The translations under genes and the position numbers were made by a program. A DNA stretch of 53,291 nucleotides, taken from assembly GCA_964352365.1 (NCBI GenBank), contig CAYGRX010000001.1, positions 1 through 53,291 of the forward strand. Reading direction: 5' to 3'. Shown one piece after another: positions 1 through 53,291 of the stretch (within the stretch, counting starts at the first letter, position 1; the number at the start of each line of letters is the position of its first letter). The notes beneath the pieces were generated by a model, which saw only the letters and a list, made by a program, of their open reading frames with translations, had not been told where the DNA came from and searched no databases. This DNA comes from an uncultured Rickettsiales bacterium. GTDB lineage: Bacteria; Pseudomonadota; Alphaproteobacteria; Rickettsiales; UBA8987.

Positions 1-54
<54 letters not shown>

Positions 55-290
55 TATGGGTTGTGGTGGTTAATTATTTAATTAATTCTGCCACGTATAA
101 CCATACATATAATATGATTACTCTCGCCGTCCTTCATTTCTTGACAGAGATTCACGATTTAAAACATTCTCAATATTCATTTGCATTTAATTAAAAATAA
201 CAGTTTTAAATATTACAGATATTTAATTGTTATTTTGTATATTTTTTAGATAATATATACGTTAATAATTAAATGGTCTGGTTATATAAA

Positions 291-1022
291 ATGAAAAAAC
301 TTATAATATCTACTACATTGATTTTAGCATCTACAGCTGCAATTGCAGGCTCTGAATGGGGTTATGATGAGCAAAAGGGTCCTGATAAATGGAGCAGTTT
401 GCATAAAGATTATGAATTATGTAGTACGGGCAAATTTCAATCTCCATTCGATATAACTGGTGATTTAAAAGCTGGGTTAGAGGCTAAAAACTTTAATTAT
501 GGTGAAACTACTTATAAAGTTTCTAACACTGGTCATGGAATTAAAATAACTCCTGAAGTAGGTAATTACTTTGAAGTTGAAGGTCATAAATTTGAGCTTC
601 TACAATTTCATTTTCATACACCTAGTGAATACACAATTAACGGAAAGCAATCTCCAATGGTGGTTCACTTAGTTCATATGAATGAAGAAAATGAACTTGG
701 TGTTATTGGCGTAATGTATGAAGAAGGTGAATCTAATATTCTCATAGAAAAAGTTTGGTCAAATATTCCTAGTGAAATAGGTGGTGAGAATAATGCAAAA
801 GGTATGATTGATTTGAATGATCTACTTCCCGATAATAAAACTTATTATCGCTTTTCAGGTTCTTTAACTACACCTCCATGCTCTGAGGGGGTGAATTGGT
901 TTTTCATGAAGGATTCAATCTCTGCTTCTAAAGATCAGATTGACGCGCATACATCTATTTATCCAAATAATGCAAGAACTTTACAGGAAAAGGGTAATAG
1001 AATTGTAGTTGAAGGAAAATAG
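291..1022 (+). CDS. alpha-class carbonic anhydrase, exported (signal peptide MKKLIISTTLILASTAAIAG)
   Basis: Motifs SPFDI, LQFHFHTPSEY, VVHLVH (zinc His triad) and GSLTTPPCSEGVNW. The ORF track starts at 273, but the ATG at 291 precedes the signal peptide. Confidence 0.85.
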   Translation: MKKLIISTTLILASTAAIAGSEWGYDEQKGPDKWSSLHKDYELCSTGKFQSPFDITGDLKAGLEAKNFNYGETTYKVSNTGHGIKITPEVGNYFEVEGHKFELLQFHFHTPSEYTINGKQSPMVVHLVHMNEENELGVIGVMYEEGESNILIEKVWSNIPSEIGGENNAKGMIDLNDLLPDNKTYYRFSGSLTTPPCSEGVNWFFMKDSISASKDQIDAHTSIYPNNARTLQEKGNRIVVEGK

Positions 1023-1161
1023 TTAATATCTTTAGCAGTTTTTTGAGATAAATTAATATAAAATTCGAACAAAAACATCTTTTTAACACGTGTTTGTTAA
1101 CATCTTGTTAACCTTTTTAATGTTATAGTAATTATATAGGATTAGAGGGAGATAATAAGTC

Positions 1162-1308
1162 ATGAGCAGTCAAATTTCACAATATAAAGAAAAGACAGAT
1201 TTATTAAAAAAAGATTCACTAATAGATAACACGCCGCATAGGCAAGAATCGATGCAGATATTACTTTCTATGCAAGATGCATACCAATATCGAGATTTCT
1301 CTAGATAG
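1162..1308 (+). CDS. 48-aa hypothetical small protein (below ORF-track cutoff)
   Basis: ATG preceded by AGAGGGAG SD-like purine run. Translation MSSQISQYKEKTDLLKKDSLIDNTPHRQESMQILLSMQDAYQYRDFSR. No recognisable family. Confidence 0.25.
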   Translation: MSSQISQYKEKTDLLKKDSLIDNTPHRQESMQILLSMQDAYQYRDFSR

Positions 1309-1391
1309 ATTAAAGCTATTAAAACTTCTATCAACTTGAAGTAATCTCAATTAAATATATATTAAAGTGATTAACGATATATCATTTTAAT

Positions 1392-1958
1392 ATGACTTCA
1401 TCTCAAGGCCACAAGCATGAACCAATAATTTTGCCCTTCAAAGGCATATATCCAAAAATTTCAGATAAAGCATTTATCGCTCCAGGGGCGGTGATAATTG
1501 GTGATGTTGAAATCGGCGATTACACAAGCGTATGGCCTAACGTAGTTATCCGTGGTGACGTAAATTATATTCGCATCGGTAAGCGCACAAATATTCAAGA
1601 TGGTACAGTAGTTCACGTTACACGCAATTCAATTGCTGGAGATGGAGAGGCTGGCGCAACAATAATTGGTGATAACATTACTATTGGACATAATGCAATG
1701 CTACATGCTTGCAAATTACAAGATGCTTGTTTTATAGGTATGAGTTCAACTATTATAGATAACGCTCTGGTTGAGTCTGGAGCATTTGTAGCAGCAGGTG
1801 CAATGGTCACATCAAATAAAATAGTTAAAACAGGTGAGTTATGGGCTGGAAATCCAGCTAAATGTTTGCGTGAAATGAAGCAGTCAGAAAAAGATTTTAT
1901 TATGAAATCAGCCCAAAATTACGTAAATGATATGAATGATCATTTAGAGAGCTATTAG
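1392..1958 (+). CDS. gamma-carbonic-anhydrase-like / hexapeptide-repeat (LbH) protein, YrdA/PaaY family
   Basis: Left-handed beta-helix hexapeptide repeats (IGDVEIGD, VIRGDVNYIRIG, IGDNITIGHNAMLH) and the C-terminal WAGNPAK motif typical of the family. Confidence 0.8.
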   Translation: MTSSQGHKHEPIILPFKGIYPKISDKAFIAPGAVIIGDVEIGDYTSVWPNVVIRGDVNYIRIGKRTNIQDGTVVHVTRNSIAGDGEAGATIIGDNITIGHNAMLHACKLQDACFIGMSSTIIDNALVESGAFVAAGAMVTSNKIVKTGELWAGNPAKCLREMKQSEKDFIMKSAQNYVNDMNDHLESY

Positions 1959-1960
1959 AT

Positions 1961-2278
1961 ATGAAATCTTTACACTCTATAAATACTGCAATACTTATCA
2001 TATTAGGCTTTATAACAATAACTTGGTTTATATTTGTAGGTGGTCTCTTTTTTGTTGTTTCGGGCTCTGCAAAGTCTCTTTTTTCTGCGTTTATTCCGTT
2101 TATATTACAGGCTATATTGTTATTTATAGGAAATGGGTTAACAATAAAATATGCCGATAATAATGATAGTAAACAAAAATTCTTTGAGACTGAAGATCAG
2201 GAAAAATATAGAAAATATGTTGTGATTTCTTTGCTTTTTTATTCACTGGAATGGCTGGCTTACTACTTAATTTCTTAA
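1961..2278 (+). CDS. small integral membrane protein, unknown function
   Basis: Hydrophobic segments (ILIILGFITITWFIFVGGLFFVV, FIPFILQAILLFIG, VVISLLFY). Starts 3 nt after the upstream stop. Confidence 0.5.
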   Translation: MKSLHSINTAILIILGFITITWFIFVGGLFFVVSGSAKSLFSAFIPFILQAILLFIGNGLTIKYADNNDSKQKFFETEDQEKYRKYVVISLLFYSLEWLAYYLIS

Positions 2279-2284
2279 ATCATT

Positions 2285-3349
2285 ATGAAAATAATAAACG
2301 CAATGTTTGCCAAGGGCTTGGGTGGAATTGAACAAGCTTTTTTGGATTATACAAAAGCCTTAATTTTGGAAGGTAATCATGTGCTGTGCGTTGTTCACCC
2401 CAAGGCAAAAATAATTGAGAAGCTAGAGATTCTAGAAGATAAATATCAAGAAAATATAGAAATTAAAAAAATTCCTAACTTAGGTTACTGGGATTTTTTT
2501 GCTAGTCTATGCCTAGACTGTGTTGTTAGAAAATCAGGTGCATCTGGGATTATAGCTCATGGGAACCGTCCAACATCATTATTGCGTTATGGGGCAAGTA
2601 AAAATAATATACCGCTGATATCTGTTGCTCATAATTACAAGTTCAAACCCCTATTAAAAGCGGATCATATATTTTCTATAACAAATCATTTGAAGGGCCA
2701 CATAGTAGATTTTGGTTATAAAGAGGGGGTTTCCATTATCCCTAATATGATTGAGCTTGAGGATCTTTGTGAGGTAAATAATAAAAATTTAAAAACTAAT
2801 AAAACCATCACAATTGGTGTTATTTCTAGGTTTGTTAAAAAGAAGGGGGTTGATTCATTTTTGAAAGCTTGTTCTGCATTAGTTTCTCAAAATATTAATT
2901 TCAATGCAATCATAGCGGGTTGTGGTGAGCAGACAGAAGATCTTCAAAAACTCAGGGATGAGTTAAATTTAAATAATCATGTTAAATTCGTTGGTTGGGT
3001 GAGTGATAAAAACTCTTTTTATAATTCAATTGATATATTCTGTTTACCCTCTCTACATGAGCCTTTTGGCATTGTGCTTTTAGAGGCAATGAAATATAAA
3101 AAACCAATAGTTAGTTCAAATTCAGAAGGGCCAAGTGAAATTTTGGAGCATGAAGAGGATTCATTGGTTTTTGAAGCTAATCATTCTGGTGAAATGGCAA
3201 TTCAACTTATAAAGATGATAGAGTCGGAAAAATTAAGAGAAAGACTTTCAAAAAAAGCTCATCAAAAATTGTTATATGAGTATGATATTAAGAAAGTCGC
3301 AAAAACTTTAAGTTCTGCTATTGAAGAAGTCGTAAAAATAGCTAAGTGA
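2285..3349 (+). CDS. glycosyltransferase family 4 (GT-B, GT1 domain), probably envelope/LPS-core related
   Basis: C-terminal E-x7-E motif region SLHEPFGIVLLEAMKYKKPIVSSN, typical length and layout. Confidence 0.8.
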   Translation: MKIINAMFAKGLGGIEQAFLDYTKALILEGNHVLCVVHPKAKIIEKLEILEDKYQENIEIKKIPNLGYWDFFASLCLDCVVRKSGASGIIAHGNRPTSLLRYGASKNNIPLISVAHNYKFKPLLKADHIFSITNHLKGHIVDFGYKEGVSIIPNMIELEDLCEVNNKNLKTNKTITIGVISRFVKKKGVDSFLKACSALVSQNINFNAIIAGCGEQTEDLQKLRDELNLNNHVKFVGWVSDKNSFYNSIDIFCLPSLHEPFGIVLLEAMKYKKPIVSSNSEGPSEILEHEEDSLVFEANHSGEMAIQLIKMIESEKLRERLSKKAHQKLLYEYDIKKVAKTLSSAIEEVVKIAK

Positions 3350-4224
3350 TTTGTATGATAAATAATATATATATACCTCTCAATAGATCAGTAATAGGAA
3401 TTTCTGGTGAGGACTCCACAAAGCTTTTACAAGGTATAATTTCAAACGACATTGAAAAAGTTACTGAGAAAAAAGCAATTTATACTTTTCAGCTAACTCC
3501 ACAGGGTAAATATCTTTTTGATTTTTTTATTTCTCTAAAAGATGGTCAATATCTTATAGATATAGCGGAAAGACAAAGGGATGAGTTTTTAAAAAAGTTA
3601 AAAATGTATAAGCTTCGTTCAAAAGTTGAAATAATTGATTTATCAACCCAGATGGAGGTGGTAAGTTTAATTGGGGATAAAGTTTTTCAAAAAATTGGTG
3701 AGGATGAAGATTCGGGTTCAGTTCATGAATTTTGTAAAGGGCATGCGTTTCTAGATCCTAGATCTAACCTTATGTATGCCCGTGCAATAATTGGTCGAGA
3801 TAACAATTATCAGGCATTCCAATCTCAAGAGTTTATGCTAGCTGAAGTTAAGGAATATAATAAATTAAGAATTGAAAATAATATTCCTGAAGGTGAGTTT
3901 GACCTTGTTCAAGATAAGTCCTACCCATTACAATTTAAAATGATTAATCTTAATGCTGTGGATTTTAAAAAGGGGTGTTACGTGGGGCAGGAAGTTACAG
4001 CCAGAACCTATCATAGGGGAGTGGTACGAAAGCAAGTTTTTTCTCTCGCCTGTGATTCAAAAATTACCCATGAAGGAAATTTTGATATTATTATATCAGA
4101 AAAGAGGGTCGGGAATTTCCTATCAAAATTGGAGAATAATTGCCTTGCTTTGTTAGATGTTGATTTTGCAACTAGCAATAAATCATTTGAATTTGAAGGT
4201 CATAAGTATACTATACGCCCATGA
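3346..4224 (+). CDS. ygfZ: YgfZ-type folate-binding protein (Fe-S cluster repair / tRNA modification associated)
   Basis: Signature KGCYVGQE near the C-terminus and an aminomethyltransferase-like N-terminal half. The true start may be the ATG at 3355. Confidence 0.75.
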   Translation: MICMINNIYIPLNRSVIGISGEDSTKLLQGIISNDIEKVTEKKAIYTFQLTPQGKYLFDFFISLKDGQYLIDIAERQRDEFLKKLKMYKLRSKVEIIDLSTQMEVVSLIGDKVFQKIGEDEDSGSVHEFCKGHAFLDPRSNLMYARAIIGRDNNYQAFQSQEFMLAEVKEYNKLRIENNIPEGEFDLVQDKSYPLQFKMINLNAVDFKKGCYVGQEVTARTYHRGVVRKQVFSLACDSKITHEGNFDIIISEKRVGNFLSKLENNCLALLDVDFATSNKSFEFEGHKYTIRP

Positions 4225-5330
4225 AAAACATTAATGAAGCAAAGACTATAGTTGTAAAAATCGGCTCATCTTTATTAGCTGACAAAAAACGTAACTTAAG
4301 AAAAAAATGGATAGCCTCAGTAACTGAAGATATCGCAGAACTGGCAAAAACTGGCAAGGATATTGTTATAGTTTCATCAGGGGCGGTTGCGCTAGGTAGA
4401 AAAGTAATTTCGAAAAATAGGCAAAAGCTAAAAATTGAAGAAAAGCAAGCCGCTGCTGCCATAGGTCAACCACTCCTTATGACTGAATATCGCCGTGCCT
4501 TTGCTGAGTTTAAATATAAATGTGCAGAAATACTTATTACAATTTCTGATATTGAGAATAGAAGACGTTATTTGAATGCAAAAAACACAATTCAAAAGCT
4601 AATTGAGTACAATGTTATACCAATTGTTAATGAAAATGACACTGTTGCTACTAATGAACTTCGCTTTGGGGACAATGACCGCATATCAGCTTTAGTTGCT
4701 CAAATGATTCATGCAGATTTGCTAATAATACTTTCTGATATTGATGGTTTATATACAGATGATCCTAGTAAAAACCCCGATGCTAAATTTATTCCAGTAG
4801 TAACCGATATTGAGTCAGTAAGGGAGAGTGCGAAAGGTCCATCTTCAAGTGTTGGTAGTGGTGGTATGATCACCAAAATAGATGCTGCTGAAATCGCTGA
4901 TAATGCTGGTTGTTCAACGGTTATAACAAGAGGGAACGTTCAGCATCCTCTTAGGAAGCTATTTAAAGGTGGTATTCATACATTTTTTAAGTCAGGGGAT
5001 GATCCTATCTCAGCTAGAAAAAAATGGATACTTAACGCACCAATTTCTCATGGGGTTGTTATTGTTGATGATGGTTGTGAAAAAGCCTTAATAAACAAAA
5101 AAAGTCTACTTGCAGTTGGTATTACCAGCACTATTGGAGAGTATGGTAGAGGTGATGTAATTATTGTTAGAAACCAGCGCGGTGAAGATATAGCGCAAGG
5201 TATAACGGCATTCTCAAGTTTGGATGTTGAAAGGGTAAAAGGTAAACACTCCTCTGAAGTTGAGTCTATTTTAGGGTTCTCGGGTCGTGACGCAATTATA
5301 CATATTGATGACTTAGCTTTAATTAATTAG
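4221..5330 (+). CDS. proB: glutamate 5-kinase with C-terminal PUA domain
   Basis: VVKIGSSLL, VSSGAVALG, NENDTVATNELRFGDNDRISALVA, GSGGMITKI. ATGA overlap with the ygfZ stop. Confidence 0.9.
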   Translation: MKNINEAKTIVVKIGSSLLADKKRNLRKKWIASVTEDIAELAKTGKDIVIVSSGAVALGRKVISKNRQKLKIEEKQAAAAIGQPLLMTEYRRAFAEFKYKCAEILITISDIENRRRYLNAKNTIQKLIEYNVIPIVNENDTVATNELRFGDNDRISALVAQMIHADLLIILSDIDGLYTDDPSKNPDAKFIPVVTDIESVRESAKGPSSSVGSGGMITKIDAAEIADNAGCSTVITRGNVQHPLRKLFKGGIHTFFKSGDDPISARKKWILNAPISHGVVIVDDGCEKALINKKSLLAVGITSTIGEYGRGDVIIVRNQRGEDIAQGITAFSSLDVERVKGKHSSEVESILGFSGRDAIIHIDDLALIN

Positions 5331-5340
5331 TTAAATTACA

Positions 5341-5826
5341 ATGATAGTTAGGGAATTTAAATCTTCTGATGAAAATTCAGTTTTAGAAATAATATCTTCA
5401 GCTTTTTCTAAAGGGGATACTTATCCATATGATCCAGACTTATCTAAAAAAGAATTTGCTGAAATTTGGTTTTCTTCAGATAAAAAAGTTTTTGTAGCAG
5501 AGTCTGAAAAAGCAGAAATCTTAGGTACTTTTTACATAAAACCCAATCAACCATCATTAGGATCGCATATCTGTAATGCGGGGTTTGTAGTATGTGATAA
5601 ATCTAAGGGTAAGGGTGTTGGAAAAGCAATGGCAGAATTTTCTCTTCAAAAAGCAAGGGAGCTTGGCTATTTAGCGATGCAATTTAATTTAGTTTTGGCT
5701 GACAACACTGCCTCCTTAAAAATTTGGGAGAATCTTGGGTTTTCTAAAATTGGTTTAGTTCCAGAAGCATTTAAAAGTAAAAATGGTGATTTTGTTGATG
5801 CTTATATAATTTATAAAAAGCTATAA
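5341..5826 (+). CDS. GNAT-family N-acetyltransferase
   Basis: Acetyl-CoA binding motif region KGKGVGKAMAEFSLQKARELGY and typical ~160-aa size. Confidence 0.75.
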   Translation: MIVREFKSSDENSVLEIISSAFSKGDTYPYDPDLSKKEFAEIWFSSDKKVFVAESEKAEILGTFYIKPNQPSLGSHICNAGFVVCDKSKGKGVGKAMAEFSLQKARELGYLAMQFNLVLADNTASLKIWENLGFSKIGLVPEAFKSKNGDFVDAYIIYKKL

Positions 5827-5930
5827 AAGCCATATTATAGTAAAAAATACTTGGCATTATAAAAAAGCTAATATATAAAACCCTCACCTTAATGTGACGC
5901 TAGTTTCTTTACTAGCACATTTCCCAAATT

Positions 5931-6007
5931 GCGGGTGTAGCTCAGCTGGTTAGAGCGTCGGCCTGTCACGCCGAAGGTCGCGGGTTCGAGTCCCGTCACT
6001 CGCGCCA
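5931..6007 (+). tRNA. tRNA-Asp (GUC)
   Basis: Acceptor stem GCGGGTG/CACTCGC, anticodon loop CCTGTCACG, T arm GCGGGTTCGAGTCCCGT, encoded CCA. Confidence 0.9.
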
Positions 6008-6035
6008 CTATTTTAGTGGCAGTTATTTAACTAAA

Positions 6036-6530
6036 TCAATCATAATTAACTTCAACTAAGAAAGCTGGCTGATAGTTACCAGTGGTAATTTCTGGTTCAA
6101 CCCATAATCTTGAAAATATACTCATTTCCACGCCTATGTTCGTCGGTGCTGAAACATTTGAAACTCCTTGCCTTAAGCGCAAGACATCACCATTATATAC
6201 CCCATTAATTCTTCTAAATTTCAATTCGGGATGTGTATTTAAGTCAAGCGCACGAATGTTAATTGTTTCTGTATCCGAGCCAGTAATTTGAATTAAGCCA
6301 TTTTGAACGGGGCTACTATCAAGAATATTTGCAGTTCCTTCTGAAGTTCCATTTCTTCTTACTCCAACCCAAACTCTTTCAGTTGGTTTTTCTATTACTC
6401 CAAAATTAAGCCTGGACAGCTCTGTAATCCTTAGTGGGCTTAGTAGTTTTATATTGCTATTTCCGTTGAAGCTAGCAAAAGACTGGCTAGCAAAAAACGA
6501 TATAACTAAAGTTATAATTAGTTTTTTCAT
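6036..6530 (-). CDS. secreted beta-rich protein of unknown function (DUF4402-like, tentative)
   Basis: Signal peptide MKKLIITLVISFFASQSFA. The LNFGVI motif early in the mature part resembles DUF4402 proteins. Confidence 0.45.
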   Translation of the reverse strand: MKKLIITLVISFFASQSFASFNGNSNIKLLSPLRITELSRLNFGVIEKPTERVWVGVRRNGTSEGTANILDSSPVQNGLIQITGSDTETINIRALDLNTHPELKFRRINGVYNGDVLRLRQGVSNVSAPTNIGVEMSIFSRLWVEPEITTGNYQPAFLVEVNYD

Positions 6531-6844
6531 AAGTCGTTGAGTTTTACTGATTCTAATCTTTATTATAGCACATAAAACTTTAACTAAAGGTAAATATGAT
6601 TCTCTTATAAATTGAATAAAATTTTATATTTCCAGTAAAAATGGAAAGGTGTTGGGTGCAAGTCATTTTACTGTAACGGCCTTTATAGTCTTCCTATAAA
6701 CTATTGTAATATTTTAAGTGAGGTGATAAATCTTTAATATAAAATTTAATATTAAAAAAGGTCTGCCGCTATGACAATAAAATCTTACTTTCACTAAACT
6801 CAAATTTACTTATTTCCATATCAGATGCTTTTCTAAGGGAAAAA

Positions 6845-7714
6845 GTGGAAGAAAATTATTCTATGCCTCCTAAGTCCGAAGGTTTGGTTCAGCAAACAAA
6901 ACCCTATGACAAAGACACTGCTAAGTCATGTGATGGTGAAAAGCCTCATATCTTTAACGGTACAGTCCAAGATGATAAAATGAAAGGGACTCAATGTGAT
7001 GATTATATGTATGGTTATGAGGGGAGTGACATAATTTATAGTTACGCTGGTGATGATTATATTGTTAACGGCAAAGGTAGTGATGAAATACATGGTGGCG
7101 AAGGATATGATATATTAGACTTCTCTAACTATACAAATAATTCTGGTAGTATTAGCATGCAAACCCAGGTCTGGGTTAATACTGGTTTTATACGAATAAT
7201 TGACCATGATGGCTTAATTTCTGGAGGATCTAATCAGTTTGAGGTTATAGATGATTTATTTAATATCTCAGGTACTCAAACATCAGTAAATTCATACTTT
7301 GGTATTGAGGAGATTATTGGAACAGATTTAAACGATGTTATTATATCAAATATTTCCCTTAACAATGTTGAAACTATTAGAGGTGGTGAAGGTGATGACT
7401 ATTTACTCGGAAGGTATTTGCAAGATGCAATCTATGGTGGTGAAGGTGATGACATATTCAACCTAACGGGCGCTTCGAAAAACACAGTATATGGTGGTGA
7501 AGGCAATGATATATTCAGATTTACTGGTCTTTACGAACCATTTGAAGGTGAAAATGACTTCAACAAAATAATGGATTTTGAGCATGGTAATGATTATTTT
7601 ATACTGGATGAGAATGTTTATGGAAGCTATTCAGATTTAGAAATTTATAGGGAAAATGGCTCAACGTTTATAACAACATCTTTTGAATCTGGTAATGAGT
7701 TTATTGCGCCTTAA
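6845..7714 (+). CDS. RTX-type calcium-binding repeat protein (possibly truncated by a premature TAA, see findings)
   Basis: Repeated GGxGxD nonapeptides: GGEGYDILD, GGEGDDYLLG, GGEGDDIFN, GGEGNDIFR. GTG start in the ORF track. Confidence 0.7.
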   Translation: MEENYSMPPKSEGLVQQTKPYDKDTAKSCDGEKPHIFNGTVQDDKMKGTQCDDYMYGYEGSDIIYSYAGDDYIVNGKGSDEIHGGEGYDILDFSNYTNNSGSISMQTQVWVNTGFIRIIDHDGLISGGSNQFEVIDDLFNISGTQTSVNSYFGIEEIIGTDLNDVIISNISLNNVETIRGGEGDDYLLGRYLQDAIYGGEGDDIFNLTGASKNTVYGGEGNDIFRFTGLYEPFEGENDFNKIMDFEHGNDYFILDENVYGSYSDLEIYRENGSTFITTSFESGNEFIAP

Positions 7715-7924
7715 ATCGAGTTGCTAGGCGAGTATGATCTAACTAGCTCTGATTTTATATTTGCAGTATAACTTATGTTGCAAAACTTCAAGATAGAATA
7801 TCTTTATTTGCGCTAAATTTATACATTTTTCAGTTTAGGTTGCGGCTAGATGATGCTTAATGTAACTCTAGTTAGAGTTTAGTGTGCGAACTGCTCAACC
7901 CATTATTTAATCAAAATCATTTAA

Positions 7925-9181
7925 TTGATGTCAAAAGCCCAAAAAATTGCTGTTTTAGATATTGCTAGCAGTAAAGTAGTTTGTGTTATTGCATCAGTAA
8001 ATGGAGATCAAATTCCTAAAATTCTTGGTTTCGGTCATCAGCTTTCAGAAGGTGTTAGAGCAGGAATTATAATCGATATTAAAAAAGCAGAACGTTCTAT
8101 TTTAGCGGCTCTTAACGCAGCAGAAAAAATGGCAGGTGAAACTGTTGATGAGGCTTATATCAACATTTCTGGTGCAACAATAAATTCTAGCCATATTAAT
8201 ATTGAAACAAAAATTTCTGGTCATGAAGTAACATTCAAAGATTTAGATTTAATGCTGAATAATGGCAATGATCTAATTGTTAATGATGAAACTGAAATTA
8301 TTCAGTCAATGCCGCTTGGTTATAAAATTGATGATAGTGAGGGGATAAAAGACCCTATAGGTATGTTTGGTCAGGTAATATCAACTAACCTTCATGTTGT
8401 TACTGCTTCAAAGACTTCAGTTAAAAACATTCGTAACTGTTTGGCGAAATGCCATGTTTCTGTAAAAGGATTTATAGTATCATCTTTTGCCTCTGGTCTT
8501 GCAACTCTTAGTGAGGATGAATCTGAAATTGGTGTAACCATGCTTGATATAGGGGCGGGAAACACGTCGATCGCAATATTTTCTGAAGGTTATCCCGTTT
8601 ATTTTGATTCGATCCCAGTTGGAGGAAACCATATAACTAAAGATATCGCTCTAGGGTTGTCAGTTAGTCAACCATTTGCTGAAAGGTTAAAGGTGATTCA
8701 TGGAAACGCAGTTTCAACGGATAATGATGACCTTGATAATATTGAGATTATGGATGAAGAAGATAACCTCGGATCAGTGAAATCAATTACTAAAGCTGAG
8801 TTAACCTCAATTATAAGGCCAAGGGTTGAAGAGATATTAGAGTTAGCAAAAAATAATTTGGAGAAAAGTGGATTATATTCAATTTCAGGCAATAAAGTAG
8901 TTATAACTGGTGGTTCATCACAGCTTCAAGGTTTGAAAGAGGTGGCAAATTTTACCTTCAATAAACATGCAAAAATCTCTTTTCCTAAAGAAGTTAAAGG
9001 TTTGCCAGAATCAGCTAAGGGGCCAGCTTTTTCAACGGCGATTGGGATGGTTATCCATGTTGCGGAGATAAAATCTAAAAAAGAGGTTAGGGGGAAGTTT
9101 AGTCCAATGGAAATGGTGTCCTCCTCAAATTCTTCAAATAAATCTTTCAGAATCGTTGAATGGTTTAAGAGAAACTTCTAA
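7925..9181 (+). CDS. ftsA: cell division protein FtsA
   Basis: Actin-fold motifs LDIASSKVVCVI, LDIGAGNTSIAIF, VITGGSSQLQGL. The ATG at 7928 is the likely start. Confidence 0.9.
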   Translation: MMSKAQKIAVLDIASSKVVCVIASVNGDQIPKILGFGHQLSEGVRAGIIIDIKKAERSILAALNAAEKMAGETVDEAYINISGATINSSHINIETKISGHEVTFKDLDLMLNNGNDLIVNDETEIIQSMPLGYKIDDSEGIKDPIGMFGQVISTNLHVVTASKTSVKNIRNCLAKCHVSVKGFIVSSFASGLATLSEDESEIGVTMLDIGAGNTSIAIFSEGYPVYFDSIPVGGNHITKDIALGLSVSQPFAERLKVIHGNAVSTDNDDLDNIEIMDEEDNLGSVKSITKAELTSIIRPRVEEILELAKNNLEKSGLYSISGNKVVITGGSSQLQGLKEVANFTFNKHAKISFPKEVKGLPESAKGPAFSTAIGMVIHVAEIKSKKEVRGKFSPMEMVSSSNSSNKSFRIVEWFKRNF

Positions 9182-9190
9182 AAGAAGTAC

Positions 9191-9928
9191 ATGACTAGAT
9201 ATAAACTTAAAATTGAATATGATGGAACTGGCATTCATGGGTGGCAACGCCAAAAAAATGACCTAACTTTGCAGGAAATTTTTGAAGATTCACTCTATAA
9301 ACTTACTAATGAAAAAATTGAAGTTGTTGCAAGTGGTCGAACGGATGCAGGAGTTCATGCGTTTGGACAGGTTGTGCATTTTGATTTGAATAAAGATTGG
9401 GATGAATTTAAAATTCTAACAGGGCTAAATCACCACCTTATTAGAAAATCTATTTCAGTCCTATCCTCAAAAAAGGTATCTGATGATTTTCATTCAAGGT
9501 TTTCAGCTAAAAAAAGATATTATAGATATATCATATTAAATAGAAAATCTCCTTCGCCTCTTTATAGGGGCAGGGCTTGGCACGTTGTAAATAAACTTGA
9601 TACTAAAAAGATGCGTGATGCAGCAAAGTACCTTATTGGTACTCATGACTTTTCAAGTTTTAGAGCATCGGAATGTCAGTCTAAAAACCCTATTAAAACT
9701 TTGGAATCAATAGATATTACTGAAAAGGGAGATCAAATAATTTTTGATATATCAGCCATTTCATTCCTTCACCACCAATGCAGAAACATGGTAGGTACTT
9801 TAAAGGAGGTTGGTGAAGGGAAAATTCACCCAGAGGATATTTCTGCAATAATTGAATCAAAAAGTCGTAGCGAAGCTGGTGTTACTGCTCCAGCTCATGG
9901 GCTATATTTTATGAAGGTTGAATATTAA
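9191..9928 (+). CDS. truA: tRNA pseudouridine(38-40) synthase TruA
   Basis: YDGTGIHGWQRQ, catalytic GRTDAGVHA, FLHHQCRNMVG. Confidence 0.9.
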   Translation: MTRYKLKIEYDGTGIHGWQRQKNDLTLQEIFEDSLYKLTNEKIEVVASGRTDAGVHAFGQVVHFDLNKDWDEFKILTGLNHHLIRKSISVLSSKKVSDDFHSRFSAKKRYYRYIILNRKSPSPLYRGRAWHVVNKLDTKKMRDAAKYLIGTHDFSSFRASECQSKNPIKTLESIDITEKGDQIIFDISAISFLHHQCRNMVGTLKEVGEGKIHPEDISAIIESKSRSEAGVTAPAHGLYFMKVEY

Positions 9929-9931
9929 TAA

Positions 9932-10708
9932 TTAATGATCTTGTAACTTTACCTTTATAGGTCCTTCTGCATTTCCATGTACAAACTGATCAACATATTC
10001 ATTGCCGCTTTTATATATGTTAGCAGGGCTTCCTGTCCATATGAGTTGGCCTTCATAAATCATTGAAATTTTATCCGCGATTTTTGTGGCACTTGCCATA
10101 TCATGCGTGATAGTAACTGCCGTTGCGTTGAGCTCTTTTGTACATTTAACGATCAAATTGTTAATAACATCACTCATGATAGGATCTAGGCCAGTTGTAG
10201 GCTCATCAAAAAATATAATTTCTGGCTCAGTTGCAATTGCTCTAGCCAAGCTTATACGCTTTTGCATTCCACCACTTAGTTCTGCAGGAAATAAATCTGC
10301 AATTTCCTTGTCCATACCAACTTGCATTATTTTTTCTTCAGCGATACTTCTGGCCTTATCCCTGCTCATGCCTTCTGCATATACTAGTCCGAATGCAACA
10401 TTCTCCCAAATTGGCAAACTGTCAAACAGCGCACCACCTTGGAATAAATATCCAAATTTATGCATTATTTCATTCCTGCGTTTACCTGAAAGGTTGGAGG
10501 TCTCCTCGCCGTCAATTTTTATTGATCCACTATCTGGGTTCATAAGCCCAATTATATTTTTGATCAAAACGGATTTACCTGTCCCACTTCCGCCAATTAC
10601 CACTAATGATTCACCAGTGTTAACTTCCATATCTACTCCACGTAAAACATGTTTGTTTCCGAAGCTTTTTTTTACGCTGCTTAGCGCTATTTTAGGGGGC
10701 TTTGACAT
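9932..10708 (-). CDS. ABC transporter ATP-binding protein, MlaF-like; no permease gene adjacent
   Basis: Walker A GGSGTGKS, signature LSGGMQKR, Walker B IIFFDEPTTGLD, C-terminal FVHGNAEGP tail as in Mla-type ATPases. Confidence 0.75.
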   Translation of the reverse strand: MSKPPKIALSSVKKSFGNKHVLRGVDMEVNTGESLVVIGGSGTGKSVLIKNIIGLMNPDSGSIKIDGEETSNLSGKRRNEIMHKFGYLFQGGALFDSLPIWENVAFGLVYAEGMSRDKARSIAEEKIMQVGMDKEIADLFPAELSGGMQKRISLARAIATEPEIIFFDEPTTGLDPIMSDVINNLIVKCTKELNATAVTITHDMASATKIADKISMIYEGQLIWTGSPANIYKSGNEYVDQFVHGNAEGPIKVKLQDH

Positions 10709-10865
10709 ATTAGGTAAAATGTAATATAATTTAAATTCAAGATTTAACTAAATAGTAACTATTCTGTAACAATTTTTTGTTATAGTTAAATATAAGGTAA
10801 GAAAGTAAAATGTTCTATAATTTTATATTTTTATCTTTAAATGAAGGTAAAGAAGGAGCAATACA

Positions 10866-11111
10866 ATGCTTAAGCTAGATAAGGCTATGGGTGAAAGTAT
10901 TTCCGGATCAGGGGTTAATGGAAATGTTCAATGCGGTAAAACAAAAGTAATTCCGAGTGTGAAGGCTGTTCATGAAATCAAGAAAGATGATTTTTCAATG
11001 AAGGTTATGGACCATAATTACTATGTTCAGGAAAGGTGGGAAGATTATGAAGATCGCCATGAAACCTTTATTGAAATGGTCTATAGAAGGATCTCAGACA
11101 TCCTGCACTAG
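10866..11111 (+). CDS. 81-aa hypothetical protein
   Basis: AAGGAG SD 8 nt upstream of the ATG. Converges on lnt and overlaps its 3' end by 44 nt. No family recognised. Confidence 0.35.
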   Translation: MLKLDKAMGESISGSGVNGNVQCGKTKVIPSVKAVHEIKKDDFSMKVMDHNYYVQERWEDYEDRHETFIEMVYRRISDILH

Positions 11112-12633
11112 TTACAAATAATCCTGCTAGTAAAATAGAAATTATATTACCTGATTTTGCAAAAAATGTTTCAAAATGTAAGCTTGAGGGCAATTTTGAG
11201 TCTATAATTCCTCGTTCATTTAAGTTTTTTTGTTTTCTAACTTGCCCTAAGCTATCTATTACTGCAGATATTCCAGTATTAGCAGCTCTTATCACTGGTA
11301 TCCCTTCTTCAATTGCCCTTGCGCGTGAAATATCTAAATGCTGATAGGGGCCTTTCGAAATTCCAAACCAACCATCATTAGTAACATTTAAAATCCATTT
11401 GGGTTTAACCTTACTTTCCTTATTTACAACCTCACTAGGGAAAATTACTTCATAGCAAATTAAGGGAGAAAACGCAGGCGCATTATCTAGCTTTAAAGTT
11501 TGTGGCCCATTACCAACCCCGAAATCTTCTGAGCCGTGAATTTTAGAAATAAATGGAAGGTATTTTTTTAGCGGAACATATTCTCCAAATGGAACTAAGT
11601 GGTGTTTATCATAAAGTTGATCTTCCAATTCACCTTTAGAATTTATTATTTCAATTGAATTATAAAAATTATACTTCTCTTGGTCTTCTGAATCTTCAAA
11701 TCTTACAGTACCTAAAATTAAATATGAACTAAATGGGATTATATCTTTTAATTCCCCAAGCATTTGCGGTGACTTTCTCAAATTATATGGTGTTGCTGCT
11801 TCGGGCCAAATAATAATATCTGGAATGAATCCATCAATTTCACTTTCTGCAAGTGTTAGAGAATAATAATTATATAAATGCTCACCTGCTCTAAGGCGAT
11901 CAAATTTTTCTCTTTGTGAGATATTAGGTTGAACAACTCTAATATCAACATCTTCTTCAGTGCCTTTATATTTTGATAGTCTTTGTTCTCCCCAGTAATT
12001 TATTGTTAGCATCGCCATTAACAATGCAGAAATAAAAAACAAAGAGATTGCACTTTTTCCTACTCTTTTTTCAATGTTTCCGTTGCCATCTTTGATGTAG
12101 TTTTTAACAAAGCTATAAGGAGCGCTATAAATCAGAATGGCAAGTAAGCTCATTCCATAAAACCCTATTACCGAGCCTAGTTGCGCCAACTCAATCCTTT
12201 CAAAAAAAACATACCCCGTTAGATTCCAAGGGAAGCCAGTAAACAAATGTCCTCTTAAAATTTCAGCAAGAGTCCATGATCCCGCGAAAAACATAACTTT
12301 TGATACGCCTTGGTAACTTAGCTTTTTTGTTAGCCAGCAAACTACCGCAATATATATGCTTAGATATGCGGGAATAATGCTTACCGCAAAGGGTATAAGC
12401 CACGCGAATTTATCTGGGTCAACAAGTAGTGAGTTGCTTATCCAATATAGGCCGGTCGTGTGGTGTCCAAAGCCAAATAAAAAACCATATAAAAGCGCTT
12501 TTTTTGCGCTTTTGGCCTTGTGTATAATTAGAAGCAAACCAGATAGGCTAACGAAACCAAGCCAAAACCAATAATATGGAGTTAGACAGAAAGTAAGTAA
12601 AGATCCTAATATAAATGATAAAATTGAAAACAT
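11068..12633 (-). CDS. lnt: apolipoprotein N-acyltransferase
   Basis: N-terminal polytopic membrane domain plus C-terminal CN-hydrolase domain (IIWPEAA, ICYEVIFP, NDGWFG). Confidence 0.85.
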   Translation of the reverse strand: MFSILSFILGSLLTFCLTPYYWFWLGFVSLSGLLLIIHKAKSAKKALLYGFLFGFGHHTTGLYWISNSLLVDPDKFAWLIPFAVSIIPAYLSIYIAVVCWLTKKLSYQGVSKVMFFAGSWTLAEILRGHLFTGFPWNLTGYVFFERIELAQLGSVIGFYGMSLLAILIYSAPYSFVKNYIKDGNGNIEKRVGKSAISLFFISALLMAMLTINYWGEQRLSKYKGTEEDVDIRVVQPNISQREKFDRLRAGEHLYNYYSLTLAESEIDGFIPDIIIWPEAATPYNLRKSPQMLGELKDIIPFSSYLILGTVRFEDSEDQEKYNFYNSIEIINSKGELEDQLYDKHHLVPFGEYVPLKKYLPFISKIHGSEDFGVGNGPQTLKLDNAPAFSPLICYEVIFPSEVVNKESKVKPKWILNVTNDGWFGISKGPYQHLDISRARAIEEGIPVIRAANTGISAVIDSLGQVRKQKNLNERGIIDSKLPSSLHFETFFAKSGNIISILLAGLFVTSAGCLRSFYRPFQ

Positions 12634-12674
12634 TTGAAACGCAATAAAATTGCTTAAATTTAATAGTATAATTC

Positions 12675-14456
12675 TTAAGCTATAATCACATCTTCTATAA
12701 TGAATTCAACGCTTTGTCTGCCTTGCCATTCATTTTTCTTGCATTTTCCAAGGATAGATGATGTTTTCATGTTTGCGGCGAGCAAACCATTACCTAGATC
12801 AGTTCCTATTGCATTGAAGCAAATGGCTTTAATTGCCTGTCCTCTCCCACCACTAACGTCATTATTATTTATATGAAAAGCTATATGCTTCTCACTATAA
12901 ATTTTCATGTTAGCTAGTTTAATATTTTCTAAAATAACCCTTGGCTCACTATTACCCATTCCATAGGGAGCAAGATTTTCAAGGTCATTAAGTAAGTCAA
13001 TATTTAAACTATTTGGACTTAAAACTAAATCGGCTTTCAAGCTATTGTCATTGGAGTATTCAGAGTATTCTTTTTCAACTTCACTGCAAAAAAACTTATA
13101 AAGTTCGTTAAGTTTACCCGCCTCCACAGTAAATCCTCCAGCTGCCTTATGGCCACCACCATTTAACAATATACCTTTAGTTTTTGCATTCGTTATAGCT
13201 CGACCAATATCAACTTTGCCAACGCTTCGTGCGCTAGCCTTTCCAATCTGGTTCTCATCAATTGCTATAACGGCAGTTGGTTTGTTGAATTGCTCCTTTA
13301 TTCTGCCTGCGACAATTCCAATAACGCCAGGGTGCCAATTTTTACTCTTAACCATAATAAATGGTTTATCTTTTGTCTGTTTTTCAGCTTGCTCAAGAGC
13401 TTCTTCCAAAGTTTCTTTTTCAATTTCTTGACGTTCTTTATTAAGTCCATCTAAAATAGTTGCAATTTCCATTGCTGTTTCTGCGCAGTCGGTTGAAAGT
13501 AGGTCTGAACCAAGTTTGCAATTCCCAATTCTGCCGCCTGCATTTATTCTCGGGCCAATAATAAAGCCGAGAGTATAAACATCAGGTTTTCTATCAAGTT
13601 CTGTTAGTTTTATTAAGGCGTTAATGCCTGCATTTTTGCTATTTGCCATGATTTTTAGGCCTTGAGTAACAAAAGCTCTATTTAGTCCCGTTAAAGTCAT
13701 TACGTCACAAACTGTACCTAGTGCAACTAAATCAAGATAGTTAACAATATCTGGTTCACTTTTATAATTATAGAAACCTTCTTCCTTTAGCTTTCTATTT
13801 AGCGCAATTACTAGAAGGAAAGCTACACCAGCAGCACATAAATTAGTTAAATCGGTTTTTTCATCAAACCTATTTGGGTTAACTATAGCTACTGCTTCAG
13901 GCATTGTTGATGTGCTTATATGGTGATCAATAACTATTATTTCTAAGCTGGCTTCTTTTGCTGCCTTTATTGGCTCGAAGCTAACCACTCCACAATCCAC
14001 GGTTATAACTAAGTCCGCACCTTCTTTCTTTAGCTTGAGTAGGGCATCTGTGTTCAAGCCATAGCCTTCATTTATTCTGTCTGGTATATATGTTTTGTTT
14101 TTAACTTTTAGATGATCGAAAAAACGTCTTAAAATAGCGCTACTAGTAGCGCCGTCTACATCATAATCTCCATAGATGATAATATTTTCATCATTTTTAA
14201 TGGAGTTTAAAATTCTATCTACAGCCTTATTCATATCAATAAGGCTACTTGGGTCAGGAAGTAAATTTTTTAACTTTGGGCTTAAAAAATCATCAACATT
14301 ATCAAGTTCAACGTTCTTAACACATAACATTCTTGAAACTATATCAGAAACTCCATATTTTTGTCCAATAGCTAGGGCTTGGCTTTCATTGAAATCTTTT
14401 AGTTGCCAAACTTTTCCTTTTGCGGAAAGTTTATTTGTGAACATATATTCTTGCAT
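12675..14456 (-). CDS. recJ: single-stranded-DNA-specific exonuclease RecJ
   Basis: DHH motifs IYGDYDVDGATS, ITVDCG, VIDHH and DHHA1 GGGHKAAGG. Confidence 0.9.
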   Translation of the reverse strand: MQEYMFTNKLSAKGKVWQLKDFNESQALAIGQKYGVSDIVSRMLCVKNVELDNVDDFLSPKLKNLLPDPSSLIDMNKAVDRILNSIKNDENIIIYGDYDVDGATSSAILRRFFDHLKVKNKTYIPDRINEGYGLNTDALLKLKKEGADLVITVDCGVVSFEPIKAAKEASLEIIVIDHHISTSTMPEAVAIVNPNRFDEKTDLTNLCAAGVAFLLVIALNRKLKEEGFYNYKSEPDIVNYLDLVALGTVCDVMTLTGLNRAFVTQGLKIMANSKNAGINALIKLTELDRKPDVYTLGFIIGPRINAGGRIGNCKLGSDLLSTDCAETAMEIATILDGLNKERQEIEKETLEEALEQAEKQTKDKPFIMVKSKNWHPGVIGIVAGRIKEQFNKPTAVIAIDENQIGKASARSVGKVDIGRAITNAKTKGILLNGGGHKAAGGFTVEAGKLNELYKFFCSEVEKEYSEYSNDNSLKADLVLSPNSLNIDLLNDLENLAPYGMGNSEPRVILENIKLANMKIYSEKHIAFHINNNDVSGGRGQAIKAICFNAIGTDLGNGLLAANMKTSSILGKCKKNEWQGRQSVEFIIEDVIIA

Positions 14457-14612
14457 GATAAATATTATACATCTAAAAATAGTTTGTAATACCTAGAATT
14501 TTACTTTGTAGACAAATAAAATCTTTAGGTGTTACCCTGTGCTTGTCACGGGGCTATTTCTCAATAATTATAACCCTGTTAGAAAAACAGGGTGACAAAA
14601 TAAGGTATAGTT

Positions 14613-15248
14613 TTGGCAAAAATAAATAGAAAAGGTTTAATGTTGGTTTTGTCATCTCCTTCTGGAGCTGGTAAAAGCACAATAGCGCGTGCAATTTTGG
14701 AGCGTGATCCGCATATATATATGTCAGTTTCAGCAACAACACGTAAGGCTAGATCAGGTGAAGAAGATGGCCTTGATTACTTTTTTATTACAGAGCGCGA
14801 GTTTTTAGAGCAAGCAATGGATAACCAATTTCTGGAGCATGCAGAGGTATTTGGTAATATGTACGGCACTCCCAGAAAGCCAGTTTATGAAAAGCTTGAT
14901 AATGGTAAGGATGTTCTTTTTGATATTGATTGGCAAGGAACTGAGCAATTAAAAAAGAAGTGTAAAAAAGATGTGGTTTCAATTTTTATCCTTCCTCCAA
15001 CAATGCAAGAGCTTGAGTCACGTTTGCGTAATCGTGGGCAAGATAAAGAAGAGGTTATTCAAAATAGAATGTCAAAAGCATCTAATGAAATTTCCCATTG
15101 GGATTCCTATGATTATATTTTGATTAATAAAGATTTGGATGAAACTATTGAAAAAGTTCATAATATCTTGAAGGCAGAGCGTTCGAATAAACGCCGTCTT
15201 GCTGGTATGAAGGAATTTGTAGATAGTAAACTACTAAATATTAAGTAG
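14613..15248 (+). CDS. gmk: guanylate kinase
   Basis: P-loop SSPSGAGKST, TTRKARSGEEDGLDYFF. TTG at 14613 or ATG at 14640 as start. Confidence 0.9.
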   Translation: MAKINRKGLMLVLSSPSGAGKSTIARAILERDPHIYMSVSATTRKARSGEEDGLDYFFITEREFLEQAMDNQFLEHAEVFGNMYGTPRKPVYEKLDNGKDVLFDIDWQGTEQLKKKCKKDVVSIFILPPTMQELESRLRNRGQDKEEVIQNRMSKASNEISHWDSYDYILINKDLDETIEKVHNILKAERSNKRRLAGMKEFVDSKLLNIK

Positions 15249-15317
15249 TTAATATAAAGCGCGCACTTGTTGCAGTGCTAATTATAGTTTATATAGAAAA
15301 AAACAAAATTTAAAATC

Positions 15318-16145
15318 ATGACACAAAATACTATATCAGTTGGAAATATTAAAATATCTAATAATTTGCCGTTTGCTCTAATTTCAGGGCCTTGCCAGGT
15401 TGAAAGCCGTGATCATGCGATGAAAACTTGCGAAACTCTTGTTGAAATTACAACCAAATTAAACATTCCTTTCATTTACAAAAGTTCCTTTGATAAGGCG
15501 AATCGCACTTCAATTAAATCTCAACGAGGTTTAGGTCTTGATAAAACCCTTCCTATTTTTGAGGAAATTAAAAGCACATTTGGTTGCCCAGTTTTAACGG
15601 ATGTTCATAATGAAGAGCAGACTAAAATTGCTGGTGAGGTAGTTGATGTATTACAAATCCCTGCATTTTTATGCCGTCAGACAGATTTACTTGTTGCCGC
15701 TGCGAACACAGGTAAAGTAGTTAATGTTAAAAAGGGACAATTTTTAGCGCCATGGGATATGAAAAACGTAGTGCAGAAAATTGTGGACTCAGGCAATAGC
15801 AATGTTCTTGTTACTGACCGTGGTACAAGTTTTGGCTATAACACATTAGTTTCTGATTTTAGAGGGCTTCCAACAATGGCGGAGCAAACAAAAATGCCTG
15901 TTATTTTTGATGCAACTCACTCAATCCAACAACCTGGTGGACAGGGCGGAACATCTGGCGGAGAGCGTAAATTTGTTGAAGTTCTTGCGCGTGCCGCTGT
16001 TGCGGTTGGTGTGGCAGGTTTATTTATGGAGTCTCACCAAGACCCAGACAATGCGCCATCTGATGGGCCATGCATGGTTCGCCTTGATAATCTGGAAGAA
16101 ATGCTAAAACGTTTGCAAGCTTATGATGAAATAACTAAGGGTTAA
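15318..16145 (+). CDS. kdsA: 2-dehydro-3-deoxyphosphooctonate aldolase (KDO-8-P synthase)
   Basis: [30 protein letters not shown], full-length match to the KdsA layout. Confidence 0.9.
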
Positions 16146-16395
16146 GTTTTGGAGGTTTGTTTTTTTCATTAAAAGCTGGCTTTACAGTTTGGCTAGTGAT
16201 TTGAGTGTTTTTTACTTCTGAAAAGTTTACAATCGATTTATATCTTCTTTCAAAAATATCTGGATTCATTATCAAAGCTTCGATATCTAAACCAACTGTT
16301 TTATTAAAGTCATTTATGGCAAAATAACCCTTGTTATAAGCTAATGCTTTGCTGATAATATCAGCGCATGAAGCATTTCCCCTGCTATATGGCAT
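16135..16395 (-). CDS. 86-aa hypothetical ORF, possibly the 3' fragment of the decayed gene upstream
   Basis: Follows the 16404-16889 ORF in a different frame after a TAATAA stop pair. No family recognised. Confidence 0.3.
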
Positions 16396-16403
16396 AACAG
16401 TTA

Positions 16404-16889
16404 TTAGCCCGTAGTGTAGTTTGGAAATAGGCTAGTTTTGTTTTCTGATTTTAAAGAGTTTATGTAGAGTTCATCTAGTTTACTAATGAACTTCATTCCT
16501 TCGAATGCTGCGGAGAATGTATTTTCTGACAACCTAACTTTATGATTTGGAAATTCAATTATTTTATTATTTTGATCATGGTTTTTATTGATATATTTAA
16601 TTATAAACTTAATTCCTTCCGGAAAATAATTTTCATCTATTTTTAATGTTCTACCTTGTTCATTAAGCTCTCCGAACATAGAAGACATACTTTGCTTGTT
16701 AGCAATTTGAGAGCGTATTTCCCCAGTATATAAGATTAAATCTTTAAAGCTGTTATTTTCAGTGATAAACTGCTATATATTTAAACACGCTTTGTAACAC
16801 TCTTCTGACCACACCTTTTGATTTCTATCTTGATGATCATCTCTATGTGGATTTCTAAAAGATAGTTTAAACAATTCTAATTCTGTCAT
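16404..16889 (-). pseudogene. unknown-function gene interrupted by an in-frame TAG
   Basis: The ATG at 16887-16889 opens a 38-codon frame (MTELELFKLSFRNPHRDDHQ...ACLNI) that hits TAG at 16773-16775. The same frame then continues into the 94-aa ORF 16404-16688. Confidence 0.45.
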
Positions 16890-16973
16890 TCAAAGTTTCT
16901 GCCCAAAAGCCGTTGCAAAGCTTTATTAATTAATTTAAAACTACTATCACAATACACTATAAAAGTTAAATAA

Positions 16974-18887
<1,914 letters not shown>

Positions 18888-18901
18888 TTTTTTAAGTTTG
18901 G

Positions 18902-18921
18902 ATTCCCGCCTCCGCGGGAAT
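18902..18921. repeat. GC-rich palindromic element, copy 1 (ATTCCCGC-CTCC-GCGGGAAT)
   Basis: Perfect 8-bp stem with a 4-nt loop in an AT-rich context. Same core as the copy at 19278 and near-identical to the copy at 19330. Confidence 0.8.
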
Positions 18922-18942
18922 GACTAGAAAGGGGTAAGGATA

Positions 18943-19272
18943 ATGGAATTAAAAGAATTTATAGAACAAACATTGAAGCAAATAGATTAAGGGATTACTT
19001 CATCAAAAAGCGACCTAGCTTCTATAATAATTTCTCCATATGATTCTAAAGGTGGAAGCGCATATTCAGGAGTTGGAGATTCTGGTCATGTTGTAAAGGA
19101 AGTTGATTTTGATATTGCTATAAATGCTTCTGATAAAATTAATGGTGGTGCAAAGGCAGGGCTAAAAATATTAGGTGTTGATAGTAATGTTTCTAAGGAA
19201 AATAGTAATGTTAGTAGAATCAAATTTTCTGTTCCTATAGGAATAATTAGAAGTAAAAAAAGTAACCCTTAA
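18943..19272 (+). pseudogene. trypco2-like small protein gene with in-frame TAA
   Basis: MELKEFIEQTLKQID-stop(18988-18990)-GITSSKSD...VKEVDFDIAINASDKINGGAKAGLKILGVD...SRIKFSVPIGI. The N-terminal helix and C-terminal RIKFxVP pattern recall the trypco2 family. Family assignment is from memory. Confidence 0.5.
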
Positions 19273-19277
19273 ATTTC

Positions 19278-19297
19278 ATTCCCGCGAAGGCGGGAAT
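19278..19297. repeat. GC-rich palindromic element, copy 2 (ATTCCCGC-GAAG-GCGGGAAT)
   Basis: Perfect 8-bp stem, starting 6 nt after the trypco2-like stop. Confidence 0.8.
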
Positions 19298-19329
19298 CTA
19301 AGGGCTGACATAAAGAAAGGATTTTTTGG

Positions 19330-19349
19330 ATCTCCGCCTCCGCGGAGAT
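19330..19349. repeat. GC-rich palindromic element, copy 3 (ATCTCCGC-CTCC-GCGGAGAT)
   Basis: Same architecture and same loop as copy 1, with compensatory changes in both stem arms. Confidence 0.75.
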
Positions 19350-19390
19350 GATAACACTAAATTGCAAGCTAGAACCCCAAAAACTTAACT

Positions 19391-19680
19391 ATGCAAAAAA
19401 CCTATTATGTCTATATTCTTGCATCTAAGCCCAACGGCACTTTATATATTGGTGTAACCTCTGACCTATATAGAAGGGTATTTGAACATCGTGAAAAAAT
19501 CAACGAAGGGTTTACCAAAAATATAACGTTAATAAATTAGTTTATTACGAAGAATATAAGGATGTAAACGAAGCTATAAGCCGAGAAAAAGCCGTGAAAA
19601 AGTGGAATAGAGATTGGAAATTAAAAAGAATAAATGAATTTAACCCTAAGTGGCTTGATTTGTTTGAAAATACTTTATAG
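19391..19680 (+). pseudogene. GIY-YIG (URI-domain) small nuclease gene with a -1 frameshift
   Basis: MQKTYYVYILASKPNGTLYIGVTSDLYRRVFEHREKINEGFTK then a stop. The next frame reads YNVNKLVYYEEYKDVNEAISREKAVKKWNRDWKLKRINEFNPKWLDLFE. The shift lies in the A-run at 19517-19521. Confidence 0.8.
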
Positions 19681-19718
19681 ATTGAATCCTTACTTTGCTT
19701 AAAACAATGTTAAAATAA

Positions 19719-20276
19719 ATGAAAAAAATTATACTAACATCACTAATAGCTTTTAGTTCAATTTCAGCTTCGGCAGAGAATTTGAATGAGGGAGATTCAT
19801 CTATCCACTTACATCTTGGTGGGTTTTCTTACCATTTTTCTGATAGGGCTAATGGGCAAAACTATAATGAAAATCATAAAAATATTGGACTGGAATATGA
19901 GTCTAAATTCAATTACTTAGATGAATATCTTAAGGGGTCTGATTATTTTGCGGGAGACTATTATTTTAGTTTTTTAGGTCAATATTTAGATAATAGTTTG
20001 GGTAATGATTCTGCTCTTTTAGCTGTCGGTCTTAAACGTAAATGGAATTTAGACTATGAAGAAAATTGGAAGTTTGGTTTAGGTTTTGTTGCAGGTTTTC
20101 AAAGTGGGTACCCAAAACAATCAAAGGGAAGAAGTAAAGACGAATTTGTTCCTGTAGCATATCCGTTGGCTGAAATTTCATATAAAAACTTTACGGTTTA
20201 TGGTTCAATAGTTCCGAAAATTCATACTAGTGGTTTTGCAATTGTTGGGTTTAAATATAAATTGTTTGACCTATAA
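19719..20276 (+). CDS. outer-membrane beta-barrel protein, PagP-like (lipid A palmitoyltransferase family, tentative)
   Basis: Signal peptide, YNENHKNIGLEY, FGLGFVAGF, and a C-terminal aromatic-ending strand KYKLFDL. Size and motif order resemble PagP. Confidence 0.45.
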   Translation: MKKIILTSLIAFSSISASAENLNEGDSSIHLHLGGFSYHFSDRANGQNYNENHKNIGLEYESKFNYLDEYLKGSDYFAGDYYFSFLGQYLDNSLGNDSALLAVGLKRKWNLDYEENWKFGLGFVAGFQSGYPKQSKGRSKDEFVPVAYPLAEISYKNFTVYGSIVPKIHTSGFAIVGFKYKLFDL

Positions 20277-20315
20277 CATTGCCTACATAAAATAATTAAA
20301 AAATTAGAGGGAGAG

Positions 20316-20633
20316 ATGAAAAAAGTTTTTGTAATAGATTTAAAATATTTGGTACCGCTTGAGCAAGTTGATAAGCATTTGATCGCACATCGTGAATATT
20401 TAGATTCGGGTTATAAATCTGGTTTATTGCTAATGAGTGGTCGTAAAGATCCTGTTACTGGTGGTGTTATTATTGGAACATTTCCATCGGTTTGGGATGC
20501 TAAAGATTTCATGAAGCAAGATCCTTTTGTTAAAGAATCTGTTGCAGAATATAAGATTACAGAATTTACTCCTGTTAAATATAATGAATCTTTTAAAGAC
20601 GCGCTTGGAGTACCTGATTTAAAAGCTGTTTAG
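20316..20633 (+). CDS. YciI-family protein
   Basis: ~100 aa; HLIAHREYLDSGYKSGLLLMSGR...DPF pattern typical of YCII domains. Confidence 0.7.
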   Translation: MKKVFVIDLKYLVPLEQVDKHLIAHREYLDSGYKSGLLLMSGRKDPVTGGVIIGTFPSVWDAKDFMKQDPFVKESVAEYKITEFTPVKYNESFKDALGVPDLKAV

Positions 20634-20668
20634 TTTTGTGTGGTGGTTAATTTCTATAGGAAATATAA

Positions 20669-21007
20669 ATGAAAGTATATGGTATCAAAAATTGTAACTC
20701 AGTTAAAAAGTCATTGGAATTTTTAGACTCTAAGGGAATTAATTATGAGTTTATTGATGTTAAAAAAAATGCGCCTGAAAAGTCTATAGTTGAAAACTGG
20801 GTTAATTCTAAAGGGGCTGATATAGTGATTAATAAAAAGGGTATGATGTGGCGAAAGTTGCCAGCAAATACTCGTGAAAAAGATCTTACAAAAAATGAAG
20901 CTGTTAGGCTTGCCTTGGAAACTCCAACAATGGTAAAAAGGCCAGTAGTTGAGAGTGATGGTGAAATTTTTATAGGCTTTGATGAGATTAGCAAAAAATT
21001 CGTATAA
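20669..21007 (+). CDS. ArsC/Spx/YffB-family thioredoxin-fold protein
   Basis: MKVYGIKNCNSVKKSLEFLDSKGINYEFIDVKK N-terminus with the conserved Cys. Confidence 0.8.
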   Translation: MKVYGIKNCNSVKKSLEFLDSKGINYEFIDVKKNAPEKSIVENWVNSKGADIVINKKGMMWRKLPANTREKDLTKNEAVRLALETPTMVKRPVVESDGEIFIGFDEISKKFV

Positions 21008-21028
21008 GCTTAACAAATTTTTATTTTT

Positions 21029-21370
21029 TTAATAGTAATGATGTAAATAGTCTAAGTTTCCCTTTTTAGGGGTTTCTTGTGCTTGTATATTATTATTGTT
21101 GTTTATGTAGCTATTTCCTCTGTAATAGTTGCCCCTATAATAGTTTTGTTTCTGTTGGCCATAATAGATACTATTAGGTCTGTTTATATAATATTGAGAT
21201 TGGTTATTATTATAATAAGCAGGGTTGGCTTGGTTATTGTAATTTATATTTTCCTTAGCATAGTCTCGATAATATACTTCTTTTGCAAGGGCCTCTTGAG
21301 GTGAGGGTGATGCTAAAAAAGTTACAGCAATTACCAAAAGTAATTTATGACTTATTTTATTATTTGACAT
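21029..21370 (-). CDS. secreted Asn/Tyr-rich low-complexity protein
   Basis: Signal peptide followed by YYNNNQSQYYINRPNSIYYGQQKQNYYRGNYYRGNSYINNNNN. Confidence 0.5.
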   Translation of the reverse strand: MSNNKISHKLLLVIAVTFLASPSPQEALAKEVYYRDYAKENINYNNQANPAYYNNNQSQYYINRPNSIYYGQQKQNYYRGNYYRGNSYINNNNNIQAQETPKKGNLDYLHHYY

Positions 21371-21567
21371 GTATCACGCTTCTATTTATTTTTGTCGAGA
21401 GGTTTAAATTATCGATAAATTGATAAGCTTTTAAAATTCGGGAAATTAATATACTAAAAGTTGTAAAAATATCAACCTTTAGTGTTTTTAATTTATTTTA
21501 AATTCGAAGCATAATTAACCTAATTTATACTAAGTTATTAAAAACTAGTTAAATTTTTAAGGTTTTT

Positions 21568-22155
21568 TTAGCTGAATAAGCTGAATCCGAAGTAATAAGC
21601 ATAGAATAAACTAACTACACCAATTATACCAATTGCTACTCCTAAGAGTATTATAATCCCGTCTCTTTCAATTAAACCAAGCATTATAACAATTATTGCA
21701 ATGCTGGGAACTGTGTTGGAAAACGGTATAGGTAGAGCTACTATTATGGAAAGTGCGCAGCAATAAAAATATATTATTGATCTACTGGTAATTGAACTCA
21801 AAAAAGTAACCCTCGGTTTAATTATTTTTTCAATCTTAGCATGGTAATGAAGTAATTTATTCGAGGTTTTGACTACAATTTCATTGCTTAACTCTTTATC
21901 GCCTAGCTTTTTTGGTAGCCAAATAGTCTTTTTTCTAAGTAACAATTGGCCTAAAGTCACAATGACAACGGCGGATAAAATTTGTGTTAAAACTGGAAGC
22001 GCTGGTGTTGGTAATGCTGTTGGTGCACAGAAAATAATAATAACTATCTCTCCAGCATTCTTCCCAAGCATTTTAACGATATGCGAAATCGTAACTTTAA
22101 GCTCTTTAATTTTCGATAGCTCTTTAAGCTTTGTTTTTATTCCGTCTTTTTGCAT
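21568..22155 (-). CDS. ExoD-family membrane protein (exopolysaccharide synthesis associated, tentative)
   Basis: ~195 aa, polytopic, with LPTPALPVLTQ...TIWLPKKL segment as in ExoD proteins. Confidence 0.5.
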   Translation of the reverse strand: MQKDGIKTKLKELSKIKELKVTISHIVKMLGKNAGEIVIIIFCAPTALPTPALPVLTQILSAVVIVTLGQLLLRKKTIWLPKKLGDKELSNEIVVKTSNKLLHYHAKIEKIIKPRVTFLSSITSRSIIYFYCCALSIIVALPIPFSNTVPSIAIIVIMLGLIERDGIIILLGVAIGIIGVVSLFYAYYFGFSLFS

Positions 22156-22270
22156 AAAATTATTTTTTATAATATAAAATATATATAGAAGAATAATTCT
22201 TATTCATCTTGAAAATTGACTTAAAGCTATATATTCTGTTTAAACCAAGAAATTAAAGGGATTTAAAATT

Positions 22271-22672
22271 ATGTTAAACTTCTCATCAATATTTACTATT
22301 ATACTTATATTCACCCTATCTTCTTGTGGGGACAAGCCTGTTCAGGTTGAAACAATGAAAAGAACAGATAAAAATTTGGGTTGTGATGATATATTGCTTG
22401 AGATAAATGAGGCTGAATTCCACAAAAAACAAGCTATTGAGAAAAAGTCTTTAGGTATCAAGTCTATAGTTATGCCGTTAGGTTATATTGATACTTATAT
22501 GAGTGCGGATGAGGCAATTTCTGCGGCAGATTCTAGAATTGGGTATTTAAATAGAATCTATGAAATTAAAAATTGTGATTCTAGTGGCTCAAATAATGCT
22601 CCAGTTTATTTAAATAACTTAAATCCGCCACTAAATAATAATCAAAACTATAGTAATGAATATTACAGATAA
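22271..22672 (+). CDS. lipoprotein, unknown function, Asn-rich C-terminus
   Basis: Lipobox LSSCG after a hydrophobic leader. Confidence 0.55.
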   Translation: MLNFSSIFTIILIFTLSSCGDKPVQVETMKRTDKNLGCDDILLEINEAEFHKKQAIEKKSLGIKSIVMPLGYIDTYMSADEAISAADSRIGYLNRIYEIKNCDSSGSNNAPVYLNNLNPPLNNNQNYSNEYYR

Positions 22673-22786
22673 TTTCTAACAATATAGCTAGACAAAATTT
22701 CCACATTTTGTAGTTTGTTTTGCATGTTTGATGCATTTGTTTGTAGCAAATATATTAATAATTTTTGCTAAAAAAACTTAATTTAA

Positions 22787-24061
22787 GTGAAGCATCTTTT
22801 GAAAAAGAATAAAAATATAATATTTGCAACAATGGGGATTATATCTCTAGTTGCGTATGCGTTTTACTTGTTTGCACCTGTGGTAGAAATTCATTTAAAA
22901 GATCAAAAAGATAAAAGCCTTGCGGAGCAAATAGCAACGCTAAATGGAATTGAATCTGAAAAACTTAAATTAGAAAAAGTGGCCAGCAAGCAAGACGAAC
23001 TTGGGCAAGAAAAAGCTAGTGATTATAATCATAAATCAAGCCCGCCATCAAAACCACGATTCACTCCTGATCAAAATTCAAATAAGTTGAAAATTCCATC
23101 TAAGCCTGCTTTTGAAGATGAAGAATCTGCATCTGTCAAAGGCGTTGAAAATAAAGAGATGGCGATTAAAATTCCAAAAGCATATGAGAATATAAAGCCC
23201 CAGTTTTTTGCCAAGCCTAAATCTAATAAGGAAGATAATATAACCGATAATAGCTCAGAACTATTAAAATCTGAATCAACTAAAACAGCCCTTGAGAATG
23301 AACAAATTAAAGAAAAAAATAGTTTTTTAGTTTCTTTTAAACCTGAGCAAAAAGTTAATGGTGAGGAAATTCAAGAGACACCACCTGCTAATAAGGAAGT
23401 TCCAGCAACTGATCAGGAAAAAGATAAAAAAAGTGATGATACTTCAGAAAATCTTGTTGTGGAAGATGAAGAAAACTTGAATGAAGAACCAGACGAAAAG
23501 CCAAGTGGTTTGCTATCTAATATTAAAAATTTAGTGACGGATAACATGATAGTTAATGCGCTACCTAAATTAAACAAATGGCCAAAAGTTGCTAAATACA
23601 TGAAGAAGCCACAATATTCATTCTATACATTAAGAATGCATAATTTAAATACGGGAGAGCATTTAGCCACTGTATTCTATCAAAATGGTGAGTACTCTCA
23701 AGAAGGCTTGAATAAAATAAATAAGTTCCTTCGTGATTATAGAACGGGCGAGGTTACTAAAATTGATCCTAAATTAATGATGTTGGTATATAGAATAACT
23801 AGAAGGTTGAAATTTGATGGTTATATAGAAGTTATTTCAGGTTATAGATCTAAAAAAACTAACAATAAGCTTAGAAGGCAGGGAAGAAATGTCGCCAAAA
23901 AAAGTATGCATAGCGAAGGCAAGGCAATTGATATCAAATTACCAGGCGTTTCAACTAAAAGATTAAGAAATATCGCGCAAGCATTTAGATCTGGCGGAGT
24001 AGGGTATTACCCTAATGATGGCTTCGTGCATGTTGATACTGGTGATTTGAGAAGTTGGTAG
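22787..24061 (+). CDS. DUF882 / peptidase M15A (YcbK/MepK-like) cell-wall peptidase with a long K/E/S/P-rich N-terminal region
   Basis: C-terminal SGYRSKKTNNKLRRQG...SMHSEGKAIDI...GVGYYPNDGFVHVDTG. GTG start. Confidence 0.8.
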   Translation: MKHLLKKNKNIIFATMGIISLVAYAFYLFAPVVEIHLKDQKDKSLAEQIATLNGIESEKLKLEKVASKQDELGQEKASDYNHKSSPPSKPRFTPDQNSNKLKIPSKPAFEDEESASVKGVENKEMAIKIPKAYENIKPQFFAKPKSNKEDNITDNSSELLKSESTKTALENEQIKEKNSFLVSFKPEQKVNGEEIQETPPANKEVPATDQEKDKKSDDTSENLVVEDEENLNEEPDEKPSGLLSNIKNLVTDNMIVNALPKLNKWPKVAKYMKKPQYSFYTLRMHNLNTGEHLATVFYQNGEYSQEGLNKINKFLRDYRTGEVTKIDPKLMMLVYRITRRLKFDGYIEVISGYRSKKTNNKLRRQGRNVAKKSMHSEGKAIDIKLPGVSTKRLRNIAQAFRSGGVGYYPNDGFVHVDTGDLRSW

Positions 24062-24106
24062 ATTGTTTAGGAAGCTTGAGAAAGAGAGGTTTTATTTATC
24101 TAGTTA

Positions 24107-24146
24107 CTTTAGTTTATATACCCACTAAGGGGTACATAAACTAAAG
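24107..24146. repeat. long inverted repeat (17-bp arms, one mismatch, 6-nt loop) between convergent genes
   Basis: CTTTAGTTTATATACCC-ACTAAG-GGGTACATAAACTAAAG. No flanking U-run on either strand, so not a canonical terminator. Confidence 0.6.
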
Positions 24147-24161
24147 AGTAAAAAATCACTC

Positions 24162-24521
24162 CTACCGTAGAGCAAACTGAATCATTCCTACGTCGAGGGA
24201 TGATTTTTGACAGGTATTTACGCCGATTTTTCCCGCATCAAGCATCCAATCGGAGCTAGTCCGCATAGATACCAGTAAATCTACAATTCCTCGGGCTGCA
24301 ATCTCAAGGCCTTCTCTGCCTTGTTCCGTCCATTCAAGGTCTGCAATGACCTTGTCTGGTTGGACTTCGTTGTAAGCCTCGATAGCATCCATGACCGTAG
24401 TGGCTAGGTGCTTAACGATATCCGCCTCCGGAAAGGCTTTTCTTACCCAAGTGGCAACCATGTCTAGGTCGCTTTGCTTGTCATCAATAATCAAAATAAT
24501 CATAATACTAGGTTTTAACAC
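24162..24521 (-). CDS. stand-alone response-regulator receiver (CheY-like) domain protein, visibly GC-richer than its surroundings
   Basis: IILIIDDKQSD, PDKVIADLEW (phospho-acceptor Asp position), LLVSMRTS, CQKSS (Lys position). The ATG at 24503 is the likely start. Confidence 0.6.
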   Translation of the reverse strand: MLKPSIMIILIIDDKQSDLDMVATWVRKAFPEADIVKHLATTVMDAIEAYNEVQPDKVIADLEWTEQGREGLEIAARGIVDLLVSMRTSSDWMLDAGKIGVNTCQKSSLDVGMIQFALR

Positions 24522-24833
24522 ACCAACATTGGTGTTTCTTTATTACTGTAAGTTACAATTGGTTTTTACCAAAACTATTTTATGTAGTTGCTCCATGAAA
24601 ATGAAACCTGTAACTAAAATCTGCGAGTTAACAATGAGGTAAACTGAGACTTTAAGTAATTTAATAGTGGCATTTTAGCAGAGAGAGAGAGCTATTTGTC
24701 AAGCAAATTAACTAAATATTAACTTGCTTTGTAATATTGGTTGTTACATTGCAAAATTTTGTTAAATATCCTATATGTTCAAAATTATAAAACAGGGTGT
24801 AAATTTATATACTACCTATAAATATATAAGATC

Positions 24834-25511
24834 ATGAATAAATCATTAATAACTAATCTCACTTCTACCTTAATTGCGGTGGCGGGCTATTTTTCGCCAA
24901 TATATTCTAACTATATATTCTCTACGGGAATATTTGCTATGTCAGGTGCGGTTACAAACTGGCTGGCAATTCATATGTTGTTTGAAAAAGTTCCTTTGCT
25001 TTACGGCTCAGGTGTAATCCCTAATAAGTTTCAAGAATTTAAATTAAGCATAAAAACTATAATTATGGAGGAGTTTTTTAACCCTAAAAATATTTCAAAG
25101 TTTTTAAATTCATCAAATTTCAGTGAAGAAAAAATAGATTCTAAAGTTGACCTAGATAAAGCTTTTAATCACCTTGTTGATGCTATTGTGGAATCTCCAC
25201 TTGGGGGAATGCTTGCAATGATGGGGGGGCGTGAAGCTTTAGAGCCCCTAAAGGACCCGATGAAAGAGAAGATGGCGCTAATTATACAAGATGTTAAAAA
25301 AGATATTACAGGCTCTAATGAAGGTCTTGCGGTATTATCTCAAAAGGCGGAAGAAATTATTGACCATAGATTAAACGAACTCACTCCTGAGGCGGTTAAA
25401 ATTATGGTTCAAAATATCATAAAAAATCATCTAGGTTGGCTAGTAATTTGGGGCGGAGTGCTAGGTGGTTTAATAGGGTTGATATTTAGCCTCGTTAATC
25501 AGAACTTATAA
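24834..25511 (+). CDS. DUF445-family membrane protein
   Basis: TNWLAIHMLFEKVP motif and a C-terminal TM helix. Confidence 0.65.
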   Translation: MNKSLITNLTSTLIAVAGYFSPIYSNYIFSTGIFAMSGAVTNWLAIHMLFEKVPLLYGSGVIPNKFQEFKLSIKTIIMEEFFNPKNISKFLNSSNFSEEKIDSKVDLDKAFNHLVDAIVESPLGGMLAMMGGREALEPLKDPMKEKMALIIQDVKKDITGSNEGLAVLSQKAEEIIDHRLNELTPEAVKIMVQNIIKNHLGWLVIWGGVLGGLIGLIFSLVNQNL

Positions 25512-25545
25512 TTTAATTAAGTATTTTGCTGTAATTAGCATATAT

Positions 25546-25601
25546 CTTGGTTGCGAAGGCTCGCATCTGTGTTTTTTGTCATCGGTTTTACGTTAATTAA
25601 C
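25546..25601 (+). repeat. tRNA-fMet 3'-end-like direct repeat A
   Basis: CTTGGTTGCGAAGGCT matches the complement of the tRNA-fMet 3' end (28481-28496) at 15/16. The next ~40 nt are homologous to repeat B. Confidence 0.7.
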
Positions 25602-25628
25602 ATAGCAATATTTTTTTGTTTTAAAACT

Positions 25629-25658
25629 CTTGAAATACGTTTTTGTGCTAACTAAATA
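25629..25658 (+). promoter_or_regulatory. putative heat-shock (RpoH/sigma32-type) promoter of the Hsp20 gene
   Basis: CTTGAAA-N16-CTAAATA. The same two elements at the same spacing occur upstream of the second Hsp20 gene. Confidence 0.5.
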
Positions 25659-25768
25659 TTTTCTCGTAAGTTGCCACATGGGACTTGCATCGGGCACTGG
25701 CGAAAGGTTTAACCTTTGGGTGCGCTTGTGTTCGTTTTATTTTTAACTTTGCTAAATAGGAGGTTATT

Positions 25769-26245
25769 ATGACTAGAACAGCATTATCATTATCACCATT
25801 ATTTCGTTCAACTGTTGGATTTGACAAGTTTGACGAATTATTCAACTCAGTATTAAATGCTGAGGAAGCATCCGCAACATCGTACCCGCCATATAATATT
25901 GAAAAACGCGGCGAAGATGATTACACCATAACAATGGCAATTGCGGGTTTTGGTGAGGAAGACATCACCATTCAAACTCAAAATAATGAGTTAATCGTTT
26001 CTGGTAAAATAGAAGACAAAACGGAAGATGATGAGGTTGAGTATCTTCACAAAGGCATAGCAACAAGAGCTTTTGAAAGAAGCTTTAAATTAGCCGATCA
26101 CATGATTGTGACAGATGCTGATTTAAGAAATGGACTTTTAAAAATTAATCTTGTGCGTGAAATCCCAGAAGAAAAGAAACCTAGATTGATTTCAATTAAT
26201 AGTAACGATACTAAAAAGTTGGAAAATAAAAAATCTAAAAAGTAG
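25769..26245 (+). CDS. small heat-shock protein, Hsp20/IbpA family (cytoplasmic)
   Basis: Alpha-crystallin domain: YPPYNIEKRGEDDYTITMAIAGFGEEDITI...GLLKINLVREIPEE. AGGAGG SD. Confidence 0.85.
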   Translation: MTRTALSLSPLFRSTVGFDKFDELFNSVLNAEEASATSYPPYNIEKRGEDDYTITMAIAGFGEEDITIQTQNNELIVSGKIEDKTEDDEVEYLHKGIATRAFERSFKLADHMIVTDADLRNGLLKINLVREIPEEKKPRLISINSNDTKKLENKKSKK

Positions 26246-26266
26246 GTTTATTACTTAATAAAAAAA

Positions 26267-26293
26267 GCCCCGTAAGATAATAACTTGCGGGGC
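26267..26293. terminator. bidirectional intrinsic terminator between the two Hsp20 genes
   Basis: GCCCCGTAAG-ATAATAA-CTTGCGGGGC, a 10-bp stem with one G-U pair, flanked by an A-run upstream and T/A-rich sequence downstream. Confidence 0.7.
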
Positions 26294-26321
26294 TAAAATA
26301 ATTTATAATAATTATTATAGA

Positions 26322-26849
26322 TTATAAAGTTAACTTTCTAGATTTAGGCTTTTCTGGTTCTATTTTTGGAATTGAGATTTCTAAAACACCATCTTTATAG
26401 CTGGTTTTTGCATTTTCTATATCAGCCTTTACAGGAAGCCTTAAGCTTCTTTTAAACTCCCCATAAGAACGTTCAGAAAGACGGTAATTTTCAGATTCCT
26501 CTTCCTTGTTAGATTCCCTTTTACCACTGACGGTTAAATGAGTTTCGTGAAGATCAATCTCAATATTGTCTTTATCTATTCCTGGAATATCAACTTTGAC
26601 AATCATATTATCATCATTATTAATCAAGTCCATTTTTGGATATGAATCATAATTTTGATAATAAACTTTCAAAGGTAGTTGGGAGCTAATTCCAAAACTG
26701 TCAAACATTCTATCCATCTTTGCATGCATAGCGCAGAAAGGATCATTAGAACAAGAATATGCTTTCGCATAACCTACATTGGCACCAATAATAACAGGTG
26801 CTAATGCTAAAGATAATAAAGTCTTTTTTAACTTCATATCAGCCTCCAT
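26322..26849 (-). CDS. Hsp20-family protein with N-terminal signal peptide (predicted exported sHSP)
   Basis: MKLKKTLLSLALAPVIIGANVGYAKA leader, then an alpha-crystallin domain (MIVKVDIPGIDKDNIEIDL...GVLEISIPK). A GGAGG SD favours the ATG at 26837. Confidence 0.8.
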   Translation of the reverse strand: MEADMKLKKTLLSLALAPVIIGANVGYAKAYSCSNDPFCAMHAKMDRMFDSFGISSQLPLKVYYQNYDSYPKMDLINNDDNMIVKVDIPGIDKDNIEIDLHETHLTVSGKRESNKEEESENYRLSERSYGEFKRSLRLPVKADIENAKTSYKDGVLEISIPKIEPEKPKSRKLTL

Positions 26850-26897
26850 TTTTAATTAATGTTAATATATAAATAGCGAGTGAAACTCACTCAAAAT

Positions 26898-26927
26898 TAT
26901 TTAGGAGGTGATATAAACTATTTCAAG
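26898..26927 (-). promoter_or_regulatory. putative heat-shock (RpoH/sigma32-type) promoter of the exported Hsp20 gene
   Basis: The minus strand reads CTTGAAA-N16-CTAAATA, identical elements and spacing to 25629-25658. Confidence 0.5.
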
Positions 26928-26989
26928 GTTAATTGAAAATTACTAAATATCAAAACCAACCTAAGTGCTAAATATTAACTTTATTAAGA

Positions 26990-27044
26990 ATTGGTTGCGG
27001 AGGCTCGCATCGGTGTTTTCTTTCATCGGTTTGAGCTTGCTAAC
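26990..27044 (+). repeat. tRNA-fMet 3'-end-like direct repeat B
   Basis: TTGGTTGCGGAGGCT is identical to the complement of the tRNA-fMet 3' end plus 2 flanking nt. The remainder is ~85% identical to repeat A. Confidence 0.7.
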
Positions 27045-27636
27045 TATTTAGAATAATATTTCTGAAAGTCAAAGAAATTCGTTTTTTACGCTTAATTATT
27101 TGCCCATCAATTTTATCTGTTTTTCTACTTGCTATTCCGTGCTGCCATTTATAACGAGCATCATCTTTCAATATCAGCAAGCTCCTACGTGGTAATAAAA
27201 TTGATATTTTTTGGTTCGTTTCTGAATTTATAAAATCCATCACGCAATCTGAGGCAAGGCTTAAGCTGGCAACTGTTTCTTAAAAGCAAGGAACACAATC
27301 TATATGGCTTGAAATTCCTTGCCCTGACTCATATTCATTTACGATAACTTGATCAGGAAGCTTATTAAAGCAACGTTGCTCTAAAAGTCTTTTTGAGATT
27401 GGTTTTATAAAATCAGGAATATCTCCAACTTTAAAATCTTCTGTTAATTTTCTAGCCTTATAATCATATTTATATCCATAATGCTGAACCCTACGCTTAA
27501 GGTCAGTAAGCCAAGATTGTTTATCTATATTTTGAATTAGTTCTAATTCTTCATCCTCTGAAATAAAAGTATCAACTAAAGTTAAGCCATCTACTAGGTC
27601 TTGGGGTTTGGGTTCAAATTTGGTAAATAAGTTCAT
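27040..27636 (-). pseudogene. AlkB-like Fe(II)/2-oxoglutarate dioxygenase, interrupted by an in-frame TAA
   Basis: N-part ...VIVNEYESGQGISSHIDCVPCF, stop at 27280-27282, then the same frame continues ETVASLSLASDCVMDF...RISLTFR. HxD and the distal R-x-S-x-T-x-R motifs lie on either side of the stop. Confidence 0.75.
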
Positions 27637-28430
27637 AATTTAAATATATAGGTGCAGAAAGAATCATAGTCTTCAATAGCACTTTCATCTTTGTTAGTCA
27701 TACTGTGAATATATTCATGAAAATCATTCGGGTCAAAACTATAAATTTCTGGTTCATTAAAACCTGTTTCTTCAGCGGCTTCATCAAAATGAAAAACAGC
27801 TCTATAATATGAGCTATTAACAGTTGTAATTAAAACCTTTCCATCTTCTTTCAAAACTTGCATTGCACTTTTTAAAAACTCTCTGATAAGAATATAGTTA
27901 GGGTTTCTACCTTCGATTGGTTCTCTACTTCCAACGTTCGGAAATTGAAAAATAATATTATCAAATTTCTTGTTTTCAAAAGTATACTCTAGATTAGTAG
28001 CGTCTACTTCAAATAATATGTTAGCTCCATAGTTTGCTAAGTCTTCTGCATTTAAAATCGTAAGTTCAGAAACTTCATTTTCTGCTTCAAAAACAGTAGC
28101 GGTAATATTTTCGGGAACAATAGAATAATTCTCAACTAGGCTAAGGGCAAAACTGAAATTACCTTCCCCAACTAATAAAGTTTTTCCAAGTCTGACCTCT
28201 GAAACAAAATCAATTTTAGTTAGGCTGCCTTTTAAAAGGAAATTTAGTTTATTATCAATTTCTTTAAGATTTTTGATGTCTTCAAACAAGCCTAGGTTTA
28301 AACTTTTAATTTTTAAATCTGAGTTGAGTTTACTTAACCTATGTATTTCTCTTTGATAATTATTCATATAAAATCCATTTTTAATGAATTTTATATTTAG
28401 AAATTGTAATCGGGAAGTAGAGCTGCGCAA
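27633..28430 (-). CDS. DUF2431 / BMT5-like Rossmann-fold methyltransferase
   Basis: LLVGEGNFSFALSL, ATVFE, EVDATNL, FDNIIFQFPNVG follow the BMT5-like motif order. Its TGA overlaps the AlkB-like ATG (ATGA). The start may be the internal ATG at 28367. Confidence 0.65.
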   Translation of the reverse strand: MRSSTSRLQFLNIKFIKNGFYMNNYQREIHRLSKLNSDLKIKSLNLGLFEDIKNLKEIDNKLNFLLKGSLTKIDFVSEVRLGKTLLVGEGNFSFALSLVENYSIVPENITATVFEAENEVSELTILNAEDLANYGANILFEVDATNLEYTFENKKFDNIIFQFPNVGSREPIEGRNPNYILIREFLKSAMQVLKEDGKVLITTVNSSYYRAVFHFDEAAEETGFNEPEIYSFDPNDFHEYIHSMTNKDESAIEDYDSFCTYIFKL

Positions 28431-28482
28431 AATACACTTGCAACCAATTCATGCCTATAACATATTGATTTTATTAGATTCT

Positions 28483-28559
<77 letters not shown>

Positions 28560-28578
28560 ACAAAGATTTGAGTGGCAC

Positions 28579-28607
28579 TAGATACTTCTATTAATAGTTC
28601 CTGTCAA
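28579..28607 (-). promoter_or_regulatory. sigma70-type promoter for tRNA-fMet
   Basis: The minus strand reads TTGACA-17 nt-TATCTA, ending ~20 nt upstream of the tRNA 5' end. Confidence 0.5.
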
Positions 28608-28682
28608 GTGATAAGGTTTGATAAATCAAAATAAGAGAGCAATAACTTGTAAAGTGAAGTTTTCAGTTAAACAACGGTTAGG

Positions 28683-29909
28683 TTAAATGGTCCAGTTACT
28701 TTCGTAACATTCACGTGCGGCTGCTAAGCTTGCAAGTTTAGCTATCAAGCTTTGAACAGGGCAATCAGAATCGCTTCCAGTTTCTTCTGATTCAAAATTT
28801 ACAAATTCCATACCTTTAGAATTAAGGTTACCAAACTTACTTTGGTTATTATTAAGCCTATAATTGCACCCAACAGGCTGGCTATTAACTAAGTAAACCA
28901 TTGGTTCTGAAGGTTTGCCTTTTGTAACGTCAATTGTTGGGATTCCTTCTTGAATAATGACTTCACTATTTTCTTGTGAATCTTTTGTGTTATTCATTGT
29001 GTGGCGAGCTTTTTTGTTTATTTCTAAAACCTCTTCGCCGCTTTTAACATTCATAATTCCCATTCCATAAGTTCCACTGTTAGCCTTAATGAAAACATAT
29101 GGTTCTTCTTCTATGCCATACTCATTATACTTATTTTGGATTTTCCAGATGAGTTTATCAACATTTGTTGCAATACACTCTAAGCCTTCCCGTTGCTTAA
29201 AATTAACTTTTCCACATTTTGTATGCTCCGCAGAAATCAGCCATGGATCAAGGTTAAACTCTCTGCCGAACTCTCTAGCAATATTTGCGTAAGTGTCAAA
29301 GTGGCTAGATTTTCTTCTGATATACCAACCCATTCCGACTGGTGGAAAGATAGGCTGGTCTTCAACCTTTTTTAAAATTTCGGGAGAGCCTGCCGAAAAA
29401 TCATTATTAGCTACAATCATGTCAGGTACAAAATCTTTAGTTCTCACTTTACCACCTTCATTAATAGCTTTGAAAGTTTCTATAGTTTTGCCAGTTGCAG
29501 TTTCAAAAATTTCACTTTCTGATTCTAAATCATGTCTGGCAACAACTACCTCAAGACCTGCATTTTTTAAAATTTCTACAATGTTATATACGTTTTCAAG
29601 GTAAAATTTATTTCTGGTATGACTTTCAGGGTAAACCATTACCTTGTTTTTACCTGAATAATATTTTTCTATATATTTTTTTGCTTGTTCGCTTGCAGTG
29701 GCTTTTTGTTTTTCAGAAAGAAGATTAAAACCTGCTGGAAACAAGTTAGTGTCAACGGGAACTATTTTATAGCCAGAATGCCTGATATCAACGGAAGAAT
29801 AGAATAGGGTGGGGGTTTTGCCATATTTATCTTCTATCCACCTGTTGATTTGTGGGGAGTTCTCTTTAATAATGGAATAAATCTCCTTTTTAATATTTAT
29901 ACTGTTCAT
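28683..29909 (-). CDS. gshA: glutamate--cysteine ligase, T. ferrooxidans-type (GshA, TIGR02049-like)
   Basis: N-terminal FYSSVDIRHSGYKIVPVDTNLFPAGFNLL block characteristic of this GCL lineage (recalled from memory). Operon context with gshB. Confidence 0.65.
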   Translation of the reverse strand: MNSINIKKEIYSIIKENSPQINRWIEDKYGKTPTLFYSSVDIRHSGYKIVPVDTNLFPAGFNLLSEKQKATASEQAKKYIEKYYSGKNKVMVYPESHTRNKFYLENVYNIVEILKNAGLEVVVARHDLESESEIFETATGKTIETFKAINEGGKVRTKDFVPDMIVANNDFSAGSPEILKKVEDQPIFPPVGMGWYIRRKSSHFDTYANIAREFGREFNLDPWLISAEHTKCGKVNFKQREGLECIATNVDKLIWKIQNKYNEYGIEEEPYVFIKANSGTYGMGIMNVKSGEEVLEINKKARHTMNNTKDSQENSEVIIQEGIPTIDVTKGKPSEPMVYLVNSQPVGCNYRLNNNQSKFGNLNSKGMEFVNFESEETGSDSDCPVQSLIAKLASLAAARECYESNWTI

Positions 29910-30733
29910 ACTTCTAAAAACTCATCAAATTCATCTTTTACAATTAAATATCCTCTATAACCGTCTTCACTTTCAGTGTTCATTGCATGATATATATGCT
30001 TTGTGGGGACCCAAAACCAAGGATTCTTAAACCCAGCGGAATCAAGTATCAATACCTCATCCTGCTTTTCATTATATGCACCAATAGTAGAGAAATGGCC
30101 ACCTGTTTTTAGCCCGCAAGTTGTACCATCAAAGTTGGCTATAATAAGTTCGCTATTACCAGAAAGAACACGTTTTAAATCTGCTCTAAATTTATCAAGG
30201 TTATCATCAATATCCTTATCGCATATATGGGCTTCAACTTCAACAAAGTGATATTCAAGAATATCTATAACGTTATATATGCTAATTCCTGGGTTGAAGT
30301 TTTCCTCAGTAATTTCTTCTTTAGAAAAACATGGTGCTATTTTCTCTATAGGTTTTATTTTTTCAGTTTCTTTATCTAAAATATTCAATTGGGTGTAGTA
30401 CCTATATTCAACTATTGTTCCATCTGGTTTAGTTATACAAATATCTTCTTGGTTTGGTATAAACCCTTTTTTTGCTCTAAAAGTATTTAATACAGTTGTA
30501 ACAGTAGCAACTCCGCAAAAGAATGGGTTAATTTGCGCCACGTAATTATGAGCAAGATTAAAAAATGAAACTTTGTGATCAGACTCTCTAAATAGGTTTA
30601 ATCCTTCTTCACTATTCCAGTCAGTAATAACAACTTTTTTGCGGACTGACTTTTTTGCAATATTATATTTGCCATATGCAACTTTGAGTGACAAATATTC
30701 TTTTAATTTTTCTGATTTTCTATGCTTAGGCAT
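29906..30733 (-). CDS. phytochelatin-synthase-like papain-fold protein (bacterial half-PCS, NsPCS-like)
   Basis: Catalytic Cys in INPFFCGVATVTTVLN; His and Asp 18 residues apart in GGHFSTIGAYNEKQDEVLILD, as in PCS. 4-nt overlap with gshA. Confidence 0.8.
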   Translation of the reverse strand: MPKHRKSEKLKEYLSLKVAYGKYNIAKKSVRKKVVITDWNSEEGLNLFRESDHKVSFFNLAHNYVAQINPFFCGVATVTTVLNTFRAKKGFIPNQEDICITKPDGTIVEYRYYTQLNILDKETEKIKPIEKIAPCFSKEEITEENFNPGISIYNVIDILEYHFVEVEAHICDKDIDDNLDKFRADLKRVLSGNSELIIANFDGTTCGLKTGGHFSTIGAYNEKQDEVLILDSAGFKNPWFWVPTKHIYHAMNTESEDGYRGYLIVKDEFDEFLEV

Positions 30734-30737
30734 TTTA

Positions 30738-31691
30738 TTAAATTTTAGGCTTATAACTATTTTTTGAGTGGATTTCTTCTAGCTTATCCCAAAGTAATTT
30801 TTCTGATTCTATTTTATATAGTTTGTTAATTCCTGAAAAACCTGCTGGGCAAGTCACATTAATTTCAGTTAGATAGTCTCCTATAACATCTAAACCACAT
30901 ATAATTATTCCGTCCCTCTGCAATAAAGGTTTTAGTTCTGCACAAATTTCTTTTTCTCTATCTGTCATTTTATGAGCTGCCAAAGTTCCGCCTTGCGCTA
31001 TAGCAGCTTGTAGTTGTCCCTCTGGAGGGATTCTGTTATATGCTCCAATAACTTCTCCATCAATAAGGAAAATTCTTTTATCACCTTGCCTTATTTCAGG
31101 AATATATTTTTGCGCAATTATAGGTTCATTATATTTTTCTTTCATAAGCTGAAATATGCTTTTGAAATTTTCAGTTTTCTTATTAATCCTAAAAACACTT
31201 CTGCCTGCAAACTCATATAATGGTTTTAAAATAATATCATCATGCTTATCCCAAAAATCTTTAATAACACTAGCATTTGATGTTATAATTGTTTCAGGCA
31301 TAAACTTAGCTAAAGCCTTTGGTATGAACTTTTCAGGGTAGCTAACAACAGATATTGGGTCATTAACAACAAGGCTAGTTTCCCTAGCATAATTTAACAT
31401 ATGCATTGCCGTAAAATATCTTGAGTCAAAAGGAGGGTTAAGTCTAATGTTAACAACTGCATTGTCACAAACATTAACTCTTACACGCTCTTCATTTTCT
31501 GCCAGCTCGCCGTTATCTCTAATGAAAACTTTATGAGCATTTGCAAATAAATCACCGTTTTCAAATATTAATTCTTCTGGTCTGCATGCAAATGTAGGAT
31601 ATCTCCTTACTGATTCCGCAATCAGTAAGTTGGTGTCACCCTTATCTGGATAAGGTATTTTTTCAGTGAGTATTAAACTATGATTGAACAA
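30738..31691 (-). CDS. gshB: glutathione synthetase (prokaryotic ATP-grasp type)
   Basis: GDKRIFLIDGEVIGAYNRIP, IAQGGT, CGLDVIGDYLTEINVTCPAG. Confidence 0.85.
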   Translation of the reverse strand: MFNHSLILTEKIPYPDKGDTNLLIAESVRRYPTFACRPEELIFENGDLFANAHKVFIRDNGELAENEERVRVNVCDNAVVNIRLNPPFDSRYFTAMHMLNYARETSLVVNDPISVVSYPEKFIPKALAKFMPETIITSNASVIKDFWDKHDDIILKPLYEFAGRSVFRINKKTENFKSIFQLMKEKYNEPIIAQKYIPEIRQGDKRIFLIDGEVIGAYNRIPPEGQLQAAIAQGGTLAAHKMTDREKEICAELKPLLQRDGIIICGLDVIGDYLTEINVTCPAGFSGINKLYKIESEKLLWDKLEEIHSKNSYKPKI

Positions 31692-31705
31692 GTTAATACC
31701 AAAAC

Positions 31706-32479
31706 CTAGTTGTTATTTATAGCATTAAGATCTTCAAATATAACCCCTTCAGGTGCTTCATATTGAAACCCTTTAAGCTCATTATCTTCTTCAACTGAGA
31801 TTATATTTCCTTGTGCATCAACATAAACAATTTCCTTAACTCGGTCAATTTTGTTGTTATATACTTCAACTTCAATATCCACACGTCTATCAGCCTGTAA
31901 GCATGCAATTTGCTGTTTCTTAGGCAGCGTAGTAGGGCAGTTTGTTACTGGTCTATTTTCCCCCATGAAACCAAAGTCAACCTGTTCAGTTATAAAGTAA
32001 CCTCTGGACTGAAGGTAAGTTAAGGCATTTTTTGCTCTGTTTCTTGAAAGGTTAACGTTATATTCATCGCCTGCATACCTATCTGCATAACCAACTAAAC
32101 GAACTGCTTTAACACCGTCAGATTTTTGAATTTCAGAAATAACTTCATCCATCCTAGCTCTGTCATCCGAGTCAATATTATGTCTATCAATTTCAAAGTA
32201 GATAGATTGTCTGATTAGATCTACATAAGTAACCATTTTTTCTCTTTCAACATATTTTGCAACTGGTTCAACTGGTTTTGGTGCAGGAGCCTCTGGGAGT
32301 TCAAATCCACAAGGGTCACAACATTGATCAGCAACCCAACGTGAACGAACGCAGTTACCTTTTTTATCTACGACCACAGTATGCTTTTTGTTTACAACTG
32401 GGTAAACAGATTTAGCAACGGCTATGTTAGAAACCATTAATAATGCGGTCAAAATAGATAAAATAACTGTTTTCTTCAT
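31706..32479 (-). CDS. OmpA-family peptidoglycan-binding protein with Cys-rich, Pro-rich N-terminal part
   Basis: Signal peptide; C-terminal OmpA_C-like domain (VRLVGYADRYAGDEYNVNLSRNRAKNALTYL...DRRVDIEV). Confidence 0.8.
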   Translation of the reverse strand: MKKTVILSILTALLMVSNIAVAKSVYPVVNKKHTVVVDKKGNCVRSRWVADQCCDPCGFELPEAPAPKPVEPVAKYVEREKMVTYVDLIRQSIYFEIDRHNIDSDDRARMDEVISEIQKSDGVKAVRLVGYADRYAGDEYNVNLSRNRAKNALTYLQSRGYFITEQVDFGFMGENRPVTNCPTTLPKKQQIACLQADRRVDIEVEVYNNKIDRVKEIVYVDAQGNIISVEEDNELKGFQYEAPEGVIFEDLNAINNN

Positions 32480-32542
32480 GATAAGAGAGGTGTTTAATGT
32501 TCTTAATATTCTTTAAGCTTCTAAGGATAATGATAGCCAAAG

Positions 32543-32956
32543 TCAAATGTTTTTCTGCATTATAATAGCGTCAAGCCTACTTCCACCTGATGAGTAATAG
32601 TTTTTTCTTAAACTTAAAATCTTAAAGCCGATCGACTTATATAAGTTTATAGCTGGAGTATTGATCTCTGAAACTTCTAAAATTAAACTTTCATAGTCTG
32701 ATAATTTATTAAGTAAATCTTTAGATAAGCCTTTTTGCCGTTCACTCCTGATTGTTCCAACATCCAATATTTCCGCTTCATTGAAAGCTAAGTCCCTATA
32801 AACTAAAAAGCTATTAATAGTCTCATCTTTGCCTTTAGAGTACTTTATTTTAGAAAATCCCTTTTCTAATGATTCCCATAAAGCTTCAAAACTTTTATCA
32901 GGAAAACACTCGTGATAAGACTCTTTAAGCAGCTTCTTGTTTGGTAACTTCATCAA
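32543..32956 (-). CDS. small GNAT acetyltransferase, RimI-like
   Basis: ~137 aa with RQKGLSKDLL / AINLYKSIGF acetyl-CoA motif region. Overlaps the mfd 3' end by 32 nt. Confidence 0.55.
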   Translation of the reverse strand: MMKLPNKKLLKESYHECFPDKSFEALWESLEKGFSKIKYSKGKDETINSFLVYRDLAFNEAEILDVGTIRSERQKGLSKDLLNKLSDYESLILEVSEINTPAINLYKSIGFKILSLRKNYYSSGGSRLDAIIMQKNI

Positions 32957-35900
32957 GTTCTCTTAGTTTTTCTTTTAGTCCGTAAATCCGATCACTAACT
33001 TTTTTCCAATCGCAATTCATAATCAAAAATTTATTTCCATCTTTAATCTTATATTTAATAGGGTTCTTGATTACTAAACCTATTAAACCATCGGGGTTTT
33101 TGAAGCTGTCTTTATGAAATTGAATCCTTGCACCAATTTCACTGGCATCAACTTTGTTGATGCCAAGTTTTTTGCAAATGAACTTTATTTTCACCGTTTC
33201 TAATAAATTATCAACTTCTCTTGGTAGTGTTCCAAACCTATCACTAAGCTCTGCTGCAAAAGATTCTACTTCTTCATCTGTGTCTAGATTTCCTAACCTT
33301 CTATATAAACTCATTCTTAAATCTGAATCTGAAACATAAATATCAGGTATTAAAACTGAGATACCTAAATTAATTTTAATACTAAAATCATCATCATTCG
33401 CGGTATATTTTTTATTGTCATTCATTGCTTTTAGGCCTTCAATAGCCTCTTTTAACATGTTTTGATACAGCTCAACTCCTACCTCTTTAACATTTCCGCT
33501 TTGTTCATCTCCAAGTAAATTTCCAAACCCTCTAATATCCATATCATAACTTGCAAGTGTAAAGCCTGCTCCTAAAGTATCTAATTTCTGCATTACTTCT
33601 AGGCGTTTTTCAGCGGCATTTGTCAGTCTCTTTCTTTGTGGAACAGTTAAATATGCATAGGCTCTAATTTTCCCCCTTCCAACTCTTCCTCTCAATTGGT
33701 AAAGTTGAGCTAATCCAAACATATCTGCTTTGTGAATTATAATAGTATTTGCATCAGGAACATCTAGTCCGCTTTCCACTATAGTAGTTGACAGTAACAC
33801 ATCAAACCTACCTTCGTAAAAGTCATTCATTATTTGGTCTAGCTCGTCTGGTTTCATCTGCCCATGCGCCACTACAATCTTTACTTCAGGAACTAATAAT
33901 TTAATTTTTGCTTCAAGCTCTTCCAAATCTTTAATTCTTGGTGCTACATAATATGTTCTACCTCCTCTGTAATGCTCTTTCATAATCGCTTCGCGAATGG
34001 TGATTTGGTCAAATGGCATCACATATGTTCTCACCGCGAGTCTATCAACTGGTGGTGTTGCAATTAGTGATAAATCTCTAATTCCTGAAAGTGAAAGCTG
34101 TAATGTTCTTGGTATTGGGGTTGCAGATAATGTTAAAACATGAGTTTCATTTTTAAGCTTTTTTAGCCTTTCTTTTTGAGAAACTCCAAACCTTTGCTCC
34201 TCATCAATAATTAATAATGATAAATTTGAAAATTCCATATTTTTTGCTAGCAGAGTATGGGTTCCAACAACAATATCAACTTCGCCATTAGCAATTTCTT
34301 CTTTTGTTTTTTTCATCTCTTTAGCTGTTACCATTCGAGATAGTTGCTTTACCCTAAATCCAGTCCCTTCAAACCTAGATTGCAAAGTGTTAAAATGTTG
34401 TCGGCAAAGCAAAGTTGTTGGGCATATGAATGCAACTTGCTCTCTCTCTCCATTATTTTCTGAAATGTCTTTATTGTTTTGTATCGCTGCAAATGCCGCT
34501 CTAATTGCGACTTCTGTTTTGCCAAAGCCAACATCGCCACAAATCAATCTATCCATAGCTTTGCCGGATGACATATCTCGTAATACATCTTCAATTGCAT
34601 TCATTTGGTCATCCGTTTCAACATATGGAAATTTTGATGCGAACTCATCATAAGCGCCTAAGCTAGTATCAAACGCAGGGGCTAGCTTTAACTCTCTATT
34701 GGCAGCAATATGAATCAAATCTTTCGCAATTTCCCTGATGCGTTTTTTAACTCGTGCTGTTCTTTCTTGCCACCCTAATCCGCCAAGTTTATCTAGTTCA
34801 ACTCCATCAGCAGAGCCGTATCTTGAAATCAACTCAATATTTTCAACGGGAACATAAAATTTATCACCATCTTTATAAGTAAGCAAAATGAAATCATGTT
34901 GAAAGCCTTGAATCGCTAATGTTTCTAAGCCTTCAAACCTACCAATTCCATGTTCTTTATGAACAATCAATTCACCACTATTTAAATTCGCCGCCTCTTT
35001 TAAAAAGTCTTCAGCTTTTCCGCTGCCCTTTCTTTTTTTACGATAAACTTTTTCGCCAAATAATTCAGCTTCAGAAATAAAGTTCAAACCCTCAGCTTTA
35101 AATCCTGAATCTAGACCTAAAACGCATAGCCCAACTGATTGTTTGTCTATTAAGACTAAGTCTTTTTCAAAATCATCTATCAGAACATTTTTTACTTCTG
35201 TTTCTGTTAGTAATTTTGCGACACGCTCTCTACTACCACTGCTGATACAGGCGATTATATTTTTAGTTTTATCTCTTCCTTTACCTAATTCAACTTTAGG
35301 TTTAATATCTTTTTCAAGCAAATCTAAAGCTGTAGATTTTAAAACCTTAGAATCTTGAAAGTAATTTCTACTCGATTTAAATTCTAGTTCAACAATTCCA
35401 CCAGTTGAACCTTTACCCTCACTAAATTTATTAAATTGAACAGTTTTGATCTTTGAAATGATTTTATCGAAATCACAATTTAATATATAGGACTTGCTTG
35501 GCTCAATTAAGTTTGTTTCAACGCCGTTATATCTTCCACTTTTTATAAAAACATTTCTCGCATCATAGGCGTCTTGAATTTGTGACCACTTTTCAAACAG
35601 TACATTCTGAACGTCATTTTCTAAGCAAATAATATTCCCTTCAAAATAATCGAAGATACTATCAATTTTTTCATAGAAAAACGGTAGAAAGTTCTCCATG
35701 CCTGCAAATCTTCGGCCATCTATAATATTTTCATATAAAGGATTGTTATCACTGGCCTTTAAACCAAATTTACTAATAAAATTTTCTTTAAAGCGCTCAA
35801 TGTTCTGTTTGTTTAAAATAATTTCACTTGCAGGAATCAAATCATAGCCGTCAATATCTCCGTGGCTAATTTGAGTTAGTGGGTCATATTTTCTAATTGA

Positions 35901-36467
35901 TTCAATTTCATCTCCAAAAAAATCAACTCTTATACCAAACTCTTGAGCTGGTGGAAAAATATCTATAATGCTTCCTCGTAAGCTAAACTCGCCATTATCA
36001 CTAGCAGCGCCAACATTAATATAGCTATTATTAACTAGAAACTCAGTGATTAAATCACGCTTAATTTCATTTCCTTTGTTAAGGCTTAGGCTAGATTTTT
36101 TAATTACATCTTTCGGGATATTTTTTTGAATGCAAGCGCTGGCAGTAGTTAAAATAATGTGATTTTTTGAATTCCCATTAGCAATTTTGGCAAGTGCTTT
36201 TAAGCGTTTACTAGTTACCCTAGTGCTAGGTGAAACATTATCATAAGGGTTTATGTCCCAAGCGGGAAACTCAAAAACATCCAATTCAGGTGCTATAAAT
36301 TCTAAAATCTCTCTTATTTTATCTAAATAGAAATCATTCTTGCAAATATGAAGAATTCCATTTTTTTCACTCTTAGCTAGATCTTTTAGTATGAATGCCT
36401 CGCTTCCATCTGGTACGGGAGTGAAAATAACTTTTTCATGATTTGCAATTTTTGAAGAATATTTCAT
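32925..36467 (-). CDS. mfd: transcription-repair coupling factor Mfd
   Basis: 1180 aa; UvrB-homology N-terminus, CarD/RID region, SF2 helicase motifs (GDVGFGKTEVA, DEEQRFG, SATPIPRT), TRG and C-terminal domain. Confidence 0.95.
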   Translation of the reverse strand: MKYSSKIANHEKVIFTPVPDGSEAFILKDLAKSEKNGILHICKNDFYLDKIREILEFIAPELDVFEFPAWDINPYDNVSPSTRVTSKRLKALAKIANGNSKNHIILTTASACIQKNIPKDVIKKSSLSLNKGNEIKRDLITEFLVNNSYINVGAASDNGEFSLRGSIIDIFPPAQEFGIRVDFFGDEIESIRKYDPLTQISHGDIDGYDLIPASEIILNKQNIERFKENFISKFGLKASDNNPLYENIIDGRRFAGMENFLPFFYEKIDSIFDYFEGNIICLENDVQNVLFEKWSQIQDAYDARNVFIKSGRYNGVETNLIEPSKSYILNCDFDKIISKIKTVQFNKFSEGKGSTGGIVELEFKSSRNYFQDSKVLKSTALDLLEKDIKPKVELGKGRDKTKNIIACISSGSRERVAKLLTETEVKNVLIDDFEKDLVLIDKQSVGLCVLGLDSGFKAEGLNFISEAELFGEKVYRKKRKGSGKAEDFLKEAANLNSGELIVHKEHGIGRFEGLETLAIQGFQHDFILLTYKDGDKFYVPVENIELISRYGSADGVELDKLGGLGWQERTARVKKRIREIAKDLIHIAANRELKLAPAFDTSLGAYDEFASKFPYVETDDQMNAIEDVLRDMSSGKAMDRLICGDVGFGKTEVAIRAAFAAIQNNKDISENNGEREQVAFICPTTLLCRQHFNTLQSRFEGTGFRVKQLSRMVTAKEMKKTKEEIANGEVDIVVGTHTLLAKNMEFSNLSLLIIDEEQRFGVSQKERLKKLKNETHVLTLSATPIPRTLQLSLSGIRDLSLIATPPVDRLAVRTYVMPFDQITIREAIMKEHYRGGRTYYVAPRIKDLEELEAKIKLLVPEVKIVVAHGQMKPDELDQIMNDFYEGRFDVLLSTTIVESGLDVPDANTIIIHKADMFGLAQLYQLRGRVGRGKIRAYAYLTVPQRKRLTNAAEKRLEVMQKLDTLGAGFTLASYDMDIRGFGNLLGDEQSGNVKEVGVELYQNMLKEAIEGLKAMNDNKKYTANDDDFSIKINLGISVLIPDIYVSDSDLRMSLYRRLGNLDTDEEVESFAAELSDRFGTLPREVDNLLETVKIKFICKKLGINKVDASEIGARIQFHKDSFKNPDGLIGLVIKNPIKYKIKDGNKFLIMNCDWKKVSDRIYGLKEKLRELDEVTKQEAA

Positions 36468-36944
36468 GAAAGACTATCTATGCCCAAACTTGTGAAATAT
36501 CAATATTTTTAGCGTTAAGATTTTATTAACCTTCTTGTGTTAAGATTGACGAATGTATAATCTAAATCAAATAAGTGCTAAACAGCTGGTACTAAGAACA
36601 TTAGAATCATAAACCTTCCTGACGCAGAATTATATGGCAGAGGTAGTGAAGGAATGGTTTTTAGGCAATCTCACCAAGATTTTTATAATTCTAAACTCGG
36701 ATATTAATAATCAACGCAGTTTTAAAACTGGTATTCTGAGTGAGGCATTGGTAAAATATAGCTCGACTCAGTTGCAGAAATTTTCGACAAGTTGTACGAA
36801 CTTCCTGAAGTAGATTTTAATATTTCACACCCAAGAATAGAAATTACTCAGTTCGGTAAACCTAATTTTGCAGATAGTGCGCAAAGTGTATTAGATGTAT
36901 TGAACAAACCTAAAGCTATTTAGGTCTTTAAAATAATATGAAAG

Positions 36945-38654
36945 TTACAATTCATACTTTACTTTAAAATCTTGTTTAATTTTGTAGTTATCTTTGTCTA
37001 CTGGCTGCACCTTTAAAATTGGTCCTATACGCTCAATAATATTTCCTACAACTGGAGCTGCAACCCAGCCGCCAGTAGCAAAACCCCAAGTATCTTTTGT
37101 AGCTTTAGGTTCGTCAAGTAAAACTAAAACTAAATATTGTGGGTCATTCATAGGGAAAACACCTATGAAGGAAGATATTAGCACATGCTTACTATATCTT
37201 CCTCTGCTGTCTAACTTCTCTGCTGTGCCTGTTTTTCCGCCAACGAAATATCCATCTACATCAGCTTTTTTCCCGCTTCCTTCCTTGTTTCCAACAACAA
37301 GCCTTAAAAGTTTTCTCATTTTATCAGATGTATCTTTGCTAAAAACCTTTACTCCATTGCTTGTTTTATTTTTTAAAATCGTTGGTTGATATAAATATCC
37401 GCCATTTATTGTGCTGGCAAATGCTGAGGCAATATGCATAGGGGAAACAGCTATGCCATGGCCGTAGGAAGAAGTTAAGGTTGTAACTTCTCTCCAAGTT
37501 TTCGGCATTATAGGCTTAGTTTTTTCCGCTACTTCAATATCTAATTTATCGTAAAATCCTAGCTTCCTAAAATATTTTTGCATCAATTCGTCGCCTAACC
37601 TCTCTGCAATTTTTGCTGTGCCAATATTTGATGAATACATCAAAATTTCTGGAACGCTCAACCTACGTTTTTGTGCGTGAAAATCATTAATAGTAAATCT
37701 TGAAATTTCAATTTGTTTACTGGCGTCAAAACTACTCCACATTTTAATTTTATTTTCTTCAAAAGCCATTGCAAATGTTAGGGGCTTAAAGGTAGACCCC
37801 ATTTCATAATTCGCCATTGTTGCGGCATTGAATAATGATTTTTCTTCTATTGAGCTTGATATATTAGGATCGTAATCTGGTAGGCTAACACTGGATATAA
37901 CTCCTCCATCATTAACATCTAGAACAATTGCAACCGCGCGCTTGGCATGATGCTTCTTTAATTGCTGGATAAGTTCCTCCCTAACAACGCTCTGAACTTT
38001 AATATCTAGGGTGGTTTTAATTTTATTCTCTTCTATATTTCCATCTTCATAAATATCCTCTTTGTTTTTAACTCCATCAATATATCTCTCTAAACCGCCG
38101 AGTCCCTTGCCATCTACTCCAACCATACCAACTGTATGGGAAAAATAATTCGCATGTGGATAAATTCTTTTTTCTTCGTCCTTGAACATCAGCCCTGGTA
38201 TTCCAAGCTCGTTAACTTTATATTTTTGTTGTGGGTGTAAAATTCTTTTGATCCATAAAAAAGCCTTATCACTGTTGAATTTTTCTAATAAATTTTTTTC
38301 ATCTAAATCAGGAAAAATTTTTGAAAGTTCTTTTGCCGCAATTTCTTTGTCTATCATTATCTGAGGGTTTACATATAGGGATGAGGTCGTTAAATTTGAT
38401 GAAATCAAGCCACCATTCCTATCATAAATCTTTGGTCTAGACGTATTATTGCCAGCGCTTTGAGAGCTATAGATTCGTTTGCTTTGTATTTCGCTTTCAA
38501 GGAAGAATGTTAGCTTAACTGTTTTTGCGGCGATTATTACGAATGTAATTATTATGGCGGATATTAGGAAAAAAAGCCTGATTTTAGATTTCTCTAAAAC
38601 TTGGTTCAGCTGACCATCTAGTGAAATATTGAGCCTTTTGGACTTGGCTGCCAT
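36945..38654 (-). CDS. ftsI: peptidoglycan D,D-transpeptidase FtsI (PBP3)
   Basis: N-terminal TM anchor, dimerisation domain, transpeptidase motifs STFK, SSN, KTGT. Confidence 0.9.
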   Translation of the reverse strand: MAAKSKRLNISLDGQLNQVLEKSKIRLFFLISAIIITFVIIAAKTVKLTFFLESEIQSKRIYSSQSAGNNTSRPKIYDRNGGLISSNLTTSSLYVNPQIMIDKEIAAKELSKIFPDLDEKNLLEKFNSDKAFLWIKRILHPQQKYKVNELGIPGLMFKDEEKRIYPHANYFSHTVGMVGVDGKGLGGLERYIDGVKNKEDIYEDGNIEENKIKTTLDIKVQSVVREELIQQLKKHHAKRAVAIVLDVNDGGVISSVSLPDYDPNISSSIEEKSLFNAATMANYEMGSTFKPLTFAMAFEENKIKMWSSFDASKQIEISRFTINDFHAQKRRLSVPEILMYSSNIGTAKIAERLGDELMQKYFRKLGFYDKLDIEVAEKTKPIMPKTWREVTTLTSSYGHGIAVSPMHIASAFASTINGGYLYQPTILKNKTSNGVKVFSKDTSDKMRKLLRLVVGNKEGSGKKADVDGYFVGGKTGTAEKLDSRGRYSKHVLISSFIGVFPMNDPQYLVLVLLDEPKATKDTWGFATGGWVAAPVVGNIIERIGPILKVQPVDKDNYKIKQDFKVKYEL

Positions 38655-38659
38655 TTGCT

Positions 38660-38986
38660 TTAATTACTATTTTCGTTTTGAGATAAGTATGTTCTCTTAT
38701 TTTCTAAATTACGCAGATTTGTATAATGTTTCAAGCGTGGTGTTGCCATTTTTGCGCTAACAGAGTTAGGAAAACTAGTTTTCGATAGTTTTTCAAGTCT
38801 AACAGGGTTGTTTTGGTAACTCCATTCTGCTTCTAAAATTTCAATATCACGTTTAGATGTGTTGATTAGTTCCATTTTGTCATTAATCTCAAGATCCAAC
38901 TTGTTTACCTCGCTTTCAAAATGATACACAGCAAAAGTTAGGCTTAAAATAGTAGCAATAAATATATGTAACTTATATCTTATCAT
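38660..38986 (-). CDS. ftsL: cell division protein FtsL-like
   Basis: 108 aa, single N-terminal TM plus coiled-coil, positioned between rsmH and ftsI. Confidence 0.6.
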   Translation of the reverse strand: MIRYKLHIFIATILSLTFAVYHFESEVNKLDLEINDKMELINTSKRDIEILEAEWSYQNNPVRLEKLSKTSFPNSVSAKMATPRLKHYTNLRNLENKRTYLSQNENSN

Positions 38987-40024
38987 CTAGCTTTTAATCT
39001 CATTAATTTTTTCTGCTACTCTAAGCTTTGCAGATCTTGATCTTGGGTTCGATTTTAGTTCAACTTCATTGGATATTATTGGTTTTTTATTTATGATTTT
39101 TAGCTCCTGAAGTTTTTCTTCTGTTACATCAGGCATTGGTACATATCTTGAAAAAGTTTCCTTTGCGCCAGACTTTTCGCGATAAAAATCTTTAACTAAA
39201 ATATCCTCACCTGAGTGGAACGTAATAACGCATAGCCTGCCATCAATATTTAAAGCTCTTAGCGCCTTATCAAGGCCAATTTTAATTTCATTAACTTCAT
39301 TATTTACATGCATTCTAATTGCTTGAAATGTTCTAGTTGCAGGATGAATAGTGTCATTATATTTCCCAGCCGCCCTAGATACAATATTTGCCAATTGGCT
39401 GGTTCTTTCAATCCTATTACTTTGCCTTTCATTGCAAATAGCAGAAGCTATTCTTCTGCTTTTTCTTTCATCTCCATATTTGAATATTATTCCTGCAATT
39501 TCTTCTTCTGTGGCTTCATTTATAAAATCTTCAGCATTAAAGCCACTATCTTCCATTCTCATATCAAGAGGGCCATCATGCTGGAATGAAAAACCGCGTC
39601 TTGGTGTATCAATTTGCATGGATGAAAAGCCTAAATCCATCAAAATTCCATCAACTTTATCAATGCTATTCTCGGATAGTGCTAAATCTAAATCACTAAA
39701 CTTTCCGTTCCAAAACATAAACCTATTACCGAATTCGCCTTTTAACTCATCAGCGTATTTTTCAGTGTAAGGGTCTCTATCAATTGCAACTATTTTAATG
39801 TCTGGCTGTTCTTGAAGGATTCTTCTTGTATGCCCGCCAGCTCCAAAGGTGCAGTCAATATATATTTTATTAGGCCTTATATTTAAGCCTTCAATACATT
39901 CTTCTAGTAAAACTGAAATGTGATCGTCTGAAGTCATTATTTTTTCATTTTTATCTGTTTCTAAATATTCAAATAGATATTCAAGGTCTTCTCTTTCAAA
40001 ATCTGTAATGTTTAAATATCCCAT
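38987..40024 (-). CDS. rsmH: 16S rRNA (cytosine1402-N4)-methyltransferase RsmH
   Basis: HISVLLEE, DCTFGAGGH, DLGFSSMQID, ITFHSGEDI. The internal ATG at 39937 fits the usual N-terminus better. Confidence 0.9.
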   Translation of the reverse strand: MGYLNITDFEREDLEYLFEYLETDKNEKIMTSDDHISVLLEECIEGLNIRPNKIYIDCTFGAGGHTRRILQEQPDIKIVAIDRDPYTEKYADELKGEFGNRFMFWNGKFSDLDLALSENSIDKVDGILMDLGFSSMQIDTPRRGFSFQHDGPLDMRMEDSGFNAEDFINEATEEEIAGIIFKYGDERKSRRIASAICNERQSNRIERTSQLANIVSRAAGKYNDTIHPATRTFQAIRMHVNNEVNEIKIGLDKALRALNIDGRLCVITFHSGEDILVKDFYREKSGAKETFSRYVPMPDVTEEKLQELKIINKKPIISNEVELKSNPRSRSAKLRVAEKINEIKS

Positions 40025-40042
40025 AGCTTTTAGGCCAATTAC

Positions 40043-40519
40043 TTAGTTTATAGATTCCTTATTAATAATTTTTCCATTTAAACTTAATAAGCCACGTTTT
40101 TCTTTTGCTAATTCCCTAGCTTTCTCTGAATATTCCTTGAAAACTTTTGGCTCCCATATTTCAAAAGTTTTTCCCTTTCCTACAAACACAGCCTGATCTT
40201 TCAGGTTAGCTTGAGACTTTAGTTTTTCGTTTAATGTAACTCTACCATCCTTATCAAAGTTAAGTTGCTCCGCGCCACCAAGTATGCTTGTTGCAAACGC
40301 ATCCCTATCTTCGCTGTAGGGGTCCATATTGTCTATTGCTTCAGTGAGCTGTTCTATACGCGAAATTCCGCAGGCTTCTATGCAAGGGTGAACAAACGAT
40401 GGATATGCAACAATGCCAGAAAAATCCTCTTTGCCAAGCGTCGCTCTGAAGCTGGAGGGTACAGAAACCCTGCCTTTGCTATCTATTTTATTCGTATATG
40501 TAGATATAAAAAATGACAT
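40043..40519 (-). CDS. mraZ: transcriptional regulator MraZ
   Basis: Two SpoVT/AbrB-like repeats with DSKGRVSVP and DKDGRVTL motifs. Confidence 0.9.
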   Translation of the reverse strand: MSFFISTYTNKIDSKGRVSVPSSFRATLGKEDFSGIVAYPSFVHPCIEACGISRIEQLTEAIDNMDPYSEDRDAFATSILGGAEQLNFDKDGRVTLNEKLKSQANLKDQAVFVGKGKTFEIWEPKVFKEYSEKARELAKEKRGLLSLNGKIINKESIN

Positions 40520-40549
40520 TAATCACAAGTTTCAACTTAAAAAATATTA

Positions 40550-40619
40550 TTTGGATCTTTATGGGATCTTATGGGATAATACTGATTTATATGGATATAA
40601 CAAGGATAAAATGGTTGTT
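40550..40619. promoter_or_regulatory. 10-nt phased TATGGRAT repeats upstream of mraZ (candidate MraZ operator)
   Basis: TTTGGATCTT/TATGGGATCT/TATGGGATAA/TACTGATTTA/TATGGATATA/ACAAGGATAA/AATGGTTGTT, 31-100 nt upstream of the mraZ ATG. The core ATGGG-N5-ATGGG resembles the TGGGN-type MraZ boxes. Confidence 0.45.
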
Positions 40620-40701
40620 GGAAGCTAAAAAGGCAAAAAAAATCGCACGCAAAATTATTTCTAATTCAGGTGCGATTTCTTAATTAGGTATTATGTAGGG
40701 T

Positions 40702-41109
40702 TTAATATTTTAAAGTTAGATTAAAACTTAAACCTTTAGTTTTTCTATCAAAACCCATATCAAAAAAAGTTTGATCTACTATTGTTTTTTGTTCATTGTC
40801 TGATTTAAATAACAAAGTTTCAGCATATAAACGCTTTTTTTCTCGTTTAAAGGCAACGTAATAGTTGTCTTCTTCAACTTGACTGTTAGCGTTTAGGTCG
40901 GCCGCTTCTGTTATGGTTGAAGGCTTAATAATAACGCCACCATATTCCCTAACTTTTTTGTTATCTAACTTACTTGGTATGAAAGACTGAACACCTTGTG
41001 AAGTTCTAAGTTCACTATAAGATTGTCTATTCATATAATCCACACCGCTACAAGAAACACATAATGCTCCTATGGTAAATGTAAGTAATATGTTAAAAAA
41101 TTTCTTCAT
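40702..41109 (-). CDS. lipoprotein, unknown function
   Basis: Leader MKKFFNILLTFTIGALCVSCSG with a lipobox Cys. Confidence 0.55.
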   Translation of the reverse strand: MKKFFNILLTFTIGALCVSCSGVDYMNRQSYSELRTSQGVQSFIPSKLDNKKVREYGGVIIKPSTITEAADLNANSQVEEDNYYVAFKREKKRLYAETLLFKSDNEQKTIVDQTFFDMGFDRKTKGLSFNLTLKY

Positions 41110-41309
41110 AAATTAGTTAAAATTATATTAATTTATAGTTACTATAACATAAAAATACGCAAAAGTCACGCTCAACCGTAAAAAACCCCATATTTATTAC
41201 AATCATTGATTGTATGTATTATTTAATATCTCTGCTTGATTATAGTAAAGTTTTTTGCTAATTACTGCTTCGAAGTTATTTATTATTGATAATAACTAGC
41301 AATTGTAAC

Positions 41310-41399
41310 GGATGAGTGGCAGAGCGGTTGAATGCACCAGTCTTGAAAACTGACGTACGTGCAAGCGTACCGGGGGTTCGAATCCCTCCTCATCCGCCA
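41310..41399 (+). tRNA. tRNA-Ser (UGA), class II with long variable arm
   Basis: GGATGAGTGGCAGAGCGGTTGAATGCACCAGTCTTGAAAACTG...GGGGGTTCGAATCCCTCCTCATCCGCCA. Confidence 0.9.
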
Positions 41400-41553
41400 T
41401 TTTATGGTTCACCGCAGTCCACTAAAGTCCACAAACCCCAGTTACAAAGCCAATCTTAAGTCCACTGAAGTATATTAACGTTCATTGACATCCTGACAAA
41501 TTGGGGGTATAAATGGGGGTGTAATTTTAACCCCCTTTGGAATAGACCCCCAA

Positions 41554-42732
41554 ATGAAGTTAACTGATAAAAAAATTAAGTCACTAAAGCCAAAAGAAAA
41601 ACAATATAAGGAATCTGACGGCAAAGGCTTATATTTACTAGTTCACCCTAACAATTCTAAATACTGGAAGCTTAAATATCGCATTAATGGCAAAGAGAAG
41701 ACTCTATCAATAGGTGTTTACCCTGATGTATCGCTTGCCGAAGCTAGAGATAAAACAAATGATGCTAAGAAAAAGCTAGCTGAAGGCATTGACCCCTCTC
41801 AAGAAAAACAACTTAAGAAACTAATTGCCCAAACTAATAGTGAAGATAGTTTTGAGGCTATAGCTCGAGAGTGGCATGATAATAAGAAGCATGAATGGAC
41901 TGAGCGTCATGCTGTATATGTAATTAGAAGGTTGGAAGCTGATATTTTTCCTAATCTAGGTTCTAGAGCGATTAAAGATATTACTGCTCCAGAGTTATTA
42001 GCAGTTCTTAGGCTTGTTGAGAAGCGTGGAGCTGTAGATATCGCAAAAAGGTTACTTCAAACTTCTGGTCAGATATTCAGATATGGAGTTTCAACGGGTA
42101 AAACTGATAGAGATATCACCCCAGACTTAAAAGGAGCATTAAAAACTCGCAAGAAAGATAATTATTCTCACCTTAAAGAAGATGAGTTGCCAGATTTCTT
42201 AAAAGCCTTGGAAAGTTATGATGGTGATTATCAAACAAAGCTAGGTTTTAAGTTGTTAATTTTAACTATGGTTAGAACAATTGAGTTAAGGGGTGCAAAG
42301 TGGTCAGAAATAAACTTTGAAGATAAAATCTGGAAAATTCCTGCTGATAGAATGAAAATGAGCCGTGAGCATTGGGTTCCATTAACTAAACAATCCTTGG
42401 AGATATTAGAGGAGTTGCAAAAAATTAACGGTGATTATGAGCATGTTTTTCCTAATCGCAATAAACCTAGAACTTATATAAGTAATAATACTCTATTATA
42501 TGCACTCTATAGGCTTGGTTATCATAGTAGGGCAACTGTTCATGGTTTTCGAGCTACAGCTTCTACAATTCTTAATGAAAAAGGATTTAATCGAGATTAT
42601 ATTGAAACTCAGCTAGCCCATGCTGAAAGTAACGGCTCAAGAGCAAGTTATAATCATGCTCAATATTTAGAGCCAAGAAGAGAAATGCTTCAATGGTGGG
42701 CTGATTTTATAGATGATAAAAGAGGTGAGTGA
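41554..42732 (+). CDS. tyrosine integrase, P4/CP4-57 type (DUF4102 N-terminal arm-binding domain)
   Basis: KLTDKKIKSLKPKEKQYKESDGKGLYLLVHPNNSKYWKLKYRINGKEKTLSIGVYP; catalytic HGFRATAST and the terminal Tyr region SYNHAQY. Confidence 0.9.
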   Translation: MKLTDKKIKSLKPKEKQYKESDGKGLYLLVHPNNSKYWKLKYRINGKEKTLSIGVYPDVSLAEARDKTNDAKKKLAEGIDPSQEKQLKKLIAQTNSEDSFEAIAREWHDNKKHEWTERHAVYVIRRLEADIFPNLGSRAIKDITAPELLAVLRLVEKRGAVDIAKRLLQTSGQIFRYGVSTGKTDRDITPDLKGALKTRKKDNYSHLKEDELPDFLKALESYDGDYQTKLGFKLLILTMVRTIELRGAKWSEINFEDKIWKIPADRMKMSREHWVPLTKQSLEILEELQKINGDYEHVFPNRNKPRTYISNNTLLYALYRLGYHSRATVHGFRATASTILNEKGFNRDYIETQLAHAESNGSRASYNHAQYLEPRREMLQWWADFIDDKRGE

Positions 42733-42741
42733 TAGCTACTT

Positions 42742-43629
42742 ATGGAAGAAAAAGATTTATATAGCGACGGTTTTGCAGAAGCTAATTTAGATTTCTGGAT
42801 AAGTGCGGCAAGGTTCAGTAAGGATGAGGCTGTAGCTTTAAGCCTAGGAAAAGAACCAAAAATTGTAAATAAGACTAGTTTAGAAATTTATTTAGATAAC
42901 TTTGGTAATGCTCCCTTTATAGATGAATATAGAAAAATAACGGAACTAATTGAGAGAGCTTTTTATAATTCTGAGGATTTGAGTGCTAAAGATTTTTTTG
43001 ATTGGTGCATGAAAAATAGAAACTTAAATCTAAAATTTGATTTTTTGGAGATATTTAAAGATAAGTCTTTATATCAAGGTGCTTCAAGCGAGTTAGTAAA
43101 TTATAATAATCGATTTGATATGAGAGATGATAGAAACAATGAAAATAAAATAGGAAATGAAAATTCATTACAAAATAATATTTATATTACTAGCCCTAAT
43201 AACTCTAGAGATAGCGAGGAGAAAGACTCTGTTGTAAAAAAAATGAAGGAAGAGATTGAATCCTTGAAAAAAGAATTGTCTGAAGAAAGCTCAAATAAAA
43301 AACCTGTATACGACGTAAAGAGAATATTGTCAGATTTAGAATATATAGCCAAAGATAAAAAGAAAAGGAGTCATAGGTCTGATGAAGGCAATGCCCTTAT
43401 CATAAAAACTTATATAGAGAGGATAGTTTCTAATGAAGCGTTTAAAGATGCTAAAAAAGAAAAAGAGAAATTGCAAAAACTAGCAAGAGAAAATGGAATT
43501 GAATATACAGGTGAAATTAAGCACATAGTAAAAGAATATGTTCATGATTTTTTATTAGATTTCAAAGTGCAGATTGCCAAAAACTTATCAAAAAAAATGA
43601 GTAATAAAGGCAGTAATAAACAACTCTAA
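42742..43629 (+). CDS. island hypothetical protein with K/E-rich coiled-coil C-terminal half
   Basis: Long ORF following int after a 9-nt gap. No family recognised. Confidence 0.5.
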   Translation: MEEKDLYSDGFAEANLDFWISAARFSKDEAVALSLGKEPKIVNKTSLEIYLDNFGNAPFIDEYRKITELIERAFYNSEDLSAKDFFDWCMKNRNLNLKFDFLEIFKDKSLYQGASSELVNYNNRFDMRDDRNNENKIGNENSLQNNIYITSPNNSRDSEEKDSVVKKMKEEIESLKKELSEESSNKKPVYDVKRILSDLEYIAKDKKKRSHRSDEGNALIIKTYIERIVSNEAFKDAKKEKEKLQKLARENGIEYTGEIKHIVKEYVHDFLLDFKVQIAKNLSKKMSNKGSNKQL

Positions 43630-43759
43630 TGAAATTTACTAAAAACATCAAAATATCAATATCTTAAAAGGGTGGTTATAAAGTCTTAAAAACTTTATTA
43701 CCCTGTTTTTGACTACCTAAAATTTTATTTTTCTTCTTATCGAAGGCAATGAAGCTTTC

Positions 43760-43990
43760 GTGAAAAAGGAGAAAATTATGAAAGGTAATTTTTTATATAA
43801 TAAAAACTGTCTTCTCAGTTTAAAAGAAGTCTTAAAGATGCTCGGTGGGGTGTCAAAATCTTACTATTATCAAAGAATTAAAACTCACGATTACCCAAAG
43901 CCTATAAAAATAGGCAGAAGGTCATTTTGGCTTGCTCAAGATATTATATCTTTAATTGAGCGGTTATCCGAAGAAGGCAGAAAAAAGTAG
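43760..43990 (+). CDS. AlpA-family phage/island regulatory protein (excisionase-like HTH)
   Basis: LSLKEVLKMLGGVSKSYYYQRIKTHDYPKPIKIGRRSFWLAQDI matches the AlpA/Vis MerR-like HTH pattern. Confidence 0.75.
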   Translation: MKKEKIMKGNFLYNKNCLLSLKEVLKMLGGVSKSYYYQRIKTHDYPKPIKIGRRSFWLAQDIISLIERLSEEGRKK

Positions 43991-44054
43991 TAACTTATCA
44001 AAAGTGCTACGTGACCTTTACCAGTGCGTAGCACCAACCTAAAAGGAAAAAATT

Positions 44055-45377
44055 ATGAATATCAAATATGATTACCAAAAATATAAAGAAATTTATGCAA
44101 GCGATTCTAAGCCCGACTTATTAAGTAAAATGAGATGTTTAAAGTTACCTGACAACTTCTTGTTAGGCATTCCAGTCTTTGATGCGGTTAGAGAATATTC
44201 AAAAGAGGTAGAAATAGACTTTGAAATTGGTTTTAATTTAGCGCTTGCACTTAGTAGCAGTTTATATGCTGATAAATTTAAAATTGAAGTAAAGGAAGGC
44301 CATGTTGAGTATTTAGTTTTATGGTCAATATCCTTTGTAAATAGTGGTGGTGGTAAAACAGCGATATATAACAAAATTATTAACCCATACAAAAATTATC
44401 AGAGACAAACTAAAAATAGAATTATAGCTAACAATACTACCGCAGAAGCTTTAATAGATTTACTTTCTAAAAATAAAGAAAAAATTATTATATCAACTGA
44501 TGAGGGAATGAATTTTCTATCCAACATAGTAGGGGGTAAATATAGTAGTGGCTCTGCTAATGACGCAGATATTAATAACTTTTTTAATGGAGGTTCAGTT
44601 GCAATTGATAGAAAGGGGCAAGAAGAAACAACCTTTATACAAGAGGGTTTGTTGATACTAGCTATAATGGTTCAAACTAGAGTATTTGATAAAATGAAGA
44701 ATAAGAATCACTATATGGATGGTGGCTTAGGTGCAAGAGTTTTAAATTATATAGGAGGCGAAAAAAAGTTAAAAAAATTTGACTATTATATACCAGATAA
44801 AAGTGTAGTTCAGAAATATGAACAGTTCGTTTTTGATAAATTATCAGAAGAGGTTGTTCAAAATGATTTAGGTGAAAGGGAATATAAATTAATTAAATTT
44901 TCATCCAAGGTTTCTGAGTTAGCTAAAAGTTATAGAAAGGAAATTAATAAACTATCTATAGATGAAAATGACTATGTTGCAGAATATTCTAGTAAGTTAG
45001 AGGTTAATTTTTATAGAATAATTGGTGTTTTGCACTGCCTTAAGAATTCTGGAAATGAACTTTCTGAAATTTGTGAAGATACTGTTGAGGAGGCAAAAAT
45101 CATTATCGATTATTACATAAACTCTTTTTATAATTTCATTTCACTGTCGGCACTTAATTATGAAGATGAAAGAGCAAAAAATCTCTTTAGTTTTTTAAGG
45201 GGTGGTTATCTTGAATTCTATTATAGTGAAATTTGGCAAAATAAGAAAGATCATAAGGGGTATTATAATAAGTCTGAAAAATTGAAAGAGATAATAAAGA
45301 TTTTAGAAGATAGGAAATATATAATAAGAGTGGATGCAAGACCTGAAAAGTATCGCATAAATTCAAACTTGGTTTAA
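44055..45377 (+). CDS. DUF3987-like (YfjI-like) island replication-associated protein, tentative
   Basis: Position after alpA as in P4-like elements; IIISTDEGMNFL acidic motif; no primase or helicase Walker motif seen. Confidence 0.45.
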   Translation: MNIKYDYQKYKEIYASDSKPDLLSKMRCLKLPDNFLLGIPVFDAVREYSKEVEIDFEIGFNLALALSSSLYADKFKIEVKEGHVEYLVLWSISFVNSGGGKTAIYNKIINPYKNYQRQTKNRIIANNTTAEALIDLLSKNKEKIIISTDEGMNFLSNIVGGKYSSGSANDADINNFFNGGSVAIDRKGQEETTFIQEGLLILAIMVQTRVFDKMKNKNHYMDGGLGARVLNYIGGEKKLKKFDYYIPDKSVVQKYEQFVFDKLSEEVVQNDLGEREYKLIKFSSKVSELAKSYRKEINKLSIDENDYVAEYSSKLEVNFYRIIGVLHCLKNSGNELSEICEDTVEEAKIIIDYYINSFYNFISLSALNYEDERAKNLFSFLRGGYLEFYYSEIWQNKKDHKGYYNKSEKLKEIIKILEDRKYIIRVDARPEKYRINSNLV

Positions 45378-45428
45378 ATTTACCCCTTTTACCCCTTTTC
45401 TCTTATGAGGGGGTTTAGGGGGTAAATT
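45377..45428. repeat. imperfect inverted repeat carrying the island GGGGGT motif (possible terminator)
   Basis: AATTTACCCCTTTTACCCC...GGGGGTTTAGGGGGTAAATT overlapping the final base of the DUF3987-like stop codon. Confidence 0.55.
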
Positions 45429-45667
45429 CCTGTAATAAAACATTTCTAGAATTGTTGGTATATTGATACAAAACCTCTACAACTTACTAAGTCTAATAAT
45501 ATCAGGACACTTCAGCAAAAAGAAAAGCTCTAAACCTATACTATAGCTACATTTACGGGTACAAGCCTCGTATAAAGCTAACAACTAATAAACCCTTGCC
45601 CCGCTTCGGAAAAGTTATGAATTAGGTTTGTATGAGGTTGTGAGGGGTTGAGTTTTGGTGATTAGGG

Positions 45668-46651
45668 TTATTTTTGTCTTTTAGGATTTTCATCTTTAGA
45701 GTTATATTCTGCTGCAAGCTTTTCAAAATAATTATCTTTAGATAATTCCGCCATATTAGAGCCCTCTCTTAAATACTCGTCCAAACCTTTTCTTGTGCTT
45801 GTATCGTGAGGCGCTTCTGTCAACTGATTGCCCCAGCTTGACATCTCGCTAAGAGCAACTCCTGTAGCCAGCTCTTTAAATTCGGGGTCATCACTTAAAT
45901 TCCTTATATTGCGCAGCTCTTCAGCTTCACTTGAGGTTAGAACGCCTATTCTTGCGAGAACCTCTATTCTACTAGCTTGACTCCCATCAAATACGGTGTT
46001 ACTTGGTACATTTTGTTCAGCAGGGTCATTTGACCCATCAATATAAATTATTTCCTCGATGAATCTTGAATCTGCAATAATATTACCGATTTCACTATAT
46101 CCTTCAACATCACTTAAAGTTCTTTCAATATCAGAGTTACTATAAGTAACAGTAAAGTCATTCCCATCTTTTTCATATTTTACTCTATAACCTGTTGAAT
46201 CTACATATGTAAACTTTTCAACATCAACCTCATCGTTCTGTCTTCGAGAAAATGTAGCTCTAGCCACTATTTCTCCATCAGCACTTTTTGGTATGTATTC
46301 TTTTACACCAGATTCCATTTCTTTGTGATTTAAATCTGCAACAGAATTATACTCATGTACACCCGAGTCAATTCCAGATGCAACCTTTTCAATCAGTGTA
46401 TTTAACTCATTTCGTTGCTGTTCATCAGAGATTATGCCTAAATGTTCAATTCTTAAAAGCCTATCATGGTAATCTACTACTGATTCTCCTTCTTGCCTCC
46501 GGGTAGTTTCTACAAACCCTTCATAGCTGGTACTATTATCACCTGGCATTTGCTGTAAAAGGTAGTGTTTTTGCCCCCTTTCAAAGAATTCTGATTGGTG
46601 AAAATTCAGGCTGTTAACTGATTTTTGTTTTTTATGAAACATCGCAAACAC
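45668..46651 (-). CDS. 327-aa acidic soluble protein, no recognisable family
   Basis: Long ORF with somewhat higher GC than the flanks, own upstream spacer of 171 nt. Confidence 0.5.
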   Translation of the reverse strand: MFAMFHKKQKSVNSLNFHQSEFFERGQKHYLLQQMPGDNSTSYEGFVETTRRQEGESVVDYHDRLLRIEHLGIISDEQQRNELNTLIEKVASGIDSGVHEYNSVADLNHKEMESGVKEYIPKSADGEIVARATFSRRQNDEVDVEKFTYVDSTGYRVKYEKDGNDFTVTYSNSDIERTLSDVEGYSEIGNIIADSRFIEEIIYIDGSNDPAEQNVPSNTVFDGSQASRIEVLARIGVLTSSEAEELRNIRNLSDDPEFKELATGVALSEMSSWGNQLTEAPHDTSTRKGLDEYLREGSNMAELSKDNYFEKLAAEYNSKDENPKRQK

Positions 46652-46822
46652 TACATTTATTTTTAATAATATAGTTCCGATTTTAACAGTTAAAGGTTAA
46701 TTTTTCGTTAACAAAGTTCAATTTTTTTCACTTTTTTATTTCGCTCTAAACTCTCAACCCTTCCGCCTGTTCCCGAAAGTTAAAACTTACCCCTCATTAA
46801 CGCTTACAGGGCTAATGTGAGG

Positions 46823-47242
46823 CTAATCTAGGTCAAAAGCGTCTAAAAGGTTTGGTTGGGTGAAGGCTAGACCTAGTTTTGATAGTAACTCTTCGTGATT
46901 ATCAAATGCATCAACTTCAATAATGGTAAGATTCTTATTTTGTCGTCTAATATATTTTAGTTTCTCGGTAATTTTCTCTTCGGTGTCTGCAACTAGGCTC
47001 AAGCTATCCAGTATAATAGTGTAGGGAGTATCTTTTTTAGTGATTAGATAATCTAACATCCAATCAAAGTTGGGGCGGTTATGTCTTTTGAGTTTATATT
47101 TATGGTCAAAGAAAGTTTTCTGAACAACTAATCCGTTACAAATTGCTGTCTCGAGGCAGGAAGTGTTTTGTCTTTCAAATACACTCCAGTAACTTCCGTG
47201 CATCTCCTTAGGCACGTTAATATAAATTACCGCCTGCCTCAA
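46823..47242 (-). CDS. 139-aa protein with degenerate serine-recombinase (resolvase) catalytic-domain-like layout, no HTH
   Basis: AVIYINVPKE (Pro at the nucleophile Ser position), RPNFDWMLDYL, IILDSLSLVAD, NLTIIE follow the resolvase N-domain order. Assignment is by eye. Confidence 0.4.
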   Translation of the reverse strand: MRQAVIYINVPKEMHGSYWSVFERQNTSCLETAICNGLVVQKTFFDHKYKLKRHNRPNFDWMLDYLITKKDTPYTIILDSLSLVADTEEKITEKLKYIRRQNKNLTIIEVDAFDNHEELLSKLGLAFTQPNLLDAFDLD

Positions 47243-47266
47243 ATATTCTCCTTAGCTAAATGTTAA

Positions 47267-47857
47267 CTATCTAATTTCTGCTTCAAAATATAAAGTTCCT
47301 GCCTTTCTATCAGCCCAACTAATTACATATTGAATATTTTGTGTGCCCATGTTCGTTTGAGCTATCGCATCACATACTCTACCAACAGAGTTACCACTTC
47401 TATCTTTTAGCAGTCCTCTATAGTTAGGTTTGATATTCTGAAGGTTACTAATTTTTGCAGCATTGCCTGAGAACGGAATATTAAATTGTATTCTTTTAAC
47501 ATTTTGAACCACATACTCATTATTGCATTCAGGTATTTCTTTGAAGGCTACGGGCTTGGATGCCTCCATTAAGTTTGGTAAAAGATGAAATGCTATTAGC
47601 GCAAATAAACTAACCCATGCCATCTTTTTAATTATGTAGCTTCTATATTCTGGGTAGGTTTTCTTTTTTCGAATATAAATTATTAATACAGCAGGTAGTA
47701 TTGCGAGGAAGGGAGCGAATATACAGGAGATTACAAATATAAAAGCTAGTATTTTATCAGCTTTATTAAGTTTACTGTCCTTCAGTATATTATATTTTGC
47801 TTTCTTAGGTTTTTTAGGTGGCAGGCTAGTTTCGTCATGTTTGTTATCTTCGGTCAT
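47267..47857 (-). CDS. 196-aa two-TM membrane protein with C-terminal soluble domain, unknown family
   Basis: Hydrophobic helices ILAFIFVISCIFAPFLAILPAVLIIYI and MAWVSLFALIAFHLLPNL; basic N-terminus. Confidence 0.5.
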   Translation of the reverse strand: MTEDNKHDETSLPPKKPKKAKYNILKDSKLNKADKILAFIFVISCIFAPFLAILPAVLIIYIRKKKTYPEYRSYIIKKMAWVSLFALIAFHLLPNLMEASKPVAFKEIPECNNEYVVQNVKRIQFNIPFSGNAAKISNLQNIKPNYRGLLKDRSGNSVGRVCDAIAQTNMGTQNIQYVISWADRKAGTLYFEAEIR

Positions 47858-48285
47858 TTTTTCAACTCCATTTTGTTATAAAAATAGACCACCAGTTAAG
47901 GTTAACTCAATTGGTGATCGGGGAGTTTACAAAATCCGTCTAATGAAAGATTCACAACAGTCTTTAAACGCAAGCGTTCTGAACATACACTGAAGTCTCC
48001 CCGACCAGAAGTCGAGAAGACAAGCATATTTGTTAACGATACAAGCTTGAAATTGCACCGCATTAGACTAAGAGGTTGTAAAGCCCCAGATTGGTTAAAA
48101 ACAAACCAACCCAAACACAGTGTAAAAAAATATACTAAACTTACAACAGAAAAGAATGAATTAAGGGGTTTATATGAGATATGTTTATAATCATAATCTT
48201 GTTAAGATATAAAAAACTATGTGATAACAACTTGTAAAAGCAGTTAGAAACTGTAATGTTGCAACCTCAAGTATAAGAGGTTTAT

Positions 48286-50301
48286 ATGAAGTTGAAGAGG
48301 CTCGCGGTCAAAAACTTTAGAGGTTTTAAAGATAGGGAAGAGATAGTAATAGATGATTTAACTGCTGTGATAGGCAAAAATGATGTTGGTAAATCAACCA
48401 TTTTGGAAGCCTTGGATATTTTTTTTGGTGAAAACCTAGTTAAAGCAGAGTTTGATGATTTGTGCATAAATTCTCAAGGTGAAAGTCAATTCTACATCGA
48501 GTGTTATTTTGAATGTAGCCCTGAAATGAATATTGTAGTCGATGACTCTGCTGTAACAACCTTGGGTGAAGAGTATTTAATACATTCTATACAAGGGGAG
48601 AGTTTTTTAGTTATTAAAAAAATATTTGAAACTAAAGACGGAAAAATTAAGAAACCAAAAATATCTTTCAAATCAGACCATCCAGTTCACTCTAAATTCA
48701 AGTCTAGCTTATTGTTGTTAAAAATAGAAAAATTAAAAGAAATATTAGAAAAAAATAACATTGGATGCGAAAATAAATCAGTTAAGAAAGAAATTAGAAA
48801 ATCAATATATAATCATTTTAAAAGTGACTATGAGATACAAACTATAGATATTGAAGCTGATAAAAAAGATTCGGAAGCTCTGAATATTTTTAATTTTTTA
48901 TCTAGTTATTTACCAATATATCAATTATTTAGAGCTGACAGAGAGGCTCGGGATACTGACGACCAAGTTCAAAATCCTCTCAGTCTATCTGTAAAGCAAG
49001 CGGTAGAAATATATAAAGAGAAGTTTGAAGATTTAAGTTCTTTAATAAGGACTCATACTGAGCAAGTTACTCAGGAAGTGATCGAGCAAATGAAAGAAAG
49101 TTTTCCAGAGATAATAGATGATAAAGAATTAAGACCAGAGTTAATAGAAAAGAAGTGGGAGGCTATGTTTAAGCCTACTATTAAGGATGAAAATGACTTG
49201 CCTATGAATAAAAGAGGGTCTGGATTTAGAAGATTGGTCTTGTTAAGCTTTTTACAAAACGAAGCTAAGAAAAAGAAACTTAAATCTGCTGGGGAAAGAA
49301 ATGTTATATATGCTCTTGAAGAGCCTGAAACTTTTCAACACCCAAGTAATCAGATAGAAATTTATAAAACTTTAGAAAAGTTGTCCCAAACTGATGACCA
49401 AGTAATAATTACCACTCACAACCCAGCTATTGCGCAGCTTTGTCCAGTTAATAGCATCAGGTATGTGGTTCGTGACTTGAATAACCTCGTTAAAGTTAAA
49501 AGCTCAAGCATAGGTGGTGGAAATGACGAGATAAAAAAAGAGATAGCTAATACACTGGGGGTACTTCCTAATCCATTAGATAATATTGATAACGTTAAGT
49601 TAATAATATGTGTAGAAGGTAGTTCTGACATTTTTGCTTTAAAACATTTTTCAAGATTACTGTTTGATGCCAAAAAAACTAATATTGATTTGAGTGATGG
49701 TGCTAAATATTTAATATTACCATATGCTGGTGATGAGCTTAAAAGTTGGGTTGAACAAGATTACTTATCGAGTTTAAATTTACCCAAGTTTTATCTTTTA
49801 GACTCAGATAAAAAGTCTGAAACTGATTTAATAGATACGGCAAAGAGAGATCATATAGATAAGCTAAACTCTTTGTCACACCATAAAGCTGTGAGTACCA
49901 GAAAAAGAGAGATAGAAAATTATCTTAACTGGCGAACCCTGAAGGGAATGGTTAATGGTGACTACAGCTTATTTAGAGATATTGAAAACAATTATGATTT
50001 TAATGATCTCACAGGGAAATCAGGGATACTAAAAACATTTAAGAATGATATATGCAATTCCGATGTGAGTCTTTTAAACTCAGAGCTTCAATCATCTATA
50101 AAGTCAGAGAAGTTAAGTGTCAAACGAACCACAAATAAATTTTTTATACCTCAAATGAATATAGATGAACTTTTGGAATCATGTAAGTATCAAAAATCAG
50201 GAGCAGAACATTATGAAATCGTTGAGTGGTTTAAAGCAATGGATTCTTTAATCAATGAGTTCGAAAACCAGCTAAATTTAAATAATAGAAGAACTGCTTA
50301 A
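48286..50301 (+). CDS. OLD-family ATP-dependent nuclease (ABC-type ATPase + TOPRIM) with extra C-terminal region
   Basis: MKLKRLAVKNFRGFKD, Walker A GKNDVGKST, NKRGSGFRRL, YALEEPETFQHP, ITTHNP; TOPRIM Glu in LIICVEGSSD and DxD in YLLDSDKK. Confidence 0.8.
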   Translation: MKLKRLAVKNFRGFKDREEIVIDDLTAVIGKNDVGKSTILEALDIFFGENLVKAEFDDLCINSQGESQFYIECYFECSPEMNIVVDDSAVTTLGEEYLIHSIQGESFLVIKKIFETKDGKIKKPKISFKSDHPVHSKFKSSLLLLKIEKLKEILEKNNIGCENKSVKKEIRKSIYNHFKSDYEIQTIDIEADKKDSEALNIFNFLSSYLPIYQLFRADREARDTDDQVQNPLSLSVKQAVEIYKEKFEDLSSLIRTHTEQVTQEVIEQMKESFPEIIDDKELRPELIEKKWEAMFKPTIKDENDLPMNKRGSGFRRLVLLSFLQNEAKKKKLKSAGERNVIYALEEPETFQHPSNQIEIYKTLEKLSQTDDQVIITTHNPAIAQLCPVNSIRYVVRDLNNLVKVKSSSIGGGNDEIKKEIANTLGVLPNPLDNIDNVKLIICVEGSSDIFALKHFSRLLFDAKKTNIDLSDGAKYLILPYAGDELKSWVEQDYLSSLNLPKFYLLDSDKKSETDLIDTAKRDHIDKLNSLSHHKAVSTRKREIENYLNWRTLKGMVNGDYSLFRDIENNYDFNDLTGKSGILKTFKNDICNSDVSLLNSELQSSIKSEKLSVKRTTNKFFIPQMNIDELLESCKYQKSGAEHYEIVEWFKAMDSLINEFENQLNLNNRRTA

Positions 50302-50497
50302 TTAACTCAATCGCCCCCTTCAAAAAAGCAAGTGACATGTACGGGCAAAAATGCTAAATTTTGTTATTATTAATTAGTGATATAGTGCTTTAATTTAGCT
50401 CCAAATAATTGTTGTGGGGGTCTAAATGGGGGTTTAAGTTAAATGACTTTAATAACTAATTGTTTATATTCAGTTGTTTATTTTGTTATTGTGGCTG

Positions 50498-50511
50498 TCT
50501 CCTCACCGCCA
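50498..50511 (+). repeat. candidate attR: imperfect copy of the tRNA-Ser 3' end
   Basis: TCTCCTCA-CCGCCA versus CCTCCTCATCCGCCA at 41385-41399. Confidence 0.3.
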
Positions 50512-50549
50512 GTTCTAGGTCTCTAGATGTCTGGTAAACCCTTAATGTA

Positions 50550-51962
50550 TTGCCATTAACTAAATTATTTCCTTTAAAAGCTATGGATGAAGAAAAATTT
50601 ACTCCCCCATACCCCAAGCCATATAAATCTAAATTAGCTGTTTTTGTTAATATGCCTTTCAATTTAGGCTCACTTATTAATGGATTTATGGAAAAATTTT
50701 ACACCATGAAAATGGGTAAAATAAAATCTCCGAGAACAGATTTCTGGATTGTGAACGACACAGCTTCAGTAAAAAGAATTATGGAGAAGGAGCCTGATAA
50801 CTTCCCCAAAAGCCAGATGTTACATGAAATGTTAGAGCCATTACTTGGTGAAAGTATATTTACTACCAACGGAGATAAGTGGAAAAATCAACGCAAAATG
50901 ATGAATCCGTCATTTACTCATACAAACCTTCGGCGTGTGTTTAACACCATGAATGATGCCGTCTCGGTTTTGATGAGTAATATTGAAGATTGTGATGTTT
51001 CCAAACCAGTTCATATTGATCCACTTATGACGCATGTCACGGCGGATATAATTTTTCGCACAATTTTATCTACGAACCTTTCTAAGGTAGATGCCGCAGA
51101 AGTTCTTGAGTCTTTTGACGTTTTTCAAAAACATTCGCAGATTACCAATGTTTTAAATTTATTTAAGCTTCCAAAAGGATTTAGTGAAAAAAATGTCAAG
51201 AAAGCCTCTTTAAGAATTAGAAATATCTTTGAGCCAATAATAAAGAAACGTTTTGACGAATTTCACAGTGATAAGAACAAAGTTGAGCACCAAGATATTC
51301 TTGATAGTTTACTAAAAGCAAAACATCCTGAAACAGGTGAGTCATTTGGGTTAAAAGAGCTTGTTGATCAAATGGGTATAATGTTTCTCGCAGGTCATGA
51401 AACTTCAGCAACAGCTCTGACCTGGACATTATATCTCATTTCAAAATGTCCACATATGCAACAACAAGCCTTTGAAGAAATTAAACAGAGTGAAATTAAT
51501 GGTAAGATAAGTTTTGAATCTATAAAAAACTTAAAAATACTTAAAAGCGCGTTTATGGAATCTCTGCGCTTATACCCGCCAGTTAGTTTTTTGCCTCGTG
51601 AAGTTAAAAATGATGGAACTTGTATAAGGGATCAAGAATTTGACGCAGGCACAGAAATAGTTATTTCTCCGTGGCTTATTCATCGTAGCTCTAACCATTG
51701 GCAAGATCCTCATTCATTCTGCCCTGCAAGATTTGGGAATGAAGCTCAAGCTGAATCAGTCAAAAACTCATTCATACCATTCGGTAAGGGGCAAAGAGTT
51801 TGCGTAGGTGCTGGTTTTGCTTATCAAGAAGCTTTGTTGATTTTGGCAAACATATTAAGCAAATACAAGGTTGAAAACCCTAAAGGGCAAACTCCTAAAC
51901 CAGTTAGTAGGGCAACTACACGACCTAAAAACGGCATAAAACTAAACTTTGTTAAAAGATAA
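50550..51962 (+). CDS. cytochrome P450 monooxygenase
   Basis: I-helix LAGHETSATALTW, ESLRLYPP (ExxR), heme loop FIPFGKGQRVCVGAGFA. TTG at 50550 or ATG at 50583 as start. Confidence 0.9.
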   Translation: MPLTKLFPLKAMDEEKFTPPYPKPYKSKLAVFVNMPFNLGSLINGFMEKFYTMKMGKIKSPRTDFWIVNDTASVKRIMEKEPDNFPKSQMLHEMLEPLLGESIFTTNGDKWKNQRKMMNPSFTHTNLRRVFNTMNDAVSVLMSNIEDCDVSKPVHIDPLMTHVTADIIFRTILSTNLSKVDAAEVLESFDVFQKHSQITNVLNLFKLPKGFSEKNVKKASLRIRNIFEPIIKKRFDEFHSDKNKVEHQDILDSLLKAKHPETGESFGLKELVDQMGIMFLAGHETSATALTWTLYLISKCPHMQQQAFEEIKQSEINGKISFESIKNLKILKSAFMESLRLYPPVSFLPREVKNDGTCIRDQEFDAGTEIVISPWLIHRSSNHWQDPHSFCPARFGNEAQAESVKNSFIPFGKGQRVCVGAGFAYQEALLILANILSKYKVENPKGQTPKPVSRATTRPKNGIKLNFVKR

Positions 51963-52019
51963 AAAATTAGCATTTTTTATTATATTTTCATGTTTGAAAC
52001 ATTATGTTGAAATTTAAAT

Positions 52020-52301
52020 ATGAGCCAAAAGTTTAAAGGTGAAACTAAGGGTGAGATCAAAGCTTCTATAATAGAACGAGGAGTAAATAGTTTGTTAGCT
52101 AATTTGAAACATTTAAAATCAGCTAGCGATGCAGATGAAATAGCTCTACTTAACGAAGCGTGTTTAACAAGACTGGTTAAAGATATACCAAGAAAAACTT
52201 TTTCAAATCATAATGAAAGAAAAGCAATAATAGGTGCTGTTAAGCCAAGATATGTAAAAACCCATATAGTAAAGCTTTTGGAGGTAATTACATTTGAATA
52301 G
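52020..52301 (+). CDS. 93-aa hypothetical protein
   Basis: ORF only; no family recognised. Confidence 0.35.
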   Translation: MSQKFKGETKGEIKASIIERGVNSLLANLKHLKSASDADEIALLNEACLTRLVKDIPRKTFSNHNERKAIIGAVKPRYVKTHIVKLLEVITFE

Positions 52302-52368
52302 ATTCTATTAAAATAGCAAATGCGCTACTCTATGAACCAGAAAACAACGCTACGAGAGATATTAGATT

Positions 52369-53291
52369 TTAATAACTCTCTAAGCTATTCATAAACTCTC
52401 TAGATTGTGCAACTATATCTTCTATCTCCTTATGATCTTTCTTTTTTAAGTTTAAATAAGGAAATTTCATCCTCATATTATTTTTTAATTTATCTTGGTT
52501 CTTGATAATAAAATTCCAATATAAATAATTAAAAGGGCAGGCGTCAGCGCCTAAATTTTTGCTAGGTTTATATTTGCATCCTTTGCAATAGTTTGACATT
52601 CTATTAATATATTTTCCACTTGCCGCATAAGGTTTGGAGCCTACCAAGCCTCCATCAGCATAAATCGCCATTCCATGAGTATTTGGAAGCTCCACCCACT
52701 CAAACGCATCTATGTAAACCGACATATACCATTCATTTACTTCATCAGGGTGAATGCCCGCTAGCAAGGCAAAATTACCTGTAATCATTAACCTTTGTAT
52801 ATGGTGGGAATATGCGTTACGTCTGGTCTGACCAATTACCTTTTTCATGCAATTCATATCAGTTTTGCTTTCATCCCAGAAAAAATCTGGCAATTTATTT
52901 TTTGCTTCTAAATAGTTTTTTTTCTTATATTCAGGCATAAAATGCCAATACACACCCCTTATAAATTCTCGCCAGCCAATAATTTGTCGTATAAAGCCCT
53001 CGGCTGAATTTATTTCGCATTCTCCATTTTTATATGCCTTTTCTACTTTTTTGCAGCATTCCAGAGGATCGAGCAAGCCAACATTAATATACATCGAAAT
53101 AATTGAGTGGAAGCCTAGCTCTAAATCATTGCGCATTGCATCTTGATATTCACCAAACTTCGCTAGCCTATTATTTAAAAAATCTTCAAAAGAATCTTCT
53201 GCGTGTTCCTTTGTCACCGCAAACCTAAAATTATCTGAATCACCAAAGTTTTTTGGAAACTTAGACTCTACTAATTTAATAACCTCTTTTT
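52369..53291 (-). CDS. Fe-S bacterial cryptochrome/photolyase (FeS-BCP, PhrB/CryB-like), 5' end outside window
   Basis: GWREFIRGVYW, SHHIQRLMITGNFALL, and four Cys in the FeS-BCP pattern (DMNCM, NYCKGC, ACPFN). The reading frame stays open to the window edge. Confidence 0.85.
   Translation of the reverse strand, partial: KEVIKLVESKFPKNFGDSDNFRFAVTKEHAEDSFEDFLNNRLAKFGEYQDAMRNDLELGFHSIISMYINVGLLDPLECCKKVEKAYKNGECEINSAEGFIRQIIGWREFIRGVYWHFMPEYKKKNYLEAKNKLPDFFWDESKTDMNCMKKVIGQTRRNAYSHHIQRLMITGNFALLAGIHPDEVNEWYMSVYIDAFEWVELPNTHGMAIYADGGLVGSKPYAASGKYINRMSNYCKGCKYKPSKNLGADACPFNYLYWNFIIKNQDKLKNNMRMKFPYLNLKKKDHKEIEDIVAQSREFMNSLESY

Follow-up and report, generated by a model that had tools for sequence, protein, structure and literature searches.

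Yeast Bmt5, the methyltransferase responsible for m3U2634 of the 25S rRNA, is the founding member of the BMT5-like family (PF10354), and AlkB enzymes by default take off N-methyl groups. Among the latter, the role of the bacterial group 2A enzymes, or bacterial ALKBH8s, has been open since 2009. Earlier work dealt with the AlkB alone, made no mention of an operon or a neighbouring gene (van den Born 2009, PMC2790896; Zdzalik 2014, PMC4051686) and gave only weak activities. In this line, bacterial ALKBH8s showed dealkylation activity in vitro, the enzymes of R. felis and R. denitrificans repaired methyl lesions poorly, did not rescue an MMS-damaged RNA phage and did not hydroxylate mcm5U (PMC4051686), and the authors who studied them favoured RNA modification with an mcm5U-like substrate (PMC2790896, PMC4051686). 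As for toxins delivered by larger proteins, the C-terminal end is the known toxin position (PMC8213781), and the surveys PMC3482391 and PMC8213781 mention neither a methyltransferase toxin domain nor an AlkB.

In the window, which is the whole stretch of 53,291 nt analysed here from an uncultured Rickettsiales bacterium (assembly GCA_964352365.1, contig CAYGRX010000001.1), an AlkB gene of this group follows a BMT5-like methyltransferase gene. Such a methyltransferase partner, if dedicated to the AlkB, makes the group 2A substrate question testable with partner-methylated RNA or DNA.

The methyltransferase gene and its interrupted AlkB neighbour

The open reading frame of the methyltransferase spans 27633..28430 on the minus strand, and translation probably begins at the ATG at 28367, in agreement with the starts of its homologues, which leaves an intact SAM-dependent enzyme of 244 aa at 27633..28367. 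The BMT5/DUF2431 assignment of the initial annotation is borne out by a PF10354 match of 113.3 bits against a cut-off of 24.7 (E 1.9e-32), covering profile positions 1-167 of 168. The motifs GEGNFSF, DAT and FQFPNVG were found in the ORF translation and in the alignment with homologues; in the latter, the SAM-binding GEGNxSF and the FxFP motifs are invariant across 82 loci, and a check of the invariant positions showed that the window enzyme retains every one of them. The AlphaFold2 model (pLDDT 86) comprises a Rossmann fold with an N-terminal helical hairpin, the nearest folds being those of tRNA/rRNA methyltransferases at a TM of ~0.45. Solved structures gave no sequence-level match, and the fold matches generic Rossmann methyltransferases that do not indicate the substrate. 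The family had also been described as mostly eukaryotic, a view contradicted by the large bacterial clade that exists within it.

The AlkB gene lies immediately downstream at 27040..27636 on the minus strand, and the overlap of the methyltransferase TGA (27633-27635) with the AlkB ATG (27634-27636) was correctly noted before, both being contained in an ATGA at 27633-27636. Its frame is divided into pieces of 118 aa and 79 aa by an in-frame TAA on the same strand (27280..27282), located after the HxD motif (HIDCVPCF) and ahead of the distal half with its conserved His and Arg. Each half matches PF13532 separately (9.2e-06 for the N-terminal and 2.1e-11 for the C-terminal one), and the frame read through the stop matches at 78.9 bits against a cut-off of 31.2 (E 7.5e-22), which upholds the AlkB-family assignment. 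The iron triad HxD...H and the 2OG-binding R-x5-R are kept (H111, D113, H166, R186, R192), and the nonsense codon is the sole lesion of the frame in the assembly sequence, a Glu codon standing at this position in a paralogue on contig C85 of the same genome. The earlier description of a broken putative eraser beside an intact writer holds for this pseudogene. Programmed read-through of the stop was considered and rejected, since the in-frame stops of three lineages sit at different positions.

Among solved structures the best match of the AlkB is by far the AlkB domain of human ALKBH8 (E 2.3e-32), followed by the next clade at 1e-13 and by E. coli AlkB at 1e-3, and the protein shares ~53% identity with RF of R. 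felis. Judged from these sequence relationships, it belongs to the group 2A or bacterial ALKBH8 family and not to the classical repair AlkBs. The initial annotation had taken it for an N1/N3 demethylase; the studied members of group 2A repair m1A and m3C poorly (PMC4051686), so this classical role is not to be assumed.

A repeat-flanked islet at tRNA-Met

The methyltransferase start is separated by a leader (28368..28481, minus strand) from a tRNA-Met (CAT) gene at 28483..28559 on the minus strand, which was detected by ARAGORN and by Rfam (RF00005, 62.7 bits), turns its 3' end toward the cassette and appears to be the integration target. Repeat and pattern searches located the tRNA core three times in the window, twice as exact 15-nt copies and once with one mismatch. 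Repeat A (28482..28496), attL-like, is the 15-nt core TTGGTTGCGGAGGCT, equal to the tRNA 3' end. Repeat B (26991..27031), attR-like, consists of the exact core (26991-27005) plus ~25 nt of cassette-end sequence, and the latter is shared with repeat C (25547..25587), where it accompanies the mismatched core. Between repeats A and B the cassette of 1.5 kb holds just the methyltransferase and the AlkB, without integrase gene. A second cassette (25562-26990), closed by repeat C, is stacked on the first and carries two Hsp20 genes (25769..26245 on the plus and 26322..26849 on the minus strand). Altogether, these sequence features identify the methyltransferase/AlkB pair as a repeat-flanked, integrase-less mobile islet at tRNA-Met, and the locus illustrates how cassettes stack at a tRNA gene and how one copy has recently decayed. 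In a comparison for empty sites, none of seven relatives with the upstream gshA-like gene had a tRNA-Met after it, and the uninterrupted site could therefore not be demonstrated.

An Rfam search of the cassette for RNA elements returned the tRNA alone, with no match in the leader, and promoter-like matches were no commoner than in shuffled sequence. Five terminator-like matches were counted against 0.9 expected.

A second methyltransferase/AlkB pair, intact in both genes, is found on contig C85. Its leader has the short motif cttcccgatt in common with the window leader, a search for repeats flanking it found none, and its AlkB is 75% identical to that of the window. The presence of this intact pair in the same genome probably made the loss of the window AlkB tolerable.

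Linkage, toxin context and competing explanations

A survey of co-occurrence, suggested in the initial annotation with absence of linkage as the result that would refute a functional pair, found an AlkB directly downstream and on the same strand in 84 of 85 bacterial methyltransferase loci, the single miss being a contig end. With such a recurrence the pairing is not due to chance. Gene order is constant, the methyltransferase preceding a translationally coupled AlkB, and the pairwise distances of both proteins correlate (r = 0.83, a value reached by 0 of 999 permutations in a Mantel test). Seen from the AlkB, which was present in 14 of 400 sampled alphaproteobacteria, the partner occurs in only ~5 of those 14; the AlkB is frequently alone or adjoins a methyltransferase of another family, and the linkage is therefore one-sided. 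A methyltransferase that depends on the AlkB in this one-sided manner is the pattern expected of a toxin that cannot be maintained without its antidote, apart from three to four loci, treated below, where an intact methyltransferase adjoins a broken AlkB. A second, unrelated class-I methyltransferase family is likewise linked to this AlkB family, and AlkB fusions, with a HicB-like antitoxin domain or with NADAR, were also found. Three clusters look like in-frame read-through fusions of methyltransferase and AlkB; as one of them, at the end of a contig, has the character of a frameshift artefact, they weigh little as evidence.

The pair is patchily distributed, being present in five of 40 relatives. 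Direct repeats of 15-78 nt enclose just the two genes at seven loci, a tRNA gene adjoins 19 of 84 loci and turns its 3' end toward the cassette in 18 of these 19, and the same two-gene cargo, in units of 1.4-2.1 kb, sits at various tRNA genes depending on the lineage. No third gene is conserved, as 137 neighbours (Fic, ParD and integrases among them) fall into 117 Pfam families. By these sequence comparisons, what would be a writer and its eraser form a compact and autonomous two-gene mobile unit in variable contexts. A tblastn search of the PLSDB plasmids gave no match to the methyltransferase; AlkB matches exist there, the close ones beside another methyltransferase or none. PADLOC has no model for the AlkB, its mad2 model is weakly matched by the methyltransferase, and no defence-system model fits.

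The same BMT5-like domain forms the very C-terminal end of a PT-HINT polymorphic toxin of 3244 aa and of DUF4157/eCIS_core proteins. These toxin-tip relatives are 34% identical to the window gene, which is itself stand-alone, without delivery module. At five of six such cyanobacterial loci there follow a gene of ~175 aa and then an AlkB 51-53% identical to the window AlkB, and the AlkB adjoining the toxin-tip methyltransferases is encoded on the opposite strand and has no delivery domain.

The idea of a writer/eraser or toxin/antidote pair, already put forward in the initial annotation, is the reading that the 84/85 linkage and the use of the domain as a toxin tip beside an AlkB appear to support best, and we give about an even chance to the pair being a harmful nucleic-acid methylase with an oxidative eraser that serves as its antidote. 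The BMT5-like enzyme would put N-methyl groups on nucleic-acid bases, most likely of RNA; to our knowledge, the only characterised relative makes m3U. The methylation would harm the cell receiving it, and the coupled ALKBH8-like AlkB would oxidise the methyl groups off with Fe(II), 2-oxoglutarate and O2 and would so give the carrier immunity or an antidote of the repair type. The two genes would spread together as an autonomous, integrase-less unit whose landing sites are the 3' ends of tRNAs. In the window, the antidote gene would have been knocked out recently by the one nonsense codon, the 75%-identical AlkB of the intact C85 pair probably being supplied in trans. The substrate, the toxicity, the removal rather than the elaboration of the mark by the AlkB and the complementation in trans are the parts of this scheme that we infer.

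The toxicity has to be reconciled with the decay of the pair. Three lineages, the window included, keep an intact methyltransferase beside a broken AlkB; in the other two, G218 and a Finniella MAG (L044), the methyltransferase is apparently intact and the only AlkB-family gene has an in-frame TAG. The census is roughly even, with the methyltransferase broken at six loci and the AlkB at three to four, and such a balance means that the methylase cannot be strongly lethal in every host. Besides, the AlkB knock-out of A. tumefaciens is viable and has no MMS or CAA phenotype (PMC4051686). The strain in question is C58; the genomes in which the pair itself was shown are that of a different Agrobacterium (L077) and that of R. 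felis.

The main alternative, which we hold to be unlikely, is a two-step hypermodification of RNA as in ALKBH8, in which a nucleoside of tRNA or rRNA receives a methyl or methyl-ester group from the methyltransferase and the AlkB hydroxylates this group to a stable product, the cassette being an accessory RNA-modification module with nothing toxic. Parallels are known in the Trm9-type methyltransferase and AlkB domain of ALKBH8 and in NSUN3 followed by ALKBH1, and the window AlkB is by far nearest to ALKBH8 (E 2.3e-32 vs 1e-13), a hydroxylase of a biosynthetic pathway. An invariable gene order with translational coupling, rare in-frame read-through fusions and the lineages that live on with a broken AlkB next to an intact methylase would also fit, but one fusion or more resembles a frameshift artefact, and N3-methylation is the only known chemistry of the family, while a hydroxylated N-methyl group comes off and leaves no stable product. 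Stable modification also agrees poorly with a domain that is the tip of PT-HINT/eCIS toxins adjoining an opposite-strand AlkB without delivery domain, with a patchy distribution on repeat-flanked islets (5/40 relatives) and with an AlkB that is frequently solitary. The mcm5U-like substrate favoured by the authors on the bacterial enzymes (PMC2790896, PMC4051686) speaks for hypermodification, although neither the R. felis nor the R. denitrificans enzyme hydroxylated mcm5U.

The tight linkage, the surviving lineages with a broken AlkB and the viable Agrobacterium knock-out would be accounted for as well by a methylase that is useful and only mildly costly, its AlkB removing off-target methylation; the beneficial, site-specific mark could lie, for example, on rRNA or tRNA and give resistance to a toxin, an antibiotic or a phage. 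A point in favour is that methyltransferase and AlkB domains also occur together in plant-virus replicases. We nevertheless judge this clean-up role quite improbable, since it leaves unexplained why a beneficial, housekeeping-type mark rides on repeat-flanked islets and why PT-HINT and eCIS toxins carry the domain as their C-terminal payload, and no candidate beneficial target is known. Finally, intracellular alphaproteobacteria might export both enzymes to rewrite rRNA or tRNA marks of their hosts, in keeping with the eukaryotic namesakes of both families (Bmt5, ALKBH8), with the many carriers that are Rickettsiales or Holosporales-type organisms and with the domain being a delivered payload in other proteins. 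Against this, the ORF and a Pfam check reveal neither a delivery domain nor a signal peptide in the stand-alone protein of 244 aa, free-living Rhodobacteraceae, Azospirillum, Hoeflea and cyanobacteria carry the pair equally, and the bacterial enzymes showed no activity on eukaryotic mcm5U tRNA (PMC4051686). Nothing points to secretion, and the eukaryote-like effector once proposed for the methyltransferase is the least credible of these explanations, with very little probability left to it.

If the toxin and antidote reading is right, several consequences follow. Bacterial ALKBH8 enzymes are, from the linkage in sequence and the use of the methylase domain as toxin tip, probably antidotes that strip the methyl marks of a partner methylase, and they would finally gain a physiological substrate. 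Somewhat more tentatively, at a little below even chance, the BMT5-like methylases would be the first toxin family made up of SAM-dependent nucleic-acid methyltransferases, used both in a mobile cassette and as polymorphic/eCIS payload, with immunity conferred by an oxidative demethylase instead of by toxin binding. Base methylation would then extend the chemistries available to toxin-antitoxin, polymorphic-toxin and eCIS systems, and the AlkB would be the second antidote, after that of DarTG, to work by enzymatic erasure of the damage. An eraser that needs oxygen, iron and 2-oxoglutarate would couple the toxin effect to metabolic state, and the eukaryotic Bmt5-like and ALKBH8 families could descend from a bacterial conflict module.

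Comparison with known systems

With yeast Bmt5 the window methyltransferase shares a full-length match to the family profile and an identical order of motifs, whereas the bacterial clade, of ~250 aa, has its own N-terminal helical hairpin, is mobile and tied to an AlkB, and also serves as toxin tip. The bacterial ALKBH8 or group 2A enzymes RF (R. felis), RD (R. denitrificans) and AT (A. tumefaciens) (PMC2790896, PMC4051686) are of the same family as the window AlkB, which differs from them in being a pseudogene. The published primer for R. felis RF matches exactly an AlkB gene start that overlaps a BMT5-like methyltransferase by ATGA; on the other hand, the AlkB gene of R. denitrificans pTB4 has no BMT5-like partner, unlike the window pair.

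Human ALKBH8, the closest solved structure, likewise joins an ALKBH8-type oxygenase functionally to a SAM methyltransferase, but its partner is Trm9-like, of another family than BMT5-like, and it builds a stable tRNA modification, whereas mark removal seems the more favoured outcome for the window pair. PT-HINT and eCIS DUF4157 toxins have the same methyltransferase domain as their C-terminal toxin part, and a small conserved gene and an AlkB of the same family come next. As a mobile unit, the pair resembles the integrase-less tRNA islets (cis-mobilisable elements) in its direct repeats at the tRNA 3' end, its two stacked cassettes with similar ends and its lack of integrase, although at 1.5 kb it is very small in comparison. 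The proposed logic is the same as in DarT/DarG, likewise a compact, mobile unit of two genes that begins with the toxin gene, in which the first gene writes a harmful base mark and the enzyme encoded by the second erases it. There is no sequence relationship between both systems, and the chemistry is ADP-ribosylation and macrodomain hydrolysis in DarT/DarG as opposed to the methylation and oxidative demethylation predicted here.

Organization and recurrence of the gene pair

Two closely packed genes of the reverse strand, bounded by a tRNA-Met(CAT) gene (28483-28559, reverse strand) and by an Hsp20 gene of the same orientation, encode a methyltransferase of 244 aa (27633-28367), which matches the whole BMT5-like profile PF10354 (E 1.9e-32), and an AlkB-family dioxygenase (27040-27636), whose ATG overlaps the methyltransferase TGA as ATGA. 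The methyltransferase start was set at the ATG at 28367, where its homologues begin, in place of the upstream TTG at 28430 chosen in the initial annotation. The AlkB frame is broken solely by an in-frame TAA (27280-27282, reverse strand). Both of its pieces match PF13532 separately in a Pfam search, and the frame read through the stop reaches 78.9 bits (cut-off 31.2), keeping all HxD...H iron-binding residues and the 2-oxoglutarate-binding arginines. Pfam matches and ORF coordinates agree with every sequence-level claim made initially, namely the methyltransferase family, the ATGA overlap, the AlkB family and the single TAA. No informative matches for the pair were found with PADLOC or NCBIfam, and the tRNA was the sole Rfam match in the cassette region. 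An AlphaFold2 model of the methyltransferase (pLDDT 86) displays a Rossmann fold after an N-terminal two-helix hairpin; among solved structures, methyltransferases of tRNA and rRNA come closest, at a TM of only ~0.45, too low to name a substrate.

A search of species-representative prokaryote genomes with the methyltransferase profile yielded 126 relatives, the best 80 loci of which were fetched, nearly all of them from Alphaproteobacteria (Rickettsiales and Holosporales-type MAGs, Micavibrio, Azospirillum, Rhodobacteraceae and Rhizobiales). Adding 5 loci from close relatives, AlkB was found directly downstream on the same strand in 84 of the 85 methyltransferase loci (best 80 of 126 plus 5), the sole exception being a contig that ends 2 nt past the methyltransferase; the recurrent linkage on which the initial proposal was made to depend does therefore exist. 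The spacing between aligned stretches ranges from -10 to 98 nt, with one outlier at 795 nt (L010), and the pairwise distances of the two proteins are correlated (r = 0.83; Mantel test, 0/999 permutations reach it). No conserved third gene was detected, the 137 flanking genes being spread over 117 Pfam families. Of 400 evenly sampled alphaproteobacteria, 14 have this AlkB type, about 5 of these with an adjacent methyltransferase and one more with a methyltransferase relic of 25 residues; the remaining AlkBs are solitary and in varied contexts, including a Dcm/AbiE island and the small R. denitrificans plasmid pTB4. Since nearly all methyltransferases are linked but most AlkBs have no methyltransferase, the dependence is, as far as gene content tells, one-sided: the methyltransferase would need AlkB, and AlkB would not need the methyltransferase.

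ALKBH8-like AlkB genes are also adjoined by methyltransferases of another class-I family, which lacks a Pfam model and has the motifs DFGCGP...IIFNF...QNP. Its members occur both on plasmids of Picosynechococcus and on a metagenome contig with a fusion of AlkB to a HicB-like antitoxin domain, with clear homology between the two methyltransferases (E 3e-23). The corresponding loci are L091:3064-4588, L114:4001-5821 and L097:3684-4484, the last one with an alphaproteobacterial AlkB neighbour whose resemblance to this family is far weaker and limited to the SAM-binding motifs.

Mobility, second copy and decay

The 15-nt 3' end of the tRNA-Met gene (TTGGTTGCGGAGGCT) is exactly repeated at 26991-27005, just beyond AlkB, and a third copy with one mismatch is present at 25547-25561. 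The two distal copies have in common a further ~25 nt of cassette-end sequence, which is found nowhere else in the genome. Because the tRNA 3' end and the cassette-end sequence recur, the region 25547-28496 can be described as two stacked, integrase-less cassettes, one with the methyltransferase/AlkB pair and the other with a pair of Hsp20 genes. The latter genes are convergent, and the tRNA-proximal ends of both cassettes are also similar.

In six other loci, direct repeats of 15-78 nt enclose just the two genes in units of 1.4-2.1 kb. The repeats are duplicated tRNA 3' halves in L057, L049 and L085 (tRNA-Trp, ~58 nt; tRNA-Phe, ~50 nt; and one tRNA-like, ~50 nt), a 15-nt sequence at the 3' end of tRNA-Arg in L087, and sequences with no tRNA assigned in L034 (29 nt) and L011 (78 nt), and an inverted-orientation control gave no match >12 nt. 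Moreover, a tRNA gene lies within 700 nt in 19/84 loci, for a roughly estimated chance expectation of a few per cent, and directs its 3' end towards the cassette in 18 of those 19 (binomial probability ~4e-5). The pair is carried by 5/40 relatives. In a 1.3-Mb genome (G218), it is inserted in a flagellar cluster (L103, G218:C25, 2963-4206), after flgB/flgC/fliE-like and before fliQ/fliR/flhB-like genes, and its AlkB has an in-frame TAG.

The genome assembly (1.88 Mb, 271 contigs) holds a second pair on another contig, C85 (L002:832-2169), with an intact AlkB of 197 aa and a 6-nt gap replacing the overlap. It is neighboured by the end of an autotransporter gene on one side and a Fic-family gene on the other, and no flanking repeats were found around it. 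Fic also ranks first among the neighbour families of the other loci (5/137 flanking genes). The methyltransferases of the two copies are 68% identical and the AlkBs 75%, with saturated synonymous sites, which points to copies long separated; dN/dS values of ~0.09 (methyltransferase) and ~0.06 (AlkB) between them indicate strong purifying selection on both genes. Divergence of AlkB downstream of the stop does not exceed that upstream of it (pN 0.128 vs 0.156) and the paralogue keeps a Glu codon where the window has TAA, so the lesion would be recent, or possibly an assembly error. On the writer/eraser reading given below, the broken AlkB of the window would be tolerable, as the C85 copy could supply AlkB in trans. 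Altogether, the locus in the window appears to be a decaying copy of a mobile cassette.

Broken copies were also found elsewhere: in six loci the methyltransferase is broken and AlkB intact, and the reverse is seen in three or four. Among the latter, G218 and a Finniella MAG have no AlkB-family gene besides the broken one, and their methyltransferase retains its conserved residues. In locus L101 (G087:C2), the methyltransferase has an in-frame stop and AlkB is intact, with a RelE/HigB-like toxin gene, an HTH antitoxin gene and a 195-aa gene between them.

An ALKBH8-like AlkB and a methyltransferase in the toxin slot

Compared with all solved structures, the intact C85 AlkB comes out far nearer the human ALKBH8 AlkB domain (E 2.3e-32) than any other clade, the next of them scoring 1e-13 and E. 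coli AlkB 1e-3. This places it by homology in "group 2A" of van den Born et al. 2009 (PMC2790896), the "bacterial ALKBH8" of Zdzalik et al. 2014 (PMC4051686), a name used, within the literature searched, in the 2014 paper alone. According to both studies, the methyl-lesion repair of group 2A members is weak or negligible, they do not rescue MMS-damaged RNA phage, the bacterial ALKBH8 enzymes do not hydroxylate mcm5U, and the natural substrate, which the authors left unidentified, is probably in RNA. Operons, neighbouring genes and methyltransferase genes are not mentioned in either paper, and in the literature searched no paper mentioning DUF2431 concerns bacteria. The R. felis cloning primer published in 2014 is an exact match to the beginning of an AlkB gene whose overlap with a methyltransferase gene is again ATGA, which confirms at the gene level that the enzyme of that study is the partner of a BMT5-like methyltransferase. 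ALKBH8-like AlkBs are also fused to NADAR, isochorismatase/nicotinamidase, DprA-like, Nudix or HicB-like antitoxin domains (P0125, P0136, P0142, P0144, P0148); such fusions suggest a wider role in reversing nucleic-acid base damage.

Among 1.84 billion representative proteins, a profile search retrieved 4025 methyltransferase matches, several of them giant proteins with the BMT5-like domain at the extreme C-terminus. One of 3244 aa (P0296) comprises Ig-like, Calx-beta, cadherin and PKD repeats and, after these, a PT-HINT pretoxin domain and the C-terminal BMT5-like domain, the architecture of a classical polymorphic toxin of which the latter would be the payload. Others start with the DUF4157/eCIS_core marker, sometimes followed by Ntox1, before the BMT5-like domain; an N-terminal DUF4157 with a C-terminal toxin domain is typical of eCIS-associated toxins (Geller et al. 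2021, PMC8213781). A methyltransferase toxin domain, DUF2431 and AlkB all go unmentioned both there and in the survey of polymorphic toxins by Zhang et al. 2012. Apparently tandem BMT5-like domains occur in P0199 (1921 aa, 7 separate profile matches) and P0201 (1277 aa, 5).

Six toxin-tip loci, cyanobacterial or related, were inspected. In five of them (L117, L119, L120, L121 and L122, ~4001-10600 in each), the DUF4157/eCIS_core-BMT5-like giant is followed by a conserved ~175-aa gene with no assigned family, which looks like an immunity gene, and then by a convergent AlkB 51-53% identical to ours, as close to it as the R. felis enzyme. In the more distant sixth (L123), the small gene is present and AlkB is absent within 4 kb. 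The window methyltransferase is 34% identical to a toxin tip of this kind over the entire catalytic domain. With an AlkB of the same family near five of six toxin tips, both families are linked in a second, quite different architecture, where the methyltransferase takes the place kept for toxins and AlkB cannot be a co-delivered partner.

A probable writer and its eraser

The initial annotation, whose observations all stood, had proposed a writer/eraser or toxin/antidote pair and, as another possibility, a eukaryote-like effector role for the methyltransferase; this interpretation is only partly supported. The best-supported reading, to which we give about an even chance, is that the methyltransferase would write harmful marks and AlkB would remove them. 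It draws on the one-sided dependence within an autonomous mobile cassette, on the placement of the methyltransferase domain at toxin tips beside AlkBs of the same family, on the swapping of AlkB between methyltransferase families, and on the fusion of AlkB with NADAR and with a HicB-like antitoxin domain. The main rival, a two-step RNA modification as in ALKBH8, would account for the similarity of AlkB to that enzyme and for the fixed gene order; it leaves both toxin architecture and mobility unexplained, and we find it doubtful.

An objection to a toxin comes from Agrobacterium, where the AlkB knock-out is viable and without phenotype (PMC4051686), the presence of the methyltransferase in that strain being unconfirmed. 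Taken with the decay census and the broken sole AlkBs of G218 and Finniella, this healthy mutant implies that there must be hosts in which the methylase is not strongly lethal. A milder variant, in which a useful methylase is accompanied by a clean-up partner, is in our opinion rather unlikely, and a host-directed effector pair very improbable.

The module of methyltransferase and AlkB appears undescribed so far, and through it the function of bacterial ALKBH8 can be approached directly by experiment. Were the writer/eraser reading correct, the pair would follow the same logic as DarT/DarG with a different chemistry.

Follow-up and report, generated by a model that had tools for sequence, protein, structure and literature searches.

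Why should the gene for a half-size phytochelatin synthase (PCS)-like cysteine peptidase lie between two genes of glutathione (GSH) biosynthesis, and what would its product do there? The question is raised by a locus of an uncultured Rickettsiales bacterium, contained within a stretch of 53,291 nt that is referred to here, at its full length, as the window. Alr0975, the half-size PCS (NsPCS) of Nostoc sp. PCC 7120, was reportedly characterized in 2004–2005, and the role of the bacterial half-size PCS-like proteins has been a question ever since. To our knowledge, the genes for such proteins almost always stand alone, and their genomic context therefore gives no functional clue.

Layout of the locus

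The three genes lie on the minus strand, with a gene of the OmpA family leading the block. In the direction of reading, the features are as follows.

31706..32479, minus strand: OmpA-family gene, peptidoglycan-binding (PF00691, 48.8 bits), at the head of the conserved block
30738..31691, minus strand: gshB, ATP-grasp glutathione synthetase, 317 aa, TTG start
30734..30737, minus strand: TAAA spacer of 4 nt separating the gshB stop from the start of the PCS-like gene, as read from the sequence
29906..30733, minus strand: half-size PCS-like cysteine peptidase, 275 aa, PF05023
29906..29909, minus strand: ATGA overlap of the PCS-like stop (TGA) with the gshA start (ATG), from ORF coordinates and sequence
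28683..29909, minus strand: gshA, glutamate-cysteine ligase of the PF08886/TIGR02049 type, 408 aa

Only 14 nt separate the end of the OmpA-family gene from gshB, and this same-strand string extends upstream beyond gshB; rimI and mfd lie upstream of the OmpA-family gene. Based on the ORF listing and the sequence, the gshB stop codon TAA occupies positions 30738-30740 and is followed by 4 nt and then by the ATG of the PCS-like gene. The tight coupling that had been predicted for the three genes, i.e. a 4-nt gap and a 4-nt ATGA overlap, is thereby confirmed. The genes share one strand, the gaps between them are too short for promoters and their order is kept in other lineages, all of which agrees with the criteria for an operon; from this layout, we infer that gshB, the PCS-like gene and gshA are co-transcribed. 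Neither the ORF listing nor a profile search revealed a metal-resistance or exporter gene within the gshB-PCS-gshA block. In a consensus scan for sigma-70 promoters and intrinsic terminators, the counts equalled those of shuffled sequence. Control by CtrA, which has been reported for the gshA and gshB genes of Ehrlichia (PMC9005958), was considered and rejected, there being no TTAA-N7-TTAA motif near the operon and 12 across the window versus 10.8 expected by chance.

The flanking genes gshB and gshA

Profile matches agree with the identities originally proposed for all three genes. The gshB product matches PF02955 (201 bits) as well as PF02951, so that the N-terminal and ATP-grasp domains are both present. 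It also scores above the cut-off of NF003573 (300 bits; cut-off 272) and slightly under that of TIGR01380 (284.7 bits; cut-off 299), and it is the only strong match in the genome. The gshA gene, likewise a single copy, matches PF08886 at 462.7 bits and TIGR02049, ‘gshA_ferroox’, at 422 bits (cut-off 293.9), the latter over profile positions 4–400 of 403. The original prediction had described this type of gshA as uncommon; on the contrary, PF08886-type gshA is the norm in the order, with 55 of 61 genomes carrying it.

Family, fold and catalytic residues of the PCS-like protein

The middle protein matches PF05023 at 128.4 bits (cut-off 24.9) over profile positions 11–210 of 210, and it aligns by sequence with Alr0975 at E=4e-20 and ~27 % identity. 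When an AF2 model of the protein (pLDDT 90.7) was compared by Foldseek, the nine best PDB matches were all Alr0975, with E values of 6e-20 to 4e-18 and TM scores of 0.84–0.88. The next papain-fold family followed at E 4e-6, ~14 orders of magnitude behind. Peptidase_C39_2 reached 19 bits, below its own cut-off, and was also rejected. The predicted half-size, NsPCS-like nature of the protein is thus upheld (~1e-19 for Alr0975 versus 4e-6 for the next family), and membership of another papain-fold family is excluded. The catalytic triad is encoded as follows.

30515..30517, minus strand: codon TGC of catalytic Cys73, in the motif AQINPFFCG, aligned with NsPCS Cys70
30095..30097, minus strand: codon CAT of catalytic His213, in the motif TGGHFS, aligned with NsPCS His183
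30041..30043, minus strand: codon GAT of catalytic Asp231, in the motif ILDSAGFKNPW, aligned with NsPCS Asp201

The intact Cys/His-N18-Asp triad that had been read from the sequence therefore stands, the His-Asp spacing of 18 being that of NsPCS His183/Asp201. Cys73 is shared by 113 of the 124 family representatives that were aligned, and His213 and Asp231 are invariant in the alignment (A1). The oxyanion Gln67, which aligns with NsPCS Gln64, is intact. Arg260 is retained as well, in alignment with NsPCS Arg232, which we take from the Alr0975 structure to help recognize the gamma-glutamyl group. With Asn four residues ahead of the catalytic Cys (AQINPFFC), the protein is ‘N-type’. The protein ends ~10 residues past the catalytic domain, and a C-terminal Cys-rich metal-sensing domain is absent. 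No signal peptide or hydrophobic N-terminus was found, peak hydropathy in 15-residue windows across the first 60 residues being 0.2 compared with 2.17 in a secreted homologue. By its sequence, the protein is probably cytoplasmic and belongs to the ‘YG-motif’ type of the G173/HKNPW-like subfamily.

A remodelled acceptor pocket

Four residues of the second-substrate cavity correspond between AtPCS1 and NsPCS (Arg152=Arg173, Gln157=Gln178, Lys185=Lys206 and Tyr186=Tyr207). Three of them are replaced in the window protein, where NsPCS Arg173, Gln178 and Tyr207 become Gly203, Leu208 and Asn237; the one retained is Lys236, the equivalent of NsPCS Lys206 and AtPCS1 Lys185. The conserved second-substrate cavity by which a functional PCS is recognized is thus lacking. 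In AtPCS1, for which the mutant data concern phytochelatin synthesis only, R152K leaves 0.01 % of activity and mutants of Q157 and Y186 are impaired, while Lys185 is a proposed second-substrate binder (PMC3855540). The remodelled pocket could still take GSH or another amine. NsPCS Asp225 aligns with Ser255, acidic residues being shifted to positions 254, 256 and 257, and given this change donor recognition may differ too. ‘N’ isoforms have been proposed to serve GSH metabolism rather than polymerization (PMC11314372).

The protein belongs to a subfamily with the signature G173/T180/H205-K206-N207, which comprises 41 of the 124 top family clusters, out of roughly 2,200 in the family. The subfamily keeps the machinery for the acyl-enzyme, whereas its classical acceptor site is not conserved. 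No characterized member was found among its 41 clusters. A large subfamily with a remodelled acceptor pocket is hereby delimited.

Distribution and origin of the arrangement

The gshB-PCS-gshA order recurs on three metagenome contigs (L003/L004 and L005) that represent two further lineages, so that the linkage is not unique to one genome. Protein identity across the lineages is ~55 %, all catalytic residues are intact in the three of them, and the intergenic gaps in L003/L004 and L005 measure 20–122 nt. The three PCS proteins of these loci (L003/L004, L005) form a 100/99 clade. The original prediction had proposed a neighbourhood survey of PCS-like genes for gsh linkage; such linkage appeared in L003/L004 and L005 and in 0 of ~66 other PCS-like loci, as judged by a screen that comprised gshB and PF08886 gshA, with E. 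coli-type and GCS2-type gshA outside it. These ~66 loci consist of 17 from the order (1.5-kb flanks), two from metagenomes (L006 and L007), 19 from GTDB genomes (6-kb flanks; partly the same genomes as the order set), 14 further metagenome loci and 14 class-wide loci (5-kb flanks). The related-locus search was run with nine aligned sequences. A general gsh linkage of PCS-like genes is rejected by this result, and the gshB-PCS-gshA arrangement is a feature of a narrow clade. It is also apparently undescribed, as had been supposed, since a literature search found no publication describing it as an operon.

Where PCS genes stand alone, their neighbours are the housekeeping genes hemC, hemD-like, tsaD and tolB, along with sporadic Dps and integrase genes; a functional theme was sought around them and only housekeeping synteny emerged. 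PF05023 is found in 18 of 60 genomes of the order and in 14 of 400 across the class, i.e. it is ~9x more frequent in the order, a group of small-genome Alphaproteobacteria that is rich in this family.

In L003, L060 (G016) and L065 (G015), gshB is likewise preceded by an OmpA homologue. Because the sister genera G015, G016 and G017 carry OmpA-gshB-gshA without a PCS gene, the simplest reading is that of one PCS insertion into a pre-existing OmpA-gshB-gshA cluster; ancestral presence of PCS in the cluster, followed by losses, would be a less simple but possible course. The PCS gene is not a recent horizontal import, as its GC and GC3 equal those of its neighbours.

Glutathione metabolism in the genome and the order

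Neither GGT (PF01019) nor ChaC (PF04752) was found in the genome that holds the locus, which has two GST-like genes. None of the 61 genomes of the order yielded a ChaC match. Within the order, PCS genes of the cytoplasmic YG type are confined to genomes that lack an intact GGT, and the PCS types with a signal peptide sit in GGT-positive genomes. In G038, a relative, gshA is immediately preceded by ggt. Additionally, the 18 genomes of the order that are PCS-positive all have gshA, and the six gshA-negative genomes are without PCS (hypergeometric p ~0.11). The genomes are related, and neither the complementarity with GGT nor the co-occurrence with gshA is statistically strong. A search for the ATP/ADP translocase, a marker of intracellular life, gave no match in the genome; the control genomes gave none either.

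Proposed function and its alternatives

The reading that we favour, at a probability of about 0.5, is a housekeeping GSH operon with a cytoplasmic deglycinase of GSH or GSH conjugates, rather than a phytochelatin polymerase. In the proposed sequence of events, GshA would make gamma-Glu-Cys and GshB would add Gly, after which the PCS-like enzyme would attack at the Cys-Gly bond. Its substrate could be GSH itself, although S-substituted GSH, in the form of conjugates or metal thiolates, is more plausible. Gly would be released while a gamma-Glu-Cys thioester forms on Cys73, as in NsPCS. Because three acceptor-cavity residues are replaced, the acyl group would then pass mainly to water, yielding gamma-Glu-Cys or gamma-Glu-Cys-S-X. 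The presence of the gene in the gsh operon would tie GSH-consuming turnover or detoxification to GSH resupply. An ungated cytoplasmic GSH deglycinase working alongside GshB would constitute an ATP-wasting cycle, and therefore substrate gating has to be assumed; also needed is a downstream enzyme that recovers Cys from gamma-Glu-Cys.

Precursor genes flanking the enzyme that consumes their product would, by pathway logic, suit a true phytochelatin operon as well. In it, GSH from GshA and GshB would be converted by the PCS-like enzyme into PC2-PCn for metal or metalloid sequestration, and if the enzyme were activated, as in plants, by GSH with a blocked thiol, the objection of a futile cycle would fall away. 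The conserved catalytic machinery and Lys236 are consistent with this, as are the ability of the AtPCS1 N-terminal domain to synthesize phytochelatins by itself (PMC11314372) and the reported finding that the function of a cyanobacterial PCS is nearer to that of eukaryotic PCS than once assumed (PMC7411734). We nevertheless consider a phytochelatin operon unlikely. Gly, Leu and Asn stand in place of Arg173, Gln178 and Tyr207, and AtPCS1 R152K is near-inactive (PMC3855540); the protein is of the ‘N-type’ half-size class, whose characterized member, NsPCS, yields only traces of PC2 (PMC3855540, PMC11314372); and the block is devoid of a metal-resistance or exporter gene. Short-phytochelatin production, one of the outcomes first suggested for the operon, is disfavoured for the same three residues, which are important in AtPCS1 (PMC3855540).

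The position of the gene might instead be incidental, the insertion having landed in a permissive intergenic site and the protein acting outside the bacterium's own GSH pool, on substrates such as a protein or peptide or, after secretion as an effector, host glutathione. Pointing this way are the ~66 unlinked loci, the housekeeping genes (hemC, hemD-like, tsaD and tolB) that adjoin them and the existence of a Cys-less paralogue clade, which shows that non-catalytic roles are within reach of the family. An incidental position is nonetheless improbable, given that the insertion has been kept in three lineages at ~55 % identity with its catalytic residues intact, that Arg260 is retained, that the protein is without a signal peptide and that every PCS-positive genome of the order has gshA. 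Equally hard to credit is a transfer of gamma-Glu-Cys neither to GSH nor to water but to a different acceptor, e.g. an amine or amino acid, to give an undescribed GSH-derived low-molecular-weight thiol. The distinct subfamily of 41/124 clusters, its conserved acyl-enzyme machinery beside an altered acceptor site, and the keeping of the gene inside a GSH operon across deep divergence would be in line with such a transfer, but it is deduced from residue replacement alone, an extra biosynthetic or export gene is not linked, and most subfamily members stand alone beside housekeeping genes. That the G173/HKNPW type is a functionally new PCS branch, making phytochelatin-like oligomers from fresh GSH or loading its gamma-Glu-Cys onto a new acceptor, is a tentative and rather doubtful proposition; if true, no earlier natural operon of bacteria would have encoded the complete pathway that leads from amino acids to a secondary thiol derived from GSH.

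Comparison with known systems

The closest known relative is NsPCS/Alr0975 (PDB 2BTW, 2BU3, 6TH5, 6THO and 6TJL), a ‘primitive’ half-size PCS with which the window protein has in common PF05023, the fold, the Cys/His/Asp triad with its spacing of 18, the oxyanion Gln, the Asn at –4 (‘N-type’), the equivalents of Lys206 and Arg232, and the absence of a C-terminal Cys-rich domain. It differs in having, instead of a signal peptide, a basic extension at the N-terminus that carries a conserved YG motif, in the replacement of Arg173, Gln178, Arg180 and Tyr207 by Gly, Leu, Thr and Asn and of Asp225 by Ser, and in the position of its gene inside a gshB-gshA operon. The catalytic domain is also homologous to the N-terminal domain of AtPCS1, and therefore the same gamma-Glu-Cys acyl-enzyme probably forms from GSH. 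The C-terminal metal-sensing domain, Thr49 and Glu52 of AtPCS1 are, however, missing from the window protein, which also has other residues where AtPCS1 has Arg152, Gln157 and Tyr186, so that polymerase activity is doubtful.

The gshB-gshA clusters of the PF08886/TIGR02049 (Acidithiobacillus ferrooxidans-type) kind in G015, G016 and G017 have the flanking genes of the window in identical order; between the two synthetic genes, the window additionally has one for an enzyme of a type that cleaves GSH. GGT and ChaC would occupy the same proposed niche, the turnover of GSH and GS-conjugates, and in the ggt-gshA pair of G038 a gene for GSH degradation likewise stands beside one for its synthesis. 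Their folds are unrelated to that of the PCS-like protein; they cut the gamma-Glu-Cys bond whereas it would cut Cys-Gly, and GGT is periplasmic. Against the background of stand-alone genes, the context in the window is informative, since a cytoplasmic form is fixed between the only two GSH-biosynthetic genes of a genome in which GGT and ChaC were not found. The compact three-gene unit is expressible as is, and it could separate the turnover of GSH and its conjugates from the building of thiol peptides.

The predicted gshB-PCS-gshA operon

Three open reading frames lie on the minus strand exactly where the original prediction placed them, with a phytochelatin synthase (PCS)-like gene between the two genes of glutathione (GSH) synthesis (ORF listing):

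30738-31691, minus strand: gshB, 317 aa, TTG start
29906-30733, minus strand: PCS-like gene, 275 aa
28683-29909, minus strand: gshA, 408 aa

In the window sequence, the gshB stop codon TAA is followed by TAAA and then the PCS ATG, and the PCS TGA overlaps the gshA ATG within an ATGA junction. The identities proposed for the three genes are borne out by Pfam and NCBIfam, as the gshB product contains PF02951 and PF02955 and scores 300 bits against NF003573 (cut-off 272), the PCS-like protein matches PF05023 at 128 bits (cut-off 24.9), and the gshA product matches both PF08886 (463 bits) and TIGR02049 (422 bits; cut-off 293.9). The host genome, a 1.88-Mb draft of 271 contigs (94.65% complete, ~33% GC), holds a single copy of gshA and yields one strong match to gshB. 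The ligase had been called uncommon; 55 of 61 genomes of the order carry a PF08886 gshA, making this type the local norm. Upstream of gshB, the tight same-strand string goes on with an OmpA-family gene ending 14 nt before gshB, itself preceded by rimI and mfd, and a tRNA-Met gene follows gshA. Scans for promoter and terminator consensus sequences gave counts at chance.

The OmpA-family protein (31706-32479, minus strand) carries a signal peptide and, ahead of its OmpA_C domain, a stretch rich in Cys (CVRSRWVADQCCDPCGF), and the linkage of its gene to gshB is kept in several genera. Also in the window, an AlkB-like 2OG-Fe(II) oxygenase (27040-27636, minus strand) is split into two ORFs of 118 and 67 aa, covering profile positions 51-114 and 141-194, as would fit a pseudogene; directly upstream is the gene for a BMT5-like methyltransferase (27633-28430).

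The PCS-like protein and its relatives

The middle protein is indeed PCS-like. Its sole phmmer match in the PDB is Alr0975, the half-size PCS of Nostoc sp. PCC 7120 (NsPCS; E=4e-20), and for its predicted structure (AlphaFold, built on 22 homologues; mean pLDDT 90.7) Alr0975 accounts for the best nine Foldseek matches in the PDB (E 6e-20 to 4e-18, target TM 0.84-0.88), far ahead of the next family (E 4e-6). By alignment, Gln67, Cys73, His213 and Asp231 correspond to NsPCS Gln64, Cys70, His183 and Asp201, leaving the Cys/His/Asp triad intact, as had been claimed; the catalytic His and Asp are invariant across 22 relatives, and Lys236 and Arg260, aligning with NsPCS Lys206 and Arg232, are retained. 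The protein should be cytoplasmic, since its N-terminus is basic, lacks a hydrophobic stretch and reaches a top hydropathy (15-residue window, first 60 residues) of only 0.2 versus 2.17 in a secreted homologue.

A second PCS-like paralogue of the same genome (G000:C65:3848-4567, minus strand; L002:1477-2376) is divergent from rpsM-rpsK-rpoA; Ala stands in place of its catalytic Cys (SPFHASLAC), with His and Asp retained. It falls in a 100/100 clade with homologues of four family members (L015, L016, L017 and L019) that have Gly or Ser there, and this clade appears to be a conserved lineage of pseudo-enzymes or of enzymes with an altered nucleophile. In another genome, the PCS-like gene (G060:C14:80-779; L024/L027) is probably broken, because its match falls into two segments and contains an in-frame TAG.

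Distribution and origin of the arrangement

Among 60 other genomes of the order, 18 have PF05023, compared with just 14 of 400 drawn across the class. The gshB-PCS-gshA linkage is narrow, and it is not unique to the window's genome. The two closest homologues of the PCS-like protein (56% and 55% identity), both on metagenome contigs of further lineages, lie in OmpA-gshB-PCS-gshA (L003/L004) and gshB-PCS-gshA (L005). The survey of PCS-like neighbourhoods found the linkage at these loci and at none of the others examined: neither gshB nor PF08886-type gshA, the two genes that the flank screens covered, occurred beside the PCS-like gene at 17 loci of the order and two metagenome loci, or near it at 19 GTDB genome loci (6-kb flanks), 14 metagenome loci and 14 class-wide loci (5-kb flanks). 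Housekeeping genes flank the PCS-like genes at other loci.

In G015, G016 and G017, which are sister genera within the same family, the order is OmpA-gshB-gshA, with just 8-31 nt separating gshB and gshA, and in the gshA tree the three PCS-operon lineages lie together with these genera in one 100/98 clade of eight. In the PCS tree, the PCS proteins of the three operons make up a clade supported at 100/99, which joins (94/85, not starred) cytoplasmic PCS proteins from other families of the order and stands apart from the PCS lineage of its own family. Read most simply, the PCS gene was inserted once, long ago, into an operon of gshB and gshA that already existed, and has been kept since; the alternative is that the gene was ancestrally present and then underwent two clean losses. 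Monophyly of the three lineages in the gshA tree is neither recovered nor rejected (p-AU 0.24), and the GC and GC3 of the PCS gene are like those of neighbouring genes.

Acceptor pocket and glutathione turnover

NsPCS is described as rapid in deglycinating GSH and as a very weak producer of PC2 (PMC3855540, PMC11314372). Its second-substrate cavity is lined by Gln64, Arg173, Lys206 and Tyr207, equivalent to Gln50, Arg152, Lys185 and Tyr186 of the eukaryotic enzyme AtPCS1, in which R152K retains 0.01% activity and mutation of Gln157 or Tyr186 impairs the enzyme (PMC3855540). The window protein has Gly203, Leu208, Thr210 and Asn237 in place of NsPCS Arg173, Gln178, Arg180 and Tyr207, so that Gln and Lys are the sole cavity residues kept. 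The Gly173 state is common to 41 of 124 aligned PF05023 family representatives, typically with T180 and H205-K206-N207. The classical Arg173 is seen in 63 others, and no characterised protein was found in the Gly173 group. The protein is also 'N-type', with Asn at -4 from the catalytic Cys, a class argued to serve GSH metabolism, not polymerisation (PMC11314372). A cytoplasmic enzyme that deglycinated GSH without gating, made alongside GshB, would burn ATP to no purpose; the physiological substrate is therefore more likely to be S-substituted glutathione, in the form of conjugates or of metal thiolates.

Two GST-like genes are present in the window's genome, in which no gene for gamma-glutamyltranspeptidase (GGT) or the GSH-degrading enzyme ChaC was found. 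Across the order, ChaC was found in 0/61 genomes, and GGT is intact in nine and broken in one. Two cellular classes of PCS are seen, the cytoplasmic forms having a basic N-terminal extension and a YG motif. None of the 11 genomes with a cytoplasmic YG-type PCS (G000, G001, G002, G006, G007, G013, G015, G023, G026, G033 and G059) has an intact GGT, and every signal-peptide type (G020, G038, G045, G054 and G058) is in a GGT-positive genome. Moreover, gshA is present in 18/18 PCS-positive genomes, and PCS in 0/6 gshA-negative ones. These co-occurrence patterns fit a GSH-linked role, but the genomes are related and the statistics are not strong. In the same-family genome G001, which also has a cytoplasmic, Cys-intact PCS-like gene (L018), the GGT gene (C18:13006-14560) is probably a pseudogene, because it is broken into three, with an internal TAG in one part.

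Comparison with known systems

Full-text literature searches yielded no paper pairing phytochelatin synthase with Rickettsiales and none describing gshA and gshB with a PCS-like gene in between, in agreement with the original view that the arrangement is undescribed. Enzymes of these kinds were already known; the novelty lies in the gene arrangement and its conservation in a clade, along with recognition of the PCS-like gene as a member of a large, uncharacterised subfamily whose acceptor pocket is remodelled. In the relative G038 (C21:9010-12077, partly covered by L077), a gene for GSH degradation is likewise paired with one for GSH synthesis: ggt (10539-12077, minus strand) sits immediately upstream of gshA (9010-10194, minus strand). 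Whereas Alr0975 and several relatives have signal peptides, the PCS-like protein of the window has none.

Follow-up and report, generated by a model that had tools for sequence, protein, structure and literature searches.

Islands of the phage-inducible chromosomal minimalist type (PICMIs) carry DUF3987 as their 'prim' marker and a so-called integrase-contiguous gene (icg), and a hotspot of defence genes has been documented between their primase and their att site, where a formerly obscure gene, UP2 of PICMI115, proved to be defensive (PMC10803314). Another point of reference is sRNA-Xcc1, an sRNA of ~88 nt found on integron cassettes, transposons, plasmids, prophages and genomic islands, the family of which was verified as RNA by Northern. 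Among Xanthomonas integron cassettes, the most widespread one has such relatives upstream of symE, a toxin gene; in APSE they lie upstream of an ORF encoding an ORF6N protein. The immunity leader of P4 (CI RNA with seqA/seqC) is a satellite-borne RNA, complementary segments of which covary between relatives and which controls read-through into downstream genes. As for the proteins that matter here, the nucleophile of serine recombinases is Ser10 of gamma-delta resolvase, placed in a Y-x-R-V-S motif, while OLD nucleases are classified by their neighbours: a UvrD-like helicase marks class 2, a reverse transcriptase class 3 and a separate DUF4435 gene PARIS.

The DNA considered below (the window, 53,291 nucleotides from an uncultured Rickettsiales bacterium) contains an island of 9.1 kb with the order tRNA-Ser, int, contiguous gene, alpA, DUF3987 primase, cargo and attR. 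Its backbone consists of the following features:

41310..41399, plus strand: tRNA-Ser(UGA), found by ARAGORN and Rfam tRNA, the 3' end of which is the attL core of the island
41554..42732, plus strand: P4-type tyrosine integrase, int, with Arm-DNA-bind_3, Phage_int_M and Phage_integrase domains
42742..43629, plus strand: integrase-contiguous gene for a 295-aa protein, beginning 10 nt past the int stop, the position of iolg/icg in PICMIs
43760..43990, plus strand: AlpA-family regulator/excisionase (PF05930, E=2.9e-5)
44055..45377, plus strand: DUF3987 primase/helicase-like replication protein (PF13148, 2.4e-39; PHROG DNA helicase/primase)
50299..50511, plus strand: conserved attR arm, 87% identical to positions 1428-1223 of the sister island L001

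The 3' end of tRNA-Ser, ...ctcctcatccgcca, is repeated as ctcctcaccgcca at 50499-50511, which is the attR core, and the motif GGGGGTCTAAATGGGGGT present in the attR arm at 50416-50433 occurs for the second and last time at 41503-41520, adjoining attL (chance expectation 0.01). The island genes named in the first-pass annotation (tRNA-Ser, int, alpA and DUF3987) are all in place according to ARAGORN and Pfam profile matches. The 295-aa integrase-contiguous protein was family-less in Pfam, PHROG, PADLOC and NCBIfam searches. As in the published SatelliteFinder model of PICMIs, an integrase, AlpA and a primase of the DUF3987/DUF5906 type are combined in a small island; integration next to fis, mandatory in that model, is replaced by integration at the 3' end of tRNA-Ser. 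Of the P4 core genes, no psu, delta, sid, epsilon or alpha with a primase domain was found among the island proteins, which yielded int, alpA and DUF3987 only (Pfam, PHROGs). The region between the replication gene and attR is the accessory part of a PICMI-like minimalist island, and its genes and repeats are these:

47267-47857, minus strand: gene a, an ORF for a basic protein of 196 aa, in which two TM segments (hydropathy) precede a C-terminal domain of ~100 aa
46823-47242, minus strand: gene b, 139 aa with a TTG start, similar to the resolvase catalytic domain (PF00239 match)
46735..46822, minus strand: copy E1 of a ~90-nt repeat element, immediately past the stop codon of b
46693-46666, minus strand: promoter-like site of gene c's own
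45668-46651, minus strand: gene c, an ORF for a 327-aa acidic orphan with GVG/ATG start (the database entry begins at the fourth codon, 324 aa)
45583..45667, minus strand: copy E2 of the ~90-nt repeat, immediately past the stop codon of c
48164..50301 (ORF 48286-50301), plus strand: gene, together with an upstream region of its own, for an ATPase-TOPRIM nuclease of the OLD family, class 1-like (AAA_15, 1e-61; PADLOC Old/GajA/AriA)

All three minus-strand ORFs were recovered with the spacing first described, 24 nt between a and b and 171 nt between b and c, the starts of a and of the OLD gene being 428 nt apart. Hydropathy agrees with two TM helices (at about 30-64 and 75-97) and a soluble C-terminal domain in protein a, which has a pI of 9.7, and registers no TM segment in b or c. 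Proteins a and c fall into no family of Pfam, PHROG, PADLOC or NCBIfam and are singletons among 5.8 billion clusters (~15 billion proteins), so that the view of c as an acidic protein (pI 4.7) without a placeable motif was right, and the trio was rightly called family-less as far as a and c are concerned; for b, which has its PF00239 match at E=9.5e-5, this does not hold. Since the genome has only 33% G+C, a chance origin of ORFs of 196-327 codons is unlikely.

An exhaustive HMMER search with c gave a single relative, the stand-alone 112-aa protein P0006, 38% identical over the C-terminal ~90 residues of c and encoded in an unrelated, uninformative chromosomal context; a match to the repeat protein P0005 was discarded as spurious. 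The AF2 model of c has a pLDDT of 42, too low for it to be of any use. Repeats E1 and E2 bracket the variable slot of c and match positions 4297-4375 and 2906-2971 of L001 in a four-copy alignment. Two interpretations of this ~90-nt element were rejected: an RNA structure or genome-wide REP, because its fold is not significant and the window holds no further copy, and an integron attC, because there is no IntI and core-site motifs are absent by eye.

Protein b aligns with the Resolvase profile along residues 5-117 and scores 23.0 bits, 0.3 bits under the gathering score of 23.3, while its ortholog in L001 (2478-2897) matches at E=3.8e-6. The two orthologs share 77% of amino acids with a dN/dS of 0.125, and b is thus under purifying selection. 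Pro11 stands at the place of the nucleophilic Ser, in the motif Y-I-N-V-P (with Asn9) that is the same in both orthologs. Residues 57-98, where Arg68 and Arg71 of resolvases (D-R-L-G-R motif) would fall, are free of any Arg, and the motif region reads L-D-S-L-S-L-V-A-D. The protein stops at residue 139 with no further Pfam domain, and a DNA-binding part, either HTH or large C-terminal, is absent. Comparison by hhalign with four resolvases gave a weak match (E=0.049) and left the register unchanged. An AlphaFold2 model has the order of secondary structures b-a-b-a-b-a-b-a at a pLDDT of only 46, which makes it equally unusable and the fold search with it uninformative: Foldseek returned nothing below E=0.03, generic alpha/beta folds only; no relevant match was obtained in a PDB sequence search with the profile of b. 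Among 5.8 billion clusters the homolog search for b recovered the protein itself and one ortholog, and the scanned metagenome and viral contigs contained no relatives. Thus, the first-pass description of b as a relative of the resolvase catalytic domain having Pro for Ser and no DNA-binding domain is confirmed. The protein is like small serine recombinases (PF00239; gamma-delta resolvase, Hin, Gin) in its profile domain and predicted order of strands and helices, and keeps the resolvase 'RPxF/L..ll' and 'D' positions (R56-P57, D46, D79); unlike resolvases, it is without the Ser nucleophile, equivalents of Arg8, Arg68 and Arg71 and the E-helix/HTH part, having 139 aa only. By the known mechanism b is incapable of recombination.

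The neighbour facing away from gene a is indeed an OLD nuclease, as is clear from the matches to AAA_15, to PADLOC models and to 6P74, a class 1 OLD that is its closest solved structure (E=3e-12). The alignments to the Old and GajA models of PADLOC run through residues ~300-547, and that with 6P74 reaches the VEG..D start of TOPRIM. The ABC-type ATPase and TOPRIM reside in one protein without an adjacent UvrD-like helicase, reverse transcriptase or separate DUF4435, as in class 1; the ORF list from 48164 to attR is free of genes for a helicase, RT or DUF4435. Homology of the window with L001 ends at 48163 and restarts at 50299, with ~95 nt and no OLD in between in L001, so OLD is a separate single-gene insertion relative to L001 in the hotspot next to attR. 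Over three islands the divergent slot contains OLD (window), nothing (L001) or Mrr-NACHT and PifA (L007). Together with the PICMI-type layout, the latter pair bears out the assignment of the position to a cargo or defence slot.

The only relative bearing b is the island L001/L002, where non-homologous genes occupy the positions of a and c and OLD is missing. In L001 the slot of gene a belongs to an unrelated 3-TM protein, the swap extending from just past a conserved SD/ATG to 5 nt before b; in L002, compared with L001, a deletion of 86 nt splits this a-slot gene. The integrases of the window and L001 are 82% identical in nucleotides (dN/dS 0.10), and alpA is only ~35% identical between islands. 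What is common to the two cargo transcription units is an RNA described below, its SD/ATG and b only, and the statement that b is conserved while a and c vary is a single comparison, one sister island being available for b. The third island with this RNA, L007, has neither a, b, c nor OLD; there the first gene after the RNA encodes a protein with a signal-peptide-like N-terminus (by eye), and the second one a protein with TM segments and a zinc ribbon. In each of the three islands the RNA precedes a different gene, which encodes a membrane protein or a probably secreted one. When 185,579 species representatives were scanned with the integrase as anchor, 80 loci were obtained, none of them with a, b, c or OLD and only L007 with the RNA.

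The opinion that the trio matches no named defence system remains valid, as a, b and c hit 0 families of the PADLOC-DB v2 defence models at E<=1; the occupants of the corresponding slots in L001 and L007 hit none either, except a marginal HEase (E=0.006) for the TM/zinc-ribbon protein of L007. The proposal that the trio, alone or with OLD, forms one unit is not supported: a and c are singletons, the sister island differs at both positions and is without OLD, and conserved co-occurrence, named beforehand as one of the points on which the proposal depended, is essentially absent among the relatives found. Because the slots of a and c are replaced and b is absent from the third island, the trio is a mosaic rather than a three-gene system. 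The three genes are real, swappable cargo of a small satellite-like island.

The shared spacer of ~430 nt between a and OLD was correctly described in its length and in the divergence of its two genes; it is, however, not a plain spacer, since most of it is a conserved structured RNA. This RNA of ~200 nt is a previously unnoticed feature of the region:

47911..48112, minus strand: conserved structured RNA, ~200 nt (identity with L001, fold stability, covariation)
47911..48006, minus strand: 3' domain of this RNA with a sRNA-Xcc1-type outer helix (GGUCGGGGAG/CUCCCCGAUC), paired in three copies
48119..48146, minus strand: putative sigma-70-type promoter of the RNA (TTGTAA-16-TACACT, 8/12, by eye), which would start transcription at the first hairpin
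47887..47919, minus strand: putative attenuator immediately upstream of gene a's SD, made up of a terminator-like hairpin and then UAUUUUUAU

The core of the RNA is ~97% identical to L001, as against a pS of ~0.6 in the flanking genes, where synonymous sites are near saturation; this high identity could partly stem from recent recombination, not from selection. Its fold comprises a hairpin at the 5' end, a long stem that closes the structure, and three more hairpins. Folding energy reaches -96 kcal/mol (z -7.5) on the strand of a-b-c versus -69 (z -4.1) on the opposite one, and the asymmetry is present in both the window and L007. A covariance-model match in L007 (40.6 bits, E~1e-8) was the only one in 1.3 Mb. 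With this third, diverged copy in the alignment 98% of cells are paired and compensatory changes affect 22/70 base pairs, while slid controls give 2-4 such pairs and 0/500 shuffles reach the observed level; the counts come from three sequences, two of them near-identical, and are inflated both by an alignment fitted to the model structure and by the derivation of that structure from one of the sequences. The covariation is distributed over six helices, and G-U pairs together with single-sided changes fit a minus-strand RNA only. Coding for a small protein was rejected, as a 1-nt indel between the window and L001 breaks the frame of the sole ORF. The G-rich motif 'GGGGGTAAAT' was also considered as a dispersed binding site and dismissed for want of enrichment, and a retron made of OLD and this ncRNA was dismissed as well, since the island is without reverse transcriptase and in L001 the RNA is present without OLD. 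Viral contigs scanned with a 36-mer of the RNA and with a 17-base conserved pattern gave no match, and a 19-mer gave five chance matches of 19-28 nt in metagenomes.

Equivalents of the promoter-like site were found by scan at L001 1541-1568 and L007 6286-6259, each 7-8 nt ahead of P1. The 5' arm of the terminator-like hairpin coincides with the invariant RNA tail GAUCACCA; its dG is -14.9 kcal/mol (z -3.0) in the window and -19.1 (z -4.1) for the L001 equivalent. The hairpin is absent from L007, and attenuation is for this reason not a general mechanism.

The L007 copy of the RNA aligns with the whole model 1-87 of Rfam RF02221 (sRNA-Xcc1) at 45.7 bits (E 2e-5 to 4e-7), which is below the gathering score of 53, and copies from the window and L001 gave no match to it at E<=10. 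The outer helix, formed by alignment columns 110-119 with 191-200, has all of its cells (100%) paired across 3 sequences, shows 2 compensatory changes and coincides with a helix in the Rfam alignment of L007; taken alone it is not significant, as 66/500 shuffles reach it. Pairing in this helix and in part of the long fold is mutually exclusive. An outer helix around internal hairpins with a short tail is thus present, the 53-bit threshold is not reached, and in all three islands the RNA occupies a mobile-element site upstream of, and co-oriented with, a variable ORF.

On this basis the cargo consists of two divergent, independently evolving units split by the conserved ~200-nt structured RNA. 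The reading which we prefer overall, with moderate confidence, is a mosaic in which an RNA leader precedes accessory genes that are interchangeable and possibly anti-phage. The leftward transcription unit would begin with the RNA, transcribed from the promoter just upstream of the first hairpin, and continue into a, b and c. The RNA may take either of two exclusive folds, the long one or the compact sRNA-Xcc1-type 3' domain, and in the window and L001 it would end in the terminator-like hairpin, where the 5' arm shares nucleotides with the switching segment. It could act as a cis attenuator or switch, and possibly as a source of sRNA too, silencing a potentially harmful envelope protein until a signal arrives, just as the related sRNA-Xcc1 is found upstream of symE, a toxin gene. 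Most likely, the envelope proteins encoded in first position are interchangeable and act as effectors of exclusion or abortive infection or as toxins; b, a dead resolvase fold kept by purifying selection, would have a non-enzymatic role, as partner or regulator, and c an independent accessory gene with its own promoter. A bolder version, to which we assign a low probability, makes the bistable RNA a sensor or gate for phage infection or another signal that opens read-through to interchangeable envelope-targeting effectors, with b as their non-catalytic partner.

One can also assume addiction of the type I toxin-antitoxin kind, in which the RNA or a processed sRNA represses the membrane toxin a and thereby stabilises the island, b and c being passengers. 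The neighbourhood of sRNA-Xcc1 relatives and symE in the integron cassette, a membrane or probably secreted protein as the first gene past the RNA in 3/3 islands, and conservation of the RNA far exceeding that of the genes are all in line with it. Protein a, however, with its 196 aa and soluble domain is much bigger than typical type I toxins, the N-terminus of the first L007 protein resembles a signal peptide rather than a pore-former, and an antisense arrangement is absent, which makes this possibility unlikely.

Slightly less likely still is participation of the genes in the life cycle of the satellite, that is in interference with a helper phage or its exploitation. In this view b would be a decoy for a helper serine recombinase or other partner, and what is conserved in the block would be not an RNA but a site in DNA, such as pac/cos, an origin or an AlpA/Int operator. 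Packaging sites of satellites are under strong nucleotide-level constraint, and the covarying 8-mers could be inverted copies of an operator tracking a DNA-binding protein as changed as alpA. A core role is also suggested by the fact that b and the block, like int and the arm of attR, were conserved where even alpA and the replication gene were swapped. Against a DNA site stand the pairs and changes that fit only RNA of one strand, the strand-asymmetric folding in two islands, covariation in six helices instead of one pair of sites, and the Northern-verified nature of the sRNA-Xcc1 family. Moreover, the block is retained in L007 without b, and neither protein b nor two tested strings from the RNA block had a copy in IMG/VR viral contigs.

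A single undescribed anti-phage system of a, b and c, possibly with OLD, where a would be a membrane effector, b a dead-recombinase adaptor and c a sensor, we regard as improbable, to the same degree as the bistable gate. Location in a hotspot of a satellite-like island, where obscure genes such as UP2 of PICMI115 proved defensive (PMC10803314), the mismatch of the trio with any known system, probable co-transcription of a and b across 24 nt, and precise ORF-for-ORF replacement of a between conserved flanks, a turnover of the sort met with under phage-host conflict, speak in its favour. It is opposed by the missing co-occurrence (a and c being singletons, and the b-bearing relative having other flanking genes and no OLD), by a third RNA-bearing island with 0/3 trio genes, and by the promoter-like site of c behind a 171-nt spacer that contains a repeat element. 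It is very improbable that only b and the RNA are functional, with a and c as junk ORFs, either decaying or selfish, of the functionless moron kind: their singleton status and the split a-slot gene of L002 would fit, but the ORFs are long and intact in an AT-rich genome, a retains the conserved SD/ATG and a coherent TM topology, and a conserved relative exists for c's C-terminal domain.

The mosaic reading entails a correction, in that orphan genes in a defence hotspot are easily mistaken for a new multi-gene system; one sister island suffices to show separate inheritance of the three genes and independent insertion of the adjacent nuclease. Its positive side is a long, strongly constrained and covarying RNA that organises the cargo region in a family of small satellite-like islands, between the hotspot of defence genes and a slot accepting varied genes for membrane or probably secreted proteins, and whose 3' half ties it to sRNA-Xcc1, a mobile-element sRNA of obscure role. 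If the RNA gates harmful cargo, this would explain why relatives of sRNA-Xcc1 are found upstream of toxins or unassigned ORFs in integrons, prophages and islands, and would offer a small, clonable system for testing the idea. If it is a sensor or gate, a class of RNA-gated exclusion or abortive-infection modules on minimalist satellites would emerge, with a mechanism for the sRNA-Xcc1 family. The dead resolvase-fold protein b, with its purifying selection, is a minor extra curiosity.

Compared with known systems, the OLD protein is like class 1 OLD nucleases (P2 Old; Thermus scotoductus OLD, PDB 6P74) in joining an ABC-type ATPase (AAA_15) at the N-terminus to a C-terminal TOPRIM region within one polypeptide, encoded by a stand-alone gene on a phage-related element; the assignment was made from sequence, with only ~25-30% similarity across the aligned stretches. 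It is missing from the sister island and so is not linked to a-b-c. PICMIs are approached by the island in small size, in the order of int, contiguous gene, alpA and DUF3987, and in an accessory locus before att which combines unassigned genes with defence genes, namely OLD in the window and Mrr-NACHT plus PifA in L007. The differences are these: PICMIs integrate at fis, while the window island uses tRNA-Ser and L007 uses tRNA-Gln, the host is an AT-rich, non-Vibrio genome, and the accessory locus is arranged around a structured RNA of a kind not described for PICMIs. Hotspots of P4-like satellites (PMC9122126) are a looser parallel. With sRNA-Xcc1 the RNA shares its position on a mobile element directly upstream, in the same orientation, of a variable ORF (often toxic in the case of sRNA-Xcc1) and, in all three copies, the outer helix GGyCGGGG.../...CCCCGryC around internal hairpins followed by an ACC tail. 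Unlike the ~88-nt sRNA-Xcc1, the similar part is here only the 3' half of a ~200-nt RNA, and in an alternative fold, supported by covariation, the 5' half pairs with this part. The immunity leader of P4 offers a functional analogy only: it precedes a replication operon, whereas the RNA of the window precedes a cargo operon.

The first-pass annotation had singled out three minus-strand genes of the island, a, b and c, opposite the divergent OLD nuclease gene, as a candidate undescribed module. The three reading frames and their spacings were reproduced exactly (24 nt between a and b, 171 nt between b and c, 428 nt from the start of a to the start of OLD). Most of this last "spacer" is taken up by a conserved structured RNA, the best-conserved part of the island, which also occurs in a sister island on metagenome contig L001 and in a third island, L007.

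Features of the window and of related islands
41310-41399: tRNA-Ser
45583-45667 and 46735-46822, minus strand: copies of a ~90-nt repeat, the latter immediately behind the stop codon of b, the former past the variable c segment
45668-46651, minus strand: gene c, 327 aa
46823-47242, minus strand: gene b, 139 aa, TTG start
47267-47857, minus strand: gene a, 196 aa
47911-48112, minus strand: ~200-nt RNA
L001 1576-1776, plus strand: ~200-nt RNA
L001 2895-2990 and 4289-4385, plus strand: copies of the ~90-nt repeat, placed as in the window
L007 6073-6252, minus strand: ~200-nt RNA
L007 6362-11163, plus strand: cargo, an Mrr_cat-NACHT protein of 823 aa and a PifA homolog of 768 aa (PADLOC, 1e-220)

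Between the window and L001 the RNA block is about 97% identical over ~200 nt, synonymous sites of the flanking genes being near saturation (pS about 0.6). On the a-b-c strand it folds with -96.3 kcal/mol (z -7.5 vs shuffles), compared with -69.1 (z -4.1) on the opposite strand, and the few differences between the two copies lie in loops or preserve pairing; three double changes fall in a single long-range helix of 8 bp (GUCUAAUG/CAUUAGAC vs GACAUAUG/CAUAUGUC). The L007 copy was found via a weak nhmmer match to an alphaproteobacterial MAG island located at tRNA-Gln, with an integrase 57% identical. Folded alone, this copy gives the same architecture and the same strand asymmetry, and a covariance model built from the window and L001 detects it full-length with 40.6 bits (E about 1e-8), with no other match in 1.34 Mb; a three-sequence model added no members. 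In the alignment of only three sequences, fitted to the model and with a structure derived from one of its members, 98% of the cells are paired and both sides have changed in 22 of 70 pairs; slid controls gave 2-4 double changes and shuffles 7.4 +/- 2.2, with 0/500 shuffles reaching 22. With these caveats, we regard the RNA as real. A small protein gene was ruled out for the block, the sole ORF of which is shifted by a 1-nt indel.

Judged by profile and pairing, the RNA is a new, extended relative of the sRNA-Xcc1 family, its 3' half carrying the relation. Even at E<=10 Rfam has no match for the copy in the window; in L007 the 3' 88 nt of the RNA align to the whole sRNA-Xcc1 model (RF02221) with 45.7 bits (E between 2e-5 and 4e-7), which is under the gathering score of 53. 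The outer helix of RF02221 (GGUCGGG... with ...CCCGAUC) is available and 100% paired in 3/3 copies, and it covaries at both variable positions, a signal that is statistically weak by itself (66/500 shuffles). Since the segment GGUCGGGG pairs with upstream CUCGAC in the long fold and otherwise with CCCCGAUC in the outer helix, two mutually exclusive conformations are predicted. sRNA-Xcc1 itself is a Northern-verified sRNA of ~88 nt (PMC2996969), found in integron cassettes directly 5' of the toxin gene symE, in APSE phages 5' of an unknown ORF and in a genomic island of Xylella.

All three genes had been described as family-less. This proved correct for a and c, for which Pfam, PHROGs, PADLOC and NCBIfam offer no family, and not strictly so for b, which matches Pfam Resolvase with E=9.5e-5, 0.3 bits short of the gathering score (E=3.8e-6 for its ortholog). 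With a pI of 9.7 protein a is basic; it has two hydrophobic segments, at about 30-64 and 75-97, and a C-terminal part of ~100 aa. Protein c is acidic (pI 4.7). The reading of b as a dead resolvase is borne out by the profile match and by the missing serine (Y-I-N-V-P in place of Y-x-R-V-S of resolvases), Arg68/Arg71 equivalents and DNA-binding domain. Structure predictions were unusable (pLDDT 46 for b, 42 for c) and a fold search with the pLDDT 46 model gave nothing below E=0.03, so that the resolvase assignment of b rests on sequence profiles. Gene b is real and under purifying selection (dN/dS 0.125, dS 1.25; for comparison, integrase dN/dS 0.10). For c there is a separate promoter-like site, and the gene may be independent.

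The window and L001 have in common the integrase (82% nt), the arm of attR, the island end distal to tRNA-Ser (87%), b (76% nt) and the non-coding block (87% overall), and beyond these they share essentially nothing. In L001 the slot of a houses an unrelated 3-TM protein, and the slot of c a 97-aa ORF together with acidic repeat proteins that are likewise unrelated; alpA and the replication gene are different too. The homology has abrupt edges, extending across the SD and ATG of a, then disappearing and returning 5 nt ahead of b. In each of the two islands the c slot is flanked by the ~90-nt direct repeats, which show no significant RNA fold and no additional copy in the window and may represent a recombination anchor or cassette boundary. 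The overlapping JGI contig L002 differs from L001 solely by an 86-nt deletion (L001 1882-1967) inside the a-slot membrane-protein gene. The deletion splits the gene into two ORFs and might have arisen naturally, as a knockout, or through faulty assembly. At L001 3094-3997 the acidic protein(s) of the c slot contain two internal tandem duplications (172-nt and 116-nt units, 76-84% identity), and a stretch of N in the assembly breaks the ORF.

In a search of about 15 billion proteins a and c were singletons. When c was run by exhaustive HMMER against 1.84 billion representatives, one low-complexity artefact and one 112-aa protein from a housekeeping-gene contig (L088, 971-1309) came up. This protein, the sole relative of c, is stand-alone and matches only c residues 227-314 (38% identity), which suggests that the C-terminal ~90 residues of c form an independent small domain. 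It is adjoined by a GDPD gene, and the contig is of higher G+C. An ortholog is known for b alone (77% aa identity, on the overlapping L001 and L002); capped scans of viral and metagenome collections, by exact strings for the RNA, gave no further copies of b or of the RNA. Conserved co-occurrence, whose lack the first-pass annotation had itself named as refuting its reading, is essentially absent both for the trio and for the trio with OLD, a and c being singletons and L001 having b without a, c and OLD. The island context and the dead resolvase survive from the earlier interpretation, and the three- or four-gene unit does not. That a-b-c is one three-gene system seems to us very improbable; that at least one of the genes acts against phages is conceivable and rather doubtful.

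OLD encodes a 671-aa OLD-family ATPase-TOPRIM protein (AAA_15 1e-61; PADLOC Old/GajA/AriA), with 6P74, a class 1 OLD, as the best solved structure. The gene is missing in L001, where homology ends at 48163 and restarts exactly at the OLD stop codon, with about 95 nt instead. The slot before attR, divergent from the RNA, is occupied by OLD in the window, by nothing in L001 and by the Mrr-nuclease-NACHT protein and PifA in L007. This slot is a defence hotspot, and OLD is part of the hotspot, not of the trio. L007 4195-5310 encodes a second tyrosine recombinase within that island. In the window, the sequence TAAG(G/A)GGTTTATATGA forms a direct repeat of 16 nt. Its first copy, at 48162-48177, coincides exactly with the left junction of the OLD insertion and is followed by a 12-codon mini-ORF; the second, at 48274-48289, supplies OLD with its SD and ATG. 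The repeat may have been left behind by cargo-gene exchange at the hotspot.

In L001 and L007 the strand of the RNA carries a promoter-like site whose end is 7-8 nt ahead of the first hairpin, and a weaker equivalent is discernible by eye in the window. The first gene 3' of the RNA encodes a membrane or probably secreted protein in 3/3 islands, different each time: protein a with its two TM segments, the 3-TM protein of L001 and, in L007, a protein of ~110 aa with an N-terminus resembling by eye a signal peptide, followed by a TM and zinc-ribbon protein. Between the RNA tail and the SD, the window and L001 have a 13-14-bp hairpin followed by a U tract (dG -14.9, z -3 and dG -19.1, z -4, respectively), the 5' arm of which is the invariant tail of the RNA, GAUCACCAA; this terminator-like hairpin is absent in L007.

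We propose a cis-acting role for the RNA, as 5' leader of a leftward a-b-c unit. With the tail free, in one of the folds, the terminator-like hairpin would form and transcription would end ahead of a; in the other, the sRNA-Xcc1-type outer helix would occupy part of the terminator's 5' arm, making read-through into a-b-c possible. A processed or terminated sRNA may act in trans as well. On this model transcription of the minus strand would begin near 48112 and yield a terminated RNA of ~230 nt with its end near 47880, a ~95-nt RNA (48006-47911), or both. Since b cannot carry out recombination by known chemistry and has no DNA-binding domain, it may be a non-catalytic partner or regulator. The cargo 3' of the RNA resembles a set of exchangeable proteins directed at the envelope; this points to superinfection exclusion, to abortive-infection effectors or to toxins needing silencing. 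The overall anatomical and regulatory picture of an RNA-led cargo unit we consider somewhat better than evenly probable.

Upstream of the trio lie the tRNA-Ser, a P4-type integrase, AlpA and a DUF3987 protein. The tRNA 3' end is repeated at 50499-50511 (ctcctcaccgcca), and the 18-nt motif GGGGGTnTAAATGGGGGT occurs once near each island end (41503-41520 and 50416-50433) and nowhere else, with 0.01 expected by chance; this recurrence and the paired motif set the island at about 9.1 kb. The motif copies are probably arm-type integrase or AlpA binding sites. A 19-nt inverted repeat (AATTTACCCCTTTTACCCC / GGGGTTTAGGGGGTAAATT, 45377-45428) right after the DUF3987 stop codon, between convergent DUF3987 and c, is likely a bidirectional terminator. 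No P4 core genes were detected in the island. Its gene order is int, a gene starting 10 nt past int, alpA, the DUF3987 primase, the accessory region and the att site. The same int-to-att layout characterizes PICMIs, minimalist satellites of marine vibrios (PMC10803314), in which the locus between primase and att site is a defence hotspot, and up2, a once unknown gene there, proved to be a new defence gene (PMC10803314). This layout with its hotspot precedent supports the context ascribed to the trio (tRNA-Ser, int, alpA, DUF3987, cargo slot). The likeness lies in the order int, contiguous gene, alpA, DUF3987 primase and accessory region; the published model, however, demands integration at fis, which is not the case here, and therefore the island is PICMI-like and not counted as a member. 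The region is a mosaic accessory operon led by the RNA, beside an independent defence hotspot, in such a PICMI-like island.
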